Assembly (NCBI GenBank): GCA_043775925.1
Contig: JAYVRW010000170.1
Coordinates: 6,578-70,577, forward strand
Direction of reading: 5' to 3'
Length of the DNA: 64,000 bases
Source: Blastocatellia bacterium
GTDB lineage: Bacteria; Acidobacteriota; Blastocatellia; RBC074
Positions 1 through 64,000 of this stretch are shown here, one piece after another. A model generated the notes under the pieces. That model ran no database searches and was not told where the DNA came from. It saw only the letters and a program-made list of their open reading frames with translations. The translations under genes were made by a program, and so were the position numbers. Positions within the stretch are counted from its first letter, which is position 1; the number at the start of each line of letters is the position of its first letter.

Positions 1-1
1 T

Positions 2-304
2 AAACGCTGGGAATTGGACGATTCATTCAAGCCGCGTTCGTGTCAGATGACAGCTTATCGCGGCGAAATCTGGATGATGGGCGGGCGAGATACGGCAGGC
101 GAAGATCAAACGCTGATTTATTCACCACTCACAAAAAAATGGCGTCAGGGGCCGCTGTTGCCGCGTCCGCTCAGTTGGGGCGCAGCCGAAGTTGTTAATG
201 GAAAATTGATCATCACAGGCGGCGCGGCGAGCTATGGAAAAGATTATTTATATAACGATCTCACCTTTGTTTTGCGTGAGTTTAAGATTGGTACAGTACG
301 GTGA
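2..304 (+). CDS. Kelch-repeat protein, C-terminal fragment (gene starts upstream of window)
   Basis: Frame is open from window edge; 'GEIWMMGGRD', 'NGKLIITGGAAS' Kelch-blade-like motifs; the track's start at 14 is an internal TTG. Confidence 0.45.
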   Translation, partial: KRWELDDSFKPRSCQMTAYRGEIWMMGGRDTAGEDQTLIYSPLTKKWRQGPLLPRPLSWGAAEVVNGKLIITGGAASYGKDYLYNDLTFVLREFKIGTVR

Positions 305-410
305 GCGATAGCGAGCTGATGCTCTGATTGTATGTAACTCCAAGTTACCAGATCGCTACCGCTCACTGTACTGTACCGCACAAAAACAGGTCGAATTTCA
401 GGAGGACAAG

Positions 411-1910
411 ATGCGCAACAAATACAAATCAATCGCGTACTTGCTGGCAATTGCGGTCAGCGTCATTAGCTTCGTTGAACGAACAATAGCCTCGCCACAA
501 TCCAAACGCTATGAACCAAAATGGGAATCGTTGGATGCTCGTCCTACTCCTGAATGGTTTCTTGATGCCAAATTTGGTGTGTTCATTCACTGGGGCGTTT
601 ATTCAGTCCCCGCGTATGGGCAGGTCGGCGAATACGCTGAATGGTATTGGAATCGCATCTCAGGAACTGACAAAAAATTTGCCCAGTGGCGCGAATTTCA
701 TCAGAAAAATTATGGCTTTGAGTACATGGATTTTGCGCCAAACTTTAAAGCGGAACTCTACGACGCGAAGCAGTGGGCGAATATTTTCAAGCGCGGCGGC
801 ATCAAGTATGTCGTGCTAACCTCCAAGCATCACGAAGGCTTTGCGTTATGGCCGAGCACCGAAGCCAGCCGCACGTGGGGGCGTCCGTGGAATGCCGTAG
901 AAATTGGGCCAAAACGTGATGTGCTTGGCGAACTCGCCACCGCGACACGCGCCGAAGGTCTGAAATTTGGTTTCTACTATTCGCTGTACGAATGGTACAA
1001 CCCGCTCTGGAAAACCGACCGTGCGCGCTATGTCACGGAACACATGACCCCGCAATTCAAAGATGTTGTGACGCGCTATCAACCCTCGATAATTTTCAGT
1101 GATGGCGAATGGGATATGCCGTCGAAAGATTGGCACAGCGAAGAATTGCTGGCGTGGCTTTTTAACGAAACTGCCAACAAAGATGAGGTCGTAGTGAATG
1201 ATCGCTGGGGCAAAGATTCGCGCCACAAACACGGCGGATATTGGACGACAGAGTATGCGGCGGGCTTAAAAGACGGTTCGCATCCGTGGGAAGAAAGTCG
1301 CGGCATGGCGTATTCCTATGGTGTCAATCGCGCCGAACGCGTAGACGATTACAAAACAGGGCGCGAGTTTATTTTCACCTTAATTGATCTCGTCAGTCGC
1401 GGTGGCAATTTATTGCTCGACATTGGCCCGAATGGTGACGGTACGATTCCTCCGCTGATGGAACAACGCTTATTGGAAATTGGCGATTGGTTGAAGGTCA
1501 ACGGCGAAGCGATTTACGGTACGCGCACGGCAGGACGTTCATCGCAATGGAGCGAAGGTAAACGCCCCGATCAGCAATATGGCGAATTCATGGTGAAGTA
1601 TAAATTGATGGATCAGCTTGGACAGCAACCCAAAAACGGCATCGCAGTCAAACAGGTTTTCTTCACGAAAAAAGCCGATGCGCTGTATGCCATCACTGCT
1701 GGTTGGCCTGGCAAACAACTCGTCCTGCGCAATATCAAAGCGCCTGCGAACGCCAAAGTAGAAATGCTCGGCATAGTGGGTTCGCTCAAGACTTCGCGCA
1801 AAGATGACATGCTCACGATCACTACGCCTGACCTTGGACCGGATCAAGCACCGAGTCAGCATGCCTTTGTTTTCAAAATTAGTGGTGGAGAAGCGCTGCC
1901 AGAAAAATAA
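411..1910 (+). CDS. alpha-L-fucosidase (GH29), secreted
   Basis: ATG with AGGAGG SD; N-terminal signal peptide; GH29-typical 'FGVFIHWGVYSVPAYG...EWYW', 'KHHEGFALWPS' motifs. Confidence 0.85.
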   Translation: MRNKYKSIAYLLAIAVSVISFVERTIASPQSKRYEPKWESLDARPTPEWFLDAKFGVFIHWGVYSVPAYGQVGEYAEWYWNRISGTDKKFAQWREFHQKNYGFEYMDFAPNFKAELYDAKQWANIFKRGGIKYVVLTSKHHEGFALWPSTEASRTWGRPWNAVEIGPKRDVLGELATATRAEGLKFGFYYSLYEWYNPLWKTDRARYVTEHMTPQFKDVVTRYQPSIIFSDGEWDMPSKDWHSEELLAWLFNETANKDEVVVNDRWGKDSRHKHGGYWTTEYAAGLKDGSHPWEESRGMAYSYGVNRAERVDDYKTGREFIFTLIDLVSRGGNLLLDIGPNGDGTIPPLMEQRLLEIGDWLKVNGEAIYGTRTAGRSSQWSEGKRPDQQYGEFMVKYKLMDQLGQQPKNGIAVKQVFFTKKADALYAITAGWPGKQLVLRNIKAPANAKVEMLGIVGSLKTSRKDDMLTITTPDLGPDQAPSQHAFVFKISGGEALPEK

Positions 1911-2028
1911 GATTATAAGCTTTGGAGCCTACAGTGAAAAATGCATCCTTCAATGGCTTGCAACTATGCCAATAAACTCCAATAATACTGAGATAAATCT
2001 TTCCCAAACTATTTTTCATTGAGGAACT

Positions 2029-2799
2029 ATGACCGAAAACCCCGTCAGTAAGTCGAATCCTGTGAGTGAAGCGCTCACCTCCATCAACAGTCTCACCGAC
2101 AAACAGCTTGAAGAAGTCGGTCGCTCGCTCAGTGTCGGTTCGCTGCAACGCCTCAACAGTAAATCGTTAGGCACAAAAACGAAGGGCTTGATGAATAAGC
2201 TCTTCAATCTGATTCTGCTCTTCACCTTGGCTGCGGTGATCGCGGCGAGTTTTTCCTATTTCTTTCTTAAATCAAATATTGCAGCGAGTGAGCGCAGCAA
2301 CCCACAAGCCAGTTGGGGGTATTCTGTTGACCAGTACCGTTTTCGTGATCGGATGCGATTGAATCTATGGAGTGATTCCAGCCTGTTCAGCGCTGCCAGT
2401 GATGCTACATTTGACTTGAATAATGTCAGTGTCAGCAAAATGGTCGAAGAGAGATGGCTGGATAATGGTCGCGCCGTCCATTTGAATTTACTGGTCAAAT
2501 CGGGCGGTAAAGAACTTCCCGCAAAATTGATTTATGATTTTCAGCGCGGCGAAATGTATATGTCTTCGCCTTTGGATTTATGGCGTGCGCCGAGTGAACC
2601 CAACAAAAATCTCAAGATGACAGAGGAGGAATTTCAATCGGTTTTGAATCGTCTGTCGGGACAAGTTGTAGCTCCGCCGCCTGCGCCTTCGGTGGCTCCA
2701 AGTGTAGCCGCCTCCATCGTGCCAACTGCTGCGCCGTCTCTGGCACCTTCAGTTATTGAAACCCCTGCGCCTTCTCCTGCAAAGGAAACTACGCAATGA
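2029..2799 (+). CDS. hypothetical membrane-anchored protein with Pro/Ala/Ser-rich C-terminus
   Basis: ATG with GAGGA SD; one TM helix (LFNLILLFTLAAVIAASFSYFFL); C-terminal APSVAPS repeats; stop overlaps purN start (ATGA). Confidence 0.5.
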   Translation: MTENPVSKSNPVSEALTSINSLTDKQLEEVGRSLSVGSLQRLNSKSLGTKTKGLMNKLFNLILLFTLAAVIAASFSYFFLKSNIAASERSNPQASWGYSVDQYRFRDRMRLNLWSDSSLFSAASDATFDLNNVSVSKMVEERWLDNGRAVHLNLLVKSGGKELPAKLIYDFQRGEMYMSSPLDLWRAPSEPNKNLKMTEEEFQSVLNRLSGQVVAPPPAPSVAPSVAASIVPTAAPSLAPSVIETPAPSPAKETTQ

Positions 2800-3392
2800 A
2801 AAAAATTGGCGTATTAATTTCCGGGCGCGGCTCGAACATGTTGGCGCTGGCTGATGCTATTAACGAAGGTCGCATTGCAGAGGCTGAAATTGCTGTGGTC
2901 ATCAGCAATACTGCGGAGGCGGGCGGTTTAGCGAAAGCGCAGGAACGCGGTATCGCTACGGCGGTGTTGGATCATCGTGGCAAAAAGCGCGAAGAACATG
3001 ACCGCGCAATGGCAGCAGAGCTTCGCAAATATGACGTAGATTTGGTTTGCCTCGCGGGTTATATGCGCTTGCTTTCGCCCTGGTTCATCCGCGAATTTCC
3101 CAATCGTATTTTAAATATTCACCCCTCATTGTTGCCCGCGTTTCCAGGCTTGGAGGCACAAAGACAAGCAGTCGAGTATGGCGTGAAAATTACAGGTTGC
3201 ACGGTGCATTTTGTAGATGAAGAACTCGATCACGGCGCAATCATCAAGCAAGCGGTTGTTCCCGTTTTGTCCGGCGATGACGACCATTCTTTAGCGCAAC
3301 GTATCTTGGTAGAAGAGCATAAAATTTATGCTGAAGCCGTGAATATGGTGCTGCGTGGAGCCTTCAAAATTGACGGGCGCAAAATTAGCTAA
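2796..3392 (+). CDS. purN: phosphoribosylglycinamide formyltransferase
   Basis: 'ISGRGSNM', 'NIHPSLLPAF', 'GCTVHFVDEELDHGAII' PurN motifs; AAGGA SD. Confidence 0.9.
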   Translation: MKKIGVLISGRGSNMLALADAINEGRIAEAEIAVVISNTAEAGGLAKAQERGIATAVLDHRGKKREEHDRAMAAELRKYDVDLVCLAGYMRLLSPWFIREFPNRILNIHPSLLPAFPGLEAQRQAVEYGVKITGCTVHFVDEELDHGAIIKQAVVPVLSGDDDHSLAQRILVEEHKIYAEAVNMVLRGAFKIDGRKIS

Positions 3393-3706
3393 GAAAATTT
3401 ACGCCGCCTGACTTTATTTCTTACCTGAAGCAGAAAATACGCTGGTTGCAATAGCAATCTGACCATGCTACACATGCATTCCCCTGTAATTAAATATAAA
3501 TTAAGTCTAAGCCCTAATCAGTTGAATGTTTCCTCTCACCCTCCGACTAACGGCACTGCGCCCGAAGTTCAAATTCCTGGCTGTGCATCCGGCTTTATCC
3601 CGTATTACCGTAGCACACTACAATTTCTATTTTGGCAAATGCTAAATAAGGCATTTGTCTAAGTTGCAACCCTGCGGCTTAATTAATCCCAGTCTAGGAG
3701 CAGTAA

Positions 3707-4747
3707 ATGAGATTTAAAGCATTTAAGGCACAAGTGTGTGCTAATCAACACCTGCGGTTTTCCCTTATCATTTTTCTCTGTGCCTTTGCACTCAGCTATA
3801 GTTTTATTTTCCCCACACCACAGCACGCCCAAGCAACCACTACGCTTGATGTCGAAGAACAAGCATTTCTCACTCTCATTAATAATTATCGCCAGCAAAA
3901 CGGCTTGTCATTGCTACAAGCATCAGTGACTTTAACCAATGCGTCCAAATGGATGAGCGCTGACATGGTCGCGAAAAATTATTTCAACCATACAGATAGT
4001 TTGGGACGCGATCCGTTTGTACGCATGGGAAGCTTTGGTTACAACTTCAACACGTATAAAGGCGAGAACATTGCAGCGGGTTACAGTGACGCTGCCAGCA
4101 CATTCAATCAGTGGAAAAATTCGGCAGGACACAACGCCAATATGCTGGATCCAAATTACAAAGTGGTCGGCATCGGGCGCGTCGCCAACACAGCAGCAAC
4201 GTACTGTTATTATTGGACAACTGATTTTGGCGGCTATGTGGATCAGGTTATTTCTCCAACGGGAAATCCCACTCCCACCCCAATCCCAACACCGACACCG
4301 ACTCCAGCGCCTGTCACTGTTGCCATTCTCAATCCGAGTTTTGAAAATGGAATAACAAGTTGGACGCCGAGTGGTTATGTTTATCGTACGACGAGTTATG
4401 TGACGAACGGATCATACGCGGCATTGCTCTATGCAAATACGGGTAACTCGTCGTTTATTTCCCAATGGTTACAACTGACCGCCGGAGCCACTTATGAAAT
4501 AAGCGGTGACTTTCGCAACGATCCACGCAATGCTGCAATATTAGGCGTGAAATGGGAAAATAATGCTGCCGGGCCTCTGGTGCAATACAACCCAGCCGTA
4601 AGCGCCGGACAGGGACAGACCTTAAAGGTACGCTTCACGGTGCCTGACGGAAGCGGCAAAGTCAGCGTGTATATCAAGGCGACGGGAAGTTCTATGAACT
4701 TTTACTGGTCAGTCGTAGATAATTTAACGATTGTGCGTGTGAATTAG
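3707..4747 (+). CDS. secreted CAP/SCP-like domain protein with PT linker and C-terminal carbohydrate-binding-like beta-sandwich domain
   Basis: Signal peptide; CAP-domain motifs 'GENIAAGYSDAASTFNQWKNSAGHNANMLDPNYKVVGIG'; 'PTPTPIPTPTPTP' linker; AGGAG SD. Confidence 0.7.
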   Translation: MRFKAFKAQVCANQHLRFSLIIFLCAFALSYSFIFPTPQHAQATTTLDVEEQAFLTLINNYRQQNGLSLLQASVTLTNASKWMSADMVAKNYFNHTDSLGRDPFVRMGSFGYNFNTYKGENIAAGYSDAASTFNQWKNSAGHNANMLDPNYKVVGIGRVANTAATYCYYWTTDFGGYVDQVISPTGNPTPTPIPTPTPTPAPVTVAILNPSFENGITSWTPSGYVYRTTSYVTNGSYAALLYANTGNSSFISQWLQLTAGATYEISGDFRNDPRNAAILGVKWENNAAGPLVQYNPAVSAGQGQTLKVRFTVPDGSGKVSVYIKATGSSMNFYWSVVDNLTIVRVN

Positions 4748-4767
4748 TAGCTCTGCTCATCTGCACA

Positions 4768-4812
4768 AAAAAGAGCCTGCTGGCATTTATCGCGAGCAGG
4801 CTCTGATTTTTC
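4768..4812. terminator. bidirectional Rho-independent terminator between convergent CAP-domain gene and wzt
   Basis: GAGCCTGCT...AGCAGGCTC stem flanked by A-run upstream and T-run downstream. Confidence 0.5.
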
Positions 4813-4832
4813 TTCAAGATTGAACGTTAATT

Positions 4833-6119
4833 TTACGCGAGGCTGGAATCTGCCGAGCGAACTTCAATCGTTTCAGTCGGTGGCAGCAAACGCCATTGTT
4901 GCGGTGTATAGAACATCCCGCGCACAGATTTTCCAGGCAGCACTTTCAGGATGTACTGACGCGGTTTCAAATCATACGGCGCAACGGAACCGCGCTTACT
5001 GAAGATGCCGTCTACTTTATAGATTCCCGGCGTTAATCCGAATTCGCTGCAATCGAATTCAATAATGCCTTCGTCGGGCAACACTCCAATTTCCGGGCCG
5101 TTAATTGCTGTGGTCAAGTGCGAATACAAACGATCATCCGGTGAGTAGAAGAGCATTTCAAAAATCGGGTCTTGGATGGCGCTGTAGGTTTTGTAATGAA
5201 TCCGCGCAATCAATTTATCCCCAGTCGAAATGGTATCCGTTTCCTGTCCATCGCCGTTGTGGAATTTCACGCTGATAATTTCAGCGTCCTGACCATATAA
5301 TGAAGTCTTCGTTTCAATCGCTAAGCCGGTATTATTCTGCGCGATTTGTGCAGTTGATTTTTTCGCAAACAACACTTCATTGTAATAAACGCTAATTACT
5401 TCCTGGGGCTTACCGCTGGCACGAACTTCGCCTTTTGACAGGAAGACTACGCGATCACAGAGACGCTCAACGGCAGGCATATCGTGCGAGACGAAAGCGA
5501 TGGTCATTCCGTCACGTCGCAGTTCTTCGATACGCTGCTGACATTTGCTTTGGAAATTCGCGTCACCGACGGCGAGGACTTCATCAACTAATAAAACGGA
5601 AGGATGGATATGCGCGGCGACGGCAAATCCTAAACGAACATACATGCCCGAAGAGTAGCGTTTGACAGGTGTATCAATGAATTTTTCCATTTCGGAAAAC
5701 GCGACGATCTGATCAAATTTTTTGGCAACTTCGGCTTTCTTCATGCCCATAATTGAGCCGTAAAGAAAAATATTTTCGCGTCCTGTTAATTCAGGATGGA
5801 AGCCTGCACCGACTTCAATCAACGAAGCCACGGAACCGTTGACTTCGATTTTGCCTTCGGAAGGATAAATAATTCGCGCCAGCAATTTTAGTAATGTACT
5901 TTTCCCTGAGCCATTCGGACCAATAAATCCAATGGTTTCGCCACGTTTGATTTGTAAATCTACCTCTTTCAGCGCGAAAAATTCATCGCTTCCGGCTAAG
6001 CCTCTGGAGCTTGGCAACAGGTTTTTGGTCACCCGCGCCAATTCTTCACGAATAGATTTTGAACCCAAGCGGCTGAGGCGATATTTTTTGGAAACTCGAT
6101 CTAAGACAACAATACTCAT
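4833..6119 (-). CDS. wzt: polysaccharide/O-antigen ABC exporter ATP-binding protein (Wzt/TagH type) with C-terminal substrate-binding domain
   Basis: Walker A 'GPNGSGKST', signature 'YSSGM', Walker B '[11 protein letters not shown]'; start set at ATG 6119 ([13 protein letters not shown]); the ORF-track N-terminal extension was rejected. Confidence 0.85.
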
Positions 6120-6207
6120 AAAACTGTTTCGAGTTTCGAGTTTTGGGTTTCGAGTTATGAGAGACCTTCTTACCTCGAAACTCGAAATCCGAAAACCCGA
6201 AACTAAT
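6120..6207. repeat. intercistronic imperfect palindrome built of TTTCGAG/TTTCGGG heptads (PAL-1 family, copy 1) between wzm and wzt
   Basis: Left arm gtttcgagtttcgagttttgggtttcgag pairs with right arm ctcgaaactcgaaatccgaaaacccgaaac. Confidence 0.6.
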
Positions 6208-7131
6208 TTAAACCAGATCTGCGAACTCGCGTTCCAGATGTTTGAAATATTTATACGAACCCCAGAGTAGGAACAGTGAAATCGCTGTCGCGATTCCAAG
6301 TAATTTCAGGTCGGGAGTTAAACCCTGTACGACGCACTTGCGATAACTGTCAATAATCACAGCCATCGGATTTAGCGTCATATAGGCGGTATAAAGCGCT
6401 TCGCTTTTGTCTCTGACACGCGAGGCTGGGTACAAAATCGGAGTGGCAAACATCCAGATTTGAATGACCAGTGGCATCGCATAGCGAACGTCACGATACA
6501 GTACGGTGAAGGCTGACAGCAAAAATCCCATGCCAACTGTAAAGATTAACTGGATTAGCATGACTGGAACGATAAAAATGACGTTCCAATTAATCGTGAC
6601 CTGATCGTGATAGAAAATCAGCAACCCGATAAAAATTACCGATGCCACGAGAAAGTCAAAGAAAGCCGCCAGCACACAAGACAGTGGAATAATTTCACGC
6701 GGGAAATAAATCTTGGTGATGATGTAAGAATTCGTAATCAGGCTGGGAATAGCAAACGACATGGAAGTCGAAAAGAACGTCCACGCCAATAATCCCGTGT
6801 AGGAAAATAACGCGTAAGGCATTCCGGTATCGCCCTTCATTCCGGCAAAATACGAAAAGAACAAGCCAAACACCAGCATCAGCGAAAGTGGTTGCAAGAC
6901 TGCCCACACTGCGCCCAGCGCCGTTTGTTTATAGCGAATTTTTAATTCACGTTCCGTTACTAATTGCAGCAACTCGCGGTGATTAATCAATTCTTTGAGA
7001 TGGGAAAAAGTGCTATTACTCCACTCAACTTGTCCCTTTAACTCCTGATCCGAATGCTCGATGTCGTGAGGTGGGGGGGTAGTGAGGAGAGCCTCTGATG
7101 TGACTTTGTTGTCAACTGCTGTAGCAGGCAT
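6208..7131 (-). CDS. wzm: polysaccharide ABC-2 type exporter permease (Wzm/TagG type)
   Basis: Six TM segments; '[20 protein letters not shown]' and 'KIYFPREI' ABC-2 motifs; start set at ATG 7131 with AGGAG SD (the ORF-track extension was rejected). Confidence 0.8.
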
Positions 7132-7255
7132 ATCTATATTTTCAAACTCCTGTTTCCTTGCTAATGCGACCAGGCAATGTAGCAGTGAGCTTTTAGCGAC
7201 TAATGAGGGGAGATGATTCGGCTCGCTTTCGCTCAAGAAATGGTACCGAATACAA

Positions 7256-8560
7256 CTAAATTTTTGTTCGACTTTCAGACGGCTGGTTTTCCTGCCAAGC
7301 CTGAGTTTCTGCATCGGGGACACCGACACCATTCAATAATCGGACACCTTTTAAGGGAGCCAGTCGTTCATAAATCTCAGCATATTTAATCGCAATTTGC
7401 GACCAATCACGCTGCTTGACGATTTGTGCTCGCGCCCGTTTACCTAATTCTTTGCGCTCAATTGGATTGTTCACCAATTGCGAAATCCGTGCGCCTAAAG
7501 CAATTTTATCATCAGTCTCGACAACGAAGCCAGTTTTGTTGTGACGGAGTAATTCAGCCATCCCTCCAACATTGCTACCAATCACAGCGCATTCCATCGC
7601 CATCGCTTCCAGCGGTCTGATCGAAGTCGTTAATTCCGTCATCCGCGTACTCAACCGAGGGTAAACACAAATATCAATGACCGAGTAATAACGCAGGATT
7701 TCTTCCTGCTCAATGCGTCCGGTGAAGACAAAATGCTCATTCCATTCACGAGGAATTTTAGTCCGCAACACCGCCTCCGTCTCACCTGACCCGGCGAGAA
7801 TCAATTTGATGTCACGCCGCTCGCGTAACAAATAATTCATCGCCTGAATTAATCTTTCAAGACCTTCGTACTTATAAAAAGAACCAATGAAACCGATGAC
7901 GGTTTTGCCTCGCAGTTGATGTTTTTCAATCAGCTCTATGTCCGGTGGGCGAGGACTAAAAACCTGTGTATCTACGCCTTCGGGAACTTCCAGTAATTTT
8001 TTTGCCGAGAAGCCGCGCGCCATCAACTCACTACGCATTGAATTTGAGGTCAGAATAGTCAGATCAGCTTCTTTAATAGCTCGTTCTTCCATCCATCGGG
8101 CAAATCTATACCGCGCACTATAGGGATTCGCCTGTCCACTATCCACAGCGGCATCCTGCTCATAGTAGCGTAGTTCGTAAATCCACGGCTTTTTCAAATA
8201 ACGTGCGGCTCGCCGCGTCGCCAATCCATTCAGAGCCGGCGAATGGGCATGAATCAAATCTGCCTCGCAATCACGTGCGACTTTGACGATCCGCTTAGCT
8301 AAGGCCGCGAGATAAGCTTCGTGGCGTAACAATGGCACGAAGCGAGGTTGCGGCAAAAAATAAAATGAAGGCCAACTAGAGCGATGATGCTGAACTCCCT
8401 GAAGAATTTCAAAATCTTCGCCCGGACTTTCATGACTCGGTGACGTTAATACCACCGGATTCAACCCCATCTGACGCTGGTTAGAAATAACGTAGCTGCT
8501 GCGAAAACTGTACGCACTCAAATAGGGCAGTGAATGATCTAAAACGTGGAGCACTCTCAT
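7256..8560 (-). CDS. glycosyltransferase family 4
   Basis: GT-B fold motifs; C-terminal 'EGLERLIQAM...ILAGSGE...FVFTGRI' GT4 pattern. Confidence 0.8.
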   Translation of the reverse strand: MRVLHVLDHSLPYLSAYSFRSSYVISNQRQMGLNPVVLTSPSHESPGEDFEILQGVQHHRSSWPSFYFLPQPRFVPLLRHEAYLAALAKRIVKVARDCEADLIHAHSPALNGLATRRAARYLKKPWIYELRYYEQDAAVDSGQANPYSARYRFARWMEERAIKEADLTILTSNSMRSELMARGFSAKKLLEVPEGVDTQVFSPRPPDIELIEKHQLRGKTVIGFIGSFYKYEGLERLIQAMNYLLRERRDIKLILAGSGETEAVLRTKIPREWNEHFVFTGRIEQEEILRYYSVIDICVYPRLSTRMTELTTSIRPLEAMAMECAVIGSNVGGMAELLRHNKTGFVVETDDKIALGARISQLVNNPIERKELGKRARAQIVKQRDWSQIAIKYAEIYERLAPLKGVRLLNGVGVPDAETQAWQENQPSESRTKI

Positions 8561-8662
8561 TGCTTTTGTGGTTAGCTTAAAAAAGACACTTTGGTACGGG
8601 GAATCAGTAAGATTGGGGATTTAAGCTGTTACTGCGCAATTATTAACACCCTCACCCTTTCC

Positions 8663-9757
8663 TTACGGAAAATTCTTAACCAGTGCTGGACCAATAATTT
8701 TTGTTACTCCGAAAGGTAACTTTTTCCAAAGATTAATCATCATTTCATATTTTGGATTCGTCGGATTCAGATTCGGCATTTCCTGTGCTTTGACGAGGTA
8801 AAATTGATAGGGTAAAGCTTTCATTTCCATCCCCCATCCGCGTTTGAATTCAAACGCTCCGGTCCCATTTTTGCTGCGCCCGAAATCGAAGCGAGTGTAC
8901 CCGCGTTGAGCCGCCGATTGCATCAATGCCCAGTACATATAATTGTTGATACCAGCACGATAAAATTCACCGTAAGCACCTCCGTAGTAAGGCATTACGG
9001 TATCACGGAAGTAGAAATTCAAGACCCCACCTGCGACTTTGTCGCCCTGTCGAATCAGGAGAATATCACTTTCGTTCGGAAACTCACACAAAAACGTGGC
9101 AAATAATTTTTTGGGGAAAACCGGAGTGCCAAGATGATGCACACTGGTAGCATAGACTTCGTAGAATTCATCCAATAATTCTTCACGCCCCAACTGAGCC
9201 GTTAGCTCATTTTTGATTCCTTTACGAATCATGGTTCTGATGTCGCGTGGAAAAGTTTTCATGAGAGCTTCTTCGTCAGTCGAAATCGGATGTGCAAAAG
9301 TGAAATATAAATCTTTACGATGTAAGTCAGGGTCTACAGATTCGGTTTCAAAGGCATTGCGTAGTTCAAGAAAATCCACTTGTAAACTGGTCGCAATTTT
9401 TTTTGCTTCAGCGATTAAGGCTTCGGCAGAAGCCTGGTCTTTCGCCACGGCTCCACCGTAAACGGCATTTGGCGATGAAACCAACATTGAACCGAACAGG
9501 CGACTTTTAACATGAAAAAGCGGCAAAATGCCTGTGATTTCAGACCCGCGTTCAGCGAGCAAATGATAGGCCGAATGCTTCCAGACGCTTGCCACGACGC
9601 GCGCCCACCCGCTTTGATGACAAAAGGTCGCCGCCGCTTCGCTTGCCACGAGAGCATCCCAGGCCAGAACATCCTGAGCCTGAAATGCACGAACCTTCAC
9701 TGTATGTAATTGAGCTGAGTTGACCGATGCCACGATCTGCGCAGTTGCTGATTCCAC
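8663..9757 (-). CDS. FemAB-related (GNAT-fold) protein, PEP-CTERM/exosortase-locus type
   Basis: GTG start with AGGAAAT SD; FemAB/GNAT-like architecture; fits the PEP-CTERM-associated FemAB family by length and position next to the deacetylase. Confidence 0.6.
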   Translation of the reverse strand: MESATAQIVASVNSAQLHTVKVRAFQAQDVLAWDALVASEAAATFCHQSGWARVVASVWKHSAYHLLAERGSEITGILPLFHVKSRLFGSMLVSSPNAVYGGAVAKDQASAEALIAEAKKIATSLQVDFLELRNAFETESVDPDLHRKDLYFTFAHPISTDEEALMKTFPRDIRTMIRKGIKNELTAQLGREELLDEFYEVYATSVHHLGTPVFPKKLFATFLCEFPNESDILLIRQGDKVAGGVLNFYFRDTVMPYYGGAYGEFYRAGINNYMYWALMQSAAQRGYTRFDFGRSKNGTGAFEFKRGWGMEMKALPYQFYLVKAQEMPNLNPTNPKYEMMINLWKKLPFGVTKIIGPALVKNFP

Positions 9758-9770
9758 AATATTTCCTATT

Positions 9771-10649
9771 CTAATTCGTCGCCAGCGCTAGTGCTTGCAA
9801 GCCTAAATTCCGGTTCTCCAAGACCTGTCTGACGGGGGCGAAAGAAAAATCTTTCAGGAGTTGATTCAGCCGGCTCTCAGTACGATTCAAATTCACCCGA
9901 TGCCGCCAAATATTTAATTTAGTACCAGGAATTATAGGTTGTTCGGGATCAACTTCCCAGGGATGTAAAAAGAAAATCGCTGGTTCCGATTCACGCCGAT
10001 GAAGTGTTTGCCACCCTAATTTGAAAAGCTTATACGGCAGCAACCGAAAATACCCGCCACCTGAAATCGGAATATTCGTCCCACCTATTTGTACTGTCGA
10101 AGGAGGAAATTCAATAATTTCCCCGGCTGGACGATGTAGCACATGCGGGAATCTTTCAGCATCTGGAATGCCGTAGCGGTCATGTTTCGTCGGGAAAATA
10201 GATGAATCGTATTTGAAACCTTCTTCAATTAAAATATCCAAAGCCCACAAACTTTTTTCGGTAATCGAATAGGTCGGCGCACGGTATCCAATAACCGGAG
10301 CACCAATTATCTCTTCCAGTAATTGCTTGGATTTTCTAAGATCTTCTCTGAATTCTTCAGGAGTTTGTTGGTAAATAAGGCGATGATGGAAACTGTGACA
10401 GGCAACTTCGTGCCCAGCGTTCGCAATTTGCTTAACCAGCTCAGGATGCATTTCAGCGACATAGCCCAAAATAAAAAAAGTCGCCTTGACATTATGACGC
10501 GCGAACATTTCCAATAATAAATTAGTATTTCGCTCGACCCGTGATTCCCACTTCGGCCAGTCTTCACGACAGACCACCTGAGAAAAGGCTTCGACCTGAT
10601 AATAATCTTCGACATCAACTGTTAGCGCGTTCAGCATTCCGTTATCCAT
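9771..10649 (-). CDS. polysaccharide deacetylase, XrtA/PEP-CTERM-locus subfamily
   Basis: N-terminus '[18 protein letters not shown]', 'HSFHH' CE4 motifs. Confidence 0.75.
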
Positions 10650-10952
10650 CACACCCTTGAAACTAATGGTTGAATATTCTGATTGTATTGTGAAACTTTT
10701 GTATTTAAGTCAAGCATACCTTCACAATAATCTTCGATGAGAAGTAGTTGGATCCTCTTGAAGGGATCAGAATGGTAAGCAATGTCCCTTGTTAAGTCGT
10801 AGGTTGCAGCGTTTTAAGGGCTTTATACGTGAGGCCAACCTTAATTGAAATAATAGCCTTGATACTAGAGTTTAGACAAGGGGAAATTCGTTGCCTCTTC
10901 ATTGTAATGTTGTCACTCTTGAGTGAGGGGTAGCTTCAAGCTCGGCGTTCAC

Positions 10953-12164
10953 TTAGACAATCGGCAGATTATCAAATGAAGCTAATGAAGAATAGTTACT
11001 AAAGTTACCCCATGTCGAGAAATCTGACTTCTTTTGTACTTTCTGTTGCTCAGCTCGATTGGCTTTTGTGAGCCGCCACTTGAGCTGACCGGATAATTCT
11101 TCAGCAAAACAAATGAGTTGCTCTGAAGTGAAAGAGCGCAAAAGATGTTTTTGCATTTCCTGCTCCATCTTTCGGCGATGATCGCTGACTGACGAATCAG
11201 ACATGCCAACCATGTCTGCAATGACTAACTGAGATGGTTCAGTTGGGTCAAAATAGTAATGCCATAAAATACGCCAGAATTTTTCCGTTCGCAGTGGTTG
11301 AAAACGTGTTATGCGATCTACTTTCGCCAAAAAGTCATGAGCGGCACGGCGTGCCAGCATTTCCTCTTCACGGCGCAGGTTAATTCCTTCGGGACAATCA
11401 TTTTCAGAAATTATCATTTTCTCCCACGAATGAGAACCTTCCGCCTGTTCCGAAATTTGATCTATTGAAGACACTTCAGCGTCATAAATAGGAAGCCTCG
11501 ACAAAGCAAGCGTTCGCAACGCTCGCAGGGAAATCGGTGAATCCAGTTGCTTGAAAATTTCCTCTAATAATTCTACTAATTCCTGATTGGTTACGATTAC
11601 CTGCGCGTCACCCTTGCACCCCACCCGCCGCCGATTGCGAATTCTGGCAGGGACGTTAGACATTAATTCTTCCAGTTGGGCAATATCCTTGACAGATTTA
11701 TCAGTACCCCATTCTCGTAAGCCGTAGACAACATTCACTGCCTGACGATAGCGCGCTGTTTGATGAGGTTCCGGTGAGCGAAAAATTTTGAAACGTGGGT
11801 CAGATTCGAGCAAGCCACTAATGCGCCTGACGATTCGATAATTTTCAGGCTGCTTACGACGCAACGTCCCGATCAGCATGTTGGTCAATTCGACCTGAAA
11901 AATTTCGCGCTCAATTTCTGTATCACTCATCTCATCTTGCAGATAATGTTTGAAGCGCGACTTCTCCAATAATAATAAATACAGGTCTTGTGTTAAATCC
12001 GGGAGGGATAAAAGCGAAGTTGTATTTTTAGCATTATGTTGATTGCGCTGTGCTGAGCGGATCAGTGGATGGATTGAAACCAGACGGTGGAGTGATTGCC
12101 ACAGCGTTGCGTCATCATTATTTTCGAGCAACGATTTCCAGGACTTGGTGGAGACAGCTTTCAT
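10953..12164 (-). CDS. hypothetical regulator with sigma-70 region-4-like HTH
   Basis: 'WRILWHYYFDPTEPSQLVIADMVGMSDSSVSDHRRKM' resembles sigma region 4; start uncertain (track start is TTG at 12227; first ATG at 12164 has no obvious SD). Confidence 0.35.
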   Translation of the reverse strand: MKAVSTKSWKSLLENNDDATLWQSLHRLVSIHPLIRSAQRNQHNAKNTTSLLSLPDLTQDLYLLLLEKSRFKHYLQDEMSDTEIEREIFQVELTNMLIGTLRRKQPENYRIVRRISGLLESDPRFKIFRSPEPHQTARYRQAVNVVYGLREWGTDKSVKDIAQLEELMSNVPARIRNRRRVGCKGDAQVIVTNQELVELLEEIFKQLDSPISLRALRTLALSRLPIYDAEVSSIDQISEQAEGSHSWEKMIISENDCPEGINLRREEEMLARRAAHDFLAKVDRITRFQPLRTEKFWRILWHYYFDPTEPSQLVIADMVGMSDSSVSDHRRKMEQEMQKHLLRSFTSEQLICFAEELSGQLKWRLTKANRAEQQKVQKKSDFSTWGNFSNYSSLASFDNLPIV

Positions 12165-12816
12165 TATAAAACCCGGTGAGGTGGTCAGGTAATGTGTATG
12201 GTTCACCTGAGGCGTCAACAATGCCAATTACATACTATTGACGCATATTTTATAACTACTCTGAAAAAGAAGGTTGTTTGCTGACAACTCTGGTGTGCCA
12301 AGCACACTCTTGTTCAGAAAATATTTAGAAATGCGTTAAAGGGGGCGATGCGCCTGGGGCAGCAAATCGCACTTGTTTATGCCAGCTTCCTGCCGGAAAG
12401 ATAGCGAAGAAGGAATTATAACCGGGAATGAGAAGAGCTTCTATTTCAGCATTTGGGATAAAGCTCTGCCCGAATGAGGTCGGTTACAGAATCCGTAATA
12501 AAATCGTCAAAGAGCCAGGGCTTTTTACGAAGTAATATTCACCTGTAATCAAAAATCTTGCGCTGAACTGCGCGATGACTCCAGCATAATGTGGTGAGAC
12601 ACCGTGCCAGACCAAATGGAATATTTGAAAAATCCAATGTCTAACATTATACAAACAACCGCCGACAGTAGCCAGCTTTTTTTTAAAAGATGTCATAATT
12701 TTATCATCATTCTGTAACAGCTTGCATTTCATCGATAACGAGACCCCAATCGTTCAGTGAAGCGTTTGCCGTCTCACGCTGGCTATGGTAAAAACTATTT
12801 CATCGTCACCTCGAAT

Positions 12817-12893
12817 GCGCCTGTAGCTCAGCTGGATAGAGCACTAGACTTCGAATCTATAGGTCGGGGGTTCGAATCCCTCCGGGCGCACCA
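12817..12893 (+). tRNA. tRNA-Arg (anticodon UCG)
   Basis: Cloverleaf read by hand: acceptor GCGCCTG/CGGGCGC, anticodon loop CTTCGAA, T-loop TTCGAAT, CCA encoded. Confidence 0.9.
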
Positions 12894-13011
12894 TTAAACT
12901 CCAAAATAATTTTCCATCTGTAGGGAATTCAAATGAAAGCGGGTTCAGAATCCGTCTGTCTCTATGATAAAATGATTATTCTTTAATTTGAAACTAAGAG
13001 TGAGGTTACTC

Positions 13012-13296
13012 ATGACTACGATTGATTGCACACGTTGTGGAAATAATTTTGCCAGCCTGGAAAAAACGCCGTTTGGCGGTGCACTTGGTAAACGCATTCA
13101 TGAGAATATTTGTCATGGCTGTTGGAAGGAATGGTTAGCCAAGCAAAATCAACTGATTAATCATTTTGGACTCAGCACAATCAATCCCGAGCATCAACAG
13201 TTCTTGATCGAAAACATGAAAACGTTCCTTTTCAACGAAGGGCAATTACCGCAAGCAGTGATTGACTCGACGCTGGAAGGCACGATTACTCACTAA
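13012..13296 (+). CDS. yggX: Fe(II)-trafficking / oxidative-damage protection protein YggX
   Basis: '[46 protein letters not shown]' YggX signature; ATG with GAGGT SD (track's TTG extension rejected). Confidence 0.8.
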
Positions 13297-13299
13297 GTT

Positions 13300-13962
13300 A
13301 TGACAAACGAAAAAGAGTATGTTGGCATCAGAGTCGAAGACGATTCGGGCATCCGTGAAGTGCGTGACCTGATGGCTCCTTACAGCACGGCGGTAGAATC
13401 CAAAAGTTTGTGGGCAGAAGCGCGGTCATTGATGCGCGATATTCTCATTGCCTGTTTGATTGCAACGTTCATTATTTTCTTTCTGGTGCGTCCGGTGCGT
13501 GTCGAAGGGGAAAGCATGAAGCCCAGATTGCAGGATCGTGATCGTATTTTCGTCAATCAAATGGTGTATTCCATGCGTGAATGGTTTGGCGATACCCAGC
13601 CCATCAAACGCGGAGATATTGTTGTTTTATATTATCCACGCGACCCTTCAAAATCTTATATTAAGCGCGTCATTGGATTACCTGGAGAGCAAGTCACCAT
13701 TGAAAATGGCAAGCTTTATATTAACGGCGTCCTACAACAAGAACCTTATTTAACGCCGGAAAATGTGAATTCTTACCATCGAAGCTCAGTCACTGAGCAG
13801 GTGGAAGATCACCATTATTTTGTGATGGGCGACAACCGGAATTACAGCAGCGACAGTCGTGATTGGGGCTTGGTGCCGGAAAAATATATCTACGGCAAAG
13901 CGATGTACCGCTACTATTCGCCCCTGAACTGGTTTGCGAATGTTGGCTCACTGAACAATTAG
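13300..13962 (+). CDS. lepB: signal peptidase I
   Basis: 'GESMKPRL', 'RGDIVV', 'GDNRNYSSDSRDWG' S26 motifs. Confidence 0.85.
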   Translation: MTNEKEYVGIRVEDDSGIREVRDLMAPYSTAVESKSLWAEARSLMRDILIACLIATFIIFFLVRPVRVEGESMKPRLQDRDRIFVNQMVYSMREWFGDTQPIKRGDIVVLYYPRDPSKSYIKRVIGLPGEQVTIENGKLYINGVLQQEPYLTPENVNSYHRSSVTEQVEDHHYFVMGDNRNYSSDSRDWGLVPEKYIYGKAMYRYYSPLNWFANVGSLNN

Positions 13963-13982
13963 TAAAGAGGAATAATTAATCA

Positions 13983-15209
13983 ATGACTAATGAAGCGATT
14001 CTTGCGCTGGAAGATGGGCGCATCTTTCGTGGCACAGCCTGCGGCACTTCCGGTGAGTGTACGGGGGAAATTGTTTTCAATACTTCGATGGCGGGCTATC
14101 AGGAAATTCTCACCGATCCATCCTACGCCGGACAAATCGTGACGATGACGTATCCGCAGATCGGCAACTATGGCGTCAATCCCGAAGACGTTGAATCGCG
14201 TCGTCCTTTCATTCAGGGATTTGTCGTCCGTGAGATGTCCGAAGTCACTTCCAACTGGCGCGCTACGATGTCGCTGGATGATTATCTCAAGGAATACGGG
14301 ATCGTTGGAATTTCTGAAATTGATACGCGGGCGCTGGTTCGCCACATCCGCGAAAAAGGCGCGATGCGTGCCTGTATTTCTTCCGTAGACCTCGACGAAA
14401 AAAGTTTGATTGCTAAAGCCCAGGCTGCGCCGTCAATGCTTGGACGAAATTTAGTGGATGAAGTCACGTGTGGCGATAGCTACGAATGGTCAGAAGCCAT
14501 TGAAGCCATCGCCGGAGAGAAACTCCACCGCACCGAAGCGCTTGACGAATTCGCAGTGAATTTCACTCCGCACGAAGCCTTGGAAATGAGCGGCACTATC
14601 AACACGGAATCTTTCCACGTCGTCGCTTACGATTTCGGTATCAAATATTACATTTTACGTTATTTGGCTGCGCTGGGTTGTCGTGTGACCGTAGTTCCGG
14701 CGCGAACTTCCGCTGCCGATGTTTTAGCCATGAATCCCGATGGAGTCTTTTTATCGAATGGTCCCGGTGATCCGGCTGCGCTCGAACCCATTGTTGACGA
14801 AATCAAAAAACTGGTTGGAAAAAAGCCAATTTTTGGAATTTGTCTGGGACATCAGGTTTTGGGAGCAGCTTTTGGCGGGACGACTTTTAAATTAAAATTC
14901 GGACATCGTGGAGGCAATCAGCCGATCAAAAATACACGGACCGACAAGATCGAAATCGCCGCGCACAATCACGGCTTCGCGGTTGATCCGAACAGCCTGA
15001 ATCAGGACGAAATTGAATTGACGCATTGGAATATCAACGACCATACACTGGCTGGAATCCGCCATCGGACGCTGCCAGTATTTTCCGTGCAATACCATCC
15101 TGAATCCAGCCCGGGTCCGCACGATTCAGCGTATTTGTTTCATGAGTTTATTGCGGATATGAAAGCGTTCCGCGATGGCGTCAAGCAAAAAGGACAGGGG
15201 AAGAGTTAA
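13983..15209 (+). CDS. carA: carbamoyl-phosphate synthase small (glutamine amidotransferase) subunit
   Basis: CarA N-domain plus 'GICLGHQ' class-I GATase triad region. Confidence 0.9.
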
Positions 15210-15217
15210 GAATTTTC

Positions 15218-15312
15218 AGACAGGATTTACAAGATTTTTTGCAGGATGAACAGGACTTACGTGCAAGAATATGACTTGTAAATCTTGTCTTAAAATCTTG
15301 TTAATCCTGTCT
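15218..15312. repeat. MITE/REP-like element with 21-bp terminal inverted repeats AGACAGGATTTACAAGATTTT / AAAATCTTGTTAATCCTGTCT (PAL-2 family, copy A), 8 nt after carA stop
   Basis: Arms are reverse complements with 1-2 mismatches; the internal segment has a partial extra arm copy; a related copy lies at 35821-35880. Confidence 0.6.
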
Positions 15313-15349
15313 AAAAAAAACTCTTCCCCGAAAATCTTTTTCCTGAAAA

Positions 15350-15637
15350 CTATGAACCCTGCCAATGTTTTTTTGGGCTTGGCAATTTCTCCGGCAAGTC
15401 AATCGCGTCATCCACCAGCACATCAAGACAGACATTTGCTAATCTTGCGTAGCGCAAGAGTTCCAATAAATTAGGTTCTCTATAACCAAGTTCATTTCCG
15501 GCAATCGCCATATAGCCAATTGTTTCTTCCAATCCTAACCGATACAACATTTCAGTTTGTGACAGATTTAAAGCCAGTCGAATCTGTTGGAGCTTTTCTG
15601 CAAGGCGTTGAGGTCTGGGTCTGGCTAAGCGTCCCAT
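15350..15637 (-). CDS. XRE-family helix-turn-helix transcriptional regulator
   Basis: 'LQQIRLALNLSQTEMLYRLG' HTH_XRE; ATG with GGGAGGA SD. Confidence 0.7.
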   Translation of the reverse strand: MGRLARPRPQRLAEKLQQIRLALNLSQTEMLYRLGLEETIGYMAIAGNELGYREPNLLELLRYARLANVCLDVLVDDAIDLPEKLPSPKKHWQGS

Positions 15638-15888
15638 CAGGAAATTCCTCCCGATGAAAACGCTTGCAACTTATTGTTAAAGCTGCTATTTCTATTTACA
15701 AATACTTGCGTTCCTAGAAACCACGTCGCCGAGAGCCTACTCAGTTTGTGCTCTCCGACGGAATCCATCACGACTTGTTTAGAGACGGACTACGCATTTT
15801 GCTTAGTTCAATTGTCAAAGGTTAAGGAGTAAAAATACCAGACTCAGAAGCAATTACCAATGCTTTGTGCGGGTATCTTTACAGTATA

Positions 15889-15914
15889 TTTCCTCATGAA
15901 ATACCGTGAGGAAA
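15889..15914 (+). promoter_or_regulatory. 5'-UTR hairpin immediately upstream of SD of Cys-rich protein gene
   Basis: TTTCCTCA-tgaaataccg-TGAGGAAA 8-bp stem ending 1 nt before the AGGAG SD. Confidence 0.35.
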
Positions 15915-15927
15915 AAGGAGAAAAATT

Positions 15928-16554
15928 ATGTCGAAAAAAACTTCTCGTGTATCATTCGTTTTGTTGGCTGTAGGGTTAATTGCTGTCGTAGCGATCCTTG
16001 TCGCAGTGCAAAAATCTGCTACCGCAAACAGTCGTTCATCACTGAGTGCGGCTATAATTATAGATGATGAAGCAGTGAGAAAGTATAAAGGAATGGCAGC
16101 TTTATCATCTGAAGAAAGAAAAAATATTTTTCGTGAATCTTCAGCAAATGATAAAAGTGCGCTGTGGCAAGTACATTTTTCAGAGTATAAGAAAGCTCAC
16201 CCAGACCTTTCACCGGAGCAAATAAAGGTTCTGGAAGAGGCGGCGAATTTAGCAATTCCGCTCACTTTCAGTCTTCCTGGCAATCAGCAAATCAAGAATG
16301 CGGTAATTGGTAAGGCTCTACAAAATTTGAGGAATCATGCAGTAGCTACTTTTTCGCAAGACGAAGCAAGAAAGTTATTTGCCCAATTAGGGAATGCTGA
16401 AGCTTCTATTGTAGTAAGAAGGGACTGTAATTGTAGCACTATTGATACTTGGTGTGGTGGAAATTATTGTCGTGACCACGCATATAACGGGTGTAGTACA
16501 TCAGATTGGGGATGCGGAACTCTCTGGATGGCAAGTTGTAATGGTGGTTGCTAA
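15928..16554 (+). CDS. secreted/membrane-anchored protein with C-terminal 8-Cys module (candidate disulfide-rich peptide precursor)
   Basis: N-terminal signal anchor; 'RR' then C-terminal 'DCNCSTIDTWCGGNYCRDHAYNGCSTSDWGCGTLWMASCNGGC' (8 Cys in the last 42 residues); AGGAG SD; AT-rich codon usage. Confidence 0.5.
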   Translation: MSKKTSRVSFVLLAVGLIAVVAILVAVQKSATANSRSSLSAAIIIDDEAVRKYKGMAALSSEERKNIFRESSANDKSALWQVHFSEYKKAHPDLSPEQIKVLEEAANLAIPLTFSLPGNQQIKNAVIGKALQNLRNHAVATFSQDEARKLFAQLGNAEASIVVRRDCNCSTIDTWCGGNYCRDHAYNGCSTSDWGCGTLWMASCNGGC

Positions 16555-16663
16555 AGTTTTTCAGGAAACGCAGTTAGAGTTACTTTAACTGCGTTTCTAT
16601 TTGTTGGTTCTTAGTGAGTAATGACCAATCACAAAAGAGGTAGCTCTAATCGGAGAATAACTT

Positions 16664-17524
16664 ATGAAAATAAAACGTATAGCACTGCTCTTTGTGGTTT
16701 CTTTGCTATTAACCTTACTGATCTCTCCACTTCGTGGGTTTGGCTATGGTATTAAAGCGTCGTCATTAGTCGGATTTACCTTGTATTTTATTTTTACAAT
16801 AGTAGGTATTCGAAGGTCGGCTAATGTCTTACAACCTGCGCAAATCACGATGGCAATTGTTGCGGGGCTTTTCCTGATTCAGCTACCTATGAGGATTCGT
16901 TTTTTCACCGCAGGGTTATTTTCTTTCCCGGATTTTATCTTACATTTTCTTGGCATTATGTCTGGACTTGCATTCACTAACCTTCGTAGTCCGCAAAGAT
17001 GGTTGACTACTGGGCTGGGTTTTTTCCTGACATTAACTATGTGCGTTAAGGGCTATGATATGTGGCTTCATAGACTTAATTACGGGACATTTACAGGTAA
17101 GGTTTTATACTCCTTACCAGCAAAGTTTGAAGCCTTCGACGAAAGTAAATCCTTGATAACAGATAAAGATTTTACGAATAAGGTAGTTATCCTTGATTTC
17201 TGGAATACGAGTTGTGGTATCTGTTTTCAAAAATTTCCACAGCTTCAGAAGTTTTACGAGAAGCATAAAACTGAGACGACGCTTCGCATTTTAGCAGTTG
17301 ATACGCCGCTTGAAGATGACAAGGAAGGTGACGCTTTTAAAGCAATAAAAGATGAAGGACATAGCTTCCCTGTAGTTATTACCAAAGAAGCTAACTTAGC
17401 GGAACAATATGGAGTGACGGGTTATCCAACTACTTTTGTGATTGACCAAAAAGGCAATATTGTATTTCGAGGCGATCTTGAACACGCAACAAAGTTAGCG
17501 GAAGAGCTAATAAAATCAAGCTAA
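16664..17524 (+). CDS. membrane-anchored TlpA/ResA-like thiol:disulfide oxidoreductase (4 TM + thioredoxin domain)
   Basis: Four N-terminal TM helices; 'ILDFWNTSCGICFQ' CxxC active site; cis-Pro 'GYPTTFVIDQKGNIV'. Confidence 0.7.
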   Translation: MKIKRIALLFVVSLLLTLLISPLRGFGYGIKASSLVGFTLYFIFTIVGIRRSANVLQPAQITMAIVAGLFLIQLPMRIRFFTAGLFSFPDFILHFLGIMSGLAFTNLRSPQRWLTTGLGFFLTLTMCVKGYDMWLHRLNYGTFTGKVLYSLPAKFEAFDESKSLITDKDFTNKVVILDFWNTSCGICFQKFPQLQKFYEKHKTETTLRILAVDTPLEDDKEGDAFKAIKDEGHSFPVVITKEANLAEQYGVTGYPTTFVIDQKGNIVFRGDLEHATKLAEELIKSS

Positions 17525-17563
17525 TATTCTGAAAGCATGCTAATCCAATCTTTCTTAGTCTCT

Positions 17564-18937
17564 TTACAAATCGTCAAAATAAACCACGTGCGAACTCCGC
17601 CAAATGTTCGCAGGAATTGATCCCCGTTGCGCTGAAGTCAGCAGGATTTTGAATTCGTCGTCGGCTAAGGCGGGGAGGCGTTGCAATAAATTTACAGGAG
17701 CATCTTCCAGCTTTTCCGAAACAAAGGGCGTAACACGCGCTAATTGTTTGAGCATCGCGTACCGATGATCGTTGTCGCGTCCGAAGTGTGAATCGTATTC
17801 GCTCAGCATTAACCGCACGTCCGCGCCTTCGTCGAGAAAATGTGTCAGCAGGCTGGCGGCTAAGGTCACTGCTTTTTCAAAAGCAGAAGTTCGCAGTTCA
17901 CTGTTCGCAGCACCTTCCTGCTTACTATCCTCTGCTCCCTGCTCCCTGTTCCCTTCATAAGTATCCAAAGCAATAGTCACGCGCCAATCGTCATCTCTGG
18001 TAAATTCGCGCACCATTAATTTTGAAGCTTTGGCGGTGGCTTTCCAATCAACATAACGCGGATGATCGGTCGGTGTGTAGTGGCGAATCGCGTACAAATC
18101 ACTGCCGCTCCCCTTTTGTTCGCTTTCCATTTGCCCGTGGGTCAGCGGCAACAAATGATAGAAATCATCCAGCGGGAGCGGGTTTGGATATACAGTGACT
18201 TCTCCACTGGCTTCGACGTAGCGGCGGCGTTCGACAAATCCAAACGGAAATCTGGTAGTGATCGTAAATCCGCGCACTGGAAAAACTCCGCGCTGATCGA
18301 AGGTGCGGGTGATGCTGGCTTTGGCTTTGGCTCCGGCGGGAACGATGGCGAAGTGCGCTAAATCTCCGATGGATTGATCGGGAATTTTATTTGCCTTGCG
18401 AAGCGCAAAACGATTTTCTTTATCGGTTGCGGCGACAACCAATGAAAATGAAGGGAGGAAACGTTTTTGATTCGTGATGGTAGCTTCAAGTTGTGCTGGT
18501 TCACCGGCGAAAATATGGTCGGGAAAACGCAGCGCGACGCCTAAATCTCCAATGCTCAAACGCGAAGCGACACCAGAAATAATCATCGTTGCCATCAACG
18601 CCGCCAGCACCATGTAAAGCAAATTATTTCCAGTGCTAACCGAAGCAATCGCTACGATGAGGATGAAAGCGATGAACATCCATCCTGCGCTCATCACATT
18701 CATCGCAAGGCGTGATTGCAGGAATTCCATCTGAACATTTTTGGCAAGGCGCGGAACGACATACAGTAAAATACACAACGCCAAACCAAGCGCAATTTTT
18801 GAAGCTAAGGAAGCAACCTCAAAATCACCAGAGCTGGTGGCGGCAGCCGCAACCAATGCTGATCCAATCGCCCCAAAAATCAGGATGGACGAGACGAACA
18901 GGAAGCGGAGAAATTTTTTATCCTTCAGGAATTTCAA
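17564..18937 (-). CDS. DUF58-family protein (MoxR-associated) with extended multi-TM N-terminus
   Basis: DUF58 core (~residues 150-400, 'VYPNP'); several N-terminal TM helices; start uncertain (track start is TTG). Confidence 0.6.
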   Translation of the reverse strand: MKFLKDKKFLRFLFVSSILIFGAIGSALVAAAATSSGDFEVASLASKIALGLALCILLYVVPRLAKNVQMEFLQSRLAMNVMSAGWMFIAFILIVAIASVSTGNNLLYMVLAALMATMIISGVASRLSIGDLGVALRFPDHIFAGEPAQLEATITNQKRFLPSFSLVVAATDKENRFALRKANKIPDQSIGDLAHFAIVPAGAKAKASITRTFDQRGVFPVRGFTITTRFPFGFVERRRYVEASGEVTVYPNPLPLDDFYHLLPLTHGQMESEQKGSGSDLYAIRHYTPTDHPRYVDWKATAKASKLMVREFTRDDDWRVTIALDTYEGNREQGAEDSKQEGAANSELRTSAFEKAVTLAASLLTHFLDEGADVRLMLSEYDSHFGRDNDHRYAMLKQLARVTPFVSEKLEDAPVNLLQRLPALADDEFKILLTSAQRGSIPANIWRSSHVVYFDDL

Positions 18938-18950
18938 GGCAGTCTGTAGA

Positions 18951-18978
18951 GTCTGTAGAGTCTTTCGACTCTACAGAC
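18951..18978 (-). promoter_or_regulatory. perfect 12-bp hairpin overlapping MoxR stop codon in MoxR-DUF58 intercistronic gap
   Basis: GTCTGTAGAGTC-TTTC-GACTCTACAGAC; the left arm is itself a tandem direct repeat (GTCTGTAGA GTCTGTAGAGTC). Confidence 0.55.
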
Positions 18979-19925
18979 TAGATGGGAACCGGAACATTTT
19001 TCACAATTTCGCTCAACACACCTTCCGCTTCTTCGCCTCTTCGCAAGCGTGAAGAATAGCGGGAATTGACGATGATGCGATGACTGAAGACTGGAATGAC
19101 CAGTCGTTTGATGTCATCGGCTAAGCAATAATCACGGTCTTCGGTTAAGGCTAAGGCTTGCGCGGCGCGAAATAATGCGAGAGACCCGCGTGGACTAATC
19201 CCCAAATCAAGTAGCTCGGAATTGCGTGTCGCTTCGACAATTTTCATTAAATAGTCCAGTAGGGAATCATCTACTTTGACACGCCGCGCTGCCTGTTGCA
19301 GTTCAATGACTTCTTCGGCGGACATCACAGGAGCTAAATCTTCGATTGGATGATTCAAGGTCTGGCTTCGTAGAATTTGCTTTTCGTTTTCGATGGCCGG
19401 ATAGCCGATCCTGATTCGCATCAGGAAACGGTCTAACTGTGATTCAGGCAGCGGATATGTCCCGTGATGCTCAATCGGATTTTGGGTGGCGAGCACGAGG
19501 AAAGGACGCGGTAAATCGTAGGTTGTATTTTCAATGGTGACACGACCCTCAGCCATCGCTTCGAGCAGTGAGCTTTGTGTTTTCGGAGTTGTCCGATTGA
19601 TTTCGTCAGCCAGGACTACGTTAGCGAAAATCGGACCTGGTTGGAACTCAAAGCGGCTGGTTTGCTGGTTGAAAATTGAAACACCAAGAATATCGGAAGG
19701 CAATAAATCACTGGTGAATTGGACGCGCTGAAAGCTGCAATCCAAGGCCCGCGAAATCGTTTGCGCGAGGGTAGTTTTGCCAACGCCGGGAACGTCTTCC
19801 AGTAATAAATGACCTCCCGCCAGCATGGTGACGATACATTGATGGATGGCTTCTGGTTTGCCCTTGATGACAGATTCGATGGCGAGCTGCAATTTTTGCA
19901 GGCTCTCAGTAATGGTGGTTATCAA
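18978..19925 (-). CDS. MoxR-family AAA+ ATPase
   Basis: Walker A 'GVGKTT', 'LLEDVPGVGKTTLAQTISRAL', Walker B 'LADEINR'. Confidence 0.85.
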   Translation of the reverse strand: MITTITESLQKLQLAIESVIKGKPEAIHQCIVTMLAGGHLLLEDVPGVGKTTLAQTISRALDCSFQRVQFTSDLLPSDILGVSIFNQQTSRFEFQPGPIFANVVLADEINRTTPKTQSSLLEAMAEGRVTIENTTYDLPRPFLVLATQNPIEHHGTYPLPESQLDRFLMRIRIGYPAIENEKQILRSQTLNHPIEDLAPVMSAEEVIELQQAARRVKVDDSLLDYLMKIVEATRNSELLDLGISPRGSLALFRAAQALALTEDRDYCLADDIKRLVIPVFSHRIIVNSRYSSRLRRGEEAEGVLSEIVKNVPVPI

Positions 19926-20031
19926 CGCGACTCCGCTAATAAAATCAGGATTGATGGTTCAGGGCGAGCGTCTGGACAAACAATATCAAGACAAAATCGA
20001 ATGTAGCATAATCAATCCACGCTTGTCAGTT

Positions 20032-20934
20032 TCAAGTTTCAAGAATATCGCTTTCGCTGGGGCTGACCGATGCAGCCTCTGAAGTAATGATTTGAATTGG
20101 CAAGATACATTTCAGGCGGTAAATACCAATTTTAATTTCGTCGTCAGCAGAAAATTCTCTGCGCTCCCCTTGCGGTAATTCACGACCTGCGACTTCGATG
20201 GAGTTACGACCTTCACAAATAATCGAGAATTTTTCGCCCTGCCGTTCAAGCGTAGCGTGCTTGCGGCTGATCTCGAGGTCTCCGTCAAGGCGCAGATCAA
20301 TCTGAATATCTTTGGCTCCGCGCCCAATTGAAATCGTAGTTTTATGACAAGCGAATGTTTCAACCGATTCGTTCGGACGCGCAAATTCAATGGAAAATAA
20401 AGCAGCACGCGGACGAACTACAGTGGAAGTTCCATCGCTGACTGGAGCCGCAATTGTTTCTTCATCTACGGTGGGTGGCAACGCAACAGGAGCTTTGGAT
20501 CGTGGCTTAACTTCAGTTTTTGGAGCAGAGCTATCCCACACCGGCTGCACACGAAACTGACCTTTTTCTAAAGTGCCGTCTACACGTAATTCGATGGCGA
20601 AACTTTTGGTTTGGACTTCTTTATCCCCGACGAGTTCGCGGGCGCGTTCCGACAGCACGTGAAATAAACCACGCTGTAAGCCATCGCGTTTGTCGCCTTG
20701 CCATTGCGCATCATCGGCTTTGCTCAAAAATACTAAATATTCACGAGGAATATAGGTCGGGCCACCGGGAGGCGTAAACATTTCGCGTTGCATGGCGGCT
20801 TCGACGTCGCGGGCGACATTGACCAGAAATTCTTCCCATTCACGACGGGCAGGCGCGGGTTCCGGTGCGAAAGAAGCGGCTTCTTCACCGTCCAGCCATT
20901 TTCTGAAATCTCCAATTAAATTTTTCAAGCCCAT
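20032..20934 (-). CDS. FhaA-like protein (DUF3662-type N-domain + C-terminal FHA domain)
   Basis: C-terminal FHA 'TISIGRGAKDIQIDL...ISRKHATLERQGEKFSIICEGRNSIEV'; start set at ATG 20934 with GGAG SD. Confidence 0.7.
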   Translation of the reverse strand: MGLKNLIGDFRKWLDGEEAASFAPEPAPARREWEEFLVNVARDVEAAMQREMFTPPGGPTYIPREYLVFLSKADDAQWQGDKRDGLQRGLFHVLSERARELVGDKEVQTKSFAIELRVDGTLEKGQFRVQPVWDSSAPKTEVKPRSKAPVALPPTVDEETIAAPVSDGTSTVVRPRAALFSIEFARPNESVETFACHKTTISIGRGAKDIQIDLRLDGDLEISRKHATLERQGEKFSIICEGRNSIEVAGRELPQGERREFSADDEIKIGIYRLKCILPIQIITSEAASVSPSESDILET

Positions 20935-20989
20935 ATTTTCTCCAAAATAGTAACTGAAAATATTCACGCCTTGAGGCGTAACTCTGAAC

Positions 20990-22564
20990 TTACCACAATC
21001 CACGCGATCCAACTTTTACCAGCTTGGCATCACCATTGACCCAACCTTGCTTTTGCGTAGTCGAATGCTCGAAGTTCGGACTCCAATCACTAATTTCAAT
21101 TTGAATCCAGCCGTTCTGATCTTTACTAATCACCTTGTGTTTGGAGCCATTCGGGACAGCGCCAAGCTTGTCGAATTTTGGTCCTGGCCCGGAGCGCACA
21201 TTCAAATCCAAAGCCAGTACTTCAATTTGTTCACCAAAGATTTTCGGTGGCGATGGTTTGGGAACACTGATCGTAGGCAACGTTTTGCTTGTAATACGAT
21301 GTTGACGAGCATATTGATAGACACCAATTAAAGCCCCAAGAAAGATTAATGCTAAAGCTGCAACCGTAATTCTGCGCCACATCGGAGCCATAAACGAATC
21401 ATTGACTTCGGAGGTTTTCTTGATCGGGGCAGGGACTTTTTGCGTTGACGGAGCCGGGACCTTCGCCACTTTTTCCGGTGACGGTAAATCAACTACGAAT
21501 TTACTTTTTGGTAAAGCCGGAATCGTCGCTTCGCCGGGAAAATTAGAAGGAGCCTTCTGAGGCACAGATAAAAAATCCGGTTGCTGTGGTTTTTCTGGCA
21601 ATGACTGCGGCTGCGGCGTGACCACTAACGTTTCTTTAATTTTTGGTCTGACGCGAGTGGCATTATCGTCCACAGCTTCCGCCAAAGGAGAGCTTTGAAA
21701 GTTAATAGCTGTCGCAGCTAATTCATGCCAGAACTCAACGACAGTAGCATAGCGTTCAGAGGGGTTATCCGCAGTAGCGTGACGCAAGACCTTCAATAAA
21801 GTTTCGGCGTATGGCTCTGACGCAAGGTTTACGGGCAAAGCAGTAATTGGGCGGCGATTAAACTCAGATGGTGTCCGTCCGCTGATGACAGTGTAAAAAC
21901 TCTTGGCTAATGAATAGATGTCAGCAGAAGCCGTTAAGCGTCCGATGTGATTGGTTGATTCGTCAGGATGATGCTCAGGCGGAGCGTAAATATCAGCTCC
22001 GACGCGAGTAATTTCCGCCGTATCATCACCGGAAATTTTTGCGACTCCAAAATCGGCCACTTTGAGAACTTTCTGATCGCGGCTCAGTAGAAAATTATTA
22101 GGTTTTAAATCTCGATGAATGACGCCTTTGCTGTGTGCGTAAGCCAGAGCTTCGCAGGCTTGCTTGAAATACGTCAGTCCGGTGTGAAGGTCAATCGCAT
22201 TGCCTGTACGATTGCGACAAAATCGCAGTAAATCTCCACCGGGCATATACTCTAACGCCAGATAATGAAAATGGACTCCGTTCAAATCAGCCGCCGTGCC
22301 GTGCCCTAAGCGCAGGATAATATGCGGATGACGAACAGCATCCAGAGCTGTAGCTTCATTCTGAAAATTTTCTAGTAGGGTACGCTCAAGATCAGCTTCA
22401 GGTGTGCCTTGCAAATGTGTATTGAGAGCTTTAATGACAACCTCTTCACTGCTTCGCTGGCGGTCTCGTGCGACAAAAATCTCCGCGTAGCTACCCAGAC
22501 TCAAGCGGTCTCGCACCTCGTAACGATCATCTACCAAACTGTTTTCGAGTTTAAGTTGGGGCAT
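20990..22564 (-). CDS. Hanks-type Ser/Thr protein kinase with TM helix and extracellular SH3-like domain
   Basis: 'HRDLKPNNFLL', 'DFGVAK', 'APPE' kinase motifs; TM 'ITVAALALIFLGALIGVY'; C-terminal SH3b-like. Confidence 0.85.
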   Translation of the reverse strand: MPQLKLENSLVDDRYEVRDRLSLGSYAEIFVARDRQRSSEEVVIKALNTHLQGTPEADLERTLLENFQNEATALDAVRHPHIILRLGHGTAADLNGVHFHYLALEYMPGGDLLRFCRNRTGNAIDLHTGLTYFKQACEALAYAHSKGVIHRDLKPNNFLLSRDQKVLKVADFGVAKISGDDTAEITRVGADIYAPPEHHPDESTNHIGRLTASADIYSLAKSFYTVISGRTPSEFNRRPITALPVNLASEPYAETLLKVLRHATADNPSERYATVVEFWHELAATAINFQSSPLAEAVDDNATRVRPKIKETLVVTPQPQSLPEKPQQPDFLSVPQKAPSNFPGEATIPALPKSKFVVDLPSPEKVAKVPAPSTQKVPAPIKKTSEVNDSFMAPMWRRITVAALALIFLGALIGVYQYARQHRITSKTLPTISVPKPSPPKIFGEQIEVLALDLNVRSGPGPKFDKLGAVPNGSKHKVISKDQNGWIQIEISDWSPNFEHSTTQKQGWVNGDAKLVKVGSRGLW

Positions 22565-22790
22565 AGTTTATGCTGTCATCCTGACTACATAAATTCGACA
22601 ACAAAATTCTTAGACGCACATTCTCTCACAAAACGTTTTCTATTCTTCACAAGTTTCTAAAAATGGATAGATTCTCTGGAAAATGGGTTTTGAGCTTTAG
22701 CTTTTGGTCTTTGAATATGTGCATTAATAACTTGTTGTATGGCATCTCTACAAAGACCTAAGTCCAAAGGTCAAATCCCGAATCTTTTAT

Positions 22791-24074
22791 TTAACTTAGA
22801 ACCCGCAAAACAATGGGAATATCTCTAGTCGAAGTTTGTTGGCGAATGTCATGCAAGGCGGCTTGCATTTTGCTTTCACGCACTTGATGGGTCAGCAGCA
22901 CGATAGTCGCTACGCCTTCTTTGGTGACGCCTTTTTGAACCAGTCCCAGCAGGCTAACGCCATGCTCTCCGCAGGCGAAGCCAAGATGACCAATCACGCC
23001 AGGGACATCTGCCGTTTCTAACCGGATATAATAAGCATTGGTAGTCTCTTCGATATTCGCAATTTCCGTCGTTACTGCATTCATCGCAGGTTGAAAATAA
23101 CGAGCAAAATCAGGTAGTTTCAACGCACTGACGAGATTGAAAATATCTCCGACGACAGCGCTGGCGGTGGGGAATTGTCCCGCTCCAGGGCCGGAAAGCA
23201 TGATTTCACCAACTGCGCTTCCATTGATAAAAATTGCATTGTTGACGCCCCCAACTCCGGCGAGTGGATGGTGCAATGGAACCAGCATCGGATGCGCACG
23301 TACATCAATTTGATTCTTGCCTTCGACAGGTTGGGCTAAGCCAATCATTTTAATCCGATAACCAAATTCCCGCGCCAGTTGAATGTCGAGATCACTTATT
23401 TTTGAGATACCCTGACGATAGACTTTTCCAACCTCTACTGGAGATTGGAAAGCGAGAGAGGCCAGAATCGTGATTTTATACGCGACATCATTGCCTTCCA
23501 CATCGTCCGTCGGATCAGCTTCGGCAAAACCTTTGGCTTGCGCTTCCTGCAAAGCATCGGCAAAAGTTTTTTTCTCCTGCTCCATCATCGTCAGAATGTA
23601 ATTTGTGGTGCCATTGACGATGCCTGCCACTTTTGAAATTCGATTGGCCTGCAAGCCGCGCTGCATCGTGGAAATCAGTGGAATCCCCCCACCCACAGCG
23701 GCTTCAAAAAATACGGTCACGTTGTGACGATTCGCCAGCTCGAAAATCTCTGGCCCGTGTTTGGCGATCATTTCTTTGTTGGCGGTAATGAGATGCTTGC
23801 CGTTGGTGATGGCGCGTTTGACGACCTCATAAACGGTTCCGACACCGCCTGCGACTTCGGCTAAGATTTCAATTTCAGGATCGTCAGCCAACTCAAAGGC
23901 ATTGTTTGTGACTCTAAAGGGTGCGAGGTCGAGATCGCGCGGTTTGCTGAGGTCACGAACAGCGATAGTGCGAATATCAAATTGTGGATTGTCACTGAGC
24001 AATTTAACGACGCCAGTGCCGACCGTACCGAGACCTAAAAGACCAATAGTTGTTTTCGTGGACATAACTTTCAT
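22791..24074 (-). CDS. hom: homoserine dehydrogenase with C-terminal ACT domain
   Basis: 'IGLLGLGTVGTGV' NAD-binding; catalytic region; ACT domain. Confidence 0.85.
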   Translation of the reverse strand: MKVMSTKTTIGLLGLGTVGTGVVKLLSDNPQFDIRTIAVRDLSKPRDLDLAPFRVTNNAFELADDPEIEILAEVAGGVGTVYEVVKRAITNGKHLITANKEMIAKHGPEIFELANRHNVTVFFEAAVGGGIPLISTMQRGLQANRISKVAGIVNGTTNYILTMMEQEKKTFADALQEAQAKGFAEADPTDDVEGNDVAYKITILASLAFQSPVEVGKVYRQGISKISDLDIQLAREFGYRIKMIGLAQPVEGKNQIDVRAHPMLVPLHHPLAGVGGVNNAIFINGSAVGEIMLSGPGAGQFPTASAVVGDIFNLVSALKLPDFARYFQPAMNAVTTEIANIEETTNAYYIRLETADVPGVIGHLGFACGEHGVSLLGLVQKGVTKEGVATIVLLTHQVRESKMQAALHDIRQQTSTRDIPIVLRVLS

Positions 24075-24269
24075 TTCAGGGGCTGAATTGAATTATCAAG
24101 ATCAGTTCAAATAAAGCAGAAAGAAAGTGCGAAGCTTAACCATCTCAGCGACATGATGCAATCAAAAAGGCGAGCAGGTCATCAGGTGAAGTAAAAATGC
24201 CAGATCAGAGATTTCTAATGAAGGCAAAATTGATTGTGATTTGACAGGGCTTTAACGCTGGGATAAAAC

Positions 24270-24830
24270 GTGAGAGGCGGATCGTTTTCCCCTCTACTTT
24301 CAAGTGAGATATTAATGAGAACAGTATTTGAAAATACCAATGAAACGGCAACTCGTGATGAAGTTAAATCCAGCGCCATTCCGGTCGTGTTATGGCTGAC
24401 TGCAATTTTATTTGTCGTCGGAGTCTTTGCTGTTTACCAGAGAGTATCGAAGCGTGTGATTCCGGCGCCTCCGCCTCCTGTCAGTCTTCGAAGCCCGAAG
24501 CAGGTGAACCGATTCTTTTACGAATTCAATGAATTTGTTCGTAATCAAAAATGGGATGAAGCGCAACAATTGCTCTCTGCCGGAGCAAAGCAAAGATTAG
24601 TAGACTCAAAACTGACTTTACACGATGCTTTGCTTGAGCAACGTAAAGGAAAGGATGACAAAGTATTGCGTGGTGAGCCTTCGATCGAGCAGCCGGAAAA
24701 CCAGCCGGATTATGTCAAGCAAAACAATGTTTACTTTTTTGACAAAAATGAAACGATCTATATTCCGTTGACGGTGGTGAAAGAAACAGTTGACGGAAAG
24801 GATCGCCTGGCGATTGATAACTGGAAATAA
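24270..24830 (+). CDS. hypothetical single-pass membrane protein
   Basis: TM 'IPVVLWLTAILFVVGVFAVY'; track start is GTG; an alternative ATG lies at 24315. Confidence 0.4.
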   Translation: MRGGSFSPLLSSEILMRTVFENTNETATRDEVKSSAIPVVLWLTAILFVVGVFAVYQRVSKRVIPAPPPPVSLRSPKQVNRFFYEFNEFVRNQKWDEAQQLLSAGAKQRLVDSKLTLHDALLEQRKGKDDKVLRGEPSIEQPENQPDYVKQNNVYFFDKNETIYIPLTVVKETVDGKDRLAIDNWK

Positions 24831-24851
24831 GTGCAGAAAAGTCCTGAAATA

Positions 24852-24890
24852 AAAAAGCGTCGAATGAGAAATCACTCGACGCTTTTTTAT
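24852..24890. terminator. bidirectional Rho-independent terminator
   Basis: AAAAAGCGTCGA-loop-TCGACGCTTTTTT between convergent genes. Confidence 0.6.
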
Positions 24891-24922
24891 TTGTTGTGCG
24901 ATTTCATCAATCGCGATCTCAG

Positions 24923-26146
24923 TTATTGATTGCTACGGCTACCAGATGACCGCGAAGTGTCTCCACCACGTCCGCCATCGCTAACACTGCCACGATCTGA
25001 TGATGGAGCAGGTTCAACTCGACTCGGTGGCGCTGAATATGATGGTGATGAGGAAGGCGATGAACCCCGATCATAATTACCACCTCGTGAATACGACGAG
25101 CTATCATCGGAAGAGCGCGAATAATTCGAGTTGCTGTTGGAAGAGGATGGTCTGGCATACGGCTCGACATTACGGCTTTGTACGTCAGTCCGGCTGGTTT
25201 GCACCCGCTCATCTCCGCGGCCAGTATTACTCACCCGTGACGGAATATTAGTTGCTACTGACCCGCCGCCATAATTCCCGCCAGTACTTCCATAGTACCC
25301 ATTACTATAACCACCAGGGTAGTAGTAACACATGTCGCAATTGTAGAAGCTACGATAGAAACCAAACCCATAGCCATTCAGGAAAAATCCGGAGGATGGA
25401 ATGAACGTATAGCTGTTCGATAAGGGATCATAAATCCAGCCTGAAAGCAGCGAATTGCGCGAACGTGATCTTTGCAGAACCGAATAATTGGCTGCCACCA
25501 GAGCTTCAGATCGCAGATAGCTCCATTGATCAAAAGCATCAAAAACTTTTGCGCTGAGTTTGGCGGTTTGTGGACTGCCATCGCCAATCAAGCGATAAAC
25601 TTTATTATTACCGATTTTGTTGGCACTACCGGAAAGCACTTGCTCACGTGTACCAATAAAAGCTTCACCACGACGAACGCTGATAGCGACATCAGTGCCA
25701 CTCACATCAAAGCGGTAAATACCAGCTTTGTTCAGCGTTACCACTGTGCGTGGCGTCCCGATTTCCAGCGGTACTTTTTTGTCAATTTCACCAACTTCGA
25801 GAATCGCTGAGCCACTTACAAGATCAAAGCGGGTATTATCCAGCGACGTGCGAATAGCTCTGACTTCAGTCTTCTCAGCCATTCGCAGGTAGGAACCAGG
25901 TGCGAGCAATAATTCAGCATTGCTATCAGCTCCGGTCACAATGGAATCGCCTTCATTCATTTGCGAACCCATTGAAGCCTTGCCTGTTGCTTCCAGACTA
26001 TTGCCAACCGAATTCATCGCAACTTTACCTTCGACGCGATTAATGAAACCAGCCTTACTGGAAATAAGGTACTGAGCTTGAACTGAGAAACTGAGCATTA
26101 AAAGTACTGCGGATAGCAGTGCATAACGGGAAAAATTTCTTTGCAT
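24923..26146 (-). CDS. secreted FecR-domain-like protein with Ser/Gly/Tyr-rich disordered C-terminal tail
   Basis: Start set at ATG 26146 (GGAGG SD) giving signal peptide MQRNFSRYALLSAVLLMLSFSVQA; roughly 130-residue low-complexity tail. Confidence 0.5.
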   Translation of the reverse strand: MQRNFSRYALLSAVLLMLSFSVQAQYLISSKAGFINRVEGKVAMNSVGNSLEATGKASMGSQMNEGDSIVTGADSNAELLLAPGSYLRMAEKTEVRAIRTSLDNTRFDLVSGSAILEVGEIDKKVPLEIGTPRTVVTLNKAGIYRFDVSGTDVAISVRRGEAFIGTREQVLSGSANKIGNNKVYRLIGDGSPQTAKLSAKVFDAFDQWSYLRSEALVAANYSVLQRSRSRNSLLSGWIYDPLSNSYTFIPSSGFFLNGYGFGFYRSFYNCDMCYYYPGGYSNGYYGSTGGNYGGGSVATNIPSRVSNTGRGDERVQTSRTDVQSRNVEPYARPSSSNSNSNYSRSSDDSSSYSRGGNYDRGSSPSSSPSYSAPPSRVEPAPSSDRGSVSDGGRGGDTSRSSGSRSNQ

Positions 26147-26300
26147 GGCGTCCCTCCGAGTGGCAACAGGTGATTGATTCGGGTTGCCTGAAAAAGCTTC
26201 ATCCAGAAGCACTTGGGTTGAAAGGGAAATACGGGTAACCAATATACTCCCTTCCTACTAATCATGCCAGTGATTTTGATGAGAAAATTTCAGGTCTGCT

Positions 26301-27041
26301 TTATGGAAGGATGGAATGCAAAAAGTAGTGTGTAACCGCGAATAATGCGACTCCTAGAAAAATCAGAATGGAAGGTTTCCAGCCACGTTCACGATTAACT
26401 TCCGGGATTAAATCAGAAGCTGCAATGTAGATCGTGGCTCCGGCTGAAAGAGGTAGCGCATACTTAACGGCGTTTTGTACCAGAGCTACTGAGAAAATCC
26501 CGGCAAAGGTTGCGACAGCAATTAAAAATGTGGCCTGAATGGCAGCTTTGCGCGTACGACCTGCGCTTAGCATGATTGAAGCGACAGTGAAGCCTTCCGG
26601 GACTTTATGCAAAAGCACTGCAATAAACAGGATTAAGCCTAATCGAAAACTAATCAGTAAACCGGAAGCAATGGTAACTCCATCGAAGAAAGCGTGGATG
26701 CCCAAGGCGAACACTGCTGTCAACGCTACACCCTGCCGCTGCATTTCTTCGTGGTGGACTTCCTCGCCAAAATGAAAATGTGGAGCAATCGTGTGTTCCG
26801 CGAACTGAATAATCAGGTAGCCGACTAAAAGCCAGATGAAAGCCTCGCTCCCACCCTGCTGAAAAATTTCAGGGATCGCCTCAAGGACGACGGCTGCCAG
26901 CATGTAGCCCGCCCCTAAAGCCAATAATTTTTTCAAGCGGTCGTGAGCGGTAGTTTTTGAGCGGGCAATTAACCATCCACCCAGCAAATTTCCTGCTGCG
27001 GCCATTAATCCGAAAAGTAAAAGTTGAGTCGTTTGAAACAT
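26301..27041 (-). CDS. zupT: ZIP-family divalent metal (zinc) transporter
   Basis: Eight TM segments; 'HKVPEGF' and His-rich '[12 protein letters not shown]' loop. Confidence 0.75.
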
Positions 27042-27260
27042 TGAAAAAGTATTAATTGCTCACCAAAGCTGCCAAAGATACAAGGAAGCCGGATAAATGC
27101 CAAGTCTGAGGAAAGAAATTCATCGCTGTCAGATGCCGGGTAGAATCTGAAAAAGGCAGCCACAGAAGGTTTTAACGCGAATTGCTCAGACACAGTTAAA
27201 TCAACAAGTTAGAGCAAGTAACTTGAAGCGAAAAATTAATGATAAAATATTGCAAATTTG

Positions 27261-27325
27261 CTTGACATCCCCAAATAGGTGACTTACACTGCGCTCATTC
27301 AGTGGAATGAAGTGGGTTAAAGTGG
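27261..27325 (+). promoter_or_regulatory. putative dcw-cluster promoter (TTGACA-17-TACACT) followed by three GTGG direct repeats at 10-bp phasing (MraZ-operator-like)
   Basis: TTGACA at 27261-27266, TACACT at 27284-27289; GTGGaatgaaGTGGgttaaaGTGGtaaga at 27301-27325. Confidence 0.4.
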
Positions 27326-27470
27326 TAAGAATTAGTAACTTAGAGATTCTGATTGAAGAACTACTTGAAGTCATAAGCGTTTGATTAGTAAGTGTTTAGT
27401 ATTGCTACTGAACAAATTAAGCGGTTCATAACTCCCCGAATTTAAATAACTTTCAGGAAAGCTATTGCAA

Positions 27471-27914
27471 ATGCTGAGAGGAAGCTACGCAGCGACAATT
27501 GATGATAAGGGGCGGGTGAAAGTTCCAGCGAGCTTCCAGCGATCTTTGAATGAGCAGTACGGTAACGTTGAATTTTACGTCACTAGCCTGGATGGCGAAT
27601 GTGCGCGAATCTACCCGTTGTCTGAATGGGAAATTATTGAACGCAAGCTGGCGTTACTTCCGAGTATGGACCCAGCCAAGCGCAAGTTTCTTGATCGGGT
27701 GAATTATTACGGACAGGTGCAATCTCTGGATGCACAAGGTCGCCTGCTGATTCATCCCTTGCTGAGGGGCGCAGCGGAATTGCTGGGTGAAGTGACAGTT
27801 TTTGGATATTTGAACTACCTGGAAATCTGGAGCGCAGATCGGTTTCGGAGTACGCGGCTTAATGTTGCCTTTACTGATGAAGACTCGGAAGCGATTGCTC
27901 GACTGGGAATTTAA
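27471..27914 (+). CDS. mraZ: transcriptional regulator MraZ
   Basis: '[19 protein letters not shown]' tandem MraZ-domain protein; first gene of dcw. Confidence 0.9.
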
Positions 27915-27919
27915 GAATT

Positions 27920-28870
27920 ATGTTCCTATCAGCTCCTGATGAAATTCATGTTCCGGTCATGCTCAATGAGGCGCTCGAAGCACTCAATACGTCGTCGGGT
28001 GGATTATTTGTAGATGCTACCCTGGGAATGGGTGGTCATGCGGAAGCAATCCTGCGAGCTTCACCGAAGAATCGGGTTATCGGTTTTGATCGGGACGGGG
28101 AAGCTCTTGAGATCGCCAAAGACAGGCTGAGTAAATTTGGCGAGCGGTTTACTGCGATCCATTCTGATTATCGTCAGATCAAAAGTGCGTTACTTGAAAA
28201 TGGAGTTGCTGAGGTCAACGGGATATTGGCAGATTTAGGAATCTCCTCTTATCAGTTGGATACGCCAAATCGAGGATTCAGCTTTCGCTTTACAGACGAT
28301 TCCCCGTTGGACATGCGGATGGATCGCGGAGAAGAGCTAACCGCCGCAGATTTGATAAAAACCCTCAGTGAAAAGGAATTGGCAGATTTGATTTTTGAAT
28401 ATGGCGAAGAGCGTGCGTCACGCAAAATCGCTCATCGCATAGTTCAGGCAAGAGCTAGAGCGCCAATCACAACTACGAAGCAATTAGCAGCTTTAGTGAT
28501 TGGTGCGGTTCACCAGAAAGGTCACTGGAAGATTCATCCGGCGACTAAAACGTTTCAAGCCTTACGGATTGCAGTGAATCGTGAACTGGATGGACTCGGA
28601 GAATTCGTCGCGGATGCAGTAGATGTACTCGCCACGGATGGGAGACTGGTGATTATTACTTTTCATTCACTTGAAGACAGACCTATCAAGCAAGCTTTGA
28701 AATATCAATCAGGTTATTGCCTCTGCTCTCCGCAATTGCCTGATTGTCGCTGTGGCGCCAAGCGTCGGATTGAACTTCTCAACCGTAAGCCCATTCAATC
28801 AAACGCCAGTGAAGTCACCGCTAACGCACGTTCTCGAAGTGCGAAACTTCGAGCAAGTAAGAAGTTATAA
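27920..28870 (+). CDS. rsmH: 16S rRNA (cytosine1402-N4)-methyltransferase
   Basis: '[15 protein letters not shown]', '[10 protein letters not shown]' RsmH motifs. Confidence 0.9.
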
Positions 28871-28936
28871 AGATTTGCTCGCCATTAATTGAAGACCCCC
28901 CGTTCTTCAACAGCCCGAATCGGAGGAATTATAAAC

Positions 28937-29500
28937 ATGACTTATCGTCCACAAATTCAAAATGGTCAGGTCGTCAAACGATCACGTCCTGCTTCATCAC
29001 AGCATTACAATAATTCGCCCCAGTATTCTGTGGCACGGCGCTATCCAGCGGCTTCAGCGACTGCCACCATGTCTCCAGCCTGGTCGGGAATTTCGTTTGG
29101 AGAATTGGCACATAACGGATTAGGCGTGCTGGGGCTGGACGAAAAAATTTCTACGACTGAAGCTAAGACACGAGCTGATGGCAAAACCATGACCCGTTTG
29201 GGGTTAATGGGAGGATTAATTAGTTGTGGATTATTGGTTGTGTCCGGGTTTGTCTTTAGCTTGCGGGATCATTTCAAGGCTCATGCAATGGGACGCGAAG
29301 AGGTCGGAATGCGCCGCGCTTTAGATCAGTCACAATCCGAACAGCGAGGGCTGGAATATCAATTAGGTCAAGCTGTCAGCCCGCCAGCGCTTGATCAGGC
29401 AGCCCGGCAATATGCTCTGTCTCCGGTAGAGCTTGACCAGAAAAATAAAGTAGTCGTTCCAGTTAAAAGTAGTAAAAAAACGGGTCAGGGTAAGCATTAA
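28937..29500 (+). CDS. ftsL: cell division protein FtsL-like (long cytoplasmic N-terminus)
   Basis: Position between rsmH and ftsI; single TM 'LGLMGGLISCGLLVVSGFVFSL'; ATG with GGAGGA SD. Confidence 0.5.
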   Translation: MTYRPQIQNGQVVKRSRPASSQHYNNSPQYSVARRYPAASATATMSPAWSGISFGELAHNGLGVLGLDEKISTTEAKTRADGKTMTRLGLMGGLISCGLLVVSGFVFSLRDHFKAHAMGREEVGMRRALDQSQSEQRGLEYQLGQAVSPPALDQAARQYALSPVELDQKNKVVVPVKSSKKTGQGKH

Positions 29501-29526
29501 CACAAACCTGAAAAGGCGAGGCTCCG

Positions 29527-31677
29527 ATGGCATCCAGGCGAAAAAAGAAAAACAGTCTAACCGGTCGGCATGGCTTCATTGCCTGCTTACTAATTGTCTG
29601 GATGGGAGTCATCATCTGGAGGCTGGCATATTTACAAATTATGCAGCCGCAGAACTATGTGAGTACCTCAGTGGCGCAACGCGAAAAAACTGAGAAAGTT
29701 GAAGCTTTTCGGGGTGAGATTGTAGATCGTAATGGGACGGTCTTAGCCAGCAGTACGGACACTGATTCTGTTTTAGCTGATCTTTATCAGGTCAAAGAAA
29801 ATACGCAGGCACAGATCATCAAGACTCTGGCTCCGATGTTGAATACGAGTGAAAATGATCTCCAGCGCAAGTTTAATTCCGGCGGCAAAGCTCCTGTTCT
29901 TGCGAGGCAGGTTGATATTCAGGTCTCACAGAATATTCGAACTTCACTGGAAGCGGCAAAGCTTTCCGGTATTAAGGTTGTTAGAGAAACCCAGCGTCGT
30001 TATCCGAATGGAAGTTTGGCTTCTCACCTTTTGGGTTATGTGAATGGGGCAGAGCAAGGTGTTGGAGGCCTGGAATTTCAATTAGATAAGCACCTCAGAG
30101 GTCAGGATGGCAAAAACATTTATGAAAATGATGCAGTAGGAAAATCATTTGCCAGAGTTGAAAAAAATGCCTTCGCCGGAGCGCGAGTGGTTACTACGAT
30201 TGATACCGGATTGCAGAGTCAGGTTGAATCTGCGCTGGCTCAGGCTTTAGAGGAAACCAAAGCCGATAGCATTAGCGCCATTGTGATTGATCCGAAAACT
30301 GGCGAAGTCTTGGCGATGGCCAACGCACCAACTTTTGATCCGGCGGCTCGCTGGAGTGGTGGCGATCAAGAAGCTTATGTGCGCCGCAACCGCGCCATTG
30401 CTGATATTTACGAACCCGGCTCCGTTTTTAAGATCGTTGGGTATTCTGCCGCCATTGAAGAAGGCCTGGTTAGTCCTGACGAGAAAATACGTTGCAACGG
30501 CTCAGTCACGATTGGCAATCGGATTATCAAAGACGAACACTGTCATGGTGAGCTGACCTTATCACAGGCTTTGGCGAAATCCTCCAACACGGGCGCAATT
30601 TACGTGGCGAGAAAAGTCGGCAATGAGAAGATGGCGGACTACATTTCGCGGTTTGGATTTGGTCATCGGACAGGAATTGATTTACCGGCGGAAGCGGCTG
30701 GATTAATTCATCCGCTTGAAAAATGGCAGGCTACTTCAATCGGTTCAATTGCCATTGGACACGAAGTTGGTGTGACGGCTTTGCAGGCAGTTTCTGCGAT
30801 GGCAGCCATCGGCAATGGTGGCGAATGGGTTAGGCCCCACGTCATCAAACAAGTTGTCACTGGTGATGCTGGTCAGCGAGTATTATGGGAGGCCCAACGA
30901 GAATCCCATCGTGTGATCAGTCCGCAAACAGCCACCACTATTACTTCAATGTTGGAAGGTGTAGTCGAGAGTGGAACGGCCAGACATGCCGTTCAACTGG
31001 GTGGTTATACCGTGGCGGGAAAGACCGGAACTGCCCAAAAAATTATTAGCGGTAGATATTCTGATAGTGCTTATATGGCGTCGTTTGCCGGATTCGTACC
31101 CGCCATCAATCCGCGCTTTGCAATTATTGTGACGATTGATAATCCAAAAGGTGCGCATCAAGGTGGACAAGTAGCAGCGCCTATTTTTAGTCGCATCGCA
31201 CAGGCTTCGTTGGTCGGTTATGGTGTCTTGCCCGACAACGAAAAAGCGAAACAGGGAATTGCAGAGTTGGAGACACGATACAAAGAGAAACCAGGCGATT
31301 GGAATTGGCAACCTGAAGCGACGCCGAATGCAACGCCGAAAACCAATCACCTGGTTGCTACTCCAAGTCTGAAACCAACGGTCAGGGCAAGCGTGAAACC
31401 AAGTGCGACACCTCCTTCAACGGTAAAGGTTTCAGCTACACCAAGGCTGAAGCTGCCGACCCCGCCACCTGTCAAGCCAACTGTGACGGTGAAAAATATA
31501 CCGGATAAACCAAAGCCGCAACCCGTTGTGAAGAGTGGGCCAAATGTTATAGGCCGAGGTTTGCGTGAGGTCGCAAGCATGTGCAGCCAGACCGGATTAA
31601 AGCTGCGTGCGATTGGCTCAGGCGTCGCTCGTAGCCAACATCGCCAGGGCGATACACTGGTGGTTGAGTTCCGATGA
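29527..31677 (+). CDS. ftsI: peptidoglycan D,D-transpeptidase FtsI (PBP3) with Pro/Thr-rich linker and C-terminal PASTA domain
   Basis: 'SVFK' (SxxK), 'SSN', 'KTGT' penicillin-binding motifs; C-terminal 'VIGRGLREVASMCSQTGLKLRAIGSG' PASTA-like. Confidence 0.9.
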   Translation: MASRRKKKNSLTGRHGFIACLLIVWMGVIIWRLAYLQIMQPQNYVSTSVAQREKTEKVEAFRGEIVDRNGTVLASSTDTDSVLADLYQVKENTQAQIIKTLAPMLNTSENDLQRKFNSGGKAPVLARQVDIQVSQNIRTSLEAAKLSGIKVVRETQRRYPNGSLASHLLGYVNGAEQGVGGLEFQLDKHLRGQDGKNIYENDAVGKSFARVEKNAFAGARVVTTIDTGLQSQVESALAQALEETKADSISAIVIDPKTGEVLAMANAPTFDPAARWSGGDQEAYVRRNRAIADIYEPGSVFKIVGYSAAIEEGLVSPDEKIRCNGSVTIGNRIIKDEHCHGELTLSQALAKSSNTGAIYVARKVGNEKMADYISRFGFGHRTGIDLPAEAAGLIHPLEKWQATSIGSIAIGHEVGVTALQAVSAMAAIGNGGEWVRPHVIKQVVTGDAGQRVLWEAQRESHRVISPQTATTITSMLEGVVESGTARHAVQLGGYTVAGKTGTAQKIISGRYSDSAYMASFAGFVPAINPRFAIIVTIDNPKGAHQGGQVAAPIFSRIAQASLVGYGVLPDNEKAKQGIAELETRYKEKPGDWNWQPEATPNATPKTNHLVATPSLKPTVRASVKPSATPPSTVKVSATPRLKLPTPPPVKPTVTVKNIPDKPKPQPVVKSGPNVIGRGLREVASMCSQTGLKLRAIGSGVARSQHRQGDTLVVEFR

Positions 31678-31683
31678 TTATCA

Positions 31684-31745
31684 GTTTCGGGTTTTGTGTT
31701 TCGAGGAAACCACGTAATTCGTTTTTCCTCGAAACCCGAAACCAA
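31684..31745. repeat. intergenic imperfect palindrome of TTTCGGG/TTTCGAG heptads (PAL-1 family, copy 2) between ftsI and murE
   Basis: gtttcgggttttgtgtttcgagg ... cctcgaaacccgaaac. Confidence 0.6.
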
Positions 31746-31750
31746 ATTTT

Positions 31751-33232
31751 ATGATTTTACTGAGTGACATTGTGCGCGAATTGAACGCGCTGGTTAGCGG
31801 CGAGGGACTTGATCGGGAAATCGTTCCTGCCAGCTCCGTTGTTACTCACGATTCGCGCCGCGTTATGCCGGGGGGCATCTTCGTAGCTATTAAGGGCGCA
31901 ACAACCGATGGAAACAATTTTATCGGTCTGGCTACGGTTCGCGGCGCGTTAGCAATTATCTCGGAAAACCCACGTCCTGAAAATTATTCTGGCGTATGGT
32001 TACAAGTGGCGGATGCACGTTCTGCGCTGGCTCACGCCGCCGCGATTGCGCACGGAAATCCCTCCCGTTCTTTGAAATTAATTGGACTGACAGGCACGAA
32101 CGGCAAGACGACTACGGCGCATTTATGTGAATCCATGTTCCGAGCTGCCGGAGCGATCCCTGCGATGATGGGAACCATTAGTCATCGCATCGGTGATGAA
32201 GAAGTCATCGCAGAACATACAACGCCCGAAGCCTCCGATATTCAGGATTTTTTGCGTCGCGCCGTAAACGCTAACGTCGAATACGCAGTGATGGAAGTGT
32301 CATCAATCGCCTTAGAAATGCAGCGAGTCGCCTATCTGGATTTTGCAGTCGCGGCGTTTAGTAATTTGACGCAAGACCATCTGGATTTTCACGGCACGAT
32401 GGAAGCATACGGAGCTGCCAAGCGAAAATTATTTGAAGTTACCACCGGTTACGCCGTCATCAACACTGATGACGCCTATAGCGCCGAGCTGAGAAAAGCA
32501 ACGCGCGCGAAAGTGTTGAGCTATGCAATTGATAAAAGCGCTGATATTACCCCCAACCAAAATGATTTTAGCTCTGATGGGTTGTCTTTCACGGCTTGCA
32601 CTCCTGTCGGTGAAATCGAAATTCGCTCAAGTCTGGTTGGCCGTCCACATGCTTACAACATTCTTTGTACGATTGGCATCGGGGTTGCGCTTGGATTCAA
32701 TGCCGAAATTATGGCACGCGGGATTAACACCAGCAAAGGTGCAGCAGGTCGCTTCGAGACGGTAACTACTGCCGAAGATGATCTCACTGTAGTCGTAGAT
32801 TACGCGCATACGCCAGATGCCTTGATTAATGTTTTGAAAACGGCGCGTGATGCTGCCAAATCAAAAAATGGTCGAGTCATCACTGTTTTCGGATGCGGCG
32901 GAGATCGTGACAAAACCAAGCGTCCATTGATGGGCGCCGCCGCTGCTGAATTGAGCGATATGGTCATCGCAACTTCTGATAATCCGCGCAGTGAAGACCC
33001 CGAACAAATTCTGCGCGACATCGAAGTCGGCTTGAAACAGGCAAGTGGAAATTATCAATTAGTGACAGATCGGCATGAGGCGATTTTTACCGCTATTACA
33101 AATGCACAGCCGAAGGATGTTGTGATTATTGCTGGCAAAGGACACGAGGATTATCAAATTTTAGCTACTGGCAAAATTCATTTTGATGATCGTGAAGCGG
33201 CGGAAGAAGCTTTGCAGCAAAGAAAAAAATGA
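31751..33232 (+). CDS. murE: UDP-N-acetylmuramoyl-L-alanyl-D-glutamate--2,6-diaminopimelate ligase
   Basis: '[11 protein letters not shown]' Mur ligase P-loop; 'DNPRSEDP' MurE motif. Confidence 0.9.
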
Positions 33233-34659
33233 AGCTAAACGAAATCGCCAATCTCTGTGGAGCTACACATCGCTTGCATCCAGCGATAGCGGAAGCTGTG
33301 CCCGTAGGCTTTGCGATTGATTCGCGTGCGGTCAAACTCGGAGAAATTTTTGTTGCTCTGCCAGGCGAACGTGTAGATGGTCACAAATACGTGCAGGAAG
33401 TTTTAGACCAAGGCGCGCTGGCGGCTCTCGTCGTTCATCATCGCTTACCGTTTTCAAAAAATCTCGCGCCTTACAAAGATCGGTTGTTGTTTGTCACCGA
33501 CACTGCCTTTGCTTTTCAGCAAATGGCGCAAAAAGTTTTGGCCTCGTGGAATAAGCCTATCGTCGCCGTGACCGCCAGCGCAGGTAAAACTACCGTCAAG
33601 GATTTAGCTGCGCACGTGCTGGAAGCTGTGAGTCCTAATATTTTCAAATCACTTGGAAATTTGAATACAAGTTATGGGTTGCCGTTGACGGTTGGTCGAA
33701 TGATTTCTGCTCAGGCAGCGCCCTCCGATTCCGATCTCGCCGTCTTTGAATTTGGCATGAGTTCTTACGGAGAAATTAAACGCCTGACTGAAATTGCTCC
33801 TCCATCAGTTGCCGTAGTCGGAAACGTCGGCACGGCGCACATTGAATTTTTTGGCAGTAGTGAAGGCATCGCGGAAGCCAAAGCTGAAATCATTGATGGG
33901 TTAAAATCTGGCGGCACAGCGATTCTCAATGTTGATGATCCTTTGGTAGCAGGGATGAAAACACGTCGTGAAGATATTTCATACTTAACTTTTGGAATTG
34001 AAAACGACGCACAGATTCGCGCTGAAAAAATTAACAATGACGACCTTGGAGCGACAAGTTTTGAATTGATTATTCCAGGCGGCAACGCCTTGGTAACTTC
34101 GCCCTTGCTTGGCAGACACAATGTTTACAATGCCCTCGCGGCAGCGGCGGTCGGATATTATTTTGGTTTGAGCGCAGACAAAATCGCCGCACAACTAAAG
34201 ACTTCTGCGCCTTCCAAAATGCGTGGCGAATTGATCAGATTTGCGAACGGCGTCACCGTGATTGATGACTCCTACAATTCGAATCCACCCGCATTAATTC
34301 AGGCAGTGCAGGCGATGGCGAAGGCCAAAGGCTTTGCGCGGCGTATTGTCGTGGCAGGTGAAATGTTAGAACTGGGCGAACAGGGTTCAGAAATGCACCG
34401 AAATTGTGGACGTGAAATTGCCGCTGCCGGAGTTGATCGCGTCATCGGCGTTTGTGGCTTAGCCAATGAATTAGTAGATGGAGCAAAAGACGCTGGTGTA
34501 GTGAAATCAACGTTTTGTGAAACGCCTGAAGCCGCCGCCGAAGCTTTGCTCGCCGAATTACAAGCAGGTGATTTGGTTTTAATCAAAGGTTCGCGGGGAG
34601 TCCGAACTGAGCGTATCGTCGAAAAATTGAAAGCTGAGCTGGGAGGGAAAAACGAGTGA
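33229..34659 (+). CDS. murF: UDP-N-acetylmuramoyl-tripeptide--D-alanyl-D-alanine ligase
   Basis: '[11 protein letters not shown]' P-loop, Mur ligase C-domain; start overlaps murE stop. Confidence 0.9.
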
Positions 34660-34690
34660 ATCTCAAATTTGAAATTCCTCGCTTTGTATA

Positions 34691-35812
34691 ATGTTTTATC
34701 ACCTGTTTTACAAATTACTATTCGAGCAATATTCACAGGTCTATCCATTTCTGAAGGCTTTCAATGTTTTCAAATACGTGACGTTTCGTACGGCCTACGC
34801 GACGATTACTGCGTTGGTCATTAGCTTGGTACTTGGACCGTTGCTGATTCGCAAGCTGCGCGAATTTAAATTCGGACAGGAAATTCGAGAAGATGGCCCG
34901 GCGCATCATCAGGCCAAGAAAGGTACGCCAACCATGGGCGGAGTCATGATTATTGGCTCTGTGCTGGTTTCCTCTGTGCTGTGGGCAGATTTGCGGAATA
35001 GTTATTTGTGGGTCGCGTTAGTCGGCACGTTGGGTTTTTCGCTGGTTGGATTTCTGGATGATTATCTGAAGATCAAAAATAAACGAAGCCTTGGCTTGAA
35101 CGGAAAACAAAAACTTTTAGGACAATTTAGTACCGCATTAATCGTTGGTCTGATGCTGAAATATATGACCAATTATAGCTGGGTTTTGAGTGTTCCATTT
35201 TTCAAGGAATTCCAGCCGATCCTGCCGTTTGTCGTGTATCTCGGCTTGATCATGCTCTTCACCGTTTTTTGTTCCAACGCCGTGAATTTAACCGATGGAT
35301 TGGATGGTTTGGCGATTAGTGTCACAGTCGTCGCAGCCTCCGCGTTGACGGCTTTGGTTTATGTTTCAGGTCACGCGAAGTTTGCCGAATATCTTGATCT
35401 GGTGCGAACGAGTTCGGTGACAGGAGATTCTCCGATTGCTGAGTTGACAGTGTTAGGCGGAGCGTTAGTCGGAGCCAGCCTTGGCTTTCTCTGGTTCAAT
35501 GCCCCACCCGCCGAAGTTTTCATGGGAGATGTGGGGTCACTTGGCATTGGAGGCGCACTGGCAACCATCGCGGTCATCATCAAGCAGGAAGTAGTGTTGG
35601 GAATGATTGGTGGAGTTTTTGTTATCGAAGCCTTATCCGTGATGATCCAGGTTGCTTCATTCAAGACGACAGGTAAGCGCGTTTTTAAGATGTCTCCGCT
35701 GCATCATCATTTTGAATTATCAGGCTGGAAAGAATCAAAAATCGTTTTTCGTTTTTTAATTGCGGCTTTGTTATGTGCATTTTTGGGGCTTTCGACTTTG
35801 AAATTGAGATGA
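34691..35812 (+). CDS. mraY: phospho-N-acetylmuramoyl-pentapeptide transferase
   Basis: 10-TM profile; '[13 protein letters not shown]', 'MGDVGSL' MraY motifs. Confidence 0.9.
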
Positions 35813-35820
35813 GTAATACG

Positions 35821-35880
35821 AGACAGGATTCACAAGATTTAGAACAGGATTTTTAGGATAAACCTTTGTTCATCCTGTCT
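35821..35880. repeat. MITE/REP-like palindromic element (PAL-2 family, copy B) in mraY-murD intergenic region
   Basis: AGACAGGATTCACAAGATTT ... CATCCTGTCT, 8 nt after the mraY stop; related to 15218-15312. Confidence 0.6.
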
Positions 35881-35887
35881 GATAAAA

Positions 35888-37231
35888 ATGGAAATTCAAG
35901 GCAAAAAAATTCTGGTGGTTGGATTAGGTAAGAGTGGTCTTGCCGCCGCAGAATTTTTGACTTCACGCGGTGCGATTGTGACGGCGAATGATGCGCAGCC
36001 TGCTGAAAAAATTGCAGAGGTGGTTAATCGGCTGATAGAAAAAAATATTGAAGTTGTCGCAGGATCGCATCCGATTCCGTTATTTGAAAATTCAGATTTA
36101 ATTGTAGCCAGTCCGGGTGTTCCCTTAGCGCTGGAATGTTTTCAAAAAGCCAAAGCCGCAGGCGTTCCCATCATCAGTGAAATTGAATTGGCAGCGCATT
36201 TTTTACGCGGACGGTTGATTGGCATTACGGGGTCAAATGGAAAAACTACCACTACTACCTTGATCGGCGAAGTTTTGACGAATGCCGGATTTAAAACGCA
36301 GATTGGTGGAAACATCGGCACACCATTGATTTTATTGGCTGATGCTTCGTGTGACGATGGCTTGACGGTGATCGAACTCAGCAGTTTTCAACTGGAAGCG
36401 GTTGAATCGCTCCATCTTTTTGCCGCAGTGATGCTGAACATTACACCGGATCATTTGGATCGTTACGATTCGATGAATCATTATGCGGCGGCGAAAGAAA
36501 ATATTTTTCGCAATCAAACTTCTCAGGATTTAGCTGTTCTGAATGCTGATGATGAGCGTGTCGCAGCCATGACCACTGCCGCGCACAATGTTTTTTTTAG
36601 CAATAAAAAGGAATTGGAAGAAGGAATTTTCCTACGCGGTAATGACGTGATATGTCGTGCCAATGGGGTCGAAAAAGTTTTGATTGCTTGTGATGAAATC
36701 GGCATTCGTGGTGCGCACAATTTAGAAAATGTCATGGCAACGTTGGCGATTGGTTTAGCTTGCGGCGTCGAGCCGGATTCAATGCGCAAAACCATTAGCG
36801 AATTCAAAGGCGTCGAACATCGCCTTGAATTTGTTGCTGAAATTGACAGCGTAAATTTTTACAATGATTCAAAAGCCACCAACGTTGATTCAACCATCAA
36901 GGCACTTGAAGCGTTTGAGCGTGGCGTAATCGTGATTCTGGGAGGCAAAGATAAAGGCAGTGATTATGCGCCGCTTGCTTCACTCGTTCGAGAACGTTGC
37001 GAGCAAGTAATTTTAATTGGGTCGGCGGCTGACAAAATCGCTGCGGCACTTGAAAACACGAAGCCATTGCATCGTGCTACTACGATGGAAGACGCCGTTA
37101 AGTTAGGCAAAAAACTTGCGCAACCTGGGAATACGGTTTTATTGGCTCCGGCCTGTGCGAGCTTTGATATGTTCGATAATTACGAGCATCGTGGCAGAGT
37201 TTTTAAGTCAGCAGTTTTGCAATTGGCTTAA
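35888..37231 (+). CDS. murD: UDP-N-acetylmuramoylalanine--D-glutamate ligase
   Basis: '[12 protein letters not shown]' P-loop; MurD domain order. Confidence 0.9.
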
Positions 37232-37260
37232 AGACAAGAACGTTTACAAAAAATTGATTT

Positions 37261-38400
37261 ATGGCAAAAGCAACGACGACAAATAGTTTTTTCAATGCTA
37301 TCGAAGATGCGCGGTGGGATGTGATGATGGCGTGTGCGGCGATTGGCTTAGCGCTGTTCGGAATCGTGATGGTTTACAGCGCTTCCGGCGTCATTGGGCA
37401 AGAGCGTTTCAATAATTCGTTTTACTTTGTCTCGCGCCAGATTGTGTGGGCAGTGTTTGGTCTCATCGCGTTGTTAGTCCTGATGCGGATTGATTATCAA
37501 CGCTACGCCAGTCCGACCTTGATTTTATTGATGCTGGCAGTCAGTGCGTTTCTATTGATCGCGGTTTTCTTTTTTGGCGCACGTAATGGTGCGCATCGCT
37601 GGATTTCATTTGGAGCTTTTTCCGCACAGCCTTCAGAACTTGCCAAACTGACATTTATTTTTTTCATGGCGTACTTTTTGACTCGTCGCAATGAAGACGG
37701 GGAAGAGGGTAATTTTCAGTCTACATTTCTGCCTGCCGGTGTCGTCACAGCGGTTTTTGCAGTCCTGATTTTACGCGAACCCGATCTTGGTACAACAATG
37801 ATGATAGGGGTCATTTTTGTCACGATGATGCTGGTAGGACGTGTCCCGTGGTTACATTTTTTGACTTTAGTCCCTGTCGTTCTCGCAGCATTTTGGTGGC
37901 TTATTTTAAGGACCCCGTGGCGAGCTGGGAGATGGAGCGTATTTCTTGATCCAGGCTCTGATGCGCGTGGTAAAGGCTATCAAATTTTGCAGTCACTTTA
38001 CGCAGTTGCTTCAGGCGGAGTTTCAGGGACAGGCTTGGGCAGCGGCAAGCAAAAACTTTATTACCTTCCCGAACCGCACTCTGACTTTATTTTTGCCGTG
38101 ATCGGTGAAGAGCTTGGGTTTATCGGGACAGTAATTGTCGTTTTAGTTTTTGGATTATTAATGTGGCGTTGCTTGAAAGCGAGTTTTAATGCACCAGATC
38201 GTTTCGGTCAATTGCTGGGCATTGGACTGACGACGATGTTGATCGCACAGGCATTTTTCAATATGAGCGTCGTCTTGAGTCTGGTTCCGACCAAGGGAAT
38301 TCCGCTGCCATTTGTGAGTGCGGGCGGTTCATCCTTGTTATTTGCATTAGCAGCGATTGGCATTCTGCTGAATATTTCTGAGCAGTCGAGGGAAGCATGA
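37261..38400 (+). CDS. ftsW: peptidoglycan glycosyltransferase FtsW (SEDS family)
   Basis: 10-TM SEDS profile; '[21 protein letters not shown]'. Confidence 0.9.
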
Positions 38401-39470
38401 TTAGCTCGGTAATTATTGCGGGCGGTGGGACAGGCGGACATATTTATCCGGGCATTGCTATCGCACAGGAATTTAAACGCCGCAATGCGAATTGCAAAGT
38501 TGTTTTTGTTGGAACGGCGCGAGGCTTGGAAAATAAAATTGTCCCGCGTGAAGGGTTTGATTTAGAGCTGATTGCTGTCGCTGCCCTGAAAGGCGTTAGT
38601 ATCGTGAAACGTACAAAATCATTACTGATGTTGCCGAAAAGTTTTTTAGCCGTTCGTTCTTTGATTAAAAAATATCACCCTGAAGTCGTGATTGGAGTCG
38701 GCGGCTATGCTTCAGGGCCAATGGTATTAATTGCTTCGTTGATGGGTGTTCCGACTTTGATCGCGGAGCAAAATGCGCTGCCAGGATTTACGAATCGCAT
38801 GTTATCCCGCTTTGTGAAAGCTGCCGCAGTTTCGTTTGCCGAAGCCAAAGCGTTCTTTGGAAATAAGGCTGAAATTACTGGAAATCCGGTTCGTGCAGAG
38901 TTTTTTGCCATCGCGCCCAGACCGAAAAGTGAGACGACAAACATTGTGATTACAGGTGGAAGTCAGGGCGCACGCGCCATCAATAATGCAATGCTCGAAG
39001 CGTTGCCTCTGCTCGAAGGTTACAAAGAAAAACTTTCGATTGTGCATCAGACGGGAGAATTGGATTTCGAGAAAATAAAAGCGGCATACGCGAAATCGCC
39101 AATGAAAGCAGAGGTCAAACCGTTCATTGAAAAAATTGTAGATGAATTCGCTAACGCCGATGTAGTCATTTGTCGCGCTGGAGCGACGACTGTAGCAGAG
39201 CTGGCCGCCGCTGGCAGACCTGCTTTGATGATTCCCTTTCCATTGGCTGCCGACGATCATCAGCGAAAAAATGCGGAAGCCGTTGAGCGAGCCGGAGCCG
39301 GACGAATAATTTTACAATCCGATTTAAGCGGTGACCGTTTAGCGAAAGAATTATTAGCATTGATAATGGACACAGAAAAATTAGCTGCGATGAGTGTTGC
39401 AAATAAAAAATTAGCGCACCCGGATGCCGCCGCAAAGGTTGTAGATATTGCAGAGAAAATTGTGAGGTAG
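38397..39470 (+). CDS. murG: UDP-N-acetylglucosamine--N-acetylmuramyl-(pentapeptide) pyrophosphoryl-undecaprenol N-acetylglucosamine transferase
   Basis: '[16 protein letters not shown]' and '[10 protein letters not shown]' MurG motifs. Confidence 0.9.
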
Positions 39471-39593
39471 AAGGTAAAAGGCAAATATCAAAAAGCAAAG
39501 GGCAAAAGTTCGGCACTTTGTTTTAATAAAAAATGACGCAGCTTTCCAAATTAACTTTTTACTTTTGATATTTGTCTTTTGCCATTTGATTTT

Positions 39594-40961
39594 ATGTTCT
39601 CAAAGTTTCAGCACATCCATTTTGTAGGCATTGGCGGCATCGGCATGAGCGGTATTGCTGAAGTTTTGCTCAATCTCGGCTATCGCGTTTCCGGCTCTGA
39701 TATGCGGCGCACCGCGATTACAGATCGCCTCGAAAAACTGGGCGGAATTATTCACGAAGGTCACGCCGCGAGCAATATTGAAGGCGCTCATGTGATTGTT
39801 ACTTCAACGGCGGTGCGCTCTGATAATCCTGAAGTAACCGAAGCGTTGCGCAAACAAATTCCGGTCATTCCACGCGCCGAAATGCTGGCGGAACTGATGC
39901 GCTTGAAATATGGAATTGCGATTGCCGGTTCGCATGGAAAAACGACGACAACTTCGATGACAGCGTACGTGTTGACGCAAGGCGGACTTGATCCGACGGT
40001 CGTCGTTGGTGGCAGACTCAATGCCTGGGGCAGTAATGCAAAACTCGGCAAAGGCGATTTTATTCTGGTCGAAGCTGATGAAAGCGATAAGAGCTTTTTG
40101 AAGCTGTCGCCAACGATTGCAGTAGTCACAAACATTGATCGTGAGCATTTGGATTTTTATAAAGACCTCGACGAAATTAAATCGCACTTCGTGCAATTCG
40201 TGAATAAAGTTCCCTTTTATGGCGCCGTGATTATTTGTCTGGATGATCCGAATGTGCAGGCGATTATTCCGCTGATTACGCGGCGTATTATTAGTTATGG
40301 AATGACGGCGCAGGCGGATATTTCGGCTTCGCAAATTGAAGTGATGCACGACAAATTCGGCTCCGCTTTTAATATCCGTTATCGCGGTCAGGATTTGGGG
40401 CGAGTTCGATTGAATGTGCCGGGCATGCACAATGTTAGCAATGCGATGGCGGCGATTGCGATTGGCTTGGACTTGGAACTCTCGTTTGAAGTTATTGCTT
40501 TGGCGTTGGAAGAATTTCGAGGCGCTGAGCGGCGTTTTCAGATTAAAGGGGAACGTCCTGACAATATTTTGGTGGTTGACGATTATGGGCATCATCCGAC
40601 GGAAATTAGAGCAACTTTGGCAGCGGCAAAATCCAGCGGACGGCGTCTCGTCACGCTCTTTCAACCACACCGCTACACCCGCACTGCGGCATTACGCGAA
40701 GAATTTGCGCGAAGTTTCTATGATGCAGACGTGGTGTTGCTGACAGATATTTACGCCGCCAGCGAAGAACCAATCGAAGGCGTGACGGCGCAGGCGTTGG
40801 CGGAAGATATTGAGCGATTTGGCCATCGCAATGTGCGCTATATCGGCGCTGTCGAAGAAGGGGCCAAAGCAATTGCCGCAGTTGTTCAGCCGGGAGATTT
40901 AGTGTTGACGCTGGGCGCAGGCAGTATTTGGAAAGTAGGCGATGAGTTTTTGGCAGGATAA
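39594..40961 (+). CDS. murC: UDP-N-acetylmuramate--L-alanine ligase
   Basis: '[14 protein letters not shown]', '[11 protein letters not shown]' motifs; ATG 39594 chosen over the track's TTG 39579. Confidence 0.9.
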
Positions 40962-42072
40962 GATTTTTATGGATGCACCACAAAACAATAATAAAGGGTA
41001 CAGCGGAATGGCAGAACGCCATGCGCGTCGTGGCGCTGCTACGACAACGACTACCACAATTAATGGCGCTCGAACAATTGCCGCGCCGCGTCGTCGTGGC
41101 TTACCGGATGACTTCGAGCGCGAACAGGAAGAGCAGGAATACCAGGCACGTTACGAACGGCAGTTATTAGAGCAGCGACAACAGCGCACGACGGAGCGGC
41201 GAGAAAAACGTCAGCGGGAAATTTATACGGGAAAGGTCGAAAAACGCACTCCGAAAAAAGTGCAGATTACTGATGCCAATGCGCGTTGGATGAAAATTGG
41301 AGTGCTGATTTTATTATCATTACTTCTGCTCGTGGCAACTATTTATGCCTACGATAAAATAACTGGATCACGATTGTTTGTCTTGAAGGAAATTGATTTA
41401 CAAGGGACGAAGCGGGCTTCGCGCGCAGAGCTGATGCACTTGCTTGAAGCGCATCAGGCACAGAGCTTATGGAAGCTTGACTTACCTTCAATTCGTGTGG
41501 CGCTGGAAAAAAATTCTTGGGTGCAGGAAGCCGAAGTCTCACGGGTCTTGCCGGATGCCTTACGCGTGATTGTTCACGAACGTGAACCTCTTGCGCCGTG
41601 GCGAATGACGAATAATTCAGTTGTTTGGGTTGATCGTGAAGCACGTAATTTAGGGGAGCTGGATTTCAATCAGACTGAACGTGTTCCACCGATTATTAGC
41701 GGGTTGGAAGAAGGTAGCAGTGCGGAAATCAAAGTTGCGAACCGTAAACGCATGGAAGTTTATCAGCAATTGATTCGAGATTTGGATCAGAATGGTGAAA
41801 AATTCTCAGATCAAGTTGACGAAGTTAATCTTAGTGATTGGCAGGCCGTACGCTTGCATTTAAGCAAAAGAAATCTAAGTGTGCTGGTGGGCAATCTTGA
41901 ATTTAGAACCCGCTTTGAAAAAGCGCTTAAAGTCATTGATGCGATTGAACGCAGGGACCTCTCAGCTTTGGGATTACTCAAAGTTTCTGATGCGGAAAAA
42001 TTAGTCAATGGTGATCGTATCGCGTATCTCAACGTGACGCATGCCAGCGTTATTGTGGGATTCGCAACATAA
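40942..42072 (+). CDS. ftsQ: cell division protein FtsQ with ~110-residue charged N-terminal extension
   Basis: Single TM '[19 protein letters not shown]' followed by POTRA-like region; the alternative start ATG 40969 cannot be excluded. Confidence 0.65.
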
Positions 42073-42096
42073 TTACTCCTCACCGAGGTACTCAGT

Positions 42097-43353
42097 ATGG
42101 CAAGAAGAATTTCAGATCATATCGTTGGGTTAGACATTGGAACGACTAACGTTCGGGCCGTGATTGCCGAGCCGTTAGACGGACGATTGGAAGTCGTTGG
42201 GATTGGCGAAGCCGAATCAAAAGGTTTGCGCAAAGGCGTGATCGTCAACCCTGAAGCATCTGTCGAATCAATTCGTAAAGCGCTGGAAGGCGCCGAGCGA
42301 ATGTCCGGCCTCCACGCCGAAGAAGCTTATGTGGCACTCGGTGGGTCACATATCAAAGGTCACAATAGTCAGGGAGTGGTGGCGATTTCTTCTCGTCACC
42401 GCGAAATTACCCGTGATGATATTCAGCGCGTGATTGATGGCGCCTGCGCAGTTTCAATTCCGTCAGGTCGTGAAATTGCTGATGTCCTACCACAGGAATA
42501 TACCGTTGACGATCAGGATGGCATTGGGGATCCGCTGGGAATGCTGGGGTCACGCCTGGCAGTTTCTGTACGTGTGATTACCAGTCCGATAGCAGCCAAA
42601 CAGAATATTATCACCAGTGTTAATCGAGCTGGTTTAATGGTCGCGGATTTGTTACTCGCGCCGCTCGCCGCAGGTGAAGCGGTATTAAATGATGAAGATC
42701 GAGAATTTGGTACGGCTCTGGTTGACATTGGCGGAGAAACGACTAATCTTGCAATCTACCAACGTGGTGCGGTGTGGCATACAGCAGTTTTCCCTATTGG
42801 TGGAAATCATTTTACCAATGATATTGCCTTTGGATTACGGACTCCCATTCCAGAAGCTGAGCGTATCAAACGAGAATTCGGTTGCACGTATCGCCCACTT
42901 CTCAATCATCAAAGTGCTGCTGAAATGATTGAAGTGCCAAGTGTTGGTGGGCGGGAGCCGCGTTCACTCTCTCGCGATATTTTGTGTGGTATTCTTGAGC
43001 CTCGCGCCGAAGAATTACTTTCACAAGTCCAGGAAGAAATTCGTGCCTCTGGTTTCGAGCGGCAGCTTTCAGGTGGAATCGTTCTCACTGGCGGCGGTGC
43101 TTTGCTGAACGGCTTAGTTGAAGTAGCCGAACAGATATTCGATGCCCCTGTCAGAGTTGTTGGTGCCTACGATATTGGAAGTCCAGTCAAGGAAGTGACA
43201 GAACCTGGATACGCGACAGCGGTAGGACTAGCTTTATATGGATTACGCCGAGGAGGACAACCCGGACAAGCCCGTCTTCATCACGGAAAAATTTTAGGTG
43301 AAAGGATGGCGGCTAAAGTCAAAAGCATGTTCGGGAGCCTGTTAAATCTGTAA
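42097..43353 (+). CDS. ftsA: cell division protein FtsA
   Basis: Actin-like ATPase '[14 protein letters not shown]'; C-terminal amphipathic tail. Confidence 0.9.
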
Positions 43354-43782
43354 AACGAGTAAGTGAAGAACCTATAGCCGAAGACTGTTTTTAGTCGGTA
43401 AGATGAGTTAAAACATGAATCGTTAAGAATTTGATTAAAAATATTTACTTGATGAGCTAAGATCGCTTGCTTAGCGTTTGGCAAATCTAGATGTTGTGCT
43501 AAAATTTATGCTTGTATACAAGATGACGCATCTAAATAGTTTTATCGCTCATTAATGCGGTTGGTCTGTTAAGCAGCCACTCATTCTCACTTTACAGAAA
43601 TTCAAGTTGATAAGCCCCCATCAATTAGATACTTTTTCCTGTTTTAGTGCTTGTAACGGATGTCAAAGGATAGGTGCCGGGTCGCTGGCGAAAGCTTTGT
43701 GATGAGCGGGTACATAAAATTAACAAATAAAGAGTAATACCGTGAGGCAAGTGATAATTATTCAACGAGCAGGAGGCGCAGG

Positions 43783-44916
43783 ATGGCTATAGATGATCGC
43801 CAGGGATTAAATATCCTAGGATTTGTAGATGATCCTCCAACGTCGGGAGCAAGAATTAAGGTAGTCGGTGTTGGCGGCGGCGGCGGAAATGCTGTAAACC
43901 ACATGATTGATGCTCATATTGAGGGCATTGATTTTCTGGTAGCTAACACAGACGCTCAGGCGCTTCGGCGTTCCCTTGCTCCTGTCAAACTACAATTAGG
44001 TTCGCGCTTGACGAAAGGCCTTGGAGCAGGAGCCAATCCTGAAGTCGGGCGTGATGCTGCCCTTGAAGATACTGAGAAAATTCTCGAGGCTCTTGAAGGC
44101 GCAGACATGGTTTTTGTGACGGTTGGAATGGGTGGCGGAACCGGTACGGGGGCAGCTCCGATTATTGCCTCGCTGGCTGCTGAGCTGGGTGCGCTGACCG
44201 TCGCTGTGGTGACAAAACCCTTTCCTTTTGAGGGGCGGCGTCGAATGCAACAGGCAGAATTGGGCTTGCAGGAATTACGCTCGGTGGTTGATACGCTCAT
44301 TACAATTCCTAACGAGAGACTCAAGCAGACAGTGGATCGCAACATGACTCTATCGGATTCTTTCCGCATGGCCGATGATGTTTTGCGGCAGGCAGTTCAG
44401 GGTATCTCTGACCTTATTACAGTTCCTGGTTTTATTAACGTAGATTTTGCTGACGTGAAGGCCATTATGCGAGGGATGGGAATCGCTTTAATGGGAACCG
44501 GACACTCAGTTGGGGATAATCGTGCGCAAGAAGCTACGCAACGAGCTATTTCCAGTCCATTGCTTGAAGAGGCCACGATTGAAGGGGCGAAAGGCGTACT
44601 GGTAAACATTACCGGTGGATCAGATTTGACCTTGTTTGAAGTGGATGAAGCGATGCATATTATTCATGATGCCGCTGATCCTGATGCCAATATTATTTTT
44701 GGTACAGTCACTGATGAGCGACTTCAGAATGAAATGAAGATTACTGTCATTGCCACTGGTTTTGAGAAAGCTCAGACGGCTGAAAATCTTCACAACTTCC
44801 CTGTGCGGCAAAACATGTCTGTTCCAATACCGCGTCAAGTTGGCAGCCCGGTACCACAAAACAGTCGCCAGGAAGATTATGATGTCCCAACTTTCCTTCG
44901 TAAGAAGGCGGATTAA
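43783..44916 (+). CDS. ftsZ: cell division GTPase FtsZ
   Basis: 'GGGTGTG' tubulin signature, 'NTDAQAL'; C-terminal '[11 protein letters not shown]' conserved peptide. Confidence 0.95.
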
Positions 44917-45311
44917 TCCTGCTTGGTGGGAATTCTATTAAACGGAGAAGTTGGCAGTAAATAGTTGGCGGTTACTTGCATCTGATGATTGATTTGATAT
45001 AGCATTGTTCCACCTATTGAATCGTAGTGTAATAATATCTTGTTTTGGCGGAAGGCTTGTTAGCCAACAGTAAATCCCGCATCTTTCCCTAACGGATGCT
45101 CTCAATGGTAATCTGGAATTAAAAAGGAAGCTGAGAAAGCTAAGCGGTGTTCTGCCTCACAGATAGCCGGAAATAACCCTAATCGCCAGCTCTAGCCACT
45201 ATATTTAAAGGTTCGGAATCCAGTTCCATTAAAGAGAAATTGAAACTCGTTAATTCAGATTGTAGAGAGCTATTTTCTGACCAGTCGTAAATATTACTAA
45301 GGAGAAATAAA

Positions 45312-45659
45312 TTGAACAGGAAGTTAATTCGCACCACACTCGCTGAGGTTAAGGAGCGCGAAGCGCAGGTTCATGCTGCGCGAGTTGTCCACCGTCCTGC
45401 CCCACAGCAGCAGGAATCTGCCGCTGCCGCCCAGCGTAAGAAAGTTCCACCTGAGCAAACCAACGCCGAGAATTTCTATTACAAAAAGCAAATGGATTCT
45501 CATACCCCGATGGTCGTTGTGCTTCAGGATGGCGAGACTCTGCGCGGATCTATTGAGTGGTATGATAAAAACAGTATTAAGCTCAATCGGACAGAAGGAC
45601 CAAACCTGCTCGTTCTCAAGCATTGTATTAAATATCTTTACAAAGATGGCGATCAATAA
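45312..45659 (+). CDS. Hfq-like Sm-fold RNA-binding protein with N-terminal extension
   Basis: TTG start 7 nt after AAGGAG SD; Sm1-like '[18 protein letters not shown]', Sm2-like 'LKHCIKY' (cf. Hfq YKHAI). Confidence 0.45.
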
Positions 45660-45701
45660 GCTGTCAGCTTTTGCTAGCTTGGCTTGAAGCGACGTGTTTG
45701 T

Positions 45702-46736
45702 ATGGTGATGGGAAGCAACTATAAACCTCGGATACGTCCACGTATTGGTATCACGGTTGGTGATCCAGCCGGAATTGGTCCTGAAGTTGCACTTAAAGCT
45801 GTTTGTACGCAGGAAATTTTATCCATTTGCACACCTATCCTCATTGGTGCAATAGATTATCTGAAGCATTGGGCAGGGAGCTTTGAGCTTCGGACTGATT
45901 TCAATGTCATTGAAGCGGGATCCCCCCTTCCGCTCCATTCTGAAATTCCACTAATTTATAATTTAAATAATGTTCCTGCGATGCTTGCGATGGGTCGTGA
46001 GCAGGCGATTGCAGGTAAAGCCGCAGGTGAGTATATCGAAGCGGCTGTCGGGTTGTGCCTGAAAGAGGAACTAGATGCGATTACGACTGCGCCCATCAAC
46101 AAAAGTGCCTTACATTTAGGTGGCTATGATTTTCCTGGTCATACAGAAATGCTGGCTCATCTAACCGATACGACAGATTTTGCAATGTCGTTTGTGGCCC
46201 CCAACCTGCGAGTAGCCTTACTAACAACCCACCTCTCACTGGCTGATGCTATCCGGCAGGTCAAGCAGCAACCTCTTCAAAATTTGATCCGCTTAGTTGA
46301 TCGTGAAATGAAACGATTTGGTTTTGCACAACCGAGAATTGCGGTCGCTGCACTAAACCCGCACGGTGGCGAAGGTGGAATGTTTGGGAAGGAAGAGTCT
46401 ACCGAAATGCTTCCAGCCATTAATCATTGCCGCGATTCTGAGAAGATTGAAGTGAGCGGCCCGTATTCAGGCGATACGATTTTTGTACGTGCTGCGAAGG
46501 GCGAATTTGATATTGTAATTTCCTGTTATCACGATCAGGGATTGATACCGATCAAGTGTTTTGCTTTTGGTGAGGCTGTGAATGTGACGCTGGGGTTGCC
46601 GTTGATTCGAACATCGGTAGATCATGGAACTGCTTTCGATATTGCTGGTCAGGGAAAAGCTGAACATGCCAGTATGATGATAGCGATTAGGTTAGCCGTG
46701 GAGATGGCGATAAATTCCAAGACTTCGGGCGTTTGA
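45702..46736 (+). CDS. pdxA: 4-hydroxythreonine-4-phosphate dehydrogenase
   Basis: 'PRIGITVGDPAGIGPEV', 'TSVDHGTAFDIAGQGKA' PdxA motifs. Confidence 0.85.
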   Translation: MVMGSNYKPRIRPRIGITVGDPAGIGPEVALKAVCTQEILSICTPILIGAIDYLKHWAGSFELRTDFNVIEAGSPLPLHSEIPLIYNLNNVPAMLAMGREQAIAGKAAGEYIEAAVGLCLKEELDAITTAPINKSALHLGGYDFPGHTEMLAHLTDTTDFAMSFVAPNLRVALLTTHLSLADAIRQVKQQPLQNLIRLVDREMKRFGFAQPRIAVAALNPHGGEGGMFGKEESTEMLPAINHCRDSEKIEVSGPYSGDTIFVRAAKGEFDIVISCYHDQGLIPIKCFAFGEAVNVTLGLPLIRTSVDHGTAFDIAGQGKAEHASMMIAIRLAVEMAINSKTSGV

Positions 46737-46747
46737 AGCAAGCACAG

Positions 46748-47722
46748 TCAGGAACGATTAATCGCATCACCCCAGCGGCTTTTTCTGGCGGCCTTGAAGT
46801 AAGCGCCGTCTGTTTTGGTGATCGTCGTTGCGTGAATTTTGTCAGCCGCGCACAGCTCCAATTTTACAAATCCTGATGAGATTTTCGGGCGCTTGAGAAT
46901 TCGTGCCGCACTGGATTCAACCGGAAATTTAGAGACTGCAACGTAGGAATATTTTTCATCCTCATAATTCAAAGCACCAGCCTTTAATTTTCGATGCAAG
47001 GAAGATCGTTCGACTCTTTCCGCAAAATGACACCAATCATTTTCAGGCATTGGGCAGTCCATTGCATGTGGGCAAGGTGCAATGAGGTAGGCGCCAAGCT
47101 GGATCAGATCGTCTCGAAGTGTGCGAATCAGCTCGAAGCCTTTGACCGATCCGGGTTCAATAATTACCAGACAAGAATTAGTTTTTCCCCAGGCAGATTT
47201 TGTTATTTCTCGGGCAGTCGCTACTGTTAATTCTCCCAAAGAATACGAGGCAATAATCGCATCGCCTAATGGAATTGATGGCGAGCTATTGAGGTCATTT
47301 TTTATCCATTGAGCGTTGCGAATATTTTGATTGATAGATTTTTTAGCGAGCCGTTGACCGAGACGGATTAGCTCCAGATCGCGTTCAATCAACAGCATTG
47401 ATTGTAATCCATCAAAGACTTCAACTGCCGCCCAGGCTGCCGTACCAGGGCCAGTTCCAAGATCAATCAAACTTTGGATAGATAAATCAGGGAGTTGCTT
47501 TTTGACTTCGCGGAAGACGGCAGAAATCGCTGCATAAGTGGCAGGCATCCGCGTAACCGTGTAAGCGATGCGATGAGCCTCGGTGATAATTAATTTTTCA
47601 TTAGCCCTTTGTCGAAAGCGATAATTGTTAGACAATTCTGAAGCAGCTTTGGTTAGTTTAGATAATCCAATGAGTGCGGCTTCATGCTCAATAGCGTGTT
47701 TGAGTAAAATTGGAAGTTGCAT
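46748..47722 (-). CDS. Rsm22-like class I SAM-dependent methyltransferase with Cys cluster
   Basis: 'LIDLGTGPGTAAWAA' SAM motif I; 'CPHAMDCPMPENDWCHF' Cys-rich insert typical of Rsm22/COG5459. Confidence 0.55.
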   Translation of the reverse strand: MQLPILLKHAIEHEAALIGLSKLTKAASELSNNYRFRQRANEKLIITEAHRIAYTVTRMPATYAAISAVFREVKKQLPDLSIQSLIDLGTGPGTAAWAAVEVFDGLQSMLLIERDLELIRLGQRLAKKSINQNIRNAQWIKNDLNSSPSIPLGDAIIASYSLGELTVATAREITKSAWGKTNSCLVIIEPGSVKGFELIRTLRDDLIQLGAYLIAPCPHAMDCPMPENDWCHFAERVERSSLHRKLKAGALNYEDEKYSYVAVSKFPVESSAARILKRPKISSGFVKLELCAADKIHATTITKTDGAYFKAARKSRWGDAINRS

Positions 47723-47784
47723 GAAAAATCTTTTGGACAGAATGCAGGTTGTCTTTTTAAAAAAATTACGTGGTGAAAAATTGA

Positions 47785-49374
47785 ATGAAAAAGAATAACA
47801 GTCGGCGTCATTTTCTAAAATATGCAGCGCAAATTAGTGCTGCGTCGCTAATCACTTCAAGCGGGAGTGCTCAGGCAAAATCCTTTGAACTGGAAGAACT
47901 AACATGTAAGGAACTGCAAGCTGGGATGCAATCCGGTAAATATTCAGCGCGCTCTATAACGGAAGCATATTTAGCGCGAATTTCTGAAATAGATCGCCAA
48001 CTAAATTCAATTATTGAACTCAATCCCGATGCTTTGAGCATTGCGGATCAATTAGATCAGGAGCGCAAGGCTGGAAAAACTCGTGGCGCGTTGCACGGAA
48101 TTCCACTTCTCATCAAGGATAACATTGATACAGCAGACAAAATGCAAACGACCGCCGGATCACTGGCGTTGGCTGGTATGGTGGCTCCGCGTGATGCGTT
48201 TCTCGTTGAGAAATTACGTCAGGCTGGTGTGGTAATTTTAGGGAAAACGAATTTGAGTGAGTGGGCAAATTTTCGATCCAGCAAGTCCACCAGTGGTTGG
48301 AGCGGGCGGGGCGGATTAACGAAAAACCCATACGCGCTAGATCGAAATACCAGCGGTTCAAGCGCAGGTTCGGGAGCCGCAACCGCCGCGAATCTTTGTG
48401 CTCTTTCGATAGGGACTGAAACGGATGGCTCTATTGTCAGCCCTGCCAGTTGTAACTCATTAGTGGGGATCAAACCGACACTTGGATTGTGGAGCCGTTC
48501 AGGAATTATTCCCATTGCGCACAGTCAGGATACTGCCGGGCCGATAACACGTACTGTATCTGATGCTGCGATTTTGCTCGGTGCTCTCTGTGGAATAGAT
48601 ACGCGTGATAAAGCAACCTCCTTGGGTCGGGGAAAATTCGTTAATGACTACACAATATTTCTTGATCCAAACGGATTGAAGGGCGCACGGATTGGAATTG
48701 CCAGAAATTATTTCGGATTCAATGATCGTGTAGATAAACTTATCAATGAAGCCATTGAAGTGATTAAACGTTTGGGAGCTACTGTGATTGATACGGAGCT
48801 ACCAAATAAAGGTAAATATGACGAGGCCGAATTTGAGGTTTTGCTCTATGAGTTTAAAGCTGATTTGAATTCATATCTGGCGACACGGGGGGCAAATTTT
48901 CCGGTCAAAAATATCAAAGAGGTCATCGAGTTTAATGAGAAAAACCGAAACCGCGAACTACAATTTTTTAATCAGAACACGATGATAAAAGCGTCAAAAA
49001 AAGGGGATTTGAAGACGCTGGCTTATCGGCAAGCGCTTGCCAAAGCAAAGCGAATGAGTCAGGCAGAAGGCATTGATGCCGCTTTGCTCAAACATAAACT
49101 GGATGCGTTAGTGGCTCCAACGGACGGTATCCCCTGGCTCACAGATTTTCTCAACGGTGACCATTTTTCTGGTGGATGCTCAACGCCTGCAGCGGTTGCG
49201 GGGTATCCGCATGTTACAGTGCCAGCAGGCTATATTAATGGTTTGCCATTGGGAGTTTCATTTTTTGGAGCTGCCTGGAGTGAAGGAAAATTAATCAAAT
49301 ATGCGTATGCCTTTGAGCAAGCGACAAAACATCGCCAAGCTCCGACATTTCCGGCGAGTATCGAAGCAAAATAG
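47785..49374 (+). CDS. amidase-signature family amidase, Tat-exported
   Basis: Twin-arginine signal 'SRRHFLKYAAQISAASLITSSGSAQA'; 'GGSSAGSGAA' AS-family motif; Ser-cisSer-Lys context. Confidence 0.8.
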   Translation: MKKNNSRRHFLKYAAQISAASLITSSGSAQAKSFELEELTCKELQAGMQSGKYSARSITEAYLARISEIDRQLNSIIELNPDALSIADQLDQERKAGKTRGALHGIPLLIKDNIDTADKMQTTAGSLALAGMVAPRDAFLVEKLRQAGVVILGKTNLSEWANFRSSKSTSGWSGRGGLTKNPYALDRNTSGSSAGSGAATAANLCALSIGTETDGSIVSPASCNSLVGIKPTLGLWSRSGIIPIAHSQDTAGPITRTVSDAAILLGALCGIDTRDKATSLGRGKFVNDYTIFLDPNGLKGARIGIARNYFGFNDRVDKLINEAIEVIKRLGATVIDTELPNKGKYDEAEFEVLLYEFKADLNSYLATRGANFPVKNIKEVIEFNEKNRNRELQFFNQNTMIKASKKGDLKTLAYRQALAKAKRMSQAEGIDAALLKHKLDALVAPTDGIPWLTDFLNGDHFSGGCSTPAAVAGYPHVTVPAGYINGLPLGVSFFGAAWSEGKLIKYAYAFEQATKHRQAPTFPASIEAK

Positions 49375-49435
49375 CAAATAAAAATGCGGATGAGGTCAGT
49401 TAGACGACATCCGCAGTTACTTCTAAAAAGTGTTG

Positions 49436-49840
49436 TTAAGAAGGGAATGAGTCGTTGCTGATGGATTCACAGGCGCGAATACAGCGTTCGCAGATTTGCG
49501 AAAACCGACTTGCCATCATGTATTCGTTCTTAATGCGTTCAGCGCCGCAAAAGCTACAGGAAATAGTGCCATTCGGATCACCACGAAACCAGCGTGAATA
49601 CCAGGCAGTCCGACGCCAGGGGGGTTGGTATCCAACAGATTTGTAATCGCTCATCAGGATGATGCAAACGCGAATACAATCATTGCAAATATAGCGGCTT
49701 CTTCCTTCAAAGAGCCGTTCAACCTGTCCTTCACCTAAACCACAAAATGCACAACGTATGCTGTGAAGTTCGAGGCTTTGATCTGTGGCTTTAATCAATG
49801 TGTTACTTACCAGGCCAAGTTCCATGGTTCCAATTGCCAT
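49436..49840 (-). CDS. standalone protein made of two tandem ClpX-type C4 zinc-binding domains (no AAA+ module)
   Basis: 'CAFCG-x18-CNDC' and 'CSFCG-x18-CERC', the same spacing as the ClpX N-terminal ZBD; sits directly downstream of clpP where clpX normally is. Confidence 0.6.
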   Translation of the reverse strand: MAIGTMELGLVSNTLIKATDQSLELHSIRCAFCGLGEGQVERLFEGRSRYICNDCIRVCIILMSDYKSVGYQPPWRRTAWYSRWFRGDPNGTISCSFCGAERIKNEYMMASRFSQICERCIRACESISNDSFPS

Positions 49841-49873
49841 TCTCAACCGCCTTCTTGAAAAAGCGCGAGCACC

Positions 49874-50476
49874 TTACTCACGCTTGCTGATGACTGCATC
49901 TACCAATCCATAATCTGCTGCTTGTTGTGCGCTCAGAATATAATCGCGCTCGACATCTGTTTCGATGCGTTCCATCGGCTGACCGGTATGTTCAGAGAGA
50001 ATTTCGTTCAAGCGGGTACGCATTCTGAGAATTTCTTCCGCCGCAATTTTAATATCAGTCGCCTGACCGCCGATACCTCCGGCGGAAGGCTGGTGAATCA
50101 AAATTCGTGAATTCGGCAAAGCATATCGTTTGCCTTTCGTTCCAGCCGCCAATAAGACAGCCGCCATCGAAGCGCATTGACCGACGCAAAGCGTTGAGAT
50201 CGGTGCGCGGACGAATTTCATCGTGTCATAAATGGCCATTCCTGCGGTGACGGAACCACCGGGCGAATTAATGTACATTTGAATTTCCCGATCCGGGTCT
50301 TCAGACTCCAGAAAGAGTAATTGCGCCACAATCAAATTGGCTAAAGTGTCATCAATCGGAGTTCCGATGAAGATAATATTTTCTTTGAGTAACCGGGAAT
50401 AAATGTCAAACGCGCGCTCACCGCGTGGCGTTTGTTCGACCACCATAGGAACTAAATGAGCTTGTGGATTCATCAT
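49874..50476 (-). CDS. clpP: ATP-dependent Clp protease proteolytic subunit
   Basis: '[25 protein letters not shown]', 'GQCASMAA' active Ser, His/Asp; start set at ATG 50476. Confidence 0.9.
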
Positions 50477-50627
50477 TTTGGTAAAACCTTTACTGCTGGA
50501 TAATGCAAGTCGTGAACTCGCGGACTTAGGAATGATCATGCAGGAAAGCCCGCACTGATAGTAAAGAAGGCGGCACGAGACTGGAAAAGTCTGGGGCCGC
50601 CTTAATCTCTTTCAAGAGTAATGGATG

Positions 50628-52025
50628 TTAAATCTGGGCTGATTCACCTGCTGCACTAACTTCATTCGTTTCTGCGACAGGAACGTCTGGCTCATCTTCT
50701 TCATCGTACTCTTCAGTCGTAACCTCAGCCTTGCTCACTAATAAGTCAATTACTTTATTAGAGCGTAGCCTATTTTCGATACTAGACAGACCATCATTTT
50801 TTGTCAAGCTGGCTTCCACTTCCTCTGCGGAGCGTCCGACTGATTCAGCTAGTCGCTCAATTTCGTTATCAAGGTCTTCACGCGTGACTGTGATATTTTC
50901 GGCCTGTGAGATGGCGCCAAGGATTAAGGCGAGTTTGACATCAGTTTTAGCGCGGACTCGTTCTTCTTCCTGACGTGCTTCCCAATTAATGTCTTTGGCT
51001 GCGATTTGAGCGTAAGCGCCGCTTTGCATTAAACGTTGAACGAAATCCTGCATCCGCTGATTGGCCTGTTGCTCGACTAGCGGATCAGGCAGGGGGAAAT
51101 CATATTCTTTAGCAAGATTGGCTAATAAATCATCACGAACATCCATTTCGGCTTCATGATCGTAGGACTGTTCAATATTTTTCCGAACCTGTTCGCGCAT
51201 TCCAGCTACATTGGTGTAGTCAGCGCCAAATTCTTCAGCGGATTCTTTCGCAAACTCATCATCTAATTCAGGCAATTCTTTAATCTTGACTGAGTTAACC
51301 GTAGCAGTGAAATCCAGTGTTTTTCCAACTAATCCTTTGGATGGAAAATCTTCAGGATATTTAACGGTGAATTCTTTGACTTCGCCTTCTTTAACTCCCG
51401 TAAGATTTTCGTTAAATTCCGCCTGGACGCCTTCAGCGCCTAATTCGATCACCAGGTCTTCTGTTTTTAAATCTTCTTCTTCGGGCGGATCAATGTATTT
51501 TCCAGTCAGATTGATGGAGACAAAATCGCCAGTTTGTGAAGCCCGATCTTCGACCGGAACTAATTGAGCTGCTTGTGCGCGAAGTTCTTCCATCGTTCGC
51601 TCAACAACTTCGTCGGTCACACGGGCGACACGTTTTGTAACTTTAACACCGTCATAACTTTTCAGTTCAAAGTCAGGTAGCACCGTAACCTGTGATTTGA
51701 AGCTGAGAGGCTCCCCTTCCTTAATATCAATTTCATCGGGATTAACATTAGGCGAACCGATCACCTTGAGCTTGTGATCTTCGATGGCATGTCCGATGGC
51801 ATGTGGCAGTAAGTTATTAATAACTTCGCCTTTAATTTCTTTGGCGTAGCGTTGTTTGACGACAGCTCTGGGAACTTTACCAGGACGAAAGCCGGGTATT
51901 TTCGCATGACGCGAATAAGCGTCGTAAGCTTTGTTGTATTCTGTTTGAACATCACTGGCAGGGATTTCAATAGTGAGTTCCTTTTGGCAATCGGCGATGT
52001 CCGCCACAACGACTTGTAAGTTCAA
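50628..52025 (-). CDS. tig: trigger factor
   Basis: Ribosome-binding N-domain, FKBP PPIase middle domain, C-terminal domain; TTG start with GAGGAAGG SD. Confidence 0.9.
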   Translation of the reverse strand: MNLQVVVADIADCQKELTIEIPASDVQTEYNKAYDAYSRHAKIPGFRPGKVPRAVVKQRYAKEIKGEVINNLLPHAIGHAIEDHKLKVIGSPNVNPDEIDIKEGEPLSFKSQVTVLPDFELKSYDGVKVTKRVARVTDEVVERTMEELRAQAAQLVPVEDRASQTGDFVSINLTGKYIDPPEEEDLKTEDLVIELGAEGVQAEFNENLTGVKEGEVKEFTVKYPEDFPSKGLVGKTLDFTATVNSVKIKELPELDDEFAKESAEEFGADYTNVAGMREQVRKNIEQSYDHEAEMDVRDDLLANLAKEYDFPLPDPLVEQQANQRMQDFVQRLMQSGAYAQIAAKDINWEARQEEERVRAKTDVKLALILGAISQAENITVTREDLDNEIERLAESVGRSAEEVEASLTKNDGLSSIENRLRSNKVIDLLVSKAEVTTEEYDEEDEPDVPVAETNEVSAAGESAQI

Positions 52026-52068
52026 AATAAACCTTCCTCAGTGTAACTATAGCCCAGATGGTAAGTAA

Positions 52069-52153
<85 letters not shown>

Positions 52154-52322
52154 ACAACCAAACGAAAAGGCTAACAAATTTCCTGTGTGGGTGCAACGTT
52201 TAGGTGGCAAGCTGAGTAAATCACCAGCTTTATTACGTGCACGTAACAGCACTCGCTTAAATTACTATGACAGTGATAAGATGAACAAACGTATTAATAC
52301 TTATTGAGGCAGGGAGTTCGTG

Positions 52323-52772
52323 ATGGAAAAAGAGAAAGAAATTTTTTTGGGTCATCTGAAAAAGGAAGGATTCAAGAAAACTTCGCAACGGGAAAAGATA
52401 TTAGAGGTCTTTTTGCGAACCGAAGGACATTCCAGTGCTGAGGATTTGTATAGCCTGGTCAAAGCCGAAGACCCAATGGTTGGATTTACAACGGTTTATC
52501 GCACCCTTAAACTTCTCACCGAATGTGGTTTAGCCAGGCAGGAGCGCTTTGCCGATGGCTATACGCGCTACGAACATAGCTATAACCACCAACATCACGA
52601 TCACTTAATTTGTACAAGTTGTGGAGATTTAATTGAGTTTTATAGTGAAATCATTGAAAATAAACAGGACGAAATTGCCCGGAAGTTTAAATTTCAACCG
52701 ACTCATCACAGCCTGAGAATTTTTGGAATTTGTTCACAGTGCCAAGCCAAACATCAGGCTGTTGCCAGTTAA
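52323..52772 (+). CDS. fur: Fur-family metalloregulator (Fur/PerR/Zur)
   Basis: '[16 protein letters not shown]', C-terminal 'CSQC'; AGGGAG SD. Confidence 0.8.
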
Positions 52773-52778
52773 TATCTA

Positions 52779-53231
52779 ATGTCAAAAAAAAATCAGCTCA
52801 CCTTCATCGTAACTATTATTACTTTGCTTAGCTTTTTATTTGCCTGTACGAACTCAAATAGTACTGTAACCACGAATAATACAGCTAATCCCGGTGTTAC
52901 TGTCGAGACCAGCCCTGCGGCGGCTTCAGGTTCGCCTGTTATTAATGATGTCGAGCCGGTGATGCCGGAAAAGGCACAGGCGGTTTATGACCAGAGCTGC
53001 AAATCCTGTCACGGGCCTGATGGACACGGCATTAATGCTGTAGCTCCAGACCTGCGTTCAGCGTCTCGCCGTTCGATGGCAGATTGGGTTAAATATCTGA
53101 AAAATCCAAAAAGCTTACAGCCGGAATCCAAAATGCCCGCCACAGAAAACCTGGAAGACAAAGATTACGAAGCCATTGCTGCTTATCTGGCAGATTTGAC
53201 GCAGAGCAATCCCGCTGCAAGCAAAAAGTAA
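52779..53231 (+). CDS. monoheme c-type cytochrome lipoprotein
   Basis: Lipobox 'LFAC'; 'CKSCHG' heme-binding site; distal 'KMPA' Met ligand. Confidence 0.75.
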   Translation: MSKKNQLTFIVTIITLLSFLFACTNSNSTVTTNNTANPGVTVETSPAAASGSPVINDVEPVMPEKAQAVYDQSCKSCHGPDGHGINAVAPDLRSASRRSMADWVKYLKNPKSLQPESKMPATENLEDKDYEAIAAYLADLTQSNPAASKK

Positions 53232-53462
53232 AATGATCTTTCATTCAGCGCTGGAAAAAAATCAAATTGCCATTTTTCGTGTCAGGAATTAGGTCACATT
53301 GAGCGAAGCAAAGAGTTATCATTAAACCGTCATATTCTATGCCAACTATCAGATTGACAAGGCTCTGTGTGAAGTGCTAATTTAAACACGGTTGGTCCCC
53401 TCCGCCTGTCCCCGCTAAATTTCAACCCACCTCGTATACCTCAATCAGAGTAGGCAGAGCCA

Positions 53463-55934
53463 ATGTCGTTTAATAAAGCCAAAGCATTAAAAGCCGCCTC
53501 TAAGTATGTCCAGCAGGGCAAGTACCAATCTGCGATTGAGGAGTATCGCCAGATTGCTGAAGCCGACCCTTCAGACGTTACAACTTTAAACACTCTGGGT
53601 GATTTGTATGTCAAGGTCGGGCAAACCAGTGAAGCGATTCATAGCTTCATGCACATTGCTGATCATTATCGCAATAGCGGATTTTACTTAAAAGCCATCG
53701 CCATGCTCAAAAAAGTGAGCAAGGTGGCACCAAATAACATAGAAGTTTCTTTGTTACTGGCAGGATTGTATGCGCAACAGAAGTTAATAGTTGATGCGCG
53801 TCACCAGTATTTGAGTGTTGCCGAATATTATGTCCGCGAAGGTAATTCGCAGGAAGCCTTGCACATTTATCAAAAGATTGCTGATCTTGATCCTGAAAAT
53901 ACAGCTATTCATATCAAATTAGCTGAAGCCTATCAACGCGAAAATCAGCTCGACAAATCGTATGATGCCTTCGTTGTGGCGGCAGGTGAATTACGCCGCC
54001 AGAACAAGGAAGGCGAAGCGCTGCAAACTTATTTGCGTGCTATCAAGGTCAATCCAAGAGGTCAGGCTGCTTTATCCTCATCTATCAATATTTATTTGCA
54101 GAGTAATCGTCATGCCGAAGCCGTCCAGATGTTGGAAGAGCTTCTGGCAGAGCGTCCAAACGATGCTGAAACGTTGACCTTGCTGTCGCGTGTGCATCAG
54201 TCTGCGCACAATCTGGAAGCGGCAGAAGAAGCGGTCAATAAAATGTTGGAGTGTGCGCCTTCGCGTTATCAATACGCTGCTGATTTGATTTTAGCATTTG
54301 TCCGACGCGAAGATGTGAATGGTGCGCTCCGCGTGTATGATCGGTCAATTGAGATTTTTTGCGAATATCGTGAAGAAGAGAAAGCCGCGAATTTGTTGCG
54401 CGAAATTTTGGCTTTGGAGCCACAACATCTCAGTACCTTGACACGCTTATCGGTTGTGTATGAGCGTTCGCATGACGATCACTTATTGATTGAGACGTTG
54501 AATTTGCTGGCTGATGCGGCGATTCAAAAAGGTCATAAACCTGAAGCCATCAATGCGCTCAAACAATTATTACAATTGGAACCGGATGAAATTCGGCATC
54601 GTCGTCGTCTGCGTGATCTGGAAGGGAATTCAGATGACAACGATCTGAACGAGCTTAGCTCGAACAAAGCCGTAGCCGAGACCGAGTTCTGGCCTCAAGG
54701 CGAAGATGAGGCGCCACCAACTTCTTTTGACAACGCTGGAACGGAAAGCGATTGGGGAGTCTGGGGAAATAGCGCTACCAATAATGTAGCAAGTAATAGC
54801 CCGCAGGAATTTGTCAGTTTCGATGAATCTCCATCTTCCATTGAAATTCAGCGCCCGCAATCCGGGGTCGCACCATTGGTGTCAGAATTCGATGCAATGC
54901 CCGCTGACACTTCGGCTTTGAAGCTTAAAGATGAGCTTGAGAGCGTCGAGTTTTATCTCAGTCAGGGAATGCTGGATGTCGCACGTTACACGCTTGAATC
55001 TCTGACCAGCCAATTCCCGGATTCAATCGAAGTTCAGGAAAAAACTGCCCAGCTCAATGCCGCAGAATCTGATGCCTCTTCGTTGCTTCTGCAACCGGAA
55101 GTGACTGTGCCTGTTGAGGATTCATTCCAGGCGTGGGAAACTGAGCCGTCTCCCGTTCAGACCTTCCAATCTCCTGCCTTACAAACAACCGAGCTGCTAC
55201 TTCCTGTTAATCCCTCCGAGTGGGGAAAAAATATAGATATACTGGAAGGTAATACCAACCACCGGCAATCTCAAGCAGGGTTCGCTTCGGAGCAGGAAGG
55301 CTCAATCATTGTTTTATCATCGGAGTCTGAGCCGCCAAACCTCAGACCGCAGATGGCACCATTAGTATCAGCGGAGCCAGTTAATAACTGGGTCAGACCC
55401 CAGCCAACAGCACCCCTTCCAGCGTCTCAACAGGTGACGACGCCTCCTTCGGCTCTTGACCTGTTTGCTGGTGAGGAAATGGGGGAAATGCTTGATTTTC
55501 TTGATGAATTCAAGAATGAATCAGAGCAGGAAGAGATCGTTGAGGATTTCGAGACGCATTACAATTTGGGCATGGCATATAAGGAAATGGACATGTTCGA
55601 TGATGCGATTGAAGAATATCAGCAAGCCTTCAAGGCTGTGATGTCGAGTCCGATGAATCCAAGTTATGTGGCGTGTTGCAGCATGTTGGGTTACTGTTTT
55701 TCACAAAAAGGCTTACCGCGCTTAGCTGTTGTCTGGTTGAAAAAAGGATTAGAGTCGCCAGGGCGTGAGGAGCAGGTTTATCAAGCCTTACGCTATGATT
55801 TAGCCAAGGCTTATAAGGCTATGGGTGAACTACAGAACGCTTATGATGCCTTTGCTGAAGTCTATGCGATGGATGTTCAGTATCGGAGTGTCAAAATCAG
55901 AATGCAGGAAGTTGCCCAACAGCTTGGAAAATAA
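53463..55934 (+). CDS. large tetratricopeptide-repeat protein with acidic low-complexity central region
   Basis: Multiple TPR-like helices in the N- and C-terminal thirds; no signal peptide. Confidence 0.65.
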   Translation: MSFNKAKALKAASKYVQQGKYQSAIEEYRQIAEADPSDVTTLNTLGDLYVKVGQTSEAIHSFMHIADHYRNSGFYLKAIAMLKKVSKVAPNNIEVSLLLAGLYAQQKLIVDARHQYLSVAEYYVREGNSQEALHIYQKIADLDPENTAIHIKLAEAYQRENQLDKSYDAFVVAAGELRRQNKEGEALQTYLRAIKVNPRGQAALSSSINIYLQSNRHAEAVQMLEELLAERPNDAETLTLLSRVHQSAHNLEAAEEAVNKMLECAPSRYQYAADLILAFVRREDVNGALRVYDRSIEIFCEYREEEKAANLLREILALEPQHLSTLTRLSVVYERSHDDHLLIETLNLLADAAIQKGHKPEAINALKQLLQLEPDEIRHRRRLRDLEGNSDDNDLNELSSNKAVAETEFWPQGEDEAPPTSFDNAGTESDWGVWGNSATNNVASNSPQEFVSFDESPSSIEIQRPQSGVAPLVSEFDAMPADTSALKLKDELESVEFYLSQGMLDVARYTLESLTSQFPDSIEVQEKTAQLNAAESDASSLLLQPEVTVPVEDSFQAWETEPSPVQTFQSPALQTTELLLPVNPSEWGKNIDILEGNTNHRQSQAGFASEQEGSIIVLSSESEPPNLRPQMAPLVSAEPVNNWVRPQPTAPLPASQQVTTPPSALDLFAGEEMGEMLDFLDEFKNESEQEEIVEDFETHYNLGMAYKEMDMFDDAIEEYQQAFKAVMSSPMNPSYVACCSMLGYCFSQKGLPRLAVVWLKKGLESPGREEQVYQALRYDLAKAYKAMGELQNAYDAFAEVYAMDVQYRSVKIRMQEVAQQLGK

Positions 55935-55966
55935 AAAGGAGCAGAAATTTTCTGCTCCGCAAAAAG
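55933..55966. terminator. bidirectional Rho-independent terminator
   Basis: AAAAAGGAGCAGAAA-tt-TTCTGCTCCGCAAAAA between convergent genes. Confidence 0.6.
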
Positions 55967-55985
55967 TGTTAATTTTTTTCGCGTC

Positions 55986-56693
55986 TTATTTTTTCTTAAC
56001 GCGGATGCTTCCTTCCTGAGTCCATAAAGTTACTTTCGCACCACTTGATCCAACAAATCCATTAACAAATTGTGTAGTTTGCTTCTGCACGGTGAGCTGA
56101 AAATCTGCTGGATTGATTTCAATGCCACCACGGACTGAAGTTGCTTCTAAAATGAATTTCGCTCCAGCAGGTAAGAGTGTGTCAACCCGCCCGGAAAAAG
56201 ATTTTAAGAAATAACTGCCGCTCGGTGAAACATCACCATCATAGCTGACATTACCGCTCATGCTACGCGCCTCGACCTTGGCGCTATGAATTCCCGTGAG
56301 CTGAATACCACCTTCAGTCGTGCTGGCAACGATGGCACCACGCACCCCCTTCACGATGACACTACATTTTAAGCAAACGACATTGATCGAAGTACTGGAA
56401 GGAACTCCAATCGTTAATTCTACAGGAGAATCGTCCGTTACTTCGACTCTAACTTTGCCTTGCTGCTCAGCTTGTGAGGCTTTCACCGTAGCCTGACTTT
56501 TGTGTGCCGTCACCTGAATCAAATTTCCTTCAAATGGTACAACAGTCACAGAGCCTGATTTCGTGACGACATCCAATGATCCCGAATCAGGGATAACCTT
56601 GAAAGATTTATTGAAATCCTGTGCGCGGGTAGTGAAACTCACAGTGGCGACAAGCAAGGCAATAACAAGTTTAGTAGAAAGTGAAAGACGCAT
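55986..56693 (-). CDS. DUF4097-type putative adhesin/beta-helix secreted protein
   Basis: Start set at ATG 56693 giving a signal peptide; repetitive beta-strand 'G.I.V...G' pattern; co-operonic with the anti-sigma factor. Confidence 0.5.
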   Translation of the reverse strand: MRLSLSTKLVIALLVATVSFTTRAQDFNKSFKVIPDSGSLDVVTKSGSVTVVPFEGNLIQVTAHKSQATVKASQAEQQGKVRVEVTDDSPVELTIGVPSSTSINVVCLKCSVIVKGVRGAIVASTTEGGIQLTGIHSAKVEARSMSGNVSYDGDVSPSGSYFLKSFSGRVDTLLPAGAKFILEATSVRGGIEINPADFQLTVQKQTTQFVNGFVGSSGAKVTLWTQEGSIRVKKK

Positions 56694-56700
56694 AATCTCA

Positions 56701-57348
56701 CTATTTAAAATTTTCAAAATCTTCCATCAACTGGATTTTCTCTTTGTAAAGATCAAGCAAAAGTCGTTCCTGATCAGGATCATGTCTAATGGTCAAAACC
56801 TGACGCGCTTGTCCCATGGACTGGTCAATCTTATTGAGGTGATTTTGATAAGTCTCTCTTGTTTGAGGAGACCAGGTGGCAATACGTAGATTCAATTTTT
56901 CAGCTTTTTGTTTGACGATACCATCCCACTCTTGAGCAACATTAGCTTCTGCGCCCTTGACTGGAGAAGTCGAATTAGGCTGAATTGCCTTGTAGCTGAC
57001 AAACGCAAAAAGTGAAAAAGCGAGTGCTCCGGCACCTGCCAGTTGTGGCAAATTAAAAGTAAAAGTTCTCTGGCTCCAACGCTTCAACCAACTGGATTTT
57101 TCAGCTTCAACTTTTCTGGCCGGAGTTGTTTCGATCTCAATTTCGTTTTGTATCCGCGCCCATAAGGCTCTTGAAGGCGTATGCAAAGGCAGCTCTTTAG
57201 CAGCTCCGCTGATGTTTGCCAAATCCAGTTTGAAGGCGTGACAGGGAGGGCATTGATTGAGATGTGACTCAATTGGTTCAGACTGGGTGGCAGCCAATGA
57301 ACCGTCAATGTATTCAGATAGTGAATCAATCACACTGCGACATTCCAT
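56701..57348 (-). CDS. zinc-finger (zf-HC2) membrane anti-sigma factor
   Basis: 'HLNQCPPCHAF' H-x3-C-x2-C; single TM; directly downstream of the ECF sigma gene. Confidence 0.6.
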   Translation of the reverse strand: MECRSVIDSLSEYIDGSLAATQSEPIESHLNQCPPCHAFKLDLANISGAAKELPLHTPSRALWARIQNEIEIETTPARKVEAEKSSWLKRWSQRTFTFNLPQLAGAGALAFSLFAFVSYKAIQPNSTSPVKGAEANVAQEWDGIVKQKAEKLNLRIATWSPQTRETYQNHLNKIDQSMGQARQVLTIRHDPDQERLLLDLYKEKIQLMEDFENFK

Positions 57349-57462
57349 ATAAAATCCTCTCTCAATTACACTTCATTGATGTCGGTGTATAAAAATTTAA
57401 GTTTAACACCAATCTATAAAAATCTGATTGGCGACGGGTTAATTGCGATAGTTAATAAATTA

Positions 57463-58086
57463 TCAATTCTTTTTCGTTAGTAAGCCACGTAGCTTGAGGC
57501 GCGCCTTGTGCAGTTGCGACTTGGACGTTCCCACACTGCAACCGAGTATTTTTCCAACTTCTTCGTGTTCGTATCCCTCAACGTCGTGCAGAATAAAAAC
57601 TGACCGATAGCCGGGCGGTAGTTGCGCGATAGCGTGGTCGAGCGCGATCCGATCTACGACGGGCATCGCGTGTGGACGCTCAGTCCCGGCTTGAACGACA
57701 TCCACCATTTCGCCTTCTTCAGTGGTGTGCTCAACTTTGACGCCCTTTTTGCGGAAGTGCATCAAAACCTGATTGACCGTCAAACGGTGAAGCCAGGTAG
57801 TAAATTGCGATTCACCACGAAAGCTGCTTAGTTTGCGAAAGAGCTGAACGAATACTTCTTGTGATAAATCTTCAGCTTCGGTGGCATTTGCCAACATCCG
57901 CAGACACAAGCTGTAAACGCGGCGATGGTGACGTTCGTAAAGAACCTCGAACGCTTCCATGTCTCCATTAGCGGCTGCCTGGGTCAGTGCAAAATCAGGC
58001 GCGAGAGTGTTTGTTGCTTGAGCCATTCCGTAAAATAGTTGCCCTTGAAAAGTTACGTTATTGGCTTTCATCGCTAAAACTGACAT
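57463..58086 (-). CDS. ECF (sigma-70 group 4) RNA polymerase sigma factor
   Basis: Region 2 '[19 protein letters not shown]', region 4 '[40 protein letters not shown]'; ATG 58086 with AAGGAAAA SD. Confidence 0.8.
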
Positions 58087-58383
58087 ATCGAATTTTCCTT
58101 GCAAATTGCTGATACTCCAACTATTTCCAGCAACTAAACAAAACTCTTACGCCATTTGTGATGCAGCCAATCAAGAAGCGGTTGCTTCATTTGTCACAAT
58201 TATTTGTTGCGACATTAATTTTGAAGCATATCATAGCCCACAGAGGCGAAAAGCCGCAATGTACACTATTTGAAAAGTTCACGCGCTATTTTGTAAAAAA
58301 CAGATTGTGCTTGATTCTGCTGTGTATAAACAGGTATTAATATCGGTTACTTCCAAGCAAAAAACAGATAAGGAATCTATTTC

Positions 58384-59283
58384 ATGAAACGCAAGCTATT
58401 ATTGGTGATGGTTGGCGCAGTGTTGGCAGTTAGCTGCGATAACTCGAAACCTGCTACGACAGAAAAAGCGAAACCATCAGTGGTGGCAACGACAGCGGCT
58501 TCAATCGCTGCTAAGACCGCAACGACTTACCGGGCTGAACTCACGACAATTCCAGCAGTGGTGAAGGCGAATGAAAACACGACGCTGACCTTGAACGTGA
58601 AAAATGCACAGGGCGAAGCGATTAAAGATTTACAGATCAACAATGAAAAGCCAATACACTTATTGGCTGTTTCCAAAGACCTGAGCGAGTTCTATCACCT
58701 TCACCCGGAACCGCAGCCCGACGGATCATTAGTGGTGAAGCATAAATTTCCCAATGGCGGAGATTACAAATTATTTGCCGATTTCACTCTAGCTAATGCT
58801 GAGCCAACTGTCACCGTCTTAGATTTAAAAGTCAGCGGGAAAGAACGTAAAGCCGACCGCCTGGTCATTGATACTTTCTTCAGCAAAACAGTCGAAAATT
58901 TAAGCGTGGTAGTAGATGCCGGCAAAGAATTAAAGGCGGGCGAAGAGGCAGTTTTGACGTACAAATTAACTGATGCGAAAAGCAATAAACCTGTCACCAA
59001 CCTGCAAAAATATTTAGGTGAGGGCGCTCATTTTGTGATTGTTAGTGAAGACCTGAAAGAATTTGTTCACGCACATCCAATGAAAGCCGAACCTGTGGCG
59101 TCACCGACTCCCGCCGCGAAGCGATCAAAGGATGACATCCAGATCAAACCGTCAACTGACATCATGGCGCACGTAGTTTTTCCCAAAGCCGGAGCCTATA
59201 AAATCTGGGCACAATTCCAACGTGCCGATAAGATTATCACTGTTCCATTTATCGTGACCGTTAGTGAGACGAAAGATAAATAA
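58384..59283 (+). CDS. lipoprotein with two tandem homologous beta-sandwich-like domains, each carrying an F-x-H-x-H-P motif
   Basis: Lipobox 'LAVSC'; internal duplication ('LSEFYHLHPEP...YKLFADF' / 'LKEFVHAHPMK...YKIWAQF'). Confidence 0.45.
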   Translation: MKRKLLLVMVGAVLAVSCDNSKPATTEKAKPSVVATTAASIAAKTATTYRAELTTIPAVVKANENTTLTLNVKNAQGEAIKDLQINNEKPIHLLAVSKDLSEFYHLHPEPQPDGSLVVKHKFPNGGDYKLFADFTLANAEPTVTVLDLKVSGKERKADRLVIDTFFSKTVENLSVVVDAGKELKAGEEAVLTYKLTDAKSNKPVTNLQKYLGEGAHFVIVSEDLKEFVHAHPMKAEPVASPTPAAKRSKDDIQIKPSTDIMAHVVFPKAGAYKIWAQFQRADKIITVPFIVTVSETKDK

Positions 59284-59416
59284 CCACTAAAAAGTAGCAT
59301 AAACTTTTAGTTTGTGCCGAGTGCAAATGCTTCTAATCTGTCGGGCATCAAGAGCTTTTGCCAGAAGATTGTCTGAAGAAATAAGCCCAAACTGAAAGTT
59401 TATGCCACGTTGGAAA

Positions 59417-60346
59417 TCATTTCCTGCGGGCGTAAATCCTCATCACATCGCCAAGTTTCAAGCGAATTGTAAAATCACTCAAGCCTAGTTTTTCACTAAT
59501 TCCAGCCAGTATTCGTGCGGTTGGTTGGTGATACCGACCCAGCCGACTGATAAATAATCTGATGCTCATCGCTTTGCCAGCGGAATTCCGTCTGATAATT
59601 TCAAAGCCATTGTCATTAAAAATTTTCGTCAATGTTTTGGGCGTGAAAAAATATAAATGATCGGGGATGAATTGCCGCCAGCGTCTTCCAAGGATTTTGT
59701 ACCACACGTTAGCAATATTTGGAGTCTCGACAATTAACCAACCATTCGGTTTTAAAATTCGATGAATTTCGGCGAGCAATTTTGCCGGACTGGGGACGTG
59801 TTCGATGACGTGATACAGCGCAATACAATCAAATTTTTCAGCCGGAAAATTTGCTTCAAAAAGTGATCCATTGAAGCAATCCAATTGGCGAGATTGAGCC
59901 ACGGCGCAACTATTAAAATCGGCTTCAATGCCGTAAGTCTGAAACGCTGATTTAGCAACCATCAGAAATTCGCCCGTTGAGCTGCCGATTTCAAGCAGCG
60001 TTCCGGCTTGCAGGGAAGTGATTTCTTGCAACCCATCAAAGCGTTCATGCGCCGTGAGTTCACGCCATTTTTGTTCTGATTCTTCGACGTGAGGCTCGAC
60101 TAAGTTTAGCTCCAAAGCCCGTGAAGCCAACCGTTCCATTTCAAGGTTAATAGGTTGGTTTTCTGCGATTTTTTCCGGTTGAGGTAGAATGACAAAATAT
60201 AATCCGCAGCCTTCACAGCAAAATAAATCTCCATCCAAACGCGGCGTAGACAATACAAAATTATGCGCACCGGAGCCGCATAAATCACACGAAATTTGAG
60301 AAGTTGAGTTCAATGAAAAAGGTACGTCAGGTGTCTCGCCTGACAA
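59417..60346 (-). CDS. class I SAM-dependent methyltransferase with N-terminal C4 zinc ribbon
   Basis: 'CDLCGSG...CCEGCG' ribbon; 'LLEIGSSTGEF' motif I. Confidence 0.65.
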   Translation of the reverse strand: MSGETPDVPFSLNSTSQISCDLCGSGAHNFVLSTPRLDGDLFCCEGCGLYFVILPQPEKIAENQPINLEMERLASRALELNLVEPHVEESEQKWRELTAHERFDGLQEITSLQAGTLLEIGSSTGEFLMVAKSAFQTYGIEADFNSCAVAQSRQLDCFNGSLFEANFPAEKFDCIALYHVIEHVPSPAKLLAEIHRILKPNGWLIVETPNIANVWYKILGRRWRQFIPDHLYFFTPKTLTKIFNDNGFEIIRRNSAGKAMSIRLFISRLGRYHQPTARILAGISEKLGLSDFTIRLKLGDVMRIYARRK

Positions 60347-60377
60347 ATTCTGTACGAAGACAGGCGGGACGCCTGGC

Positions 60378-61490
60378 TTACTTGTTTTGATAAACTGCTA
60401 AAGTTTTGTGCGCCGCTTCACGCCAGCTAAAAATTTGCGCACGTTCAAGACCTGCTTCGCTTAATCTTTTTTGCAAAGCCTCATCCGAACAAACCTGCAA
60501 AATCGCGTGTCCGATACTGTTTTCATCCAGCGCGTCTACCAGGATTCCCGCCTCGCCAACGACTTCGGGGAGGCTGGAATTATTGCTGGTAATCACCGGA
60601 GTTCCACACGCCATTGCCTCCAGCGGAGGTAGTCCGAAACCTTCAAAAAGTGAAGGATAAACCAACGCCGTAGCTGAGCGATAGAGCGCAGGTAAATCCT
60701 TGTCTTTGGCATAGCCCGTGACGATTATATCTGCGGCAAATTCGTGATGTTGCACTTGCCGCATGATTTCATTCGTCAGCCATAACTGACGCCCCACAAT
60801 CACCAGTTGATGCTGAAAATCAGGATGATTTTTTCTGAGCGTTGTGTATGCACGCAGCAGGCGAATTAAATTTTTTCGGGGTTGCAAACTTCCCAACGCT
60901 AATAAATATTCACGTGAAATTCCAAACTTTTTTTTGAGGGAAAGTGCTTCATCTGGTGAAGCGGGATTTGGGCCAAAACTTTCATCACAGCCGTTGTGCG
61001 TCACAGTGACTTTTTCGGGAGCTACACGATACGTCTTGATAATGTCCTGCCGCGAAAATTCTGAGACAGTCAGGATGTGTGCGGCGCGGCGCGTTGTGTT
61101 GCGAACCGTCAACTTTAATTGCATCCGTCCGCGTCGCGTGAAGGTTTCGGGATGATGTTCAAAAGCCAAATCATGAATCGTTGTCACGATGGGGGTCGGG
61201 CAAAATAATGGCGCGGTGAATTGCACGTGTAGCACGTCTACGGGGCGTCTGCGCAATTCAAAATCCAACGCGACAGGCACGCGAATCAATGGAGTCGGGG
61301 CTGGTAACAGCCGTACCGCAAAATTTGCAAAGCGATTTCGCCACTGCTCAGCAGCGTGGGCTTCACAAAAATAAAGCGTGTATTGATTGGATTGATCTAT
61401 TTCGGCGAGGGCTGAAATGAGGTTACGAATGTAGGTTTCGTTGCCACCCTGCTGAGCACCGATGGCATGTGCGTCAATTCCAATGTGCAT
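60378..61490 (-). CDS. glycosyltransferase family 4
   Basis: '[18 protein letters not shown]' GT4 C-domain motif. Confidence 0.8.
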
Positions 61491-61547
61491 GATAAAAAAA
61501 TGGCGGAGAAACGTTGCCGCTCTCCGCCATTCAGAAGTAGGTTTTTC

Positions 61548-63377
61548 TTATTCTTGTTCCTGTTGTTTGAGCATTTCGAGCAGAACGTCACGGCTCACAG
61601 CTTTGCGAAGCATCGCACCACGCGAAACATTTGCTCGTCGTCCGCCAACATCTTCTGTATTGCGTCCGGGGATTAAAAGCTCCGGCGCAAATTCAGGTTG
61701 TGCGGCTGCAAATCCAGCTACTTTATTCAACGAAAGTGTATAGTTTCCGATGAAATTATTTGCCAGCGGAGTAGCCAGAATAATAAATGTTCTGGCTACT
61801 GGCATTGAGGCATTCACTGGTAGTAGTTGCTTTTTAGCCGAGGTCCCGATTTGTGCATCCCGATTTCCGCCAGAATTATCATCGTTAGCCAGTTCATCAC
61901 CATTACGATCTTTTAAAAGAAGGAAGGGATCAAAATTCGCCGTGCCTGAAGTCATGCGAATCTGGACACTGTCGCCCTCATTTCCAGTAAATGAATATGC
62001 GTCAACATAGACCCCAGCAGATGTTTGAATCTTGGTCGCACTGGAAATGCTGCCATTGCTAATAGTCTGACCGTAAACTAATGGAGTGACAACATTGGTT
62101 TGGAGCTTCAAAGTATATTTACCTCGATCCTGTCCATTGACGCCGCCAATCGGTCGAACATCAGCGCTCGTGACATAAATCCAGTACTCACCAATTTCTG
62201 GTAACACGGTCACTAATAGCGAGTTGTTATTTCCTTCTAGTGGAGTAGCTGAGCTACCATCCAATCCTCCACCTTGATCGTCGGAGGCAAAATATGATTG
62301 CGTGCCCGCCGTAACTTTACGGAGAATTATTTGCGTGTCGAGTGGTTTTGCGACCGTTAGATCACCACGCAAATCAATTGCTACACTGGTATTCGCTTGG
62401 ACGGTTGTGAAGCTGTAAACGTCAATAAAGTATAAATTTTTAGTGACCGAATCTTGTTCTACACTATCGTCAACTGTCAGCTCAGCAGCGACCGTCTCAC
62501 CTGCCAGATTCAAGGCTTTGATGATATTGAGAGGAGGCAGACTACCACCCAATTTGACCGTGACGACGTTTGATGCGCGAGTGTTAGTATTTTCAGTAAT
62601 ATCAAGCCGCACATTGACAGTTCCTAAGCCGGCGAGTTCGGGTGGAATGACGACGTTGATTTGATCTAAGCCGGCGAAGAAATTCTGCGATCCAGCGTAA
62701 TCAACCTGACAAGGAACACCTTGAATAGTGACAGCAACATTTCCCAGCGCCGCTCTTTTACGAACTCCAGTCGCATAAAGGATCAGGAATGAAGGACTAG
62801 CCTTGGTTCCTGCGCTCAAATCCCTTGCAACCCACGCACCACCCGTGAAATCAGCAACAGGCGGATAGGGCTGAACTCCATTTGGCGTCCAGTTGGCGGC
62901 GGCGATGCCTTTGCCATCAGATGTAACAGAGAAAAGACCTGGCGCAAAGGTTTGAATATTTACGGTTCCCGTCGAGGTCGTCGCATTAGCGTTAGTGACA
63001 GTAATGGTCTGATTCCCTCCAGTGGTGGCAGTACTCGGAACCACGAAATTGATTTGACCTGTTCCCACAAATAATAAATCCGCGTCAGCGCCATTAATGG
63101 TGACTTTCACTCCACCTAATAATTTCGGTAGAGCCGCTCCCGGCGTTGCCGCATAAAAAGGTTGTCCAGCCGTAATAGTAAAAGCGCCAAAAGCTGAGGC
63201 CAGTCCGTCAGGAGTAACAATTCCGCTACCTGTCGTTGTGCCTGTGCCTCCGTTTGCAGCATAGCTGGCAGCATTCACGACAGCTACGTTTTGCGCCATT
63301 GCCGAAAGTGCCAGCGTGAAAAGCAGTACTATTGTGATGAGTATTGGTTGAGTCTTCATAAAGGTTCTATTCGCCAT
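61548..63377 (-). CDS. large secreted protein: tandem Acidobacteria-type repeat domains followed by two pre-peptidase C-terminal (PPC)-like domains
   Basis: Signal peptide; N-terminal paired repeats ('...VTINGADADLLFVGTGQINFVVPS' / '...VTIQGVPCQVDYAGSQNFFAGLDQINVVIPP'); PPC-like 'DAYSFTGNEGDSVQIRMTSG...DPFLLLKDRNGDELANDD'; ATG 63377 with AGGAA SD (63359 also possible). Confidence 0.5.
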   Translation of the reverse strand: MANRTFMKTQPILITIVLLFTLALSAMAQNVAVVNAASYAANGGTGTTTGSGIVTPDGLASAFGAFTITAGQPFYAATPGAALPKLLGGVKVTINGADADLLFVGTGQINFVVPSTATTGGNQTITVTNANATTSTGTVNIQTFAPGLFSVTSDGKGIAAANWTPNGVQPYPPVADFTGGAWVARDLSAGTKASPSFLILYATGVRKRAALGNVAVTIQGVPCQVDYAGSQNFFAGLDQINVVIPPELAGLGTVNVRLDITENTNTRASNVVTVKLGGSLPPLNIIKALNLAGETVAAELTVDDSVEQDSVTKNLYFIDVYSFTTVQANTSVAIDLRGDLTVAKPLDTQIILRKVTAGTQSYFASDDQGGGLDGSSATPLEGNNNSLLVTVLPEIGEYWIYVTSADVRPIGGVNGQDRGKYTLKLQTNVVTPLVYGQTISNGSISSATKIQTSAGVYVDAYSFTGNEGDSVQIRMTSGTANFDPFLLLKDRNGDELANDDNSGGNRDAQIGTSAKKQLLPVNASMPVARTFIILATPLANNFIGNYTLSLNKVAGFAAAQPEFAPELLIPGRNTEDVGGRRANVSRGAMLRKAVSRDVLLEMLKQQEQE

Positions 63378-63594
63378 AATTGTTCCTGATTCCATAGTGA
63401 AAAATGGGGCTGAATTGTTATTTAGAATGATCGTTCCTCAAAATTTTAACCTGATGAGAAATCGAATTGATGACAATTTGAGCGCTGTATCAAAGGCGAC
63501 TCAAATGACTTCGGCAAAAGGGAGGGAATGCAGAATTTTCAACTCGCCGGAATTATAATAGTGCTACGCGCCACTTGTCGAGATACAAATTCAA

Positions 63595-63924
63595 TCATCT
63601 GCGGCGGGCAAAGTTTTCGATCCATTTCTCGGCCTCATAATAAAAAGCAAATTTTCGCTCGTCGGCGCGAAAAGCGGAAGTATGCATTCGTCTACGCCCA
63701 TTAATGATTTGGGTCTCGTGCTTGATATGCAGCATTTCGTGATAGAGCACAAACTCTACCACATACGCCGGAACGTTTACCGAATCCAGCGAACGGCTAA
63801 TCACAATGCAATCGTGATTAGCGTCATAATGCCCAAGAATTCGTTTGGTGCGGCGTGTACTCCAACTCAGCACAGGTCTTGCCAGTGTGAAATCAAAGTA
63901 CTCTTCATTGAGACGTAAAAACAT
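63595..63924 (-). CDS. SprT/DUF45-like zinc metalloprotease domain protein
   Basis: '[10 protein letters not shown]' HExxH motif in SprT-like context. Confidence 0.45.
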
Positions 63925-64000
63925 CGGTGTCAGGTGATAAATTTTTCCAGCGGCTCCATTTAATATTTTACGTCCTCTGGATTGTCTGGCCTGATCTGAA

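Follow-up and report, generated by a model that had tools for sequence, protein, structure and literature searches.

The window, by which we mean the whole 64-kb stretch of DNA that was analysed, carries two adjacent genes on its minus strand, wzm and wzt. The first of these encodes an ABC-2 permease (6208–7131; Pfam ABC2_membrane) whose start at 7131 was placed by comparison with homologues of 307 aa, the mechanical ORF extending beyond this point to 7332. The second encodes an ABC ATPase of 428 aa with a Wzt_C domain (4833–6119; Pfam ABC_tran and Wzt_C), and its homologues are also 428 aa in length. The wzm stop codon, TAA, is located at 6208–6210 and the wzt ATG at 6117–6119, both on the minus strand, leaving a gap of 88 nt that coincides exactly with positions 6120–6207 of the window. 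The two genes are presumably co-transcribed, and their operon ends at a canonical bidirectional intrinsic terminator (4767–4809), in which a G+C-rich stem stands between an A-run and a T-run and which separates wzt from a CAP-domain gene that converges on it. Among named sequences, the best homologues of Wzt, and of the MurE protein encoded elsewhere in the window, belong to 'Blastocatellia bacterium' genomes (Acidobacteriota), while the closest sequences (96% identical for Wzt and 92% for MurE) are both metagenomic.

The entire intercistronic spacer (6120–6207, minus strand) is occupied by a heptad hairpin, referred to here as copy 1, that was delineated by Tandem Repeats Finder (TRF), folding and autocorrelation. 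TRF detected a period of 7 in both arms, with 4.4 copies of GTTTCGA in one and 4.3 copies of CTCGAAA in the other. The arm adjoining the wzm stop (6174–6204, minus strand) is made of CTCGAAA-type heptads when read on the plus strand, and on the mRNA it forms a 5′ G+U-rich arm with the sequence GUUUCGG GUUUUCGG AUUUCGA GUUUCGA. The arm adjoining the wzt start (6126–6156, minus strand) consists of the tandem GTTTCGA heptads on the plus strand and forms the 3′ A+C-rich arm on the mRNA. Between the arms lies a non-repetitive centre and loop (6157–6173, minus strand, within GTTATGAGAGACCTTCTTACC) for which no counterpart was found in any other fetched locus. The earlier note had described the gap as an imperfect inverted repeat of heptads, and this description is borne out, with the heptads that it listed present letter for letter. 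The units of copy 1 are TTTCGAG, TTTCGGG and TTTTGGG, and they contain no regular run of four G3 tracts.

Several measures show how far this repeat departs from chance expectation. The autocorrelation of the spacer at lag 7 is 0.57, compared with 0.13–0.36 at lags 3–6 and 8–13. The window contains the motif TTTCGRGTTT 7 times where 0.66 would be expected, a count that none of 100 shuffles reached, and GTTTCGRGTTTYGRG, with up to two mismatches allowed, occurs 11 times against an expectation of 1.06, with 10 of these 11 occurrences inside copy 1 and a second copy that is described below. Two other readings of the sequence were rejected. It is not a coding part of the long TTG-initiated ORF at 4833–6299, since Wzt homologues have a length of 428 aa, which corresponds to a start at the 6119 ATG, and it is not a CRISPR array.

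Copy 1 is predicted to fold into a long stem-loop on either strand, in agreement with the structure that had been proposed for the polycistronic mRNA. The predicted RNA fold has an energy of −32.4 kcal/mol for the mRNA-sense minus strand (z = −5.0) and −35.0 kcal/mol for the plus strand (z = −5.8), and no shuffled version of copy 1 folded as stably as the real spacer. Folding with DNA parameters was also significant (z = −4.6 to −6.0), giving −20.1 on each strand of copy 1 (z of about −4.7). On the mRNA-sense strand, the predicted stem comprises ~30 pairs and extends from 6204, 3 nt past the wzm TAA, to 6132, such that 12 unpaired nucleotides (CGAAACAGUUUU) separate it from the wzt AUG. The wzt AUG is not preceded by a Shine-Dalgarno-like motif, and the sequence at this position is UUUUAUG. 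Since no obvious Shine-Dalgarno motif precedes roughly half of the window's genes, the contrast in this respect between genes that follow a hairpin and the other window genes is uninformative.

A related element that had been reported at 31684–31745 was found at 31684–31742 on the plus strand, in the spacer between ftsI and murE. This element, copy 2, was identified as an inverted repeat and from its folds, and has the arrangement GTTTCGG GTTTTGT GTTTCGA, centre, TCGAAAC CCGAAAC. The ftsI stop codon (31675–31677) and the murE ATG (31751) are separated by a gap of 73 nt, and the stem of copy 2 starts 6–12 nt past the ftsI stop. Its predicted folds are −29.3 kcal/mol for the mRNA-sense strand and −30.5 kcal/mol for the antisense strand (z = −5.2 and −5.5, respectively). 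The heptads are the sole sequence that copies 1 and 2 have in common. A third period-7 palindrome (39471–39593, plus strand), in the spacer between murG and murC, is built from a different unit, GGCAAAA/TTTTGCC, around a long centre; its lag-7 autocorrelation is 0.49, and it folds at −32.3 kcal/mol (z = −4.1). In total, the 64-kb window contains two TTTCGRG hairpins and one GGCAAAA-type hairpin. The two outcomes that the earlier note had set against its own proposal, namely the lack of any other copy and the lack of a stable predicted structure, were both contradicted, as copies occur elsewhere and the predicted fold is stable.

The same spacers were compared in relatives, whose loci are designated by L numbers. 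In place of the 88-nt TTTCGRG hairpin of the window, the wzm–wzt spacer of L207 (Wzt 96% identical) has 94 nt with a TTTCGAG/TTTTGAG hairpin. The spacers of L208 and L209 (both with a Wzt that is 88% identical) have 86 nt and that of L210 (86%) has 90 nt, and all three carry a hairpin built from an entirely different pair of units, GGTGTYR/YRACACC. Every hairpin-bearing version of this spacer ends with TTTT ATG. In L211 (Wzt 85% identical), the spacer consists of 12 nt and has no hairpin. Because a relative with a Wzt as similar as 85% has this short spacer and no hairpin, the element is dispensable for wzm–wzt expression.

Comparable variation was observed in the spacers of the other operon. 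Between ftsI and murE, TTTCGRG-type hairpins are present in L120 (MurE 92% identical), L122 (90%), L203 (75%) and L204 (74%). In L121 (MurE 76%), the spacer instead holds an (AGTGCTG)4/(CAGCACT)4 hairpin with a predicted fold of −53 kcal/mol, in L206 it holds a GGTCATT/AATGACC hairpin, and in L123, a 66% relative, there is no spacer at all, the genes overlapping as TGATG. The unit sequences of the cyanobacterial STRR repeats were reportedly given by Mazel and colleagues in 1990, and one of them, STRR2, is said to be TTGGTCA. The GGTCATT unit of the L206 hairpin is a rotation of this STRR2 sequence. Between murG and murC, a hairpin is found in every close relative, with unit families that differ. 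Between murE and murF, the genes overlap by 4 nt in the window and in L203, whereas a hairpin of 104–113 nt is located there in L121, L204 and L206. Most of the orthologous hairpins have fold z values between −3 and −12, and decayed copies were seen in L122 (z = −2.6) and L204 (z = −0.8).

Changes on the two arms of the wzm–wzt hairpin were analysed in an alignment of four spacer sequences. Standard pairs accounted for 86.8% of the cells, and 12 of the 27 pairs had changed on both sides, compared with 7.2 ± 1.8 in shuffles, of which 5 out of 500 reached 12; the four sequences represent just two clades and the tandem units are not independent, so few events lie behind these counts. When the partners were slid by 1–3 columns, 1–5 pairs showed changes on both sides. 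The covariation could alternatively reflect a swap to a different palindrome.

To describe the distribution of the repeat, we scanned for three tandem TTTCGRG-type heptads with one genome per species, and obtained at least 119 loci. The matches listed include Bacteroidota, Acidobacteriota (many of them Pyrinomonadaceae), Planctomycetota, Verrucomicrobiota, Desulfobacterota, Cyanobacteria and Chloroflexota, together with Nitrospira and several Gammaproteobacteria, and in many of the matches listed an array is followed by a centre and then by a complementary array. Period-7 arrays occur at a density of 38 per 100 kb in the listed TTTCGRG loci, compared with 3.6 per 100 kb across the 80 loci used as controls. 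The controls came from a MurE metagenome scan that hit motifs common to all bacteria, and comprised the moderately close L123 (66%) and 79 distant loci, all chosen irrespective of repeats. The pattern of three tandem TTTCGRG units was also present in 42 viral contigs. The description of the element as species-specific therefore has to be abandoned, given that the same arrays and hairpins are found in the same spacers of close relatives, in many phyla and in viral contigs.

The TTTCGRG sequence itself has no special standing. Counts of stretches in viral contigs were 106 for TGTCTGR, 72 for TTGCTRG, 42 for TTTCGRG and 9 for the mirror unit. These results show that tandem heptads are generally abundant and that TTTCGRG is no privileged sequence. 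Since permuted units are equally or more frequent, the recurrence of TTTCGRG across phyla does not need horizontal gene transfer or a dedicated factor, and both were rejected as its cause. The arrays are also mostly unpaired: 27 of 126 TTTCGRG arrays had at least two complementary units within 150 nt, which corresponds to a ratio of unpaired to paired arrays of about 4 to 1. The basic entity is the heptad array and not an element of fixed form. A full-text literature search for the tandem heptads returned no bacterial paper, and a search of Rfam gave no match at gathering thresholds and, at E ≤ 10, just sub-threshold hairpins of eukaryotic miRNA precursors.

The centres of the elements were compared among the window and the fetched loci, and 26 of the 28 were unrelated, apart from two trivial duplicates that arose from one contig sequenced twice and from nested hits in L075. 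The one related pair among the 28 is formed by copy 2 and the murG–murC element of L203. The copy 2 centre (GGAAACCACGTAATTCGTTTTTCC; 31705–31728, plus strand) matches the centre of the L203 hairpin in inverted orientation at 22 of 24 bases, while the two elements differ in arm length and in their unit variants. This match, which lies in a different spacer, is unexplained by growth in place.

Neither the genomic context nor the stability of the strands sets the elements apart. The genes that flank palindromic sites from other phyla are co-directional in 17 cases, convergent in 3 and divergent in 3, a split close to what is generally expected of intergenic regions, the comparison being with that expectation rather than with a control set. 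Placement specific to operons was rejected on this basis, as the orientations at these sites resemble those of intergenic regions at large. Which strand was the more stable, sense or antisense, varied among 17 elements taken from other phyla (18 rows, with L111 present on both strands). Selection on one RNA strand was likewise rejected, with no consistent difference between sense and antisense in the window copies or in the elements from other phyla. Since the mRNA-sense strand is not the more stable one, the G–U signature of RNA selection is absent.

The order of the arms is strongly biased. In 27 cases the partner array follows the GTTTCGRG array, and in one case it precedes it. In an independent TRF-based pairing, the G+T-rich arm came first in 40 cases against 4 for TTTCGRG-like units and in 18 against 6 for other units. 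The search for array pairs treats both strands alike and so did not create this bias. Slippage by itself leaves the first place of the G+T-rich arm unaccounted for, and two readings fit the data. One is a selective filter, under which the start-adjacent arm would be the A+C-rich one, free of NTG starts and of G-rich Shine-Dalgarno-like motifs; because the element is palindromic, such a filter works whichever strand is transcribed. The other is a mutational process with a direction, such as fold-back synthesis with a G+T-rich nascent strand.

The explanation that best accommodates these observations, and to which we attach about even confidence, is that copy 1 is an inverted pair of heptanucleotide simple sequence repeats (SSRs), shaped by slippage, with a modulatory and non-essential effect on the wzm–wzt mRNA. 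A GTTTCGR tandem array would here face a complementary array across a unique centre. Replication slippage, a known tendency of 7-nt units, is probably the source of the arrays, which would both arise and turn over by this process. The arms could remain complementary through selection for pairing, through fold-back template switching in which one arm serves as the template for the other, or through both. On the transcript, a terminating wzm ribosome would have to melt the outer stem; by analogy with the repetitive extragenic palindromes (REPs) of E. coli, this may slow termination on wzm, and melting of the outer stem could free the region adjoining the wzt start. The stem could also block 3′-exonucleases, and with ~30 predicted pairs it would in principle be long enough to serve as a substrate of RNase III. 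Given where the stem begins and ends relative to the wzm stop and the wzt AUG, a post-transcriptional effect of copy 1 appears likely; with L211 lacking the hairpin, any such effect would be a dispensable one.

The same origin by slippage and template switching could also have produced neutral or slightly deleterious junk with no regulatory role; since 7 is not divisible by 3, repeats of this kind would be tolerated in spacers alone. We regard this as a possible explanation, although not as the probable one. It is kept very much alive by the lack of a strand preference and by a genomic context like that of intergenic regions generally. It also agrees with the differences in presence and absence among close relatives, as seen for L211 in the wzm–wzt spacer and in the murE–murF junction, where a 4-nt overlap (window and L203) stands against a 104–113-nt hairpin (L121, L204 and L206), and with the decay of the L122 and L204 copies, the roughly fourfold excess of unpaired arrays and the equal abundance of permuted units. 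However, neutrality does not readily account for the persistence of a hairpin in the ftsI–murE, murG–murC and wzm–wzt spacers of most relatives despite replacement of the unit, or for the compensatory changes on both arms. The strong bias in arm order would, in addition, require either a directional mutation mechanism or a selective filter.

A broader and distinctly speculative proposal takes up this bias. Heptad hairpins would make up a general and hitherto unrecognised class of intercistronic elements in bacteria, with the G+T-rich arm 5′ on either strand, a directional origin and retention by selection as Shine-Dalgarno-independent devices for translational coupling or mRNA processing in the operons of Acidobacteriota, Bacteroidota and other phyla. 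The directional origin might lie in fold-back synthesis on G+T-rich nascent strands or in the addition of repeats at 3′ ends. We consider it doubtful that such a class exists; if it does, the long-noted excess of heptanucleotides in bacterial genomes would be accounted for.

It is improbable, in our estimation, that the hairpin is a mobile element of the REP/REPIN or MITE kind, copied in trans (for example by a RAYT or an IS200/IS605-type Y1 transposase) and having the heptads as terminal inverted repeats. Mobility would explain the recurrence of the 24-nt copy 2 centre, at 22 of 24 positions and in opposite orientation, in the murG–murC spacer of L203, whose MurE is just 75% identical; it would also be consistent with the arrays in viral contigs and with the different hairpin families that occupy the same spacers across genomes, as repeated insertion would give. 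Yet even these two centre-sharing copies differ in arm length and unit variants, the other 26 centres are unrelated apart from the two trivial duplicates, and the window copies share nothing except the heptads. Moreover, the window copies have no GTAG/CGTC head and no visible target-site duplication, and no Y1 transposase or RAYT was found among the 10 small window ORFs tested or in the Pfam lists of the relatives' called genes.

We attach very little weight to the idea that the element acts at the DNA level, either as a cruciform or as heptad direct repeats bound by a protein such as a nucleoid protein, a regulator or a recombination factor. The equal stability of both strands, the significant DNA-parameter folds (z = −4.6 to −6.0) and an arm order that is independent of the strand read are all in keeping with it, as are the heptanucleotide sites of Geobacter metallireducens that were annotated as putative global-regulator sites (PMC2700814). 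On the other hand, the units differ between close relatives at one site and between the sites of one genome, which disfavours a sequence-specific binding protein, copy numbers and arm lengths are variable, and no candidate protein was identified. Equally remote is the possibility that the element serves as an intrinsic terminator or attenuator inside the operon and reduces read-through between wzm and wzt, a reading that was rejected because a short G+C-rich stem with an immediate U-tract is lacking: although UUUU occurs 3–6 nt past a stable hairpin in both window copies, the stem is long and A+U-rich, the short U-run does not abut it, a scan for terminators and promoters did not flag the element, genuine terminators of the window look different (A-run, G+C-rich stem and T-run, as at 4767–4809), and a copy also sits within the essential dcw operon.

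Heptanucleotide SSRs are reported to be the most over-represented long SSRs in bacteria. The Blastocatellia operons compared here form a compact comparative system for such repeats: the wzm–wzt, ftsI–murE and murG–murC spacers retain a hairpin whose 7-nt unit has given way to others, the two arms change in concert, and their order is strongly biased. Should the hairpins have an effect on termination, coupling or decay, they would represent a fast-evolving control of relative expression in essential operons that serve cell division, the cell wall and the export of polysaccharides, in a soil phylum that has received little study. If the hairpins are neutral, they would be a clear example of how slippage and template switching build long palindromes. 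The elements also call for caution in annotation, as heptad arms are absorbed into called ORFs and N-terminal extensions.

Comparison with known repeats places the heptad hairpin closest to four systems. The earlier note had offered a REP-like element as one candidate, beside a putative processing or stability site tuning permease:ATPase stoichiometry and a putative protein-binding site, and the likeness to REPs holds as an analogy only. As with the REP, BIME and REPIN elements of Enterobacteria and Pseudomonas, copy 1 is an imperfect intergenic palindrome that is predicted to form an mRNA stem-loop, and such elements are often located within operons (for REP, between malE and malF). REP stem-loops located ≤15 nt from the stop codon in E. 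coli stall the ribosome and lower upstream output (Liang 2015, as cited in PMC12306157), and REP stems keep 3′ exonucleases from degrading the mRNA upstream of them (Newbury 1987, as cited in PMC12306157). Judged by this analogy, a REP-like mode of action is likely for the heptad hairpin. The likeness does not extend to sequence: unlike REP and REPIN, the hairpins have no GTAG/CGTC head and no family-wide consensus, their arms are tandem heptads that start with GTTTCG, and the copies share the heptads alone, with unique centres in 26 of 28 cases.

Two further systems consist of heptamers in tandem. For heptanucleotides, the long SSRs reported to be in greatest excess in bacteria, polymerase slippage has been put forward as the cause (Mrazek 2007, as cited in PMC4679880). 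In Beggiatoaceae, Cyanobacteria and Bacteroidetes, TAACTGA repeats are located just upstream of starts that have no ribosome-binding site (PMC4679880). The elements described here share with these repeats and with the cyanobacterial STRRs an intergenic position, a tandem heptameric structure, a frequent location before starts without a canonical ribosome-binding site and a scattered distribution among phyla. They differ in that the STRR and TAACTGA repeats are mainly direct arrays, the TAACTGA set having one inverted repeat (PMC4679880), whereas here the inverted pair defines the element. In Geobacter metallireducens, 4–5 tandem heptanucleotides occur at dozens of sites that were proposed to bind a global regulator (Aklujkar et al. 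2009, PMC2700814), and elements with the consensus MTYCTGA were drawn looping back onto the other strand (PMC2700814). Unlike the hairpins studied here, the G. metallireducens sites have other units and some are inside genes (PMC2700814).

The fourth system, and the closest of those described, is the GGGAATC heptamers of Xanthomonas. A genome has ~185 loci of these repeats, and at 70–75 of them two inverted arrays converge and could form a stem-loop (Rehm et al. 2015, PMC4692102). About 90% of the loci fall between genes, near the upstream ORF; across species the repeats persist with differing length and sequence, their type, a single array or an inverted pair, staying the same (PMC4692102). 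The hairpins of the window have in common with them at least three tandem 7-nt units, a convergent complementary array, a predicted stem-loop, an intergenic position near the end of the upstream ORF and retention at orthologous sites with variation. They differ in that TTTCGRG has no G-tract, so no G-quadruplex or i-motif would form, which places them in the wider class and not in its G-quadruplex subclass. They differ also in their host (Acidobacteriota, Blastocatellia), in filling the whole spacer from stop to start and in the outright replacement of the unit between relatives. The heptad hairpin thus extends a known, though little understood, kind of repeat to a new unit and a new phylum.

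The 24-nt centre of the heptad hairpin in the ftsI–murE spacer (copy 2; centre at window 31705–31728) has an inverted counterpart, identical to it in 22 of 24 bases, in L203 (~17807–17830), a relative's locus carrying dcw genes. This counterpart lies in the murG–murC hairpin of L203, a different spacer from that of copy 2, and the two hairpins do not have the same number of heptads in their arms or the same heptad variants. The MurE protein encoded at L203 is only 75% identical. The recurrence of the copy 2 centre there suggests that some of the elements, at least, have been duplicated or transferred. Arrays of TTTCGRG were also observed on contigs from IMG/VR: an 11.8-kb viral contig (L224) carries four separate arrays, and a second contig (L226) carries (GTTTCGG)3 and (CCGAAAC)3 on either side of a ~95-nt centre that holds a (ATTTTTTT)n array.

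The murG–murC spacer of the window contains a third period-7 palindrome (39471–39593), which is built of GGCAAAA/TTTTGCC units unlike those of the other two. Its 21-nt arms are 90% complementary and flank a centre of ~69 nt, the lag-7 autocorrelation is 0.49, and the predicted fold has an energy of −32.3 kcal/mol (z = −4.1). Further intergenic palindromes, at window 15212–15317 and 35821–35880, belong to a second family, in which AGACAGGATT/ACAAGATT units recur with a periodicity of ~9–10. One of these palindromes forms a predicted hairpin of −39 kcal/mol and carries a 22-nt tandem repeat, and another fills the mraY–murD spacer; similar sequences fill the mraY–murD and murG–murC spacers of the dcw locus L204. 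An inverted repeat at 22685–22779, with 38-nt arms that are 74% complementary and exhibit a weak 7–8 nt periodicity (GGTCTTT/AAAGACC type), lies in the 226-nt spacer between the minus-strand ORFs 20990–22564 and 22791–24074. Upstream of ORF 411–1910, a near-perfect palindrome (290–377) has 29-nt arms that are 90% complementary, a predicted folding energy of −51.9 kcal/mol and a periodicity of 5 or 10, not 7. Ordinary terminators of the source genome are exemplified by three canonical-looking structures consisting of an A-run, a G+C-rich stem and a T-run (4767–4809, 24847–24892 and 50556–50614), the first two of which are each located between convergent genes. The Rfam scan placed tRNA genes at 12817–12890 (plus strand) and 52072–52153 (minus strand), neither of which is related to the heptad hairpins.

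The called murG ORF begins at an ATG within the centre of the ftsW–murG spacer hairpin in two relatives, L203 (16589–16716) and L121 (16802–16951), so that translation from this codon would turn the 3′ heptad arm into an N-terminal extension such as LETQNPKLETQNS. Either these start codons are mis-called or the heptad arms truly add coding sequence. In the window, the mechanically listed wzt ORF (4833–6299) runs through the whole element of the wzm–wzt spacer to a TTG at 6299 because the heptad arrays lack stop codons, so genes that are annotated automatically could come to include elements of this kind.

At another relative's dcw locus, L206, the called murE start is ~110 nt too far downstream, and the ftsI–murE spacer contains a hairpin (9836–9890) of GGTCATT/AATGACC units. 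GGTCATT is a rotation of TTGGTCA, the unit of the cyanobacterial STRR2 repeat.

Follow-up and report, generated by a model that had tools for sequence, protein, structure and literature searches.

A strain-variable segment of a Blastocatellia contig carries three genes, which code for a member, by homology, of the fulvocin C family of bacteriocin precursors, a membrane-bound thioredoxin-like protein (the redoxin), and a probable HTH regulator. Co-conservation of the Cys-rich module with the TM-thioredoxin is real, as established both statistically and reciprocally. The cassette is real and tidy but its peptide is not of a new kind. The interpretation that we favor, with slightly better than even confidence, is that of a bacteriocin cassette in which a fulvocin-type pro-toxin is served by a dedicated redoxin folding catalyst under HTH control. 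The window is the whole stretch of 64,000 nucleotides that was analyzed (assembly GCA_043775925.1, contig JAYVRW010000170.1, positions 6,578 to 70,577 of the forward strand), and coordinates refer to it. All three ORFs of the cassette were found where the original prediction had placed them. The features are as follows.

15213–15317, no strand: imperfect palindrome forming a REP/MITE-like hairpin, located between the stops of carA and the regulator gene (arm complementarity, RNA fold)
15350–15637, minus strand: small regulator of 95 residues, probably of the Cro/Xre HTH type, divergent from the toxin gene (weak HTH matches)
15365–17563, no strand: strain-variable AT-rich segment with the three-gene cassette (blastn against L132; GC)
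15638–15927, no strand: divergent intergenic region, presumed promoter/operator (position only)
15928–16554, plus strand: pre-pro-bacteriocin of 208 residues, fulvocin C family (NCBIfam NF033852, BLASTP, AF2)
15928–16026, plus strand: predicted Sec signal peptide, residues 1–33 (n-region, hydrophobic helix, AxA motif)
16027–16422, plus strand: helical pro-domain, residues 34–165
16423–16551, plus strand: predicted mature toxin module of 43 residues with eight Cys, D166–C208 (alignment with P01547 and homologs)
16564–16598, plus strand: terminator-like hairpin between the toxin and redoxin genes (stem-loop scan)
16664–17524, plus strand: membrane thiol-disulfide oxidoreductase of 286 residues, with a five-TM domain and a predicted periplasmic ResA/TlpA-like thioredoxin domain (Pfam, AF2, Foldseek)
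16664–17083, plus strand: five-TM domain, residues 1–140 (AF2; no domain-library match)
17213–17224, plus strand: active-site CxxC, C184-G-I-C187 (invariant in 36 homologs)

The AT-richness of this 2.3-kb stretch, originally estimated by eye, was confirmed by computation. The GC content of positions 15218 to 17560 was 0.398, the lowest of the 64 kb, compared to an average of 0.463 for the window (sd 0.017, equal-sized windows). The genes for the Cys-rich protein and the redoxin displayed the two lowest GC3 values (0.297 and 0.352) of the 50 ORFs of at least 150 residues (mean 0.443, sd 0.048); the value of 0.396 for the regulator gene was unremarkable. In a blastn comparison with L132 (GCA_043736395.1), a close relative with matching flanks, homology of 82–86% stopped at 15364 and restarted at 17564. 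The slot in L132 holds a gene for a 467-residue serpin and lacks the cassette. The region 15365–17563 is a strain-variable, compositionally foreign segment, as had been proposed, and the cassette is polymorphic for presence and absence. In locus L125, the regulator-toxin-redoxin trio is present in a chromosomal context that differs from that of the window.

Neither direct repeats nor an integrase or a tRNA flanked the insert. The hits of an Rfam scan were limited to a tRNA 2.5 kb upstream and hairpin noise under the threshold, and the PADLOC and PHROGs scans made no assignment to a defense system or a phage. The original prediction took a MITE-like element for the left edge of the insert. The palindrome is real: its arms of 26 nt (15213–15238 and 15292–15317) are 92% complementary, its RNA fold reaches -39 kcal/mol (z = -6.8), and a shorter related copy is located at 35821–35881. 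However, it belongs to the conserved backbone beside the left junction, outside the insert, because it lies within the stretch that aligns with the cassette-less L132.

The product of the second gene matched the NCBIfam model NF033852 ('bacteriocin fulvocin C-related protein') with an E-value of 6e-33 and a score of 114.8 bits for a cut-off of 35, its residues 64–208 covering positions 1–149 of the 150 of the profile. A word-index search had returned only three toxin relatives; an exhaustive HMMER search, used instead, identified related family members in 767 representative clusters. The prototype, fulvocin C of Myxococcus fulvus (UniProt P01547, 45 residues), clusters at an identity of at least 90% with full-length M. 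fulvus precursors. It makes up the C-terminus of a precursor some 200 residues long, with an architecture like that of the window protein. BLASTP aligned the latter with the M. fulvus precursor P0088 over the full length (4e-25, 27% identity), and its eight Cys align with those of fulvocin C residue for residue. Membership in the fulvocin C family and conservation of the eight Cys are thereby established at the level of sequence homology. The claims that the eight-Cys module matches no family and that the peptide system is undescribed are thus not supported. The original prediction had itself named placement in a well-characterized family as grounds for giving it up; since homology puts the 208-residue protein in a named family, the prediction falls on its own terms for the toxin, NF033852 being named rather than well characterized.

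The eight Cys announced for the last 42 residues were confirmed in the translation. Ten columns were invariant in 47 homologs (C167, C169, C176, C181, C189, C196, C204, and C208, together with G197 and G206), and exactly eight Cys were present in the last 50 residues of 109 of the 151 top relatives. Four disulfides are expected in the module. A full-length alignment with 46 single-domain homologs delineated an export signal, a helical pro-region, and the Cys module. The AF2 model (pLDDT 86.4, pTM 0.76) displays a helix (residues 7–33), a helical bundle (47–151), and then the Cys module. The helical pro-domain has no relative among solved structures and occurs in two or three tandem copies in many family members. 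The protein was originally described as signal-anchored. Its N-terminus, with a basic n-region and a hydrophobic helix of 20 residues, looks instead like a cleavable signal peptide (A31-T32-A33, followed by N34); homologs have AxA-type motifs at the equivalent position. The dibasic site noted before the module holds in part: the mature N-terminus of P01547 aligns directly after R164-R165, which suggests release of the module after R165, but a dibasic site at this boundary is present in only 3 of 143 family members and is not a family feature.

Fulvocin C is reported to be a purified antibacterial peptide (Hirsch 1977; Tsai & Hirsch 1981, as cited in PMC8708641). Its UniProt record, P01547, is that of the only characterized family member. 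The peptide of the window, by analogy, would be antibacterial in its organism. The peptide fulvocin C dates from 1977–81, yet, to our knowledge, its manufacture and action are almost undescribed.

The 286-residue product of the third gene matched the Pfam families AhpC-TSA (1.4e-15, 57.7 bits, cut-off 26), Redoxin (5.5e-15, 55.9 bits, cut-off 26.6), and Thioredoxin_8. The NCBIfam equivalog scores were all below the cut-offs (ResA, 64.9 versus 170; StoA, 56.9 versus 210; DsbE, 50.9 versus 123; TlpA, 26.2 versus 230), and the sequence assigns the protein to the thioredoxin-like/redoxin superfamily only. As in thioredoxin-fold oxidoreductases, C184, C187, and the cis-Pro P255 were invariant in 36 homologs. 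In the AF2 model (pLDDT 93.4, pTM 0.82), helices 2–24, 29–51, 58–86, 88–106, and 111–140 precede the thioredoxin fold, for which Foldseek retrieved the extracytoplasmic DsbE, ResA, StoA, TlpA, and SdbA as nearest folds (TM about 0.8; E = 2e-9). The TM anchor fused to a periplasmic TlpA/ResA-type CxxC domain was correctly anticipated as to the fold, but the model has five helices, not four. The N-terminus and loops 2–3 and 4–5 are rich in K and R in the 36 homologs, which predicts an N-in, C-out topology and a redoxin domain outside the cytoplasm. The fold is thus established at the level of models, and the topology is predicted. K190 is invariant and stands at what we take to be the position of Glu80 in ResA.

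The five-TM domain had no Pfam or NCBIfam match, and a word-index search with this domain alone retrieved a single relative. P89 was invariant in the 36 homologs; no conserved Cys was present in residues 1–140, the C127 of the window not being conserved. Identity of this domain with a membrane electron conduit of the DsbB, VKOR, or CcdA/DsbD type, which would have conserved Cys pairs within or between TM helices, was rejected for want of such a Cys. Stand-alone homologs of the TM domain are located directly downstream from a family gene in L124 (140 residues) and L091 (about 150 residues). Mean pairwise identity was 61% for the redoxin half and 36% for the TM half. The CxxC dipeptide differs between partners (CGIC, CGYC, CKPC, CAPC, and others), so their redox potential is not uniform.

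Pairing of the toxin and redoxin genes as a unit, proposed from this single locus, was upheld in other genomes. A redoxin gene was located within 600 bp of a family gene in 34 of the 95 loci listed from species-representative genomes, for 1.6 expected (P about 1e-32), nearly always on the same strand and directly downstream. Reciprocally, a family gene was found immediately upstream of six out of six redoxin homologs with 41–60% identity. Among the loci listed, the partner was present in Bacteroidota and Acidobacteriota and in none of the 31 loci of Actinomycetota or the three of Myxococcota; the loci were found with the degenerate pattern GCGxxWxxxC[ND]GxC, covering about 46% of the family, so that phylum counts are a sample and not a census. 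This conserved partner appears to be hitherto undescribed. No protease or exporter was a conserved neighbor among the 95 loci, an ABC ATPase being present in only seven. The window cassette likewise contains no transporter, protease, or RiPP enzyme, as had been noted, and thus neither the peptidase-ABC transporter nor the modifying enzyme that marks a RiPP or class II cluster.

The two genes are separated by a hairpin with a 16-bp stem, a 3-nt loop, and a T-rich tail, the sole terminator-like site between 15150 and 17700. Strong hairpins, unrelated in sequence and several with U-tails, occupied the equivalent position in eight out of eight loci. The hairpin is probably an attenuator that makes toxin mRNA more abundant than redoxin mRNA. 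A GGAG motif is present 9 nt before the ATG at 15928. Scans of the divergent intergenic region for a sigma-70 consensus found nothing, and scans for a sigma-54 promoter upstream of the toxin gene were negative in the window and in seven related loci. For the gene divergent from the toxin gene, predicted as an XRE HTH gene, the ORF and its orientation were verified, but no library gave more than weak HTH matches: Pfam HTH_3 (E = 0.029, 14.9 bits, gathering threshold 23) and NCBIfam RstR (1.3e-4) were below cut-off, phrog_8 (0.0014) and PADLOC HTH_VI (0.004) gave weak concordant matches, and the PDB chains of 434 Cro, C.AhdI, and Xre were retrieved at E = 0.3–0.7. The 95-residue protein is a probable regulator of the Cro/Xre type; its homologs occupy the equivalent divergent position in L002, L004, and L125.

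In the mechanism that we propose, the second gene would produce a Sec-exported pre-pro-protein in which a signal peptide is followed by some 130 residues of helical pro-domain and then by the 43-residue module, which, by homology with fulvocin C, would be released as a four-disulfide antibacterial peptide by a host protease encoded outside the cassette. The third gene would be expressed by read-through of the attenuator. The five-TM part of its product would keep the ResA/TlpA-like CxxC domain at the periplasmic surface of the membrane. There this domain would form or, more likely, shuffle the four disulfides of the toxin module as the latter emerges, so that the protein would be a dedicated folding catalyst. 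The TM domain may additionally be self-protective. The first gene, coding for the small divergent HTH protein, would control expression. Both the role of the regulator and the direction of the redox reaction are what we infer. ResA/TlpA-type domains are classically reductants. The cassette encodes no redox partner of the DsbB, VKOR, or CcdA type, and no Cys that could relay electrons is conserved in the TM domain, so that net oxidation is unaccounted for; isomerization alone needs no net electron flow. The partner is not intrinsically required for folding since the Actinomycetota and Myxococcota loci listed, the latter from the lineage of the prototype, do not have it. As a separate observation, activity data within the family are limited to fulvocin C, to whose precursor the window protein is 27% identical.

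A somewhat unlikely alternative is that the redoxin is primarily the immunity protein of the producer, the TM domain shielding or occupying the membrane target, the CxxC domain reducing and thereby inactivating folded toxin that re-enters the periplasm of the producer, or both, and the host Dsb machinery folding the toxin. A small multi-TM gene just downstream from the structural gene is in the classic position for immunity, the cassette contains no other immunity candidate, and the TM domain devoid of a redoxin that follows family genes in L124 and L091 fits immunity better than catalysis. ResA/TlpA-type folds are, by established enzymology, typically reductases. A reductase would depend on CcdA/DsbD for electrons, however, and no such source is linked. 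Family-specific invariant residues indicate that the TM domain is more than a greasy anchor, yet the redoxin half is the better conserved of the two. Immunity cannot generally depend on the partner because, among the loci listed, producers in Actinomycetota and Myxococcota have neither such a gene nor any other conserved neighbor. The known bacteriocin-linked proteins with a thioredoxin fold are all maturation factors (PMC4919988, PMC6606811).

We consider it quite improbable that the Cys-rich protein, folded by the redoxin, is a secreted or surface protein with a signaling or structural role, for example an autoinducing peptide for adjacent regulators. In Pyrinomonadaceae-type loci the pair does lie between a response regulator of the sigma-54 type and a histidine kinase, but two-component control is also common for bacteriocins and the sigma-54 promoter scans were negative. 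Bacteroidota pairs have DUF1573 Ig-like proteins, Wzy_C-like proteins, and PadR as neighbors, the Bacteroidota precursors resemble lipoproteins, and two or three copies of the helical domain are unusual for a mere leader. Against this, a patchy, strain-variable, and compositionally foreign distribution is typical of competition genes, and the sole characterized member is reported to be a purified antibacterial peptide (P01547; cited in PMC8708641). A reading of the redoxin as a housekeeping reductase for cytochrome maturation or the envelope, an orthologue of ResA, CcmG, or TlpA lying by chance beside the Cys-rich gene, is effectively refuted. Its best NCBIfam similarities are indeed ResA, StoA, and DsbE, but the scores are far under the cut-offs, no ccm or res genes adjoin, adjacency is observed at 34 loci for 1.6 expected and in six of six reciprocal cases, and L132 lacks the redoxin gene as it lacks the toxin gene.

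The preferred reading, a dedicated folding catalyst, has precedents. Pediocin (PedC), thermophilin (BlpG), and sublancin (BdbA/B) all require thiol-disulfide oxidoreductases of their own (PMC4919988), which makes the original comparison with sublancin/BdbB apt. In these Firmicutes systems (pediocin PA-1/PedC, thermophilin/BlpG(St), sublancin/BdbA-BdbB), as in the window, the gene for a disulfide-dependent, ribosomally made antibacterial peptide is next to its own gene for a CxxC thioredoxin-fold protein, which aids or enables formation of the correct disulfides (PMC4919988). These peptides have one or two disulfides, double-glycine leaders, and C39-ABC exporters, whereas the window protein has four expected disulfides, a large pro-domain, and predicted Sec export into a diderm periplasm with no transporter. 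The fusion of five TM helices to a ResA/TlpA-like domain is unrelated in architecture to PedC and BdbB. EntV of Enterococcus faecalis is a Sec-secreted pro-peptide that needs cleavage by GelE and DsbA (PMC6606811). It resembles the window protein as a signal-peptide pre-pro-protein whose active C-terminal fragment depends on a general host protease and a thioredoxin-fold catalyst (PMC6606811), but it has a single disulfide, its DsbA is the general cellular enzyme and not operon-encoded, and it has no sequence relationship to the window protein.

The redoxin shares with ResA, CcmG (DsbE), StoA, and TlpA a thioredoxin fold with an extra N-terminal beta-hairpin, the CxxC motif, the cis-Pro, and, by prediction, a membrane-tethered extracytoplasmic location. 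It differs from them by its five TM helices, where they have a single anchor, its CGxC active site (CEPC, CPTC, and CVPC in these enzymes), and its linkage to a toxin gene instead of genes for cytochrome or spore-cortex maturation. In comparison to fulvocin C, the window protein has the same module, Cys for Cys, with the GCGxxW...CNGxC core, and the same succession of signal peptide, helical pro-domain, and Cys module. The host is Acidobacteriota-like and not a myxobacterium, overall identity is 27%, and the window has a TM-redoxin partner and an HTH regulator, both of which the sampled Myxococcota loci lack (redoxin in none of three).

A broader and unlikely extension is that the pairs formed by a family gene and a five-TM redoxin gene constitute a widespread, unstudied class of Sec-dependent, four-disulfide bacteriocins of diderms, in which the partner would combine an uncharacterized five-TM immunity module with a dedicated periplasmic disulfide isomerase, and the large helical pro-domain, sometimes triplicated, would act as an intramolecular chaperone or delivery domain of a new type and not as a simple leader. 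The proposed class would span Acidobacteriota and Bacteroidota, including gut Rikenellaceae, Muribaculaceae, and Proteiniphilum.

For the family as a whole, the analysis shows that fulvocin C is the C-terminus of a roughly 200-residue precursor and places it in a large family, with hundreds of clusters in at least five phyla, whose members in Bacteroidota and Acidobacteriota are accompanied by their own membrane-bound thioredoxin-like protein. The annotation 'TlpA disulfide reductase family protein' beside fulvocin-family genes should not be taken for a cytochrome-maturation factor. The pair would serve as a compact two-gene system with which four-disulfide antibacterial peptides could be made in other hosts, and it would allow a clean test of the ways in which diderm bacteria fold or neutralize disulfide-rich toxins.

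The cassette comprises three open reading frames (ORFs), all at the positions expected from the original prediction, and a hairpin between the two plus-strand genes.

15350-15637, minus strand, regulator (95 aa)
15928-16554, plus strand, Cys-rich toxin precursor (208 aa)
16564-16598, in the window, hairpin after the toxin gene
16664-17524, plus strand, redoxin partner (286 aa)

The last 42 residues of the 208-aa protein had been thought to match no family. An HMM search assigned the protein to NCBIfam NF033852, 'bacteriocin fulvocin C-related protein', with a match to the whole profile (114.8 bits for a cut-off of 35, E = 6e-33). Exhaustive HMMER searching of 1.84 billion cluster representatives identified 767 relatives at E <=1e-3 and 262 at <=1e-10. 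The last 42 residues do contain the eight predicted cysteines, all of which are invariant in an alignment of 47 sequences, as are G197 and G206. The toxin is a further member of a named, barely studied family, and the initial designation of an undescribed disulfide-rich peptide system was too strong.

One relative, a 202-aa Myxococcus protein (P0088), belongs to a 90%-identity cluster that includes UniProt P01547 ('Bacteriocin fulvocin-C') and full-length precursors from Myxococcus fulvus genomes. P01547 is a 45-residue peptide purified from M. fulvus, and mature fulvocin C starts within its precursor directly after ...AAGNK. The window protein aligned end to end with the M. fulvus precursor (E = 4e-25), Cys matching Cys. 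The point equivalent to the start of mature fulvocin C is located after R164-R165, which gives D166-C208, 43 residues long, as the predicted mature product. The RR site itself, previously singled out, is not a feature of the family, since a dibasic site precedes only 3 of the 143 located Cys modules. The N-terminus, previously regarded as a signal anchor, is basic and continues with 20 hydrophobic residues, A-T-A, and N34. Homologs display AxA-type motifs at the aligned position, and this pattern looks like a cleavable signal peptide rather than an anchor.

Several variations were observed within the family. The peptide sequence of P01547, published in 1981, ends in ...GWVYCACNGNFY, but the ending encoded in M. 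fulvus genomes is ...GWVYACNGDCFY (P0299 versus P0295 and P0088). The family-invariant CNGxC motif suggests that the end of the deposited sequence is partly wrong and that its final Cys is misplaced. Many relatives (P0004-P0039 and loci L126, L127, and L129-L131) combine two or three tandem copies of a helical 'pro-domain' with one Cys module, for a total of 300-400 aa. In the alignment, some actinobacterial members harbor RRxFL twin-arginine-like signals in place of Sec signals. Both Bacteroidota precursors inspected over their whole sequence (L124 and L091) start with a short hydrophobic stretch ending in Cys, then a ...YSCDP motif, and their N-termini look like lipoprotein signals. The product of L005 152-925 (P0003), which shares 63% identity with the window protein, matches it over residues 1-167 and continues with a 90-residue tail that is unrelated, rich in Arg and Ser, and without Cys. 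P0003 is probably encoded by a frameshifted pseudogene devoid of the toxin module.

As anticipated from inspection by eye, the region is AT-rich. The GC content of 15218-17560 is 0.398 for a window value of 0.463, i.e. about 3.8 sd under windows of equal size, none of which has a lower value. The toxin and redoxin genes have the two lowest GC3 values (0.297 and 0.352) among 50 long ORFs (mean 0.443, sd 0.048), whereas that of the regulator gene (0.396) is ordinary. A contig from a close relative, GCA_043736395.1 (L132), encodes a carA product belonging to the same 90%-identity cluster and displays the same gene order on the left (LepB and carA) and on the right (DUF58, MoxR, FHA protein, and Ser/Thr kinase), with flanking DNA 82-86% identical. 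Homology extends through carA and a palindrome up to 15364 and resumes at exactly 17564, thereby delimiting the variable segment as 15365-17563. In L132, the corresponding slot is filled by a gene encoding a 467-aa serpin (PF00079; 8327-9730) in place of the three-gene cassette. Thus, the carA-DUF58 intergenic position holds alternative cargo in different strains. A homologous regulator-toxin-redoxin trio is present in another chromosomal context, between a PQQ dehydrogenase and an HZS-alpha-like gene, in metagenomic contig L125. No integrase, tRNA, or direct repeats were found in the flanks of 15365-17563. The cassette is clearly strain-variable and compositionally foreign. A tRNA gene (12817-12890; Rfam RF00005, 69.9 bits), located 2.5 kb to the left and upstream of a small Fe-trafficking-like ORF, LepB, and carA, does not adjoin the insert.

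The MITE-like element reported at the left edge is a genuine palindrome (15213-15317; 26-nt arms, 92% complementary, z = -6.8), but it lies outside the insert and belongs to the backbone rather than to the cargo, since L132 aligns through it without harboring the cassette. A shorter related copy (35821-35881) is located between the plus-strand ORFs 34691-35812 and 35888-37231. Both intergenic copies share the arm AGACAGGAT(T/C)(T/A)ACAAGATTT, and they resemble a REP/MITE-like repeat that is dispersed in this genome.

Domain libraries matched only the thioredoxin-fold part of the 286-aa protein (AhpC-TSA, Redoxin, and Thioredoxin_8). The nearest named families were ResA, StoA, DsbE, and TlpA, with scores so far below the curated cut-offs that the protein is not an orthologue of these maturation factors. 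The protein has many homologs of ~285 aa; those with a name are labelled 'TlpA disulfide reductase family protein' and come from Acidobacteriota, Pyrinomonadaceae among them. These homologs also suggest an Acidobacteriota (Blastocatellia-like) origin of the window. The AlphaFold2 model (pLDDT 93.4) consists of five long helices followed by a thioredoxin fold, in agreement with the predicted CxxC thioredoxin domain but not with the four transmembrane (TM) segments originally proposed. The catalytic domain superposes on DsbE, ResA, StoA, TlpA, and SdbA (TM-score about 0.8). Lys and Arg residues are concentrated at the N-terminus and in loops 2-3 and 4-5; the predicted topology is N-in with a periplasmic catalytic domain. 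All of 36 homologs retain the CxxC motif (C184 and C187) and the cis-Pro (P255), and no Cys is conserved in their membrane part. The active site is of the CGxC type, with CGYC in several homologs and CKPC or CAPC in other partners. The CGxC dipeptide resembles the active sites of DsbC and PDI more than those of ResA or TlpA. As a pointer to an isomerase, the CGxC of the window partner is only a hint, given CKPC and CAPC in other partners.

Linkage of the two genes was assessed by scanning one genome per species with the back-translated core motif GCGxxWxxxC[ND]GxC, present in 46% of family members. At least 119 loci matched and, among the matches listed, 95 of 119 contained a true family member by HMM. 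All ORFs in the loci were searched with the redoxin of the window and then with an iterated profile. Among the matches listed, a redoxin was located at <=600 bp from the family gene in 34 of the 95 family loci, almost always immediately downstream and on the same strand, for a chance expectation of 1.6 (Poisson P ~1e-32). These linked redoxins comprise 275-320 aa and 4-5 hydrophobic segments; elsewhere in the 866 kb of listed loci, only three redoxin-like ORFs were detected. Reciprocally, a family gene was immediately upstream in 6/6 redoxin homologs (41-60% identity) picked solely for long contigs. These results support the proposed toxin-TM-thioredoxin pairing. Among the matches listed, the first pass of the search showed the association in some lineages only (Bacteroidota, 23/47; Acidobacteriota, 3/7; Actinomycetota, 0/31; Myxococcota, 0/3). 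Clustering of all neighbours of the 95 listed loci revealed no conserved protease or exporter. In L107 (Fodinibius salsisoli, Balneolota), redoxin and toxin genes are paired in another manner: two single-TM CGPC thioredoxin-like proteins of about 177 aa (765-1313 and 3077-3625) flank the family gene on the opposite strand, in place of the five-TM fusion.

The remaining neighbours vary. Regulators are XRE-like homologs in L002 and L125, another HTH_3 protein in L131, and a divergent sigma-54-type response regulator with a convergent histidine kinase in L126-L130. In the latter Pyrinomonadaceae-type contigs, the regulators (~1350-2900 and 4850-6570) bracket the toxin-redoxin pair, the kinase is of the HAMP type, and DUF4126 adjoins; no -24/-12 promoter was found upstream of the toxin gene in the window and seven related loci. 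Other recurrent, lineage-specific neighbours, among the matches listed, are DUF1573 Ig-like proteins (14 Bacteroidota loci), Wzy_C-like membrane proteins, and PadR. The DUF1573 protein (PF07610, 1.5e-22; ~130-150 aa; e.g. L124 4748-6374 and L089 992-2833) is a third recurrent operon member in Bacteroidota, upstream or downstream of the pair. A strong hairpin follows the toxin gene in 8/8 loci examined, including the window, with unrelated sequences and often an adjacent U-tail. Such a hairpin is usual where the structural gene yields an abundant transcript and the accessory genes are reached by attenuated read-through.

Most likely, the toxin precursor would be exported by Sec, and its emerging eight-Cys module would meet the CxxC domain, kept at the membrane surface by the five-TM domain; the CxxC domain would form or shuffle the four disulfides (105 possible pairings). 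A host protease would then free the 43-residue peptide, a bacteriocin by homology with fulvocin C; a non-toxin signalling role of the Cys-rich protein is less likely. Isomerisation is favoured over net oxidation because there is no quinone-linked or CcdA-type partner and the TM domain lacks a Cys relay.

As the main alternative, the partner may be, solely or in addition, an immunity protein. Its TM domain has a role of its own, since a 140-150-aa five-TM homolog without a redoxin domain follows the family gene, in the classic position of an immunity gene, in Proteiniphilum (L124) and a Rikenellaceae MAG (L091). An exclusive function in immunity is opposed by the better conservation of the redoxin half (mean pairwise identity of 61% versus 36% for the TM half), by producers in Actinomycetota and Myxococcota that lack such a gene, and by published precedents, which are maturation factors. 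A bifunctional partner, acting in folding and immunity, is possible. An incidental housekeeping role is effectively excluded by the sub-cut-off family scores, the absence of the gene from L132, and the excess of linked redoxins among the matches listed. On the functional side, the original proposal, a horizontally variable island that combines a toxin with its folding catalyst or immunity protein, largely holds.

Pediocin (PedC), thermophilin (BlpG), and sublancin (BdbA/B) have established thioredoxin-fold helpers of their own (PMC4919988), and EntV is a Sec-dependent pro-peptide matured by DsbA and a general protease (PMC6606811). That a bacteriocin can have a thiol-disulfide oxidoreductase of its own is already known from Firmicutes. 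In the searchable literature, fulvocins occur only in lists, and we found no description of the precursor architecture of the family, of a five-TM domain, itself without a match in the libraries, joined to a ResA/TlpA-like domain, or of the tight, lineage-restricted linkage of this partner to fulvocin-family genes in Bacteroidota and Acidobacteriota. The cassette is real and well delimited, and its conserved partner seems not to have been described before. For a bacteriocin specialist, this partner and the breadth of the family are useful rather than astonishing.

Follow-up and report, generated by a model that had tools for sequence, protein, structure and literature searches.

The 64,000-nucleotide stretch of Blastocatellia DNA analysed here, referred to as the window, carries two related repeat elements in intergenic DNA: copy A, which follows carA, and copy B, which lies in the spacer between mraY and murD. 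The genes and the parts of the two copies are as follows.

13983..15209, plus strand: carA; stop codon 15207-15209, 8 nt ahead of copy A
15213..15317, unstranded: copy A including a short T-run/A-run extension; 26-nt arms (15213-15238 and 15292-15317), 92% complementary; folds at -39 to -39.7 kcal/mol
15218-15312, unstranded: core element of copy A, a 95-nt hairpin
15218..15238, plus strand: outer 5' arm of copy A, AG + ACAGGAT-TT-ACAAGAT-TTT, two 9-nt units
15241..15256, plus strand: inner 5' units of copy A, GCAGGAT-GA-ACAGGAC, pairing with 15272-15291 in the predicted fold
15272..15291, plus strand: inner 3' arm of copy A, the "partial third arm" of the earlier note, GACTTGTAAATCTTGTCTT
15292..15312, plus strand: outer 3' arm of copy A, AAAATCTTGT-T-AATCCTGT-CT
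15313..15366, unstranded: flank 3' of copy A, conserved with relatives and terminating in the remnant of a serpin-gene 3' end
15350..15637, minus strand: 95-aa ORF, convergent on copy A; first gene of a window-specific island
34691..35812, plus strand: mraY; stop codon 35810-35812, 8 nt ahead of copy B
35821..35880, unstranded: copy B, a decayed family member in the mraY-murD spacer; 60 nt, weak fold
35821..35850, plus strand: 5' arm of copy B, AG + ACAGGAT-TC-ACAAGAT-TTAGA-ACAGGAT, three units in the register of copy A
35863..35880, plus strand: 3' arm of copy B, a single intact unit, CTTTGTTC-ATCCTGT-CT
35888..37231, plus strand: murD; start codon 7 nt past copy B

Two related repeats in the window

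The presence of two related repeat copies, reported in an earlier note on this DNA as two intergenic sites with near-identical arms of 20-21 bp, was confirmed. At up to 3 mismatches AGACAGGATTYACAAGATTT matches three places in the window, 15218-15237 (+), 15293-15312 (-) and 35821-35840 (+), as compared to an average of 0.03 in shuffled sequence, while the 9-mer AGACAGGAT occurs four times, solely at the four termini (0.36 expected). The note had correctly placed both copies 8 nt after a stop codon. A motif-cluster scan of the 64-kb window revealed no further copy.

Copy A folds at approximately -39 kcal/mol on either strand, with z-scores of -7.1 (+) and -8.6 (-), and its inner arm at 15275-15296 is 91% complementary to 15212-15233. 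Its forward units are located at 15220 (ACAGGAT), 15229 (ACAAGAT), 15242 (CAGGAT) and 15250 (ACAGGAC), its mirrored units at 15282 and 15295 (ATCTTGT) and at 15304 (ATCCTGT), and its immediate flanks read CA...TA. The convergent 95-aa ORF beside it had no Pfam match. The first 30 nt of copy B correspond in register to copy A, with forward units at 35823 (ACAGGAT), 35832 (ACAAGAT) and 35844 (ACAGGAT), a mirrored ATCCTGT at 35872 and immediate flanks GA...TG. As an RNA copy B forms a weak hairpin (z = -1.1 on the plus and -4.1 on the minus strand). The lengths of 95 and 60 bp and the third arm of copy A stand as first described, but the pairing of copy B is weaker than had been implied, its right arm matching over no more than the terminal 9-13 nt.

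A modular repeat family in at least 14 phyla

The pattern AGACAGGATTNACAAGATT, scanned over one genome per species (185,579 species), matched at least 118 genome loci, against approximately 17 chance matches expected over the whole 596-Gb collection, and the 833 kb of loci listed contained 141 unit clusters as compared to 0 in shuffled sequence. Chance similarity between two AT-rich intergenic hairpins, a reading that draws on the small copy number within the window, is refuted by these counts, by the shuffle average for AGACAGGATTYACAAGATTT and by the confinement of AGACAGGAT to the termini, and we attach practically no weight to it. Among the loci listed, 46 belong to Acidobacteriota, the phylum of the window as judged from the source names of its closest CarA homologues, and mostly to Blastocatellia and Pyrinomonadaceae; by record title, further loci fall in Verrucomicrobiota (13), Bacteroidota (13), Planctomycetota (7), Chloroflexota (about 7), Pseudomonadota (6), Lentisphaerota (4), Bacillota (4), Kiritimatiellota (3), Nitrospirota (2) and Sumerlaeota (2), with one locus listed for each of Nitrospinota, Desulfobacterota, Armatimonadota, Marinimicrobia and an actinobacterial MAG. 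The ACA(G/A)GATT-unit family spans at least 14 phyla, together with plasmids and phage-like contigs, and is not specific to a strain or genome. Carriers include the isolate Verrucomicrobium sp. BvORR034, on three contigs, and closed long-read chromosomes; among closed carriers are the Acidobacteriota chromosome OY969111.1 and Verrucomicrobiae OY969777.1. The element is also present in unannotated intergenic DNA of complete plasmids of Thiodictyon syntrophicum Cad16T and Spirosoma oryzicola (strain RHs26), for whose element-bearing regions PLSDB offered no homologues that could have served as empty sites.

The family unit is ACA(G/A)GATT plus one variable base N, the spacer base being mostly T, A or G; approximately 40% of units read ACAAGAT, and in 79 of 97 instances one unit follows the next at 9 nt. 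Arms usually comprise 2-4 tandem units, are inverted relative to each other and are capped as T-AGACAGG...CCTGTCT-A (hyphens marking the element's ends), which produces an imperfect hairpin of 45-95 nt. Closed hairpins, with forward units followed by reverse units, account for 70 of the 141 clusters (median 66 nt, range 43-95) and single arms for 64, while the opposite order, reverse then forward, is seen in only 3. A T precedes 83% of copies and an A follows 84%, a pattern that fits a TA duplication and equally an extended palindrome, and outside the termini a short T-rich stretch lies 5' and an A-rich stretch 3'. The Pyrinomonadaceae copies have in common a 66-nt consensus with an ACATGT centre, of which copy A is an expanded-centre variant. 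Judged by eye, no two of the copies compared look alike beyond the units, so that nothing points to a recent burst of transposition. Copies number 2 per 64 kb in the window, 23 per 833 kb in the loci listed once the 118 clusters assumed to have retrieved those loci are subtracted, and only 1 in approximately 440 kb of murD loci of relatives.

Rfam returned only tRNAs for the window at gathering thresholds, with no family at either copy; for copy A at E <= 10 it returned generic miRNA-hairpin noise below threshold only, and 11 other loci with well-formed members gave no match. A blastn search of INPHARED phages with the consensus hairpin was likewise without match. Literature searches on the sequence, on GxxExxY/PDDEXK_3/IVS, on heptamer/nonamer repeats and on Acidobacteria MITEs yielded analogues only and no account of an ACA(G/A)GATT repeat, and the family appears to be undescribed so far. 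A CRISPR array or integron attC site was rejected because the copies are isolated and inverted rather than direct, with no cas or intI nearby, and among resemblances to DnaA-box, LexA-box, sigma-70 -35/-10 and CsrA/PUF-type motifs none fitted adequately. Taken together, the counts and the anatomy establish a real, widespread and modular palindromic repeat family.

Elements at gene 3' ends

In a crude ORF-based gene call the hairpins lie in 37 tandem, 17 convergent and 2 divergent contexts, the difference between 17 and 2 having a two-sided binomial p of approximately 0.0007. Distances from the stop codon range from about -18 to several hundred nt, with approximately half at 20 nt or less, and at several loci the terminal TAG of the element doubles as the stop codon of the gene. 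The family shows a preference for gene 3' ends and short spacers. As stop-codon distances vary across the family, the exact value of 8 nt for both window copies is coincidental, whereas their closeness to a stop codon is real.

A strong stem placed right after stop codons and between convergent genes is what an intrinsic terminator or attenuator would look like, a role that the earlier note had entertained, and some hairpins of the phage-like contig L230 described below are followed by T-rich spacers. An intrinsic terminator needs a GC-rich stem followed by a U-tract, and the family offers the reverse: its stems are AT-rich, none of the closed hairpins has a U-tract, neither window copy is followed by one on either strand, and the flanks mirror those of a terminator, with a U-run before the stem and an A-run after it on both strands. 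A terminator and promoter scan at copy A found neither a terminator nor a sigma-70-like promoter, and a promoter reading was dropped on the same grounds. A canonical bidirectional terminator is present in the window at 24847-24892. At copy B termination would, moreover, be harmful, since the element lies 7 nt ahead of murD within the essential dcw operon. A terminator or attenuator function is therefore not borne out, and we regard it as highly improbable.

Both sites vary among close relatives

The CarA of the window is one of 19 sequences clustered at 90% identity, and 16 loci from this cluster were compared. Gene order is common to all (Iron_traffic, signal peptidase, carA ... DUF58, MoxR), and the interval between carA and DUF58 contains the 95-aa ORF, a 208-aa Cys-rich protein and a thioredoxin-like protein in the window, a serpin gene in L200-202 and L214-215 (with LprI in addition in L214-215), two small ORFs in L203-205, and a 92-aa ORF and LprI in L206-213. 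The element is found in the window and in 5 of the 16 relatives (L200-202 and L214-215) only, being absent from the remaining 11 (L203-L213), and its carriers have conserved flanks, GAATT... on the left and ...CACCCGAAAATCTTTTTCCTGAAAATTATCAGCCCTGCC on the right. The 54 nt 3' of copy A are 80% identical to L214 and L200, and run into the 3' end of the serpin gene, a remnant of which is kept in the window; genes further downstream differ. Homology between window and relatives breaks after ...CCCTGCCA, near 15366, and the variable island begins beyond that point. As homology extends this far, copy A adjoins the variable island but is not its boundary, and the earlier proposal that it marks the edge of the Cys-peptide insert was not upheld, the element and approximately 54 nt beyond it being conserved in the serpin-gene relatives.

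Copy A, when reverse-complemented, matches the element of L214 at 85.3% identity; over the inner 53 nt identity is 81% in reversed and 61% in forward orientation, and between window and L214 the last 600 nt of carA agree at 85.2%. The agreement between the reversed element identity and that of carA indicates that L214 carries the same insertion, its centre flipped in place between the 21-nt arms. In L200 the outer left arm was lost and one unit was gained on the right.

The window MraY falls in a cluster of 21 sequences, and copy B is missing from all eight loci compared from relatives with an MraY at least 90% identical, where mraY and murD are separated by 17-18 nt, or by 39 nt that include another small hairpin and, after it, a T-run. 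This absence indicates that copy B is an insertion specific to the lineage of the window, inside the dcw operon. Among 63 more distant relatives the spacer is at most 40 nt in 29 and more than 60 nt in 30, and at least 17 of the 63 hold strong hairpins (-25 to -137 kcal/mol) made from unrelated short units, namely CACGGGGAA, CAAAGGGT, ACGGAAC, TTGGTCA and a GGTAGCGAGCG type. In one such relative (L140) the spacer is filled by an STRR2-like hairpin of TTGGTCA, the cyanobacterial STRR2 heptamer, while in another (L146) it consists of a direct tandem TTGAACN array rather than a hairpin. The unrelated hairpins indicate that this spacer has been occupied repeatedly and independently by foldback-type insertions.

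No target-site duplication was visible at either window copy; at copy B the spacers of close relatives are too diverged to set boundaries, and no empty site with both flanks conserved was found among the CarA-cluster and MraY-cluster relatives. The comparison across relatives shows that, at both window sites, the element was gained, lost, rearranged or inverted over approximately 10-15% nucleotide divergence.

GxxExxY cargo and viral contigs

Three Blastocatellia loci (L032, L033 and L119) present a 5' arm, an ORF of 115-142 aa of the GxxExxY type starting 10-12 nt from an arm, and a 3' arm. The arm-enclosed ORF matches PF13366 (PDDEXK_3) with E = 2.7e-41. A GxxExxY ORF also lies between two complete hairpins in L023 and beside one arm only in L041. 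GxxExxY proteins form a large family with, to our knowledge, no known function. Two plasmid-borne GxxExxY genes are accompanied by arms or hairpins of other 9-nt units, that of Treponema by CACGGATT and that of Gemmatirosa by CGCGGAT-based units.

These arrangements could mean that the hairpins are the ORF-less form of arm-ORF-arm cassettes, a PD-(D/E)XK cassette or homing system in which the GxxExxY protein would recognise the arrays or their cruciform and spread both forms; the AT-rich flanks of the elements would be favourable here, since such flanks favour cruciform extrusion. Set against this, the ORF occurs in only 5 of the 118 genome loci listed and is absent from the window and from most phyla sampled, L032 and L119 represent the same orthologous insertion so that independent cases are few, two of the four plasmid-borne genes have no convincing arms, and we know of no nuclease activity of GxxExxY proteins on such DNA. 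We consider the cassette system unlikely. By eye, no transposase or RAYT-like ORF was recognised beside or between the arms in the 118 listed loci of 8 kb, the ORFs beside single arms or between arm pairs being ordinary ones such as an HtrA-like protease, an MFS transporter, a HAD hydrolase and membrane proteins. Genome, viral and plasmid loci yielded no transposase-bearing autonomous element that shares the terminal repeats of the family. A link to rRNA intervening sequences was rejected, as rRNA motifs occur in no locus.

In IMG/VR contig 3300029267_003210 (L226/L230; 59% GC), whose structural module includes a capsid-protease fusion as well as a tape measure protein, arms are present at nearly every junction (3275, 5053, 6607, 7595, 8405 and 10901), usually as a 3' arm, a T-rich spacer of approximately 22 nt and a 5' arm positioned 10-25 nt ahead of the next start codon. 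A likely Verrucomicrobium prophage (L227) carries four same-strand single arms among other unit types, including the variant ACAGAATT. A second viral pattern, GACAGGATTNACAGGATTNACA, retrieved about twenty more viral contigs, most of them high in GC, in which three-unit arms stand isolated in short spacers, at times immediately 5' of a ribosome-binding site; its matches in L238 and probably L254 are collagen-like Gly-X-Y coding repeats, which are unrelated and were discarded. Most viral clusters, like 64 of the 141 genome clusters, are single arms. As many arms are single and some lie just 5' of ribosome-binding sites, the unit array rather than the hairpin may be the functional entity. The orientation of single arms relative to nearby start codons showed no clear preference in a test that is noisy in high-GC DNA.

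Selection on RNA structure and on unit sequence

In the 37 tandem-context hairpins stability did not differ significantly in favour of the sense strand (Wilcoxon p = 0.62, sense against antisense), and G-U pairs were slightly commoner on the sense strand (61 as compared to 40). RNA-level selection is accordingly not demonstrated. Nor was arm-arm covariation detected at the variable positions, where arms of the same hairpin match no better than random pairs: agreement was 20 of 42 at N1 (16.1 expected from random arm pairs), 21 at N2 (15.8 expected) and, with an ascertainment caveat, 19 at the G/A position (23.6 expected). Conservation of the units across phyla without covariation between arms points to a sequence-reading factor or a common source; such a factor would read the unit sequence itself and not just the stem. 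The lack of covariation argues against a purely structural RNA drifting by compensatory change.

Two alternatives bear on these results. The first is that the arms are RNA "punctuation" of benefit to the host or phage, that is, processing or stability signals selected at gene boundaries, for example RNase III sites, rather than selfish DNA. In the early region of phage T7, RNase III sites cut the polycistronic mRNA into stable units. The arms at nearly every structural-module junction of L230, which lend this reading its best support, the ordinary single genes bracketed by arms in several genome loci and the strong preference for gene ends are all in keeping with such a role, and stems of 25-35 bp with periodic mismatches fit what is established for general RNase III substrates. 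Some close relatives, however, do without the element at either window site, with nothing to suggest impairment, the same spacer holds unrelated hairpins or none in other relatives, and stability has no sense-strand bias. RNase III is also little sequence-specific, and the conservation of a 9-nt unit across phyla would thus be left unexplained. Such beneficial punctuation seems to us rather unlikely, if the best of the alternatives to the reading preferred below.

The second is that the units bind a DNA regulator or nucleoid protein, or as RNA a CsrA-like protein, the palindrome being incidental. Sequence conservation of the units without covariation and their regular 9-nt period would agree with a binding array, as would the many single arms of exactly three units, some immediately 5' of ribosome-binding sites, and ACAGGAUG resembles the CAGGAUG repeats of CsrB. 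On the other hand, the approximately 40% of units that read ACAAGAT have no GGA core, hairpin units sit in the stem and not in loops, the elements lie at 3' ends rather than at promoters, with no sigma-70-like promoter, and no candidate protein was found. The forward-then-reverse order in 70 clusters as compared to 3 shows, furthermore, that the palindrome is not incidental. A binding array is improbable.

Discussion

The local biology of the window is ordinary and amounts to two repeat insertions; it is the family-level picture that is unusual. What looks undescribed is the combination of modular 9-nt arms with a range that takes in at least 14 phyla as well as plasmids and phage-like contigs, with inversion in place and, now and then, with a GxxExxY gene as cargo. 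On balance we favour, with somewhat better than even confidence, a non-autonomous foldback insertion of REP/MITE-like type that serves secondarily as a hairpin at 3' ends or between cistrons and is not an intrinsic terminator. The classification as a small mobile family of MITE or REP type first offered for the two copies thus proved broadly right, in view of the dispersed palindromic family and its presence/absence polymorphism. The elements are insertions that appear and vanish at gene 3' ends and in short intercistronic spacers; arms are lost, units are gained, and recombination between the two arms of an element can turn its centre round. As the elements encode nothing, they would have to be spread in trans by an enzyme, and the trans-acting factor probably recognises the 9-nt units themselves.

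Any effect after insertion is most plausibly exerted at the RNA level, by analogy with REP elements: the transcribed stem at the 3' end of the upstream gene could act as a barrier to 3' exonucleases, as a double-stranded target of the RNase III type, or as both. Copy A would in this way bound the convergent carA transcript, while copy B could couple or uncouple the expression of mraY and murD. A ribosome that has reached the mraY stop codon would sit on the first part of the 5' arm of copy B, and 7 nt separate the end of the 3' arm from the start codon of murD, an arrangement from which one may speculate that murD initiation is coupled to mraY translation.

A broader, and decidedly long-odds, proposal is that the ACA(G/A)GATT foldbacks form, together with sister families built from other units (CACGGGGAA and CGCGGATnn, both of 9 nt, CAAAGGGT of 8 nt and TTGGTCA of 7 nt), one cross-phylum class of mobile "gene-end" elements, whose coding form would carry a PD-(D/E)XK GxxExxY nuclease in its loop. 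Recognition of the tandem units, or of an extruded cruciform, would fall to the GxxExxY protein or to a different factor that reads the units, and this protein or factor would copy the arms, with or without the ORF, into new sites. If true, such a class would explain the occurrence of the same short unit in at least 14 phyla, its conservation without covariation and the repeated independent filling of the same spacers.

REPs, REPINs, MITEs and other small palindromic repeats are as a rule reported from one species or a few related ones. In contrast, a 19-nt arm of 9-nt units is common here to Acidobacteriota, Verrucomicrobiota, Planctomycetota, Bacteroidota, Chloroflexota, Pseudomonadota, Bacillota and others. 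Confirmation would provide a tractable case of a horizontally spreading non-coding hairpin with the GxxExxY protein as candidate partner, would allow annotators to recognise a class of spurious ORFs and of intergenic "punctuation" that is frequent in MAGs from soil and rumen, and would permit tests of insertion tolerance within essential operons, here mraY-murD. For the window itself the message is modest, namely two repeat insertions and not a regulatory device specific to carA or murD.

Comparison with known systems

Intervening sequences of 23S rRNA contain small ORFs (four-helix-bundle or GxxExxY) and are excised by RNase III. The family resembles them in its stem of inverted flanks, which encloses a GxxExxY ORF or none, and in its sporadic distribution, but none of its loci lies in an rRNA gene, the sites being mRNA 3' and intercistronic regions. 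Bacterial MITEs include Correia/NEMIS, ERIC, RUP and the cyanobacterial Nezha, which is of IS630 type with TA duplication. Like MITEs, the elements described here are small (less than 500 bp), non-coding and intergenic, have terminal inverted repeats and no ORF, and display presence/absence polymorphism at orthologous sites, as seen for both copy A and copy B; their T...A flanks would fit a TA target. A target-site duplication could not be made out for them. They differ from MITEs in that no autonomous insertion sequence with the same ends was found, and in that only the units, and not the interior, are conserved between copies.

REP elements and REPINs are mobilised by RAYT proteins, which are IS200/IS605-like Y1 transposases (PMC3733652, PMC3116915), and REP families range from species-specific ones to those common to related species (PMC3733652). 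The 70 hairpins are, like them, non-coding extragenic palindromes, the REPIN form being a hairpin of two inverted repeats; they likewise lie preferentially after genes and between convergent genes and vary between strains, and REPs are thought to stabilise upstream mRNA. In place of a GTAG or CGTC tag, however, the family has the T-AGACAGG...CCTGTCT-A termini, and instead of one palindrome of 20-40 nt its arms are arrays of tandem 9-nt units. REPIN-RAYT systems are said to be vertically inherited, whereas here the same sequence is present in many phyla and phage-like contigs, with no RAYT seen by eye near the arms.

Tandem units that cross phyla are known from the STRR heptamers of cyanobacteria and from the TAACTGA repeats of Beggiatoaceae, Cyanobacteria and Bacteroidetes, for which the mechanism of transfer is not known (PMC4679880). 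These have in common with the present family short intergenic tandem units and the occurrence of the same unit in distant phyla; they are, however, mostly direct 7-nt arrays upstream of genes, as compared to 9-nt units in inverted arms mainly after genes. The Foldback (FB) transposons of Drosophila are eukaryotic elements of kilobase scale whose transposase superfamily is known. Nothing indicates that they are homologous to the family described here, but it is FB that comes closest in architecture, with long inverted arms of tandem sub-repeats, variable in length, around a loop that is either absent or contains an ORF.

Terminator, island and unrelated repeats in the window

A canonical bidirectional intrinsic terminator was located in the window, in which an A-run is followed by 21-nt arms of 95% complementarity and then by a T-run (24847-24892). 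Its presence shows that ordinary terminators are in use by the window organism, and that these are dissimilar to the foldback element, the 24847-24892 terminator being wholly unlike it. Other inverted repeats of the window included a palindromic repeat at 290-377, which is unrelated to copies A and B (GGTACAGTACGGTGAGCGATAGCGAGCTG...CAGATCGCTACCGCTCACTGTACTGTACC; 29-nt arms, 90% complementary). Two tRNA genes on opposite strands, at 12817-12890 (+) and 52072-52153 (-), share a 31-nt inverted match in their 3' portions (12866-12896 / 52066-52096).

24847-24892: bidirectional intrinsic terminator
59291-59411: inverted repeat, 27-nt arms, 85% complementary, 67 nt apart

Between carA and a DUF58 gene lies a variable island of low GC content (37-44%; 15350-17524), the genes of which are replaced in close relatives by a serpin gene or by different small ORFs. 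The island encodes the following proteins:

95-aa ORF: without a Pfam match
208-aa protein: Cys-rich C-terminus (...CNCSTIDTWCGGNYCRDHAYNGCSTSDWGCGTLWMASCNGGC), without a Pfam match
286-aa protein: thioredoxin/AhpC-TSA-like membrane protein

The mraY-murD spacer of relatives

Large hairpins composed of many unrelated short units were found just upstream of murD among the relatives' loci compared (L120-L148), the biggest reaching 271 nt and -137 kcal/mol in L124/L125, where the palindrome is of the GTAGGGGCGGG... type. The Acidobacteriota mraY-murD spacer is a hotspot of such hairpins. In three of these relatives (L123, L128 and L129) the spacer is occupied by the repeat family of window 290-377 (GTCAGTACCGCGAGCGGTAGCGAGCG...).

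Arms at other gene junctions

On a phage-like contig (L230, IMGVR_UViG_3300029267_003210) arms of the foldback family were observed at almost all intergenic junctions of a structural-gene module (3275-11004), the hairpin loops of which hold another unit family, GATTTAAGATT / GATTTCAGA, that recurs in the mraY-murD spacer of relative L145. In five loci of rumen Kiritimatiellae and Lentisphaerae (L050, L061, L084, L117 and L118) a conserved GC-rich hairpin with a T-run (e.g. atttgcgtgggccgtcgcgggaaggttttt) immediately precedes a single foldback 5' arm, which is followed by a ribosome-binding site and the start codon of small membrane-protein genes.

Unit-like coding repeats and GxxExxY genes

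Collagen-like Gly-X-Y coding repeats are a source of false positives in searches based on the foldback unit: long arrays of 9-nt period similar to this unit (CCTGTGTATCCTGT...) on a viral contig of 33% GC (L238, 4185-6391) were rejected as foldback elements, as their opposite strand encodes such repeats.

GxxExxY (PF13366) genes were found inside inverted foldback arms or between two entire hairpins at four loci, of which L032 and L119 represent one orthologous insertion in two Blastocatellia species:

L032: 2171-2632
L033: 4879-5330
L119: about 3080-3531
L023: 2011-2549

Hairpins or arms also adjoin GxxExxY genes on plasmids of Gemmatirosa kalamazoonensis (L235, 802-874) and Treponema saccharophilum (L234, 346-361 / 791-806), and are built there from different 9-nt units (GACGCGGAT GCCGCGGAT CACGCGGAT and CACGGATTCG, respectively). 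These plasmid hairpins or arms suggest a broader superfamily of 9-mer foldbacks, the unit sequence of which may track genome GC content.
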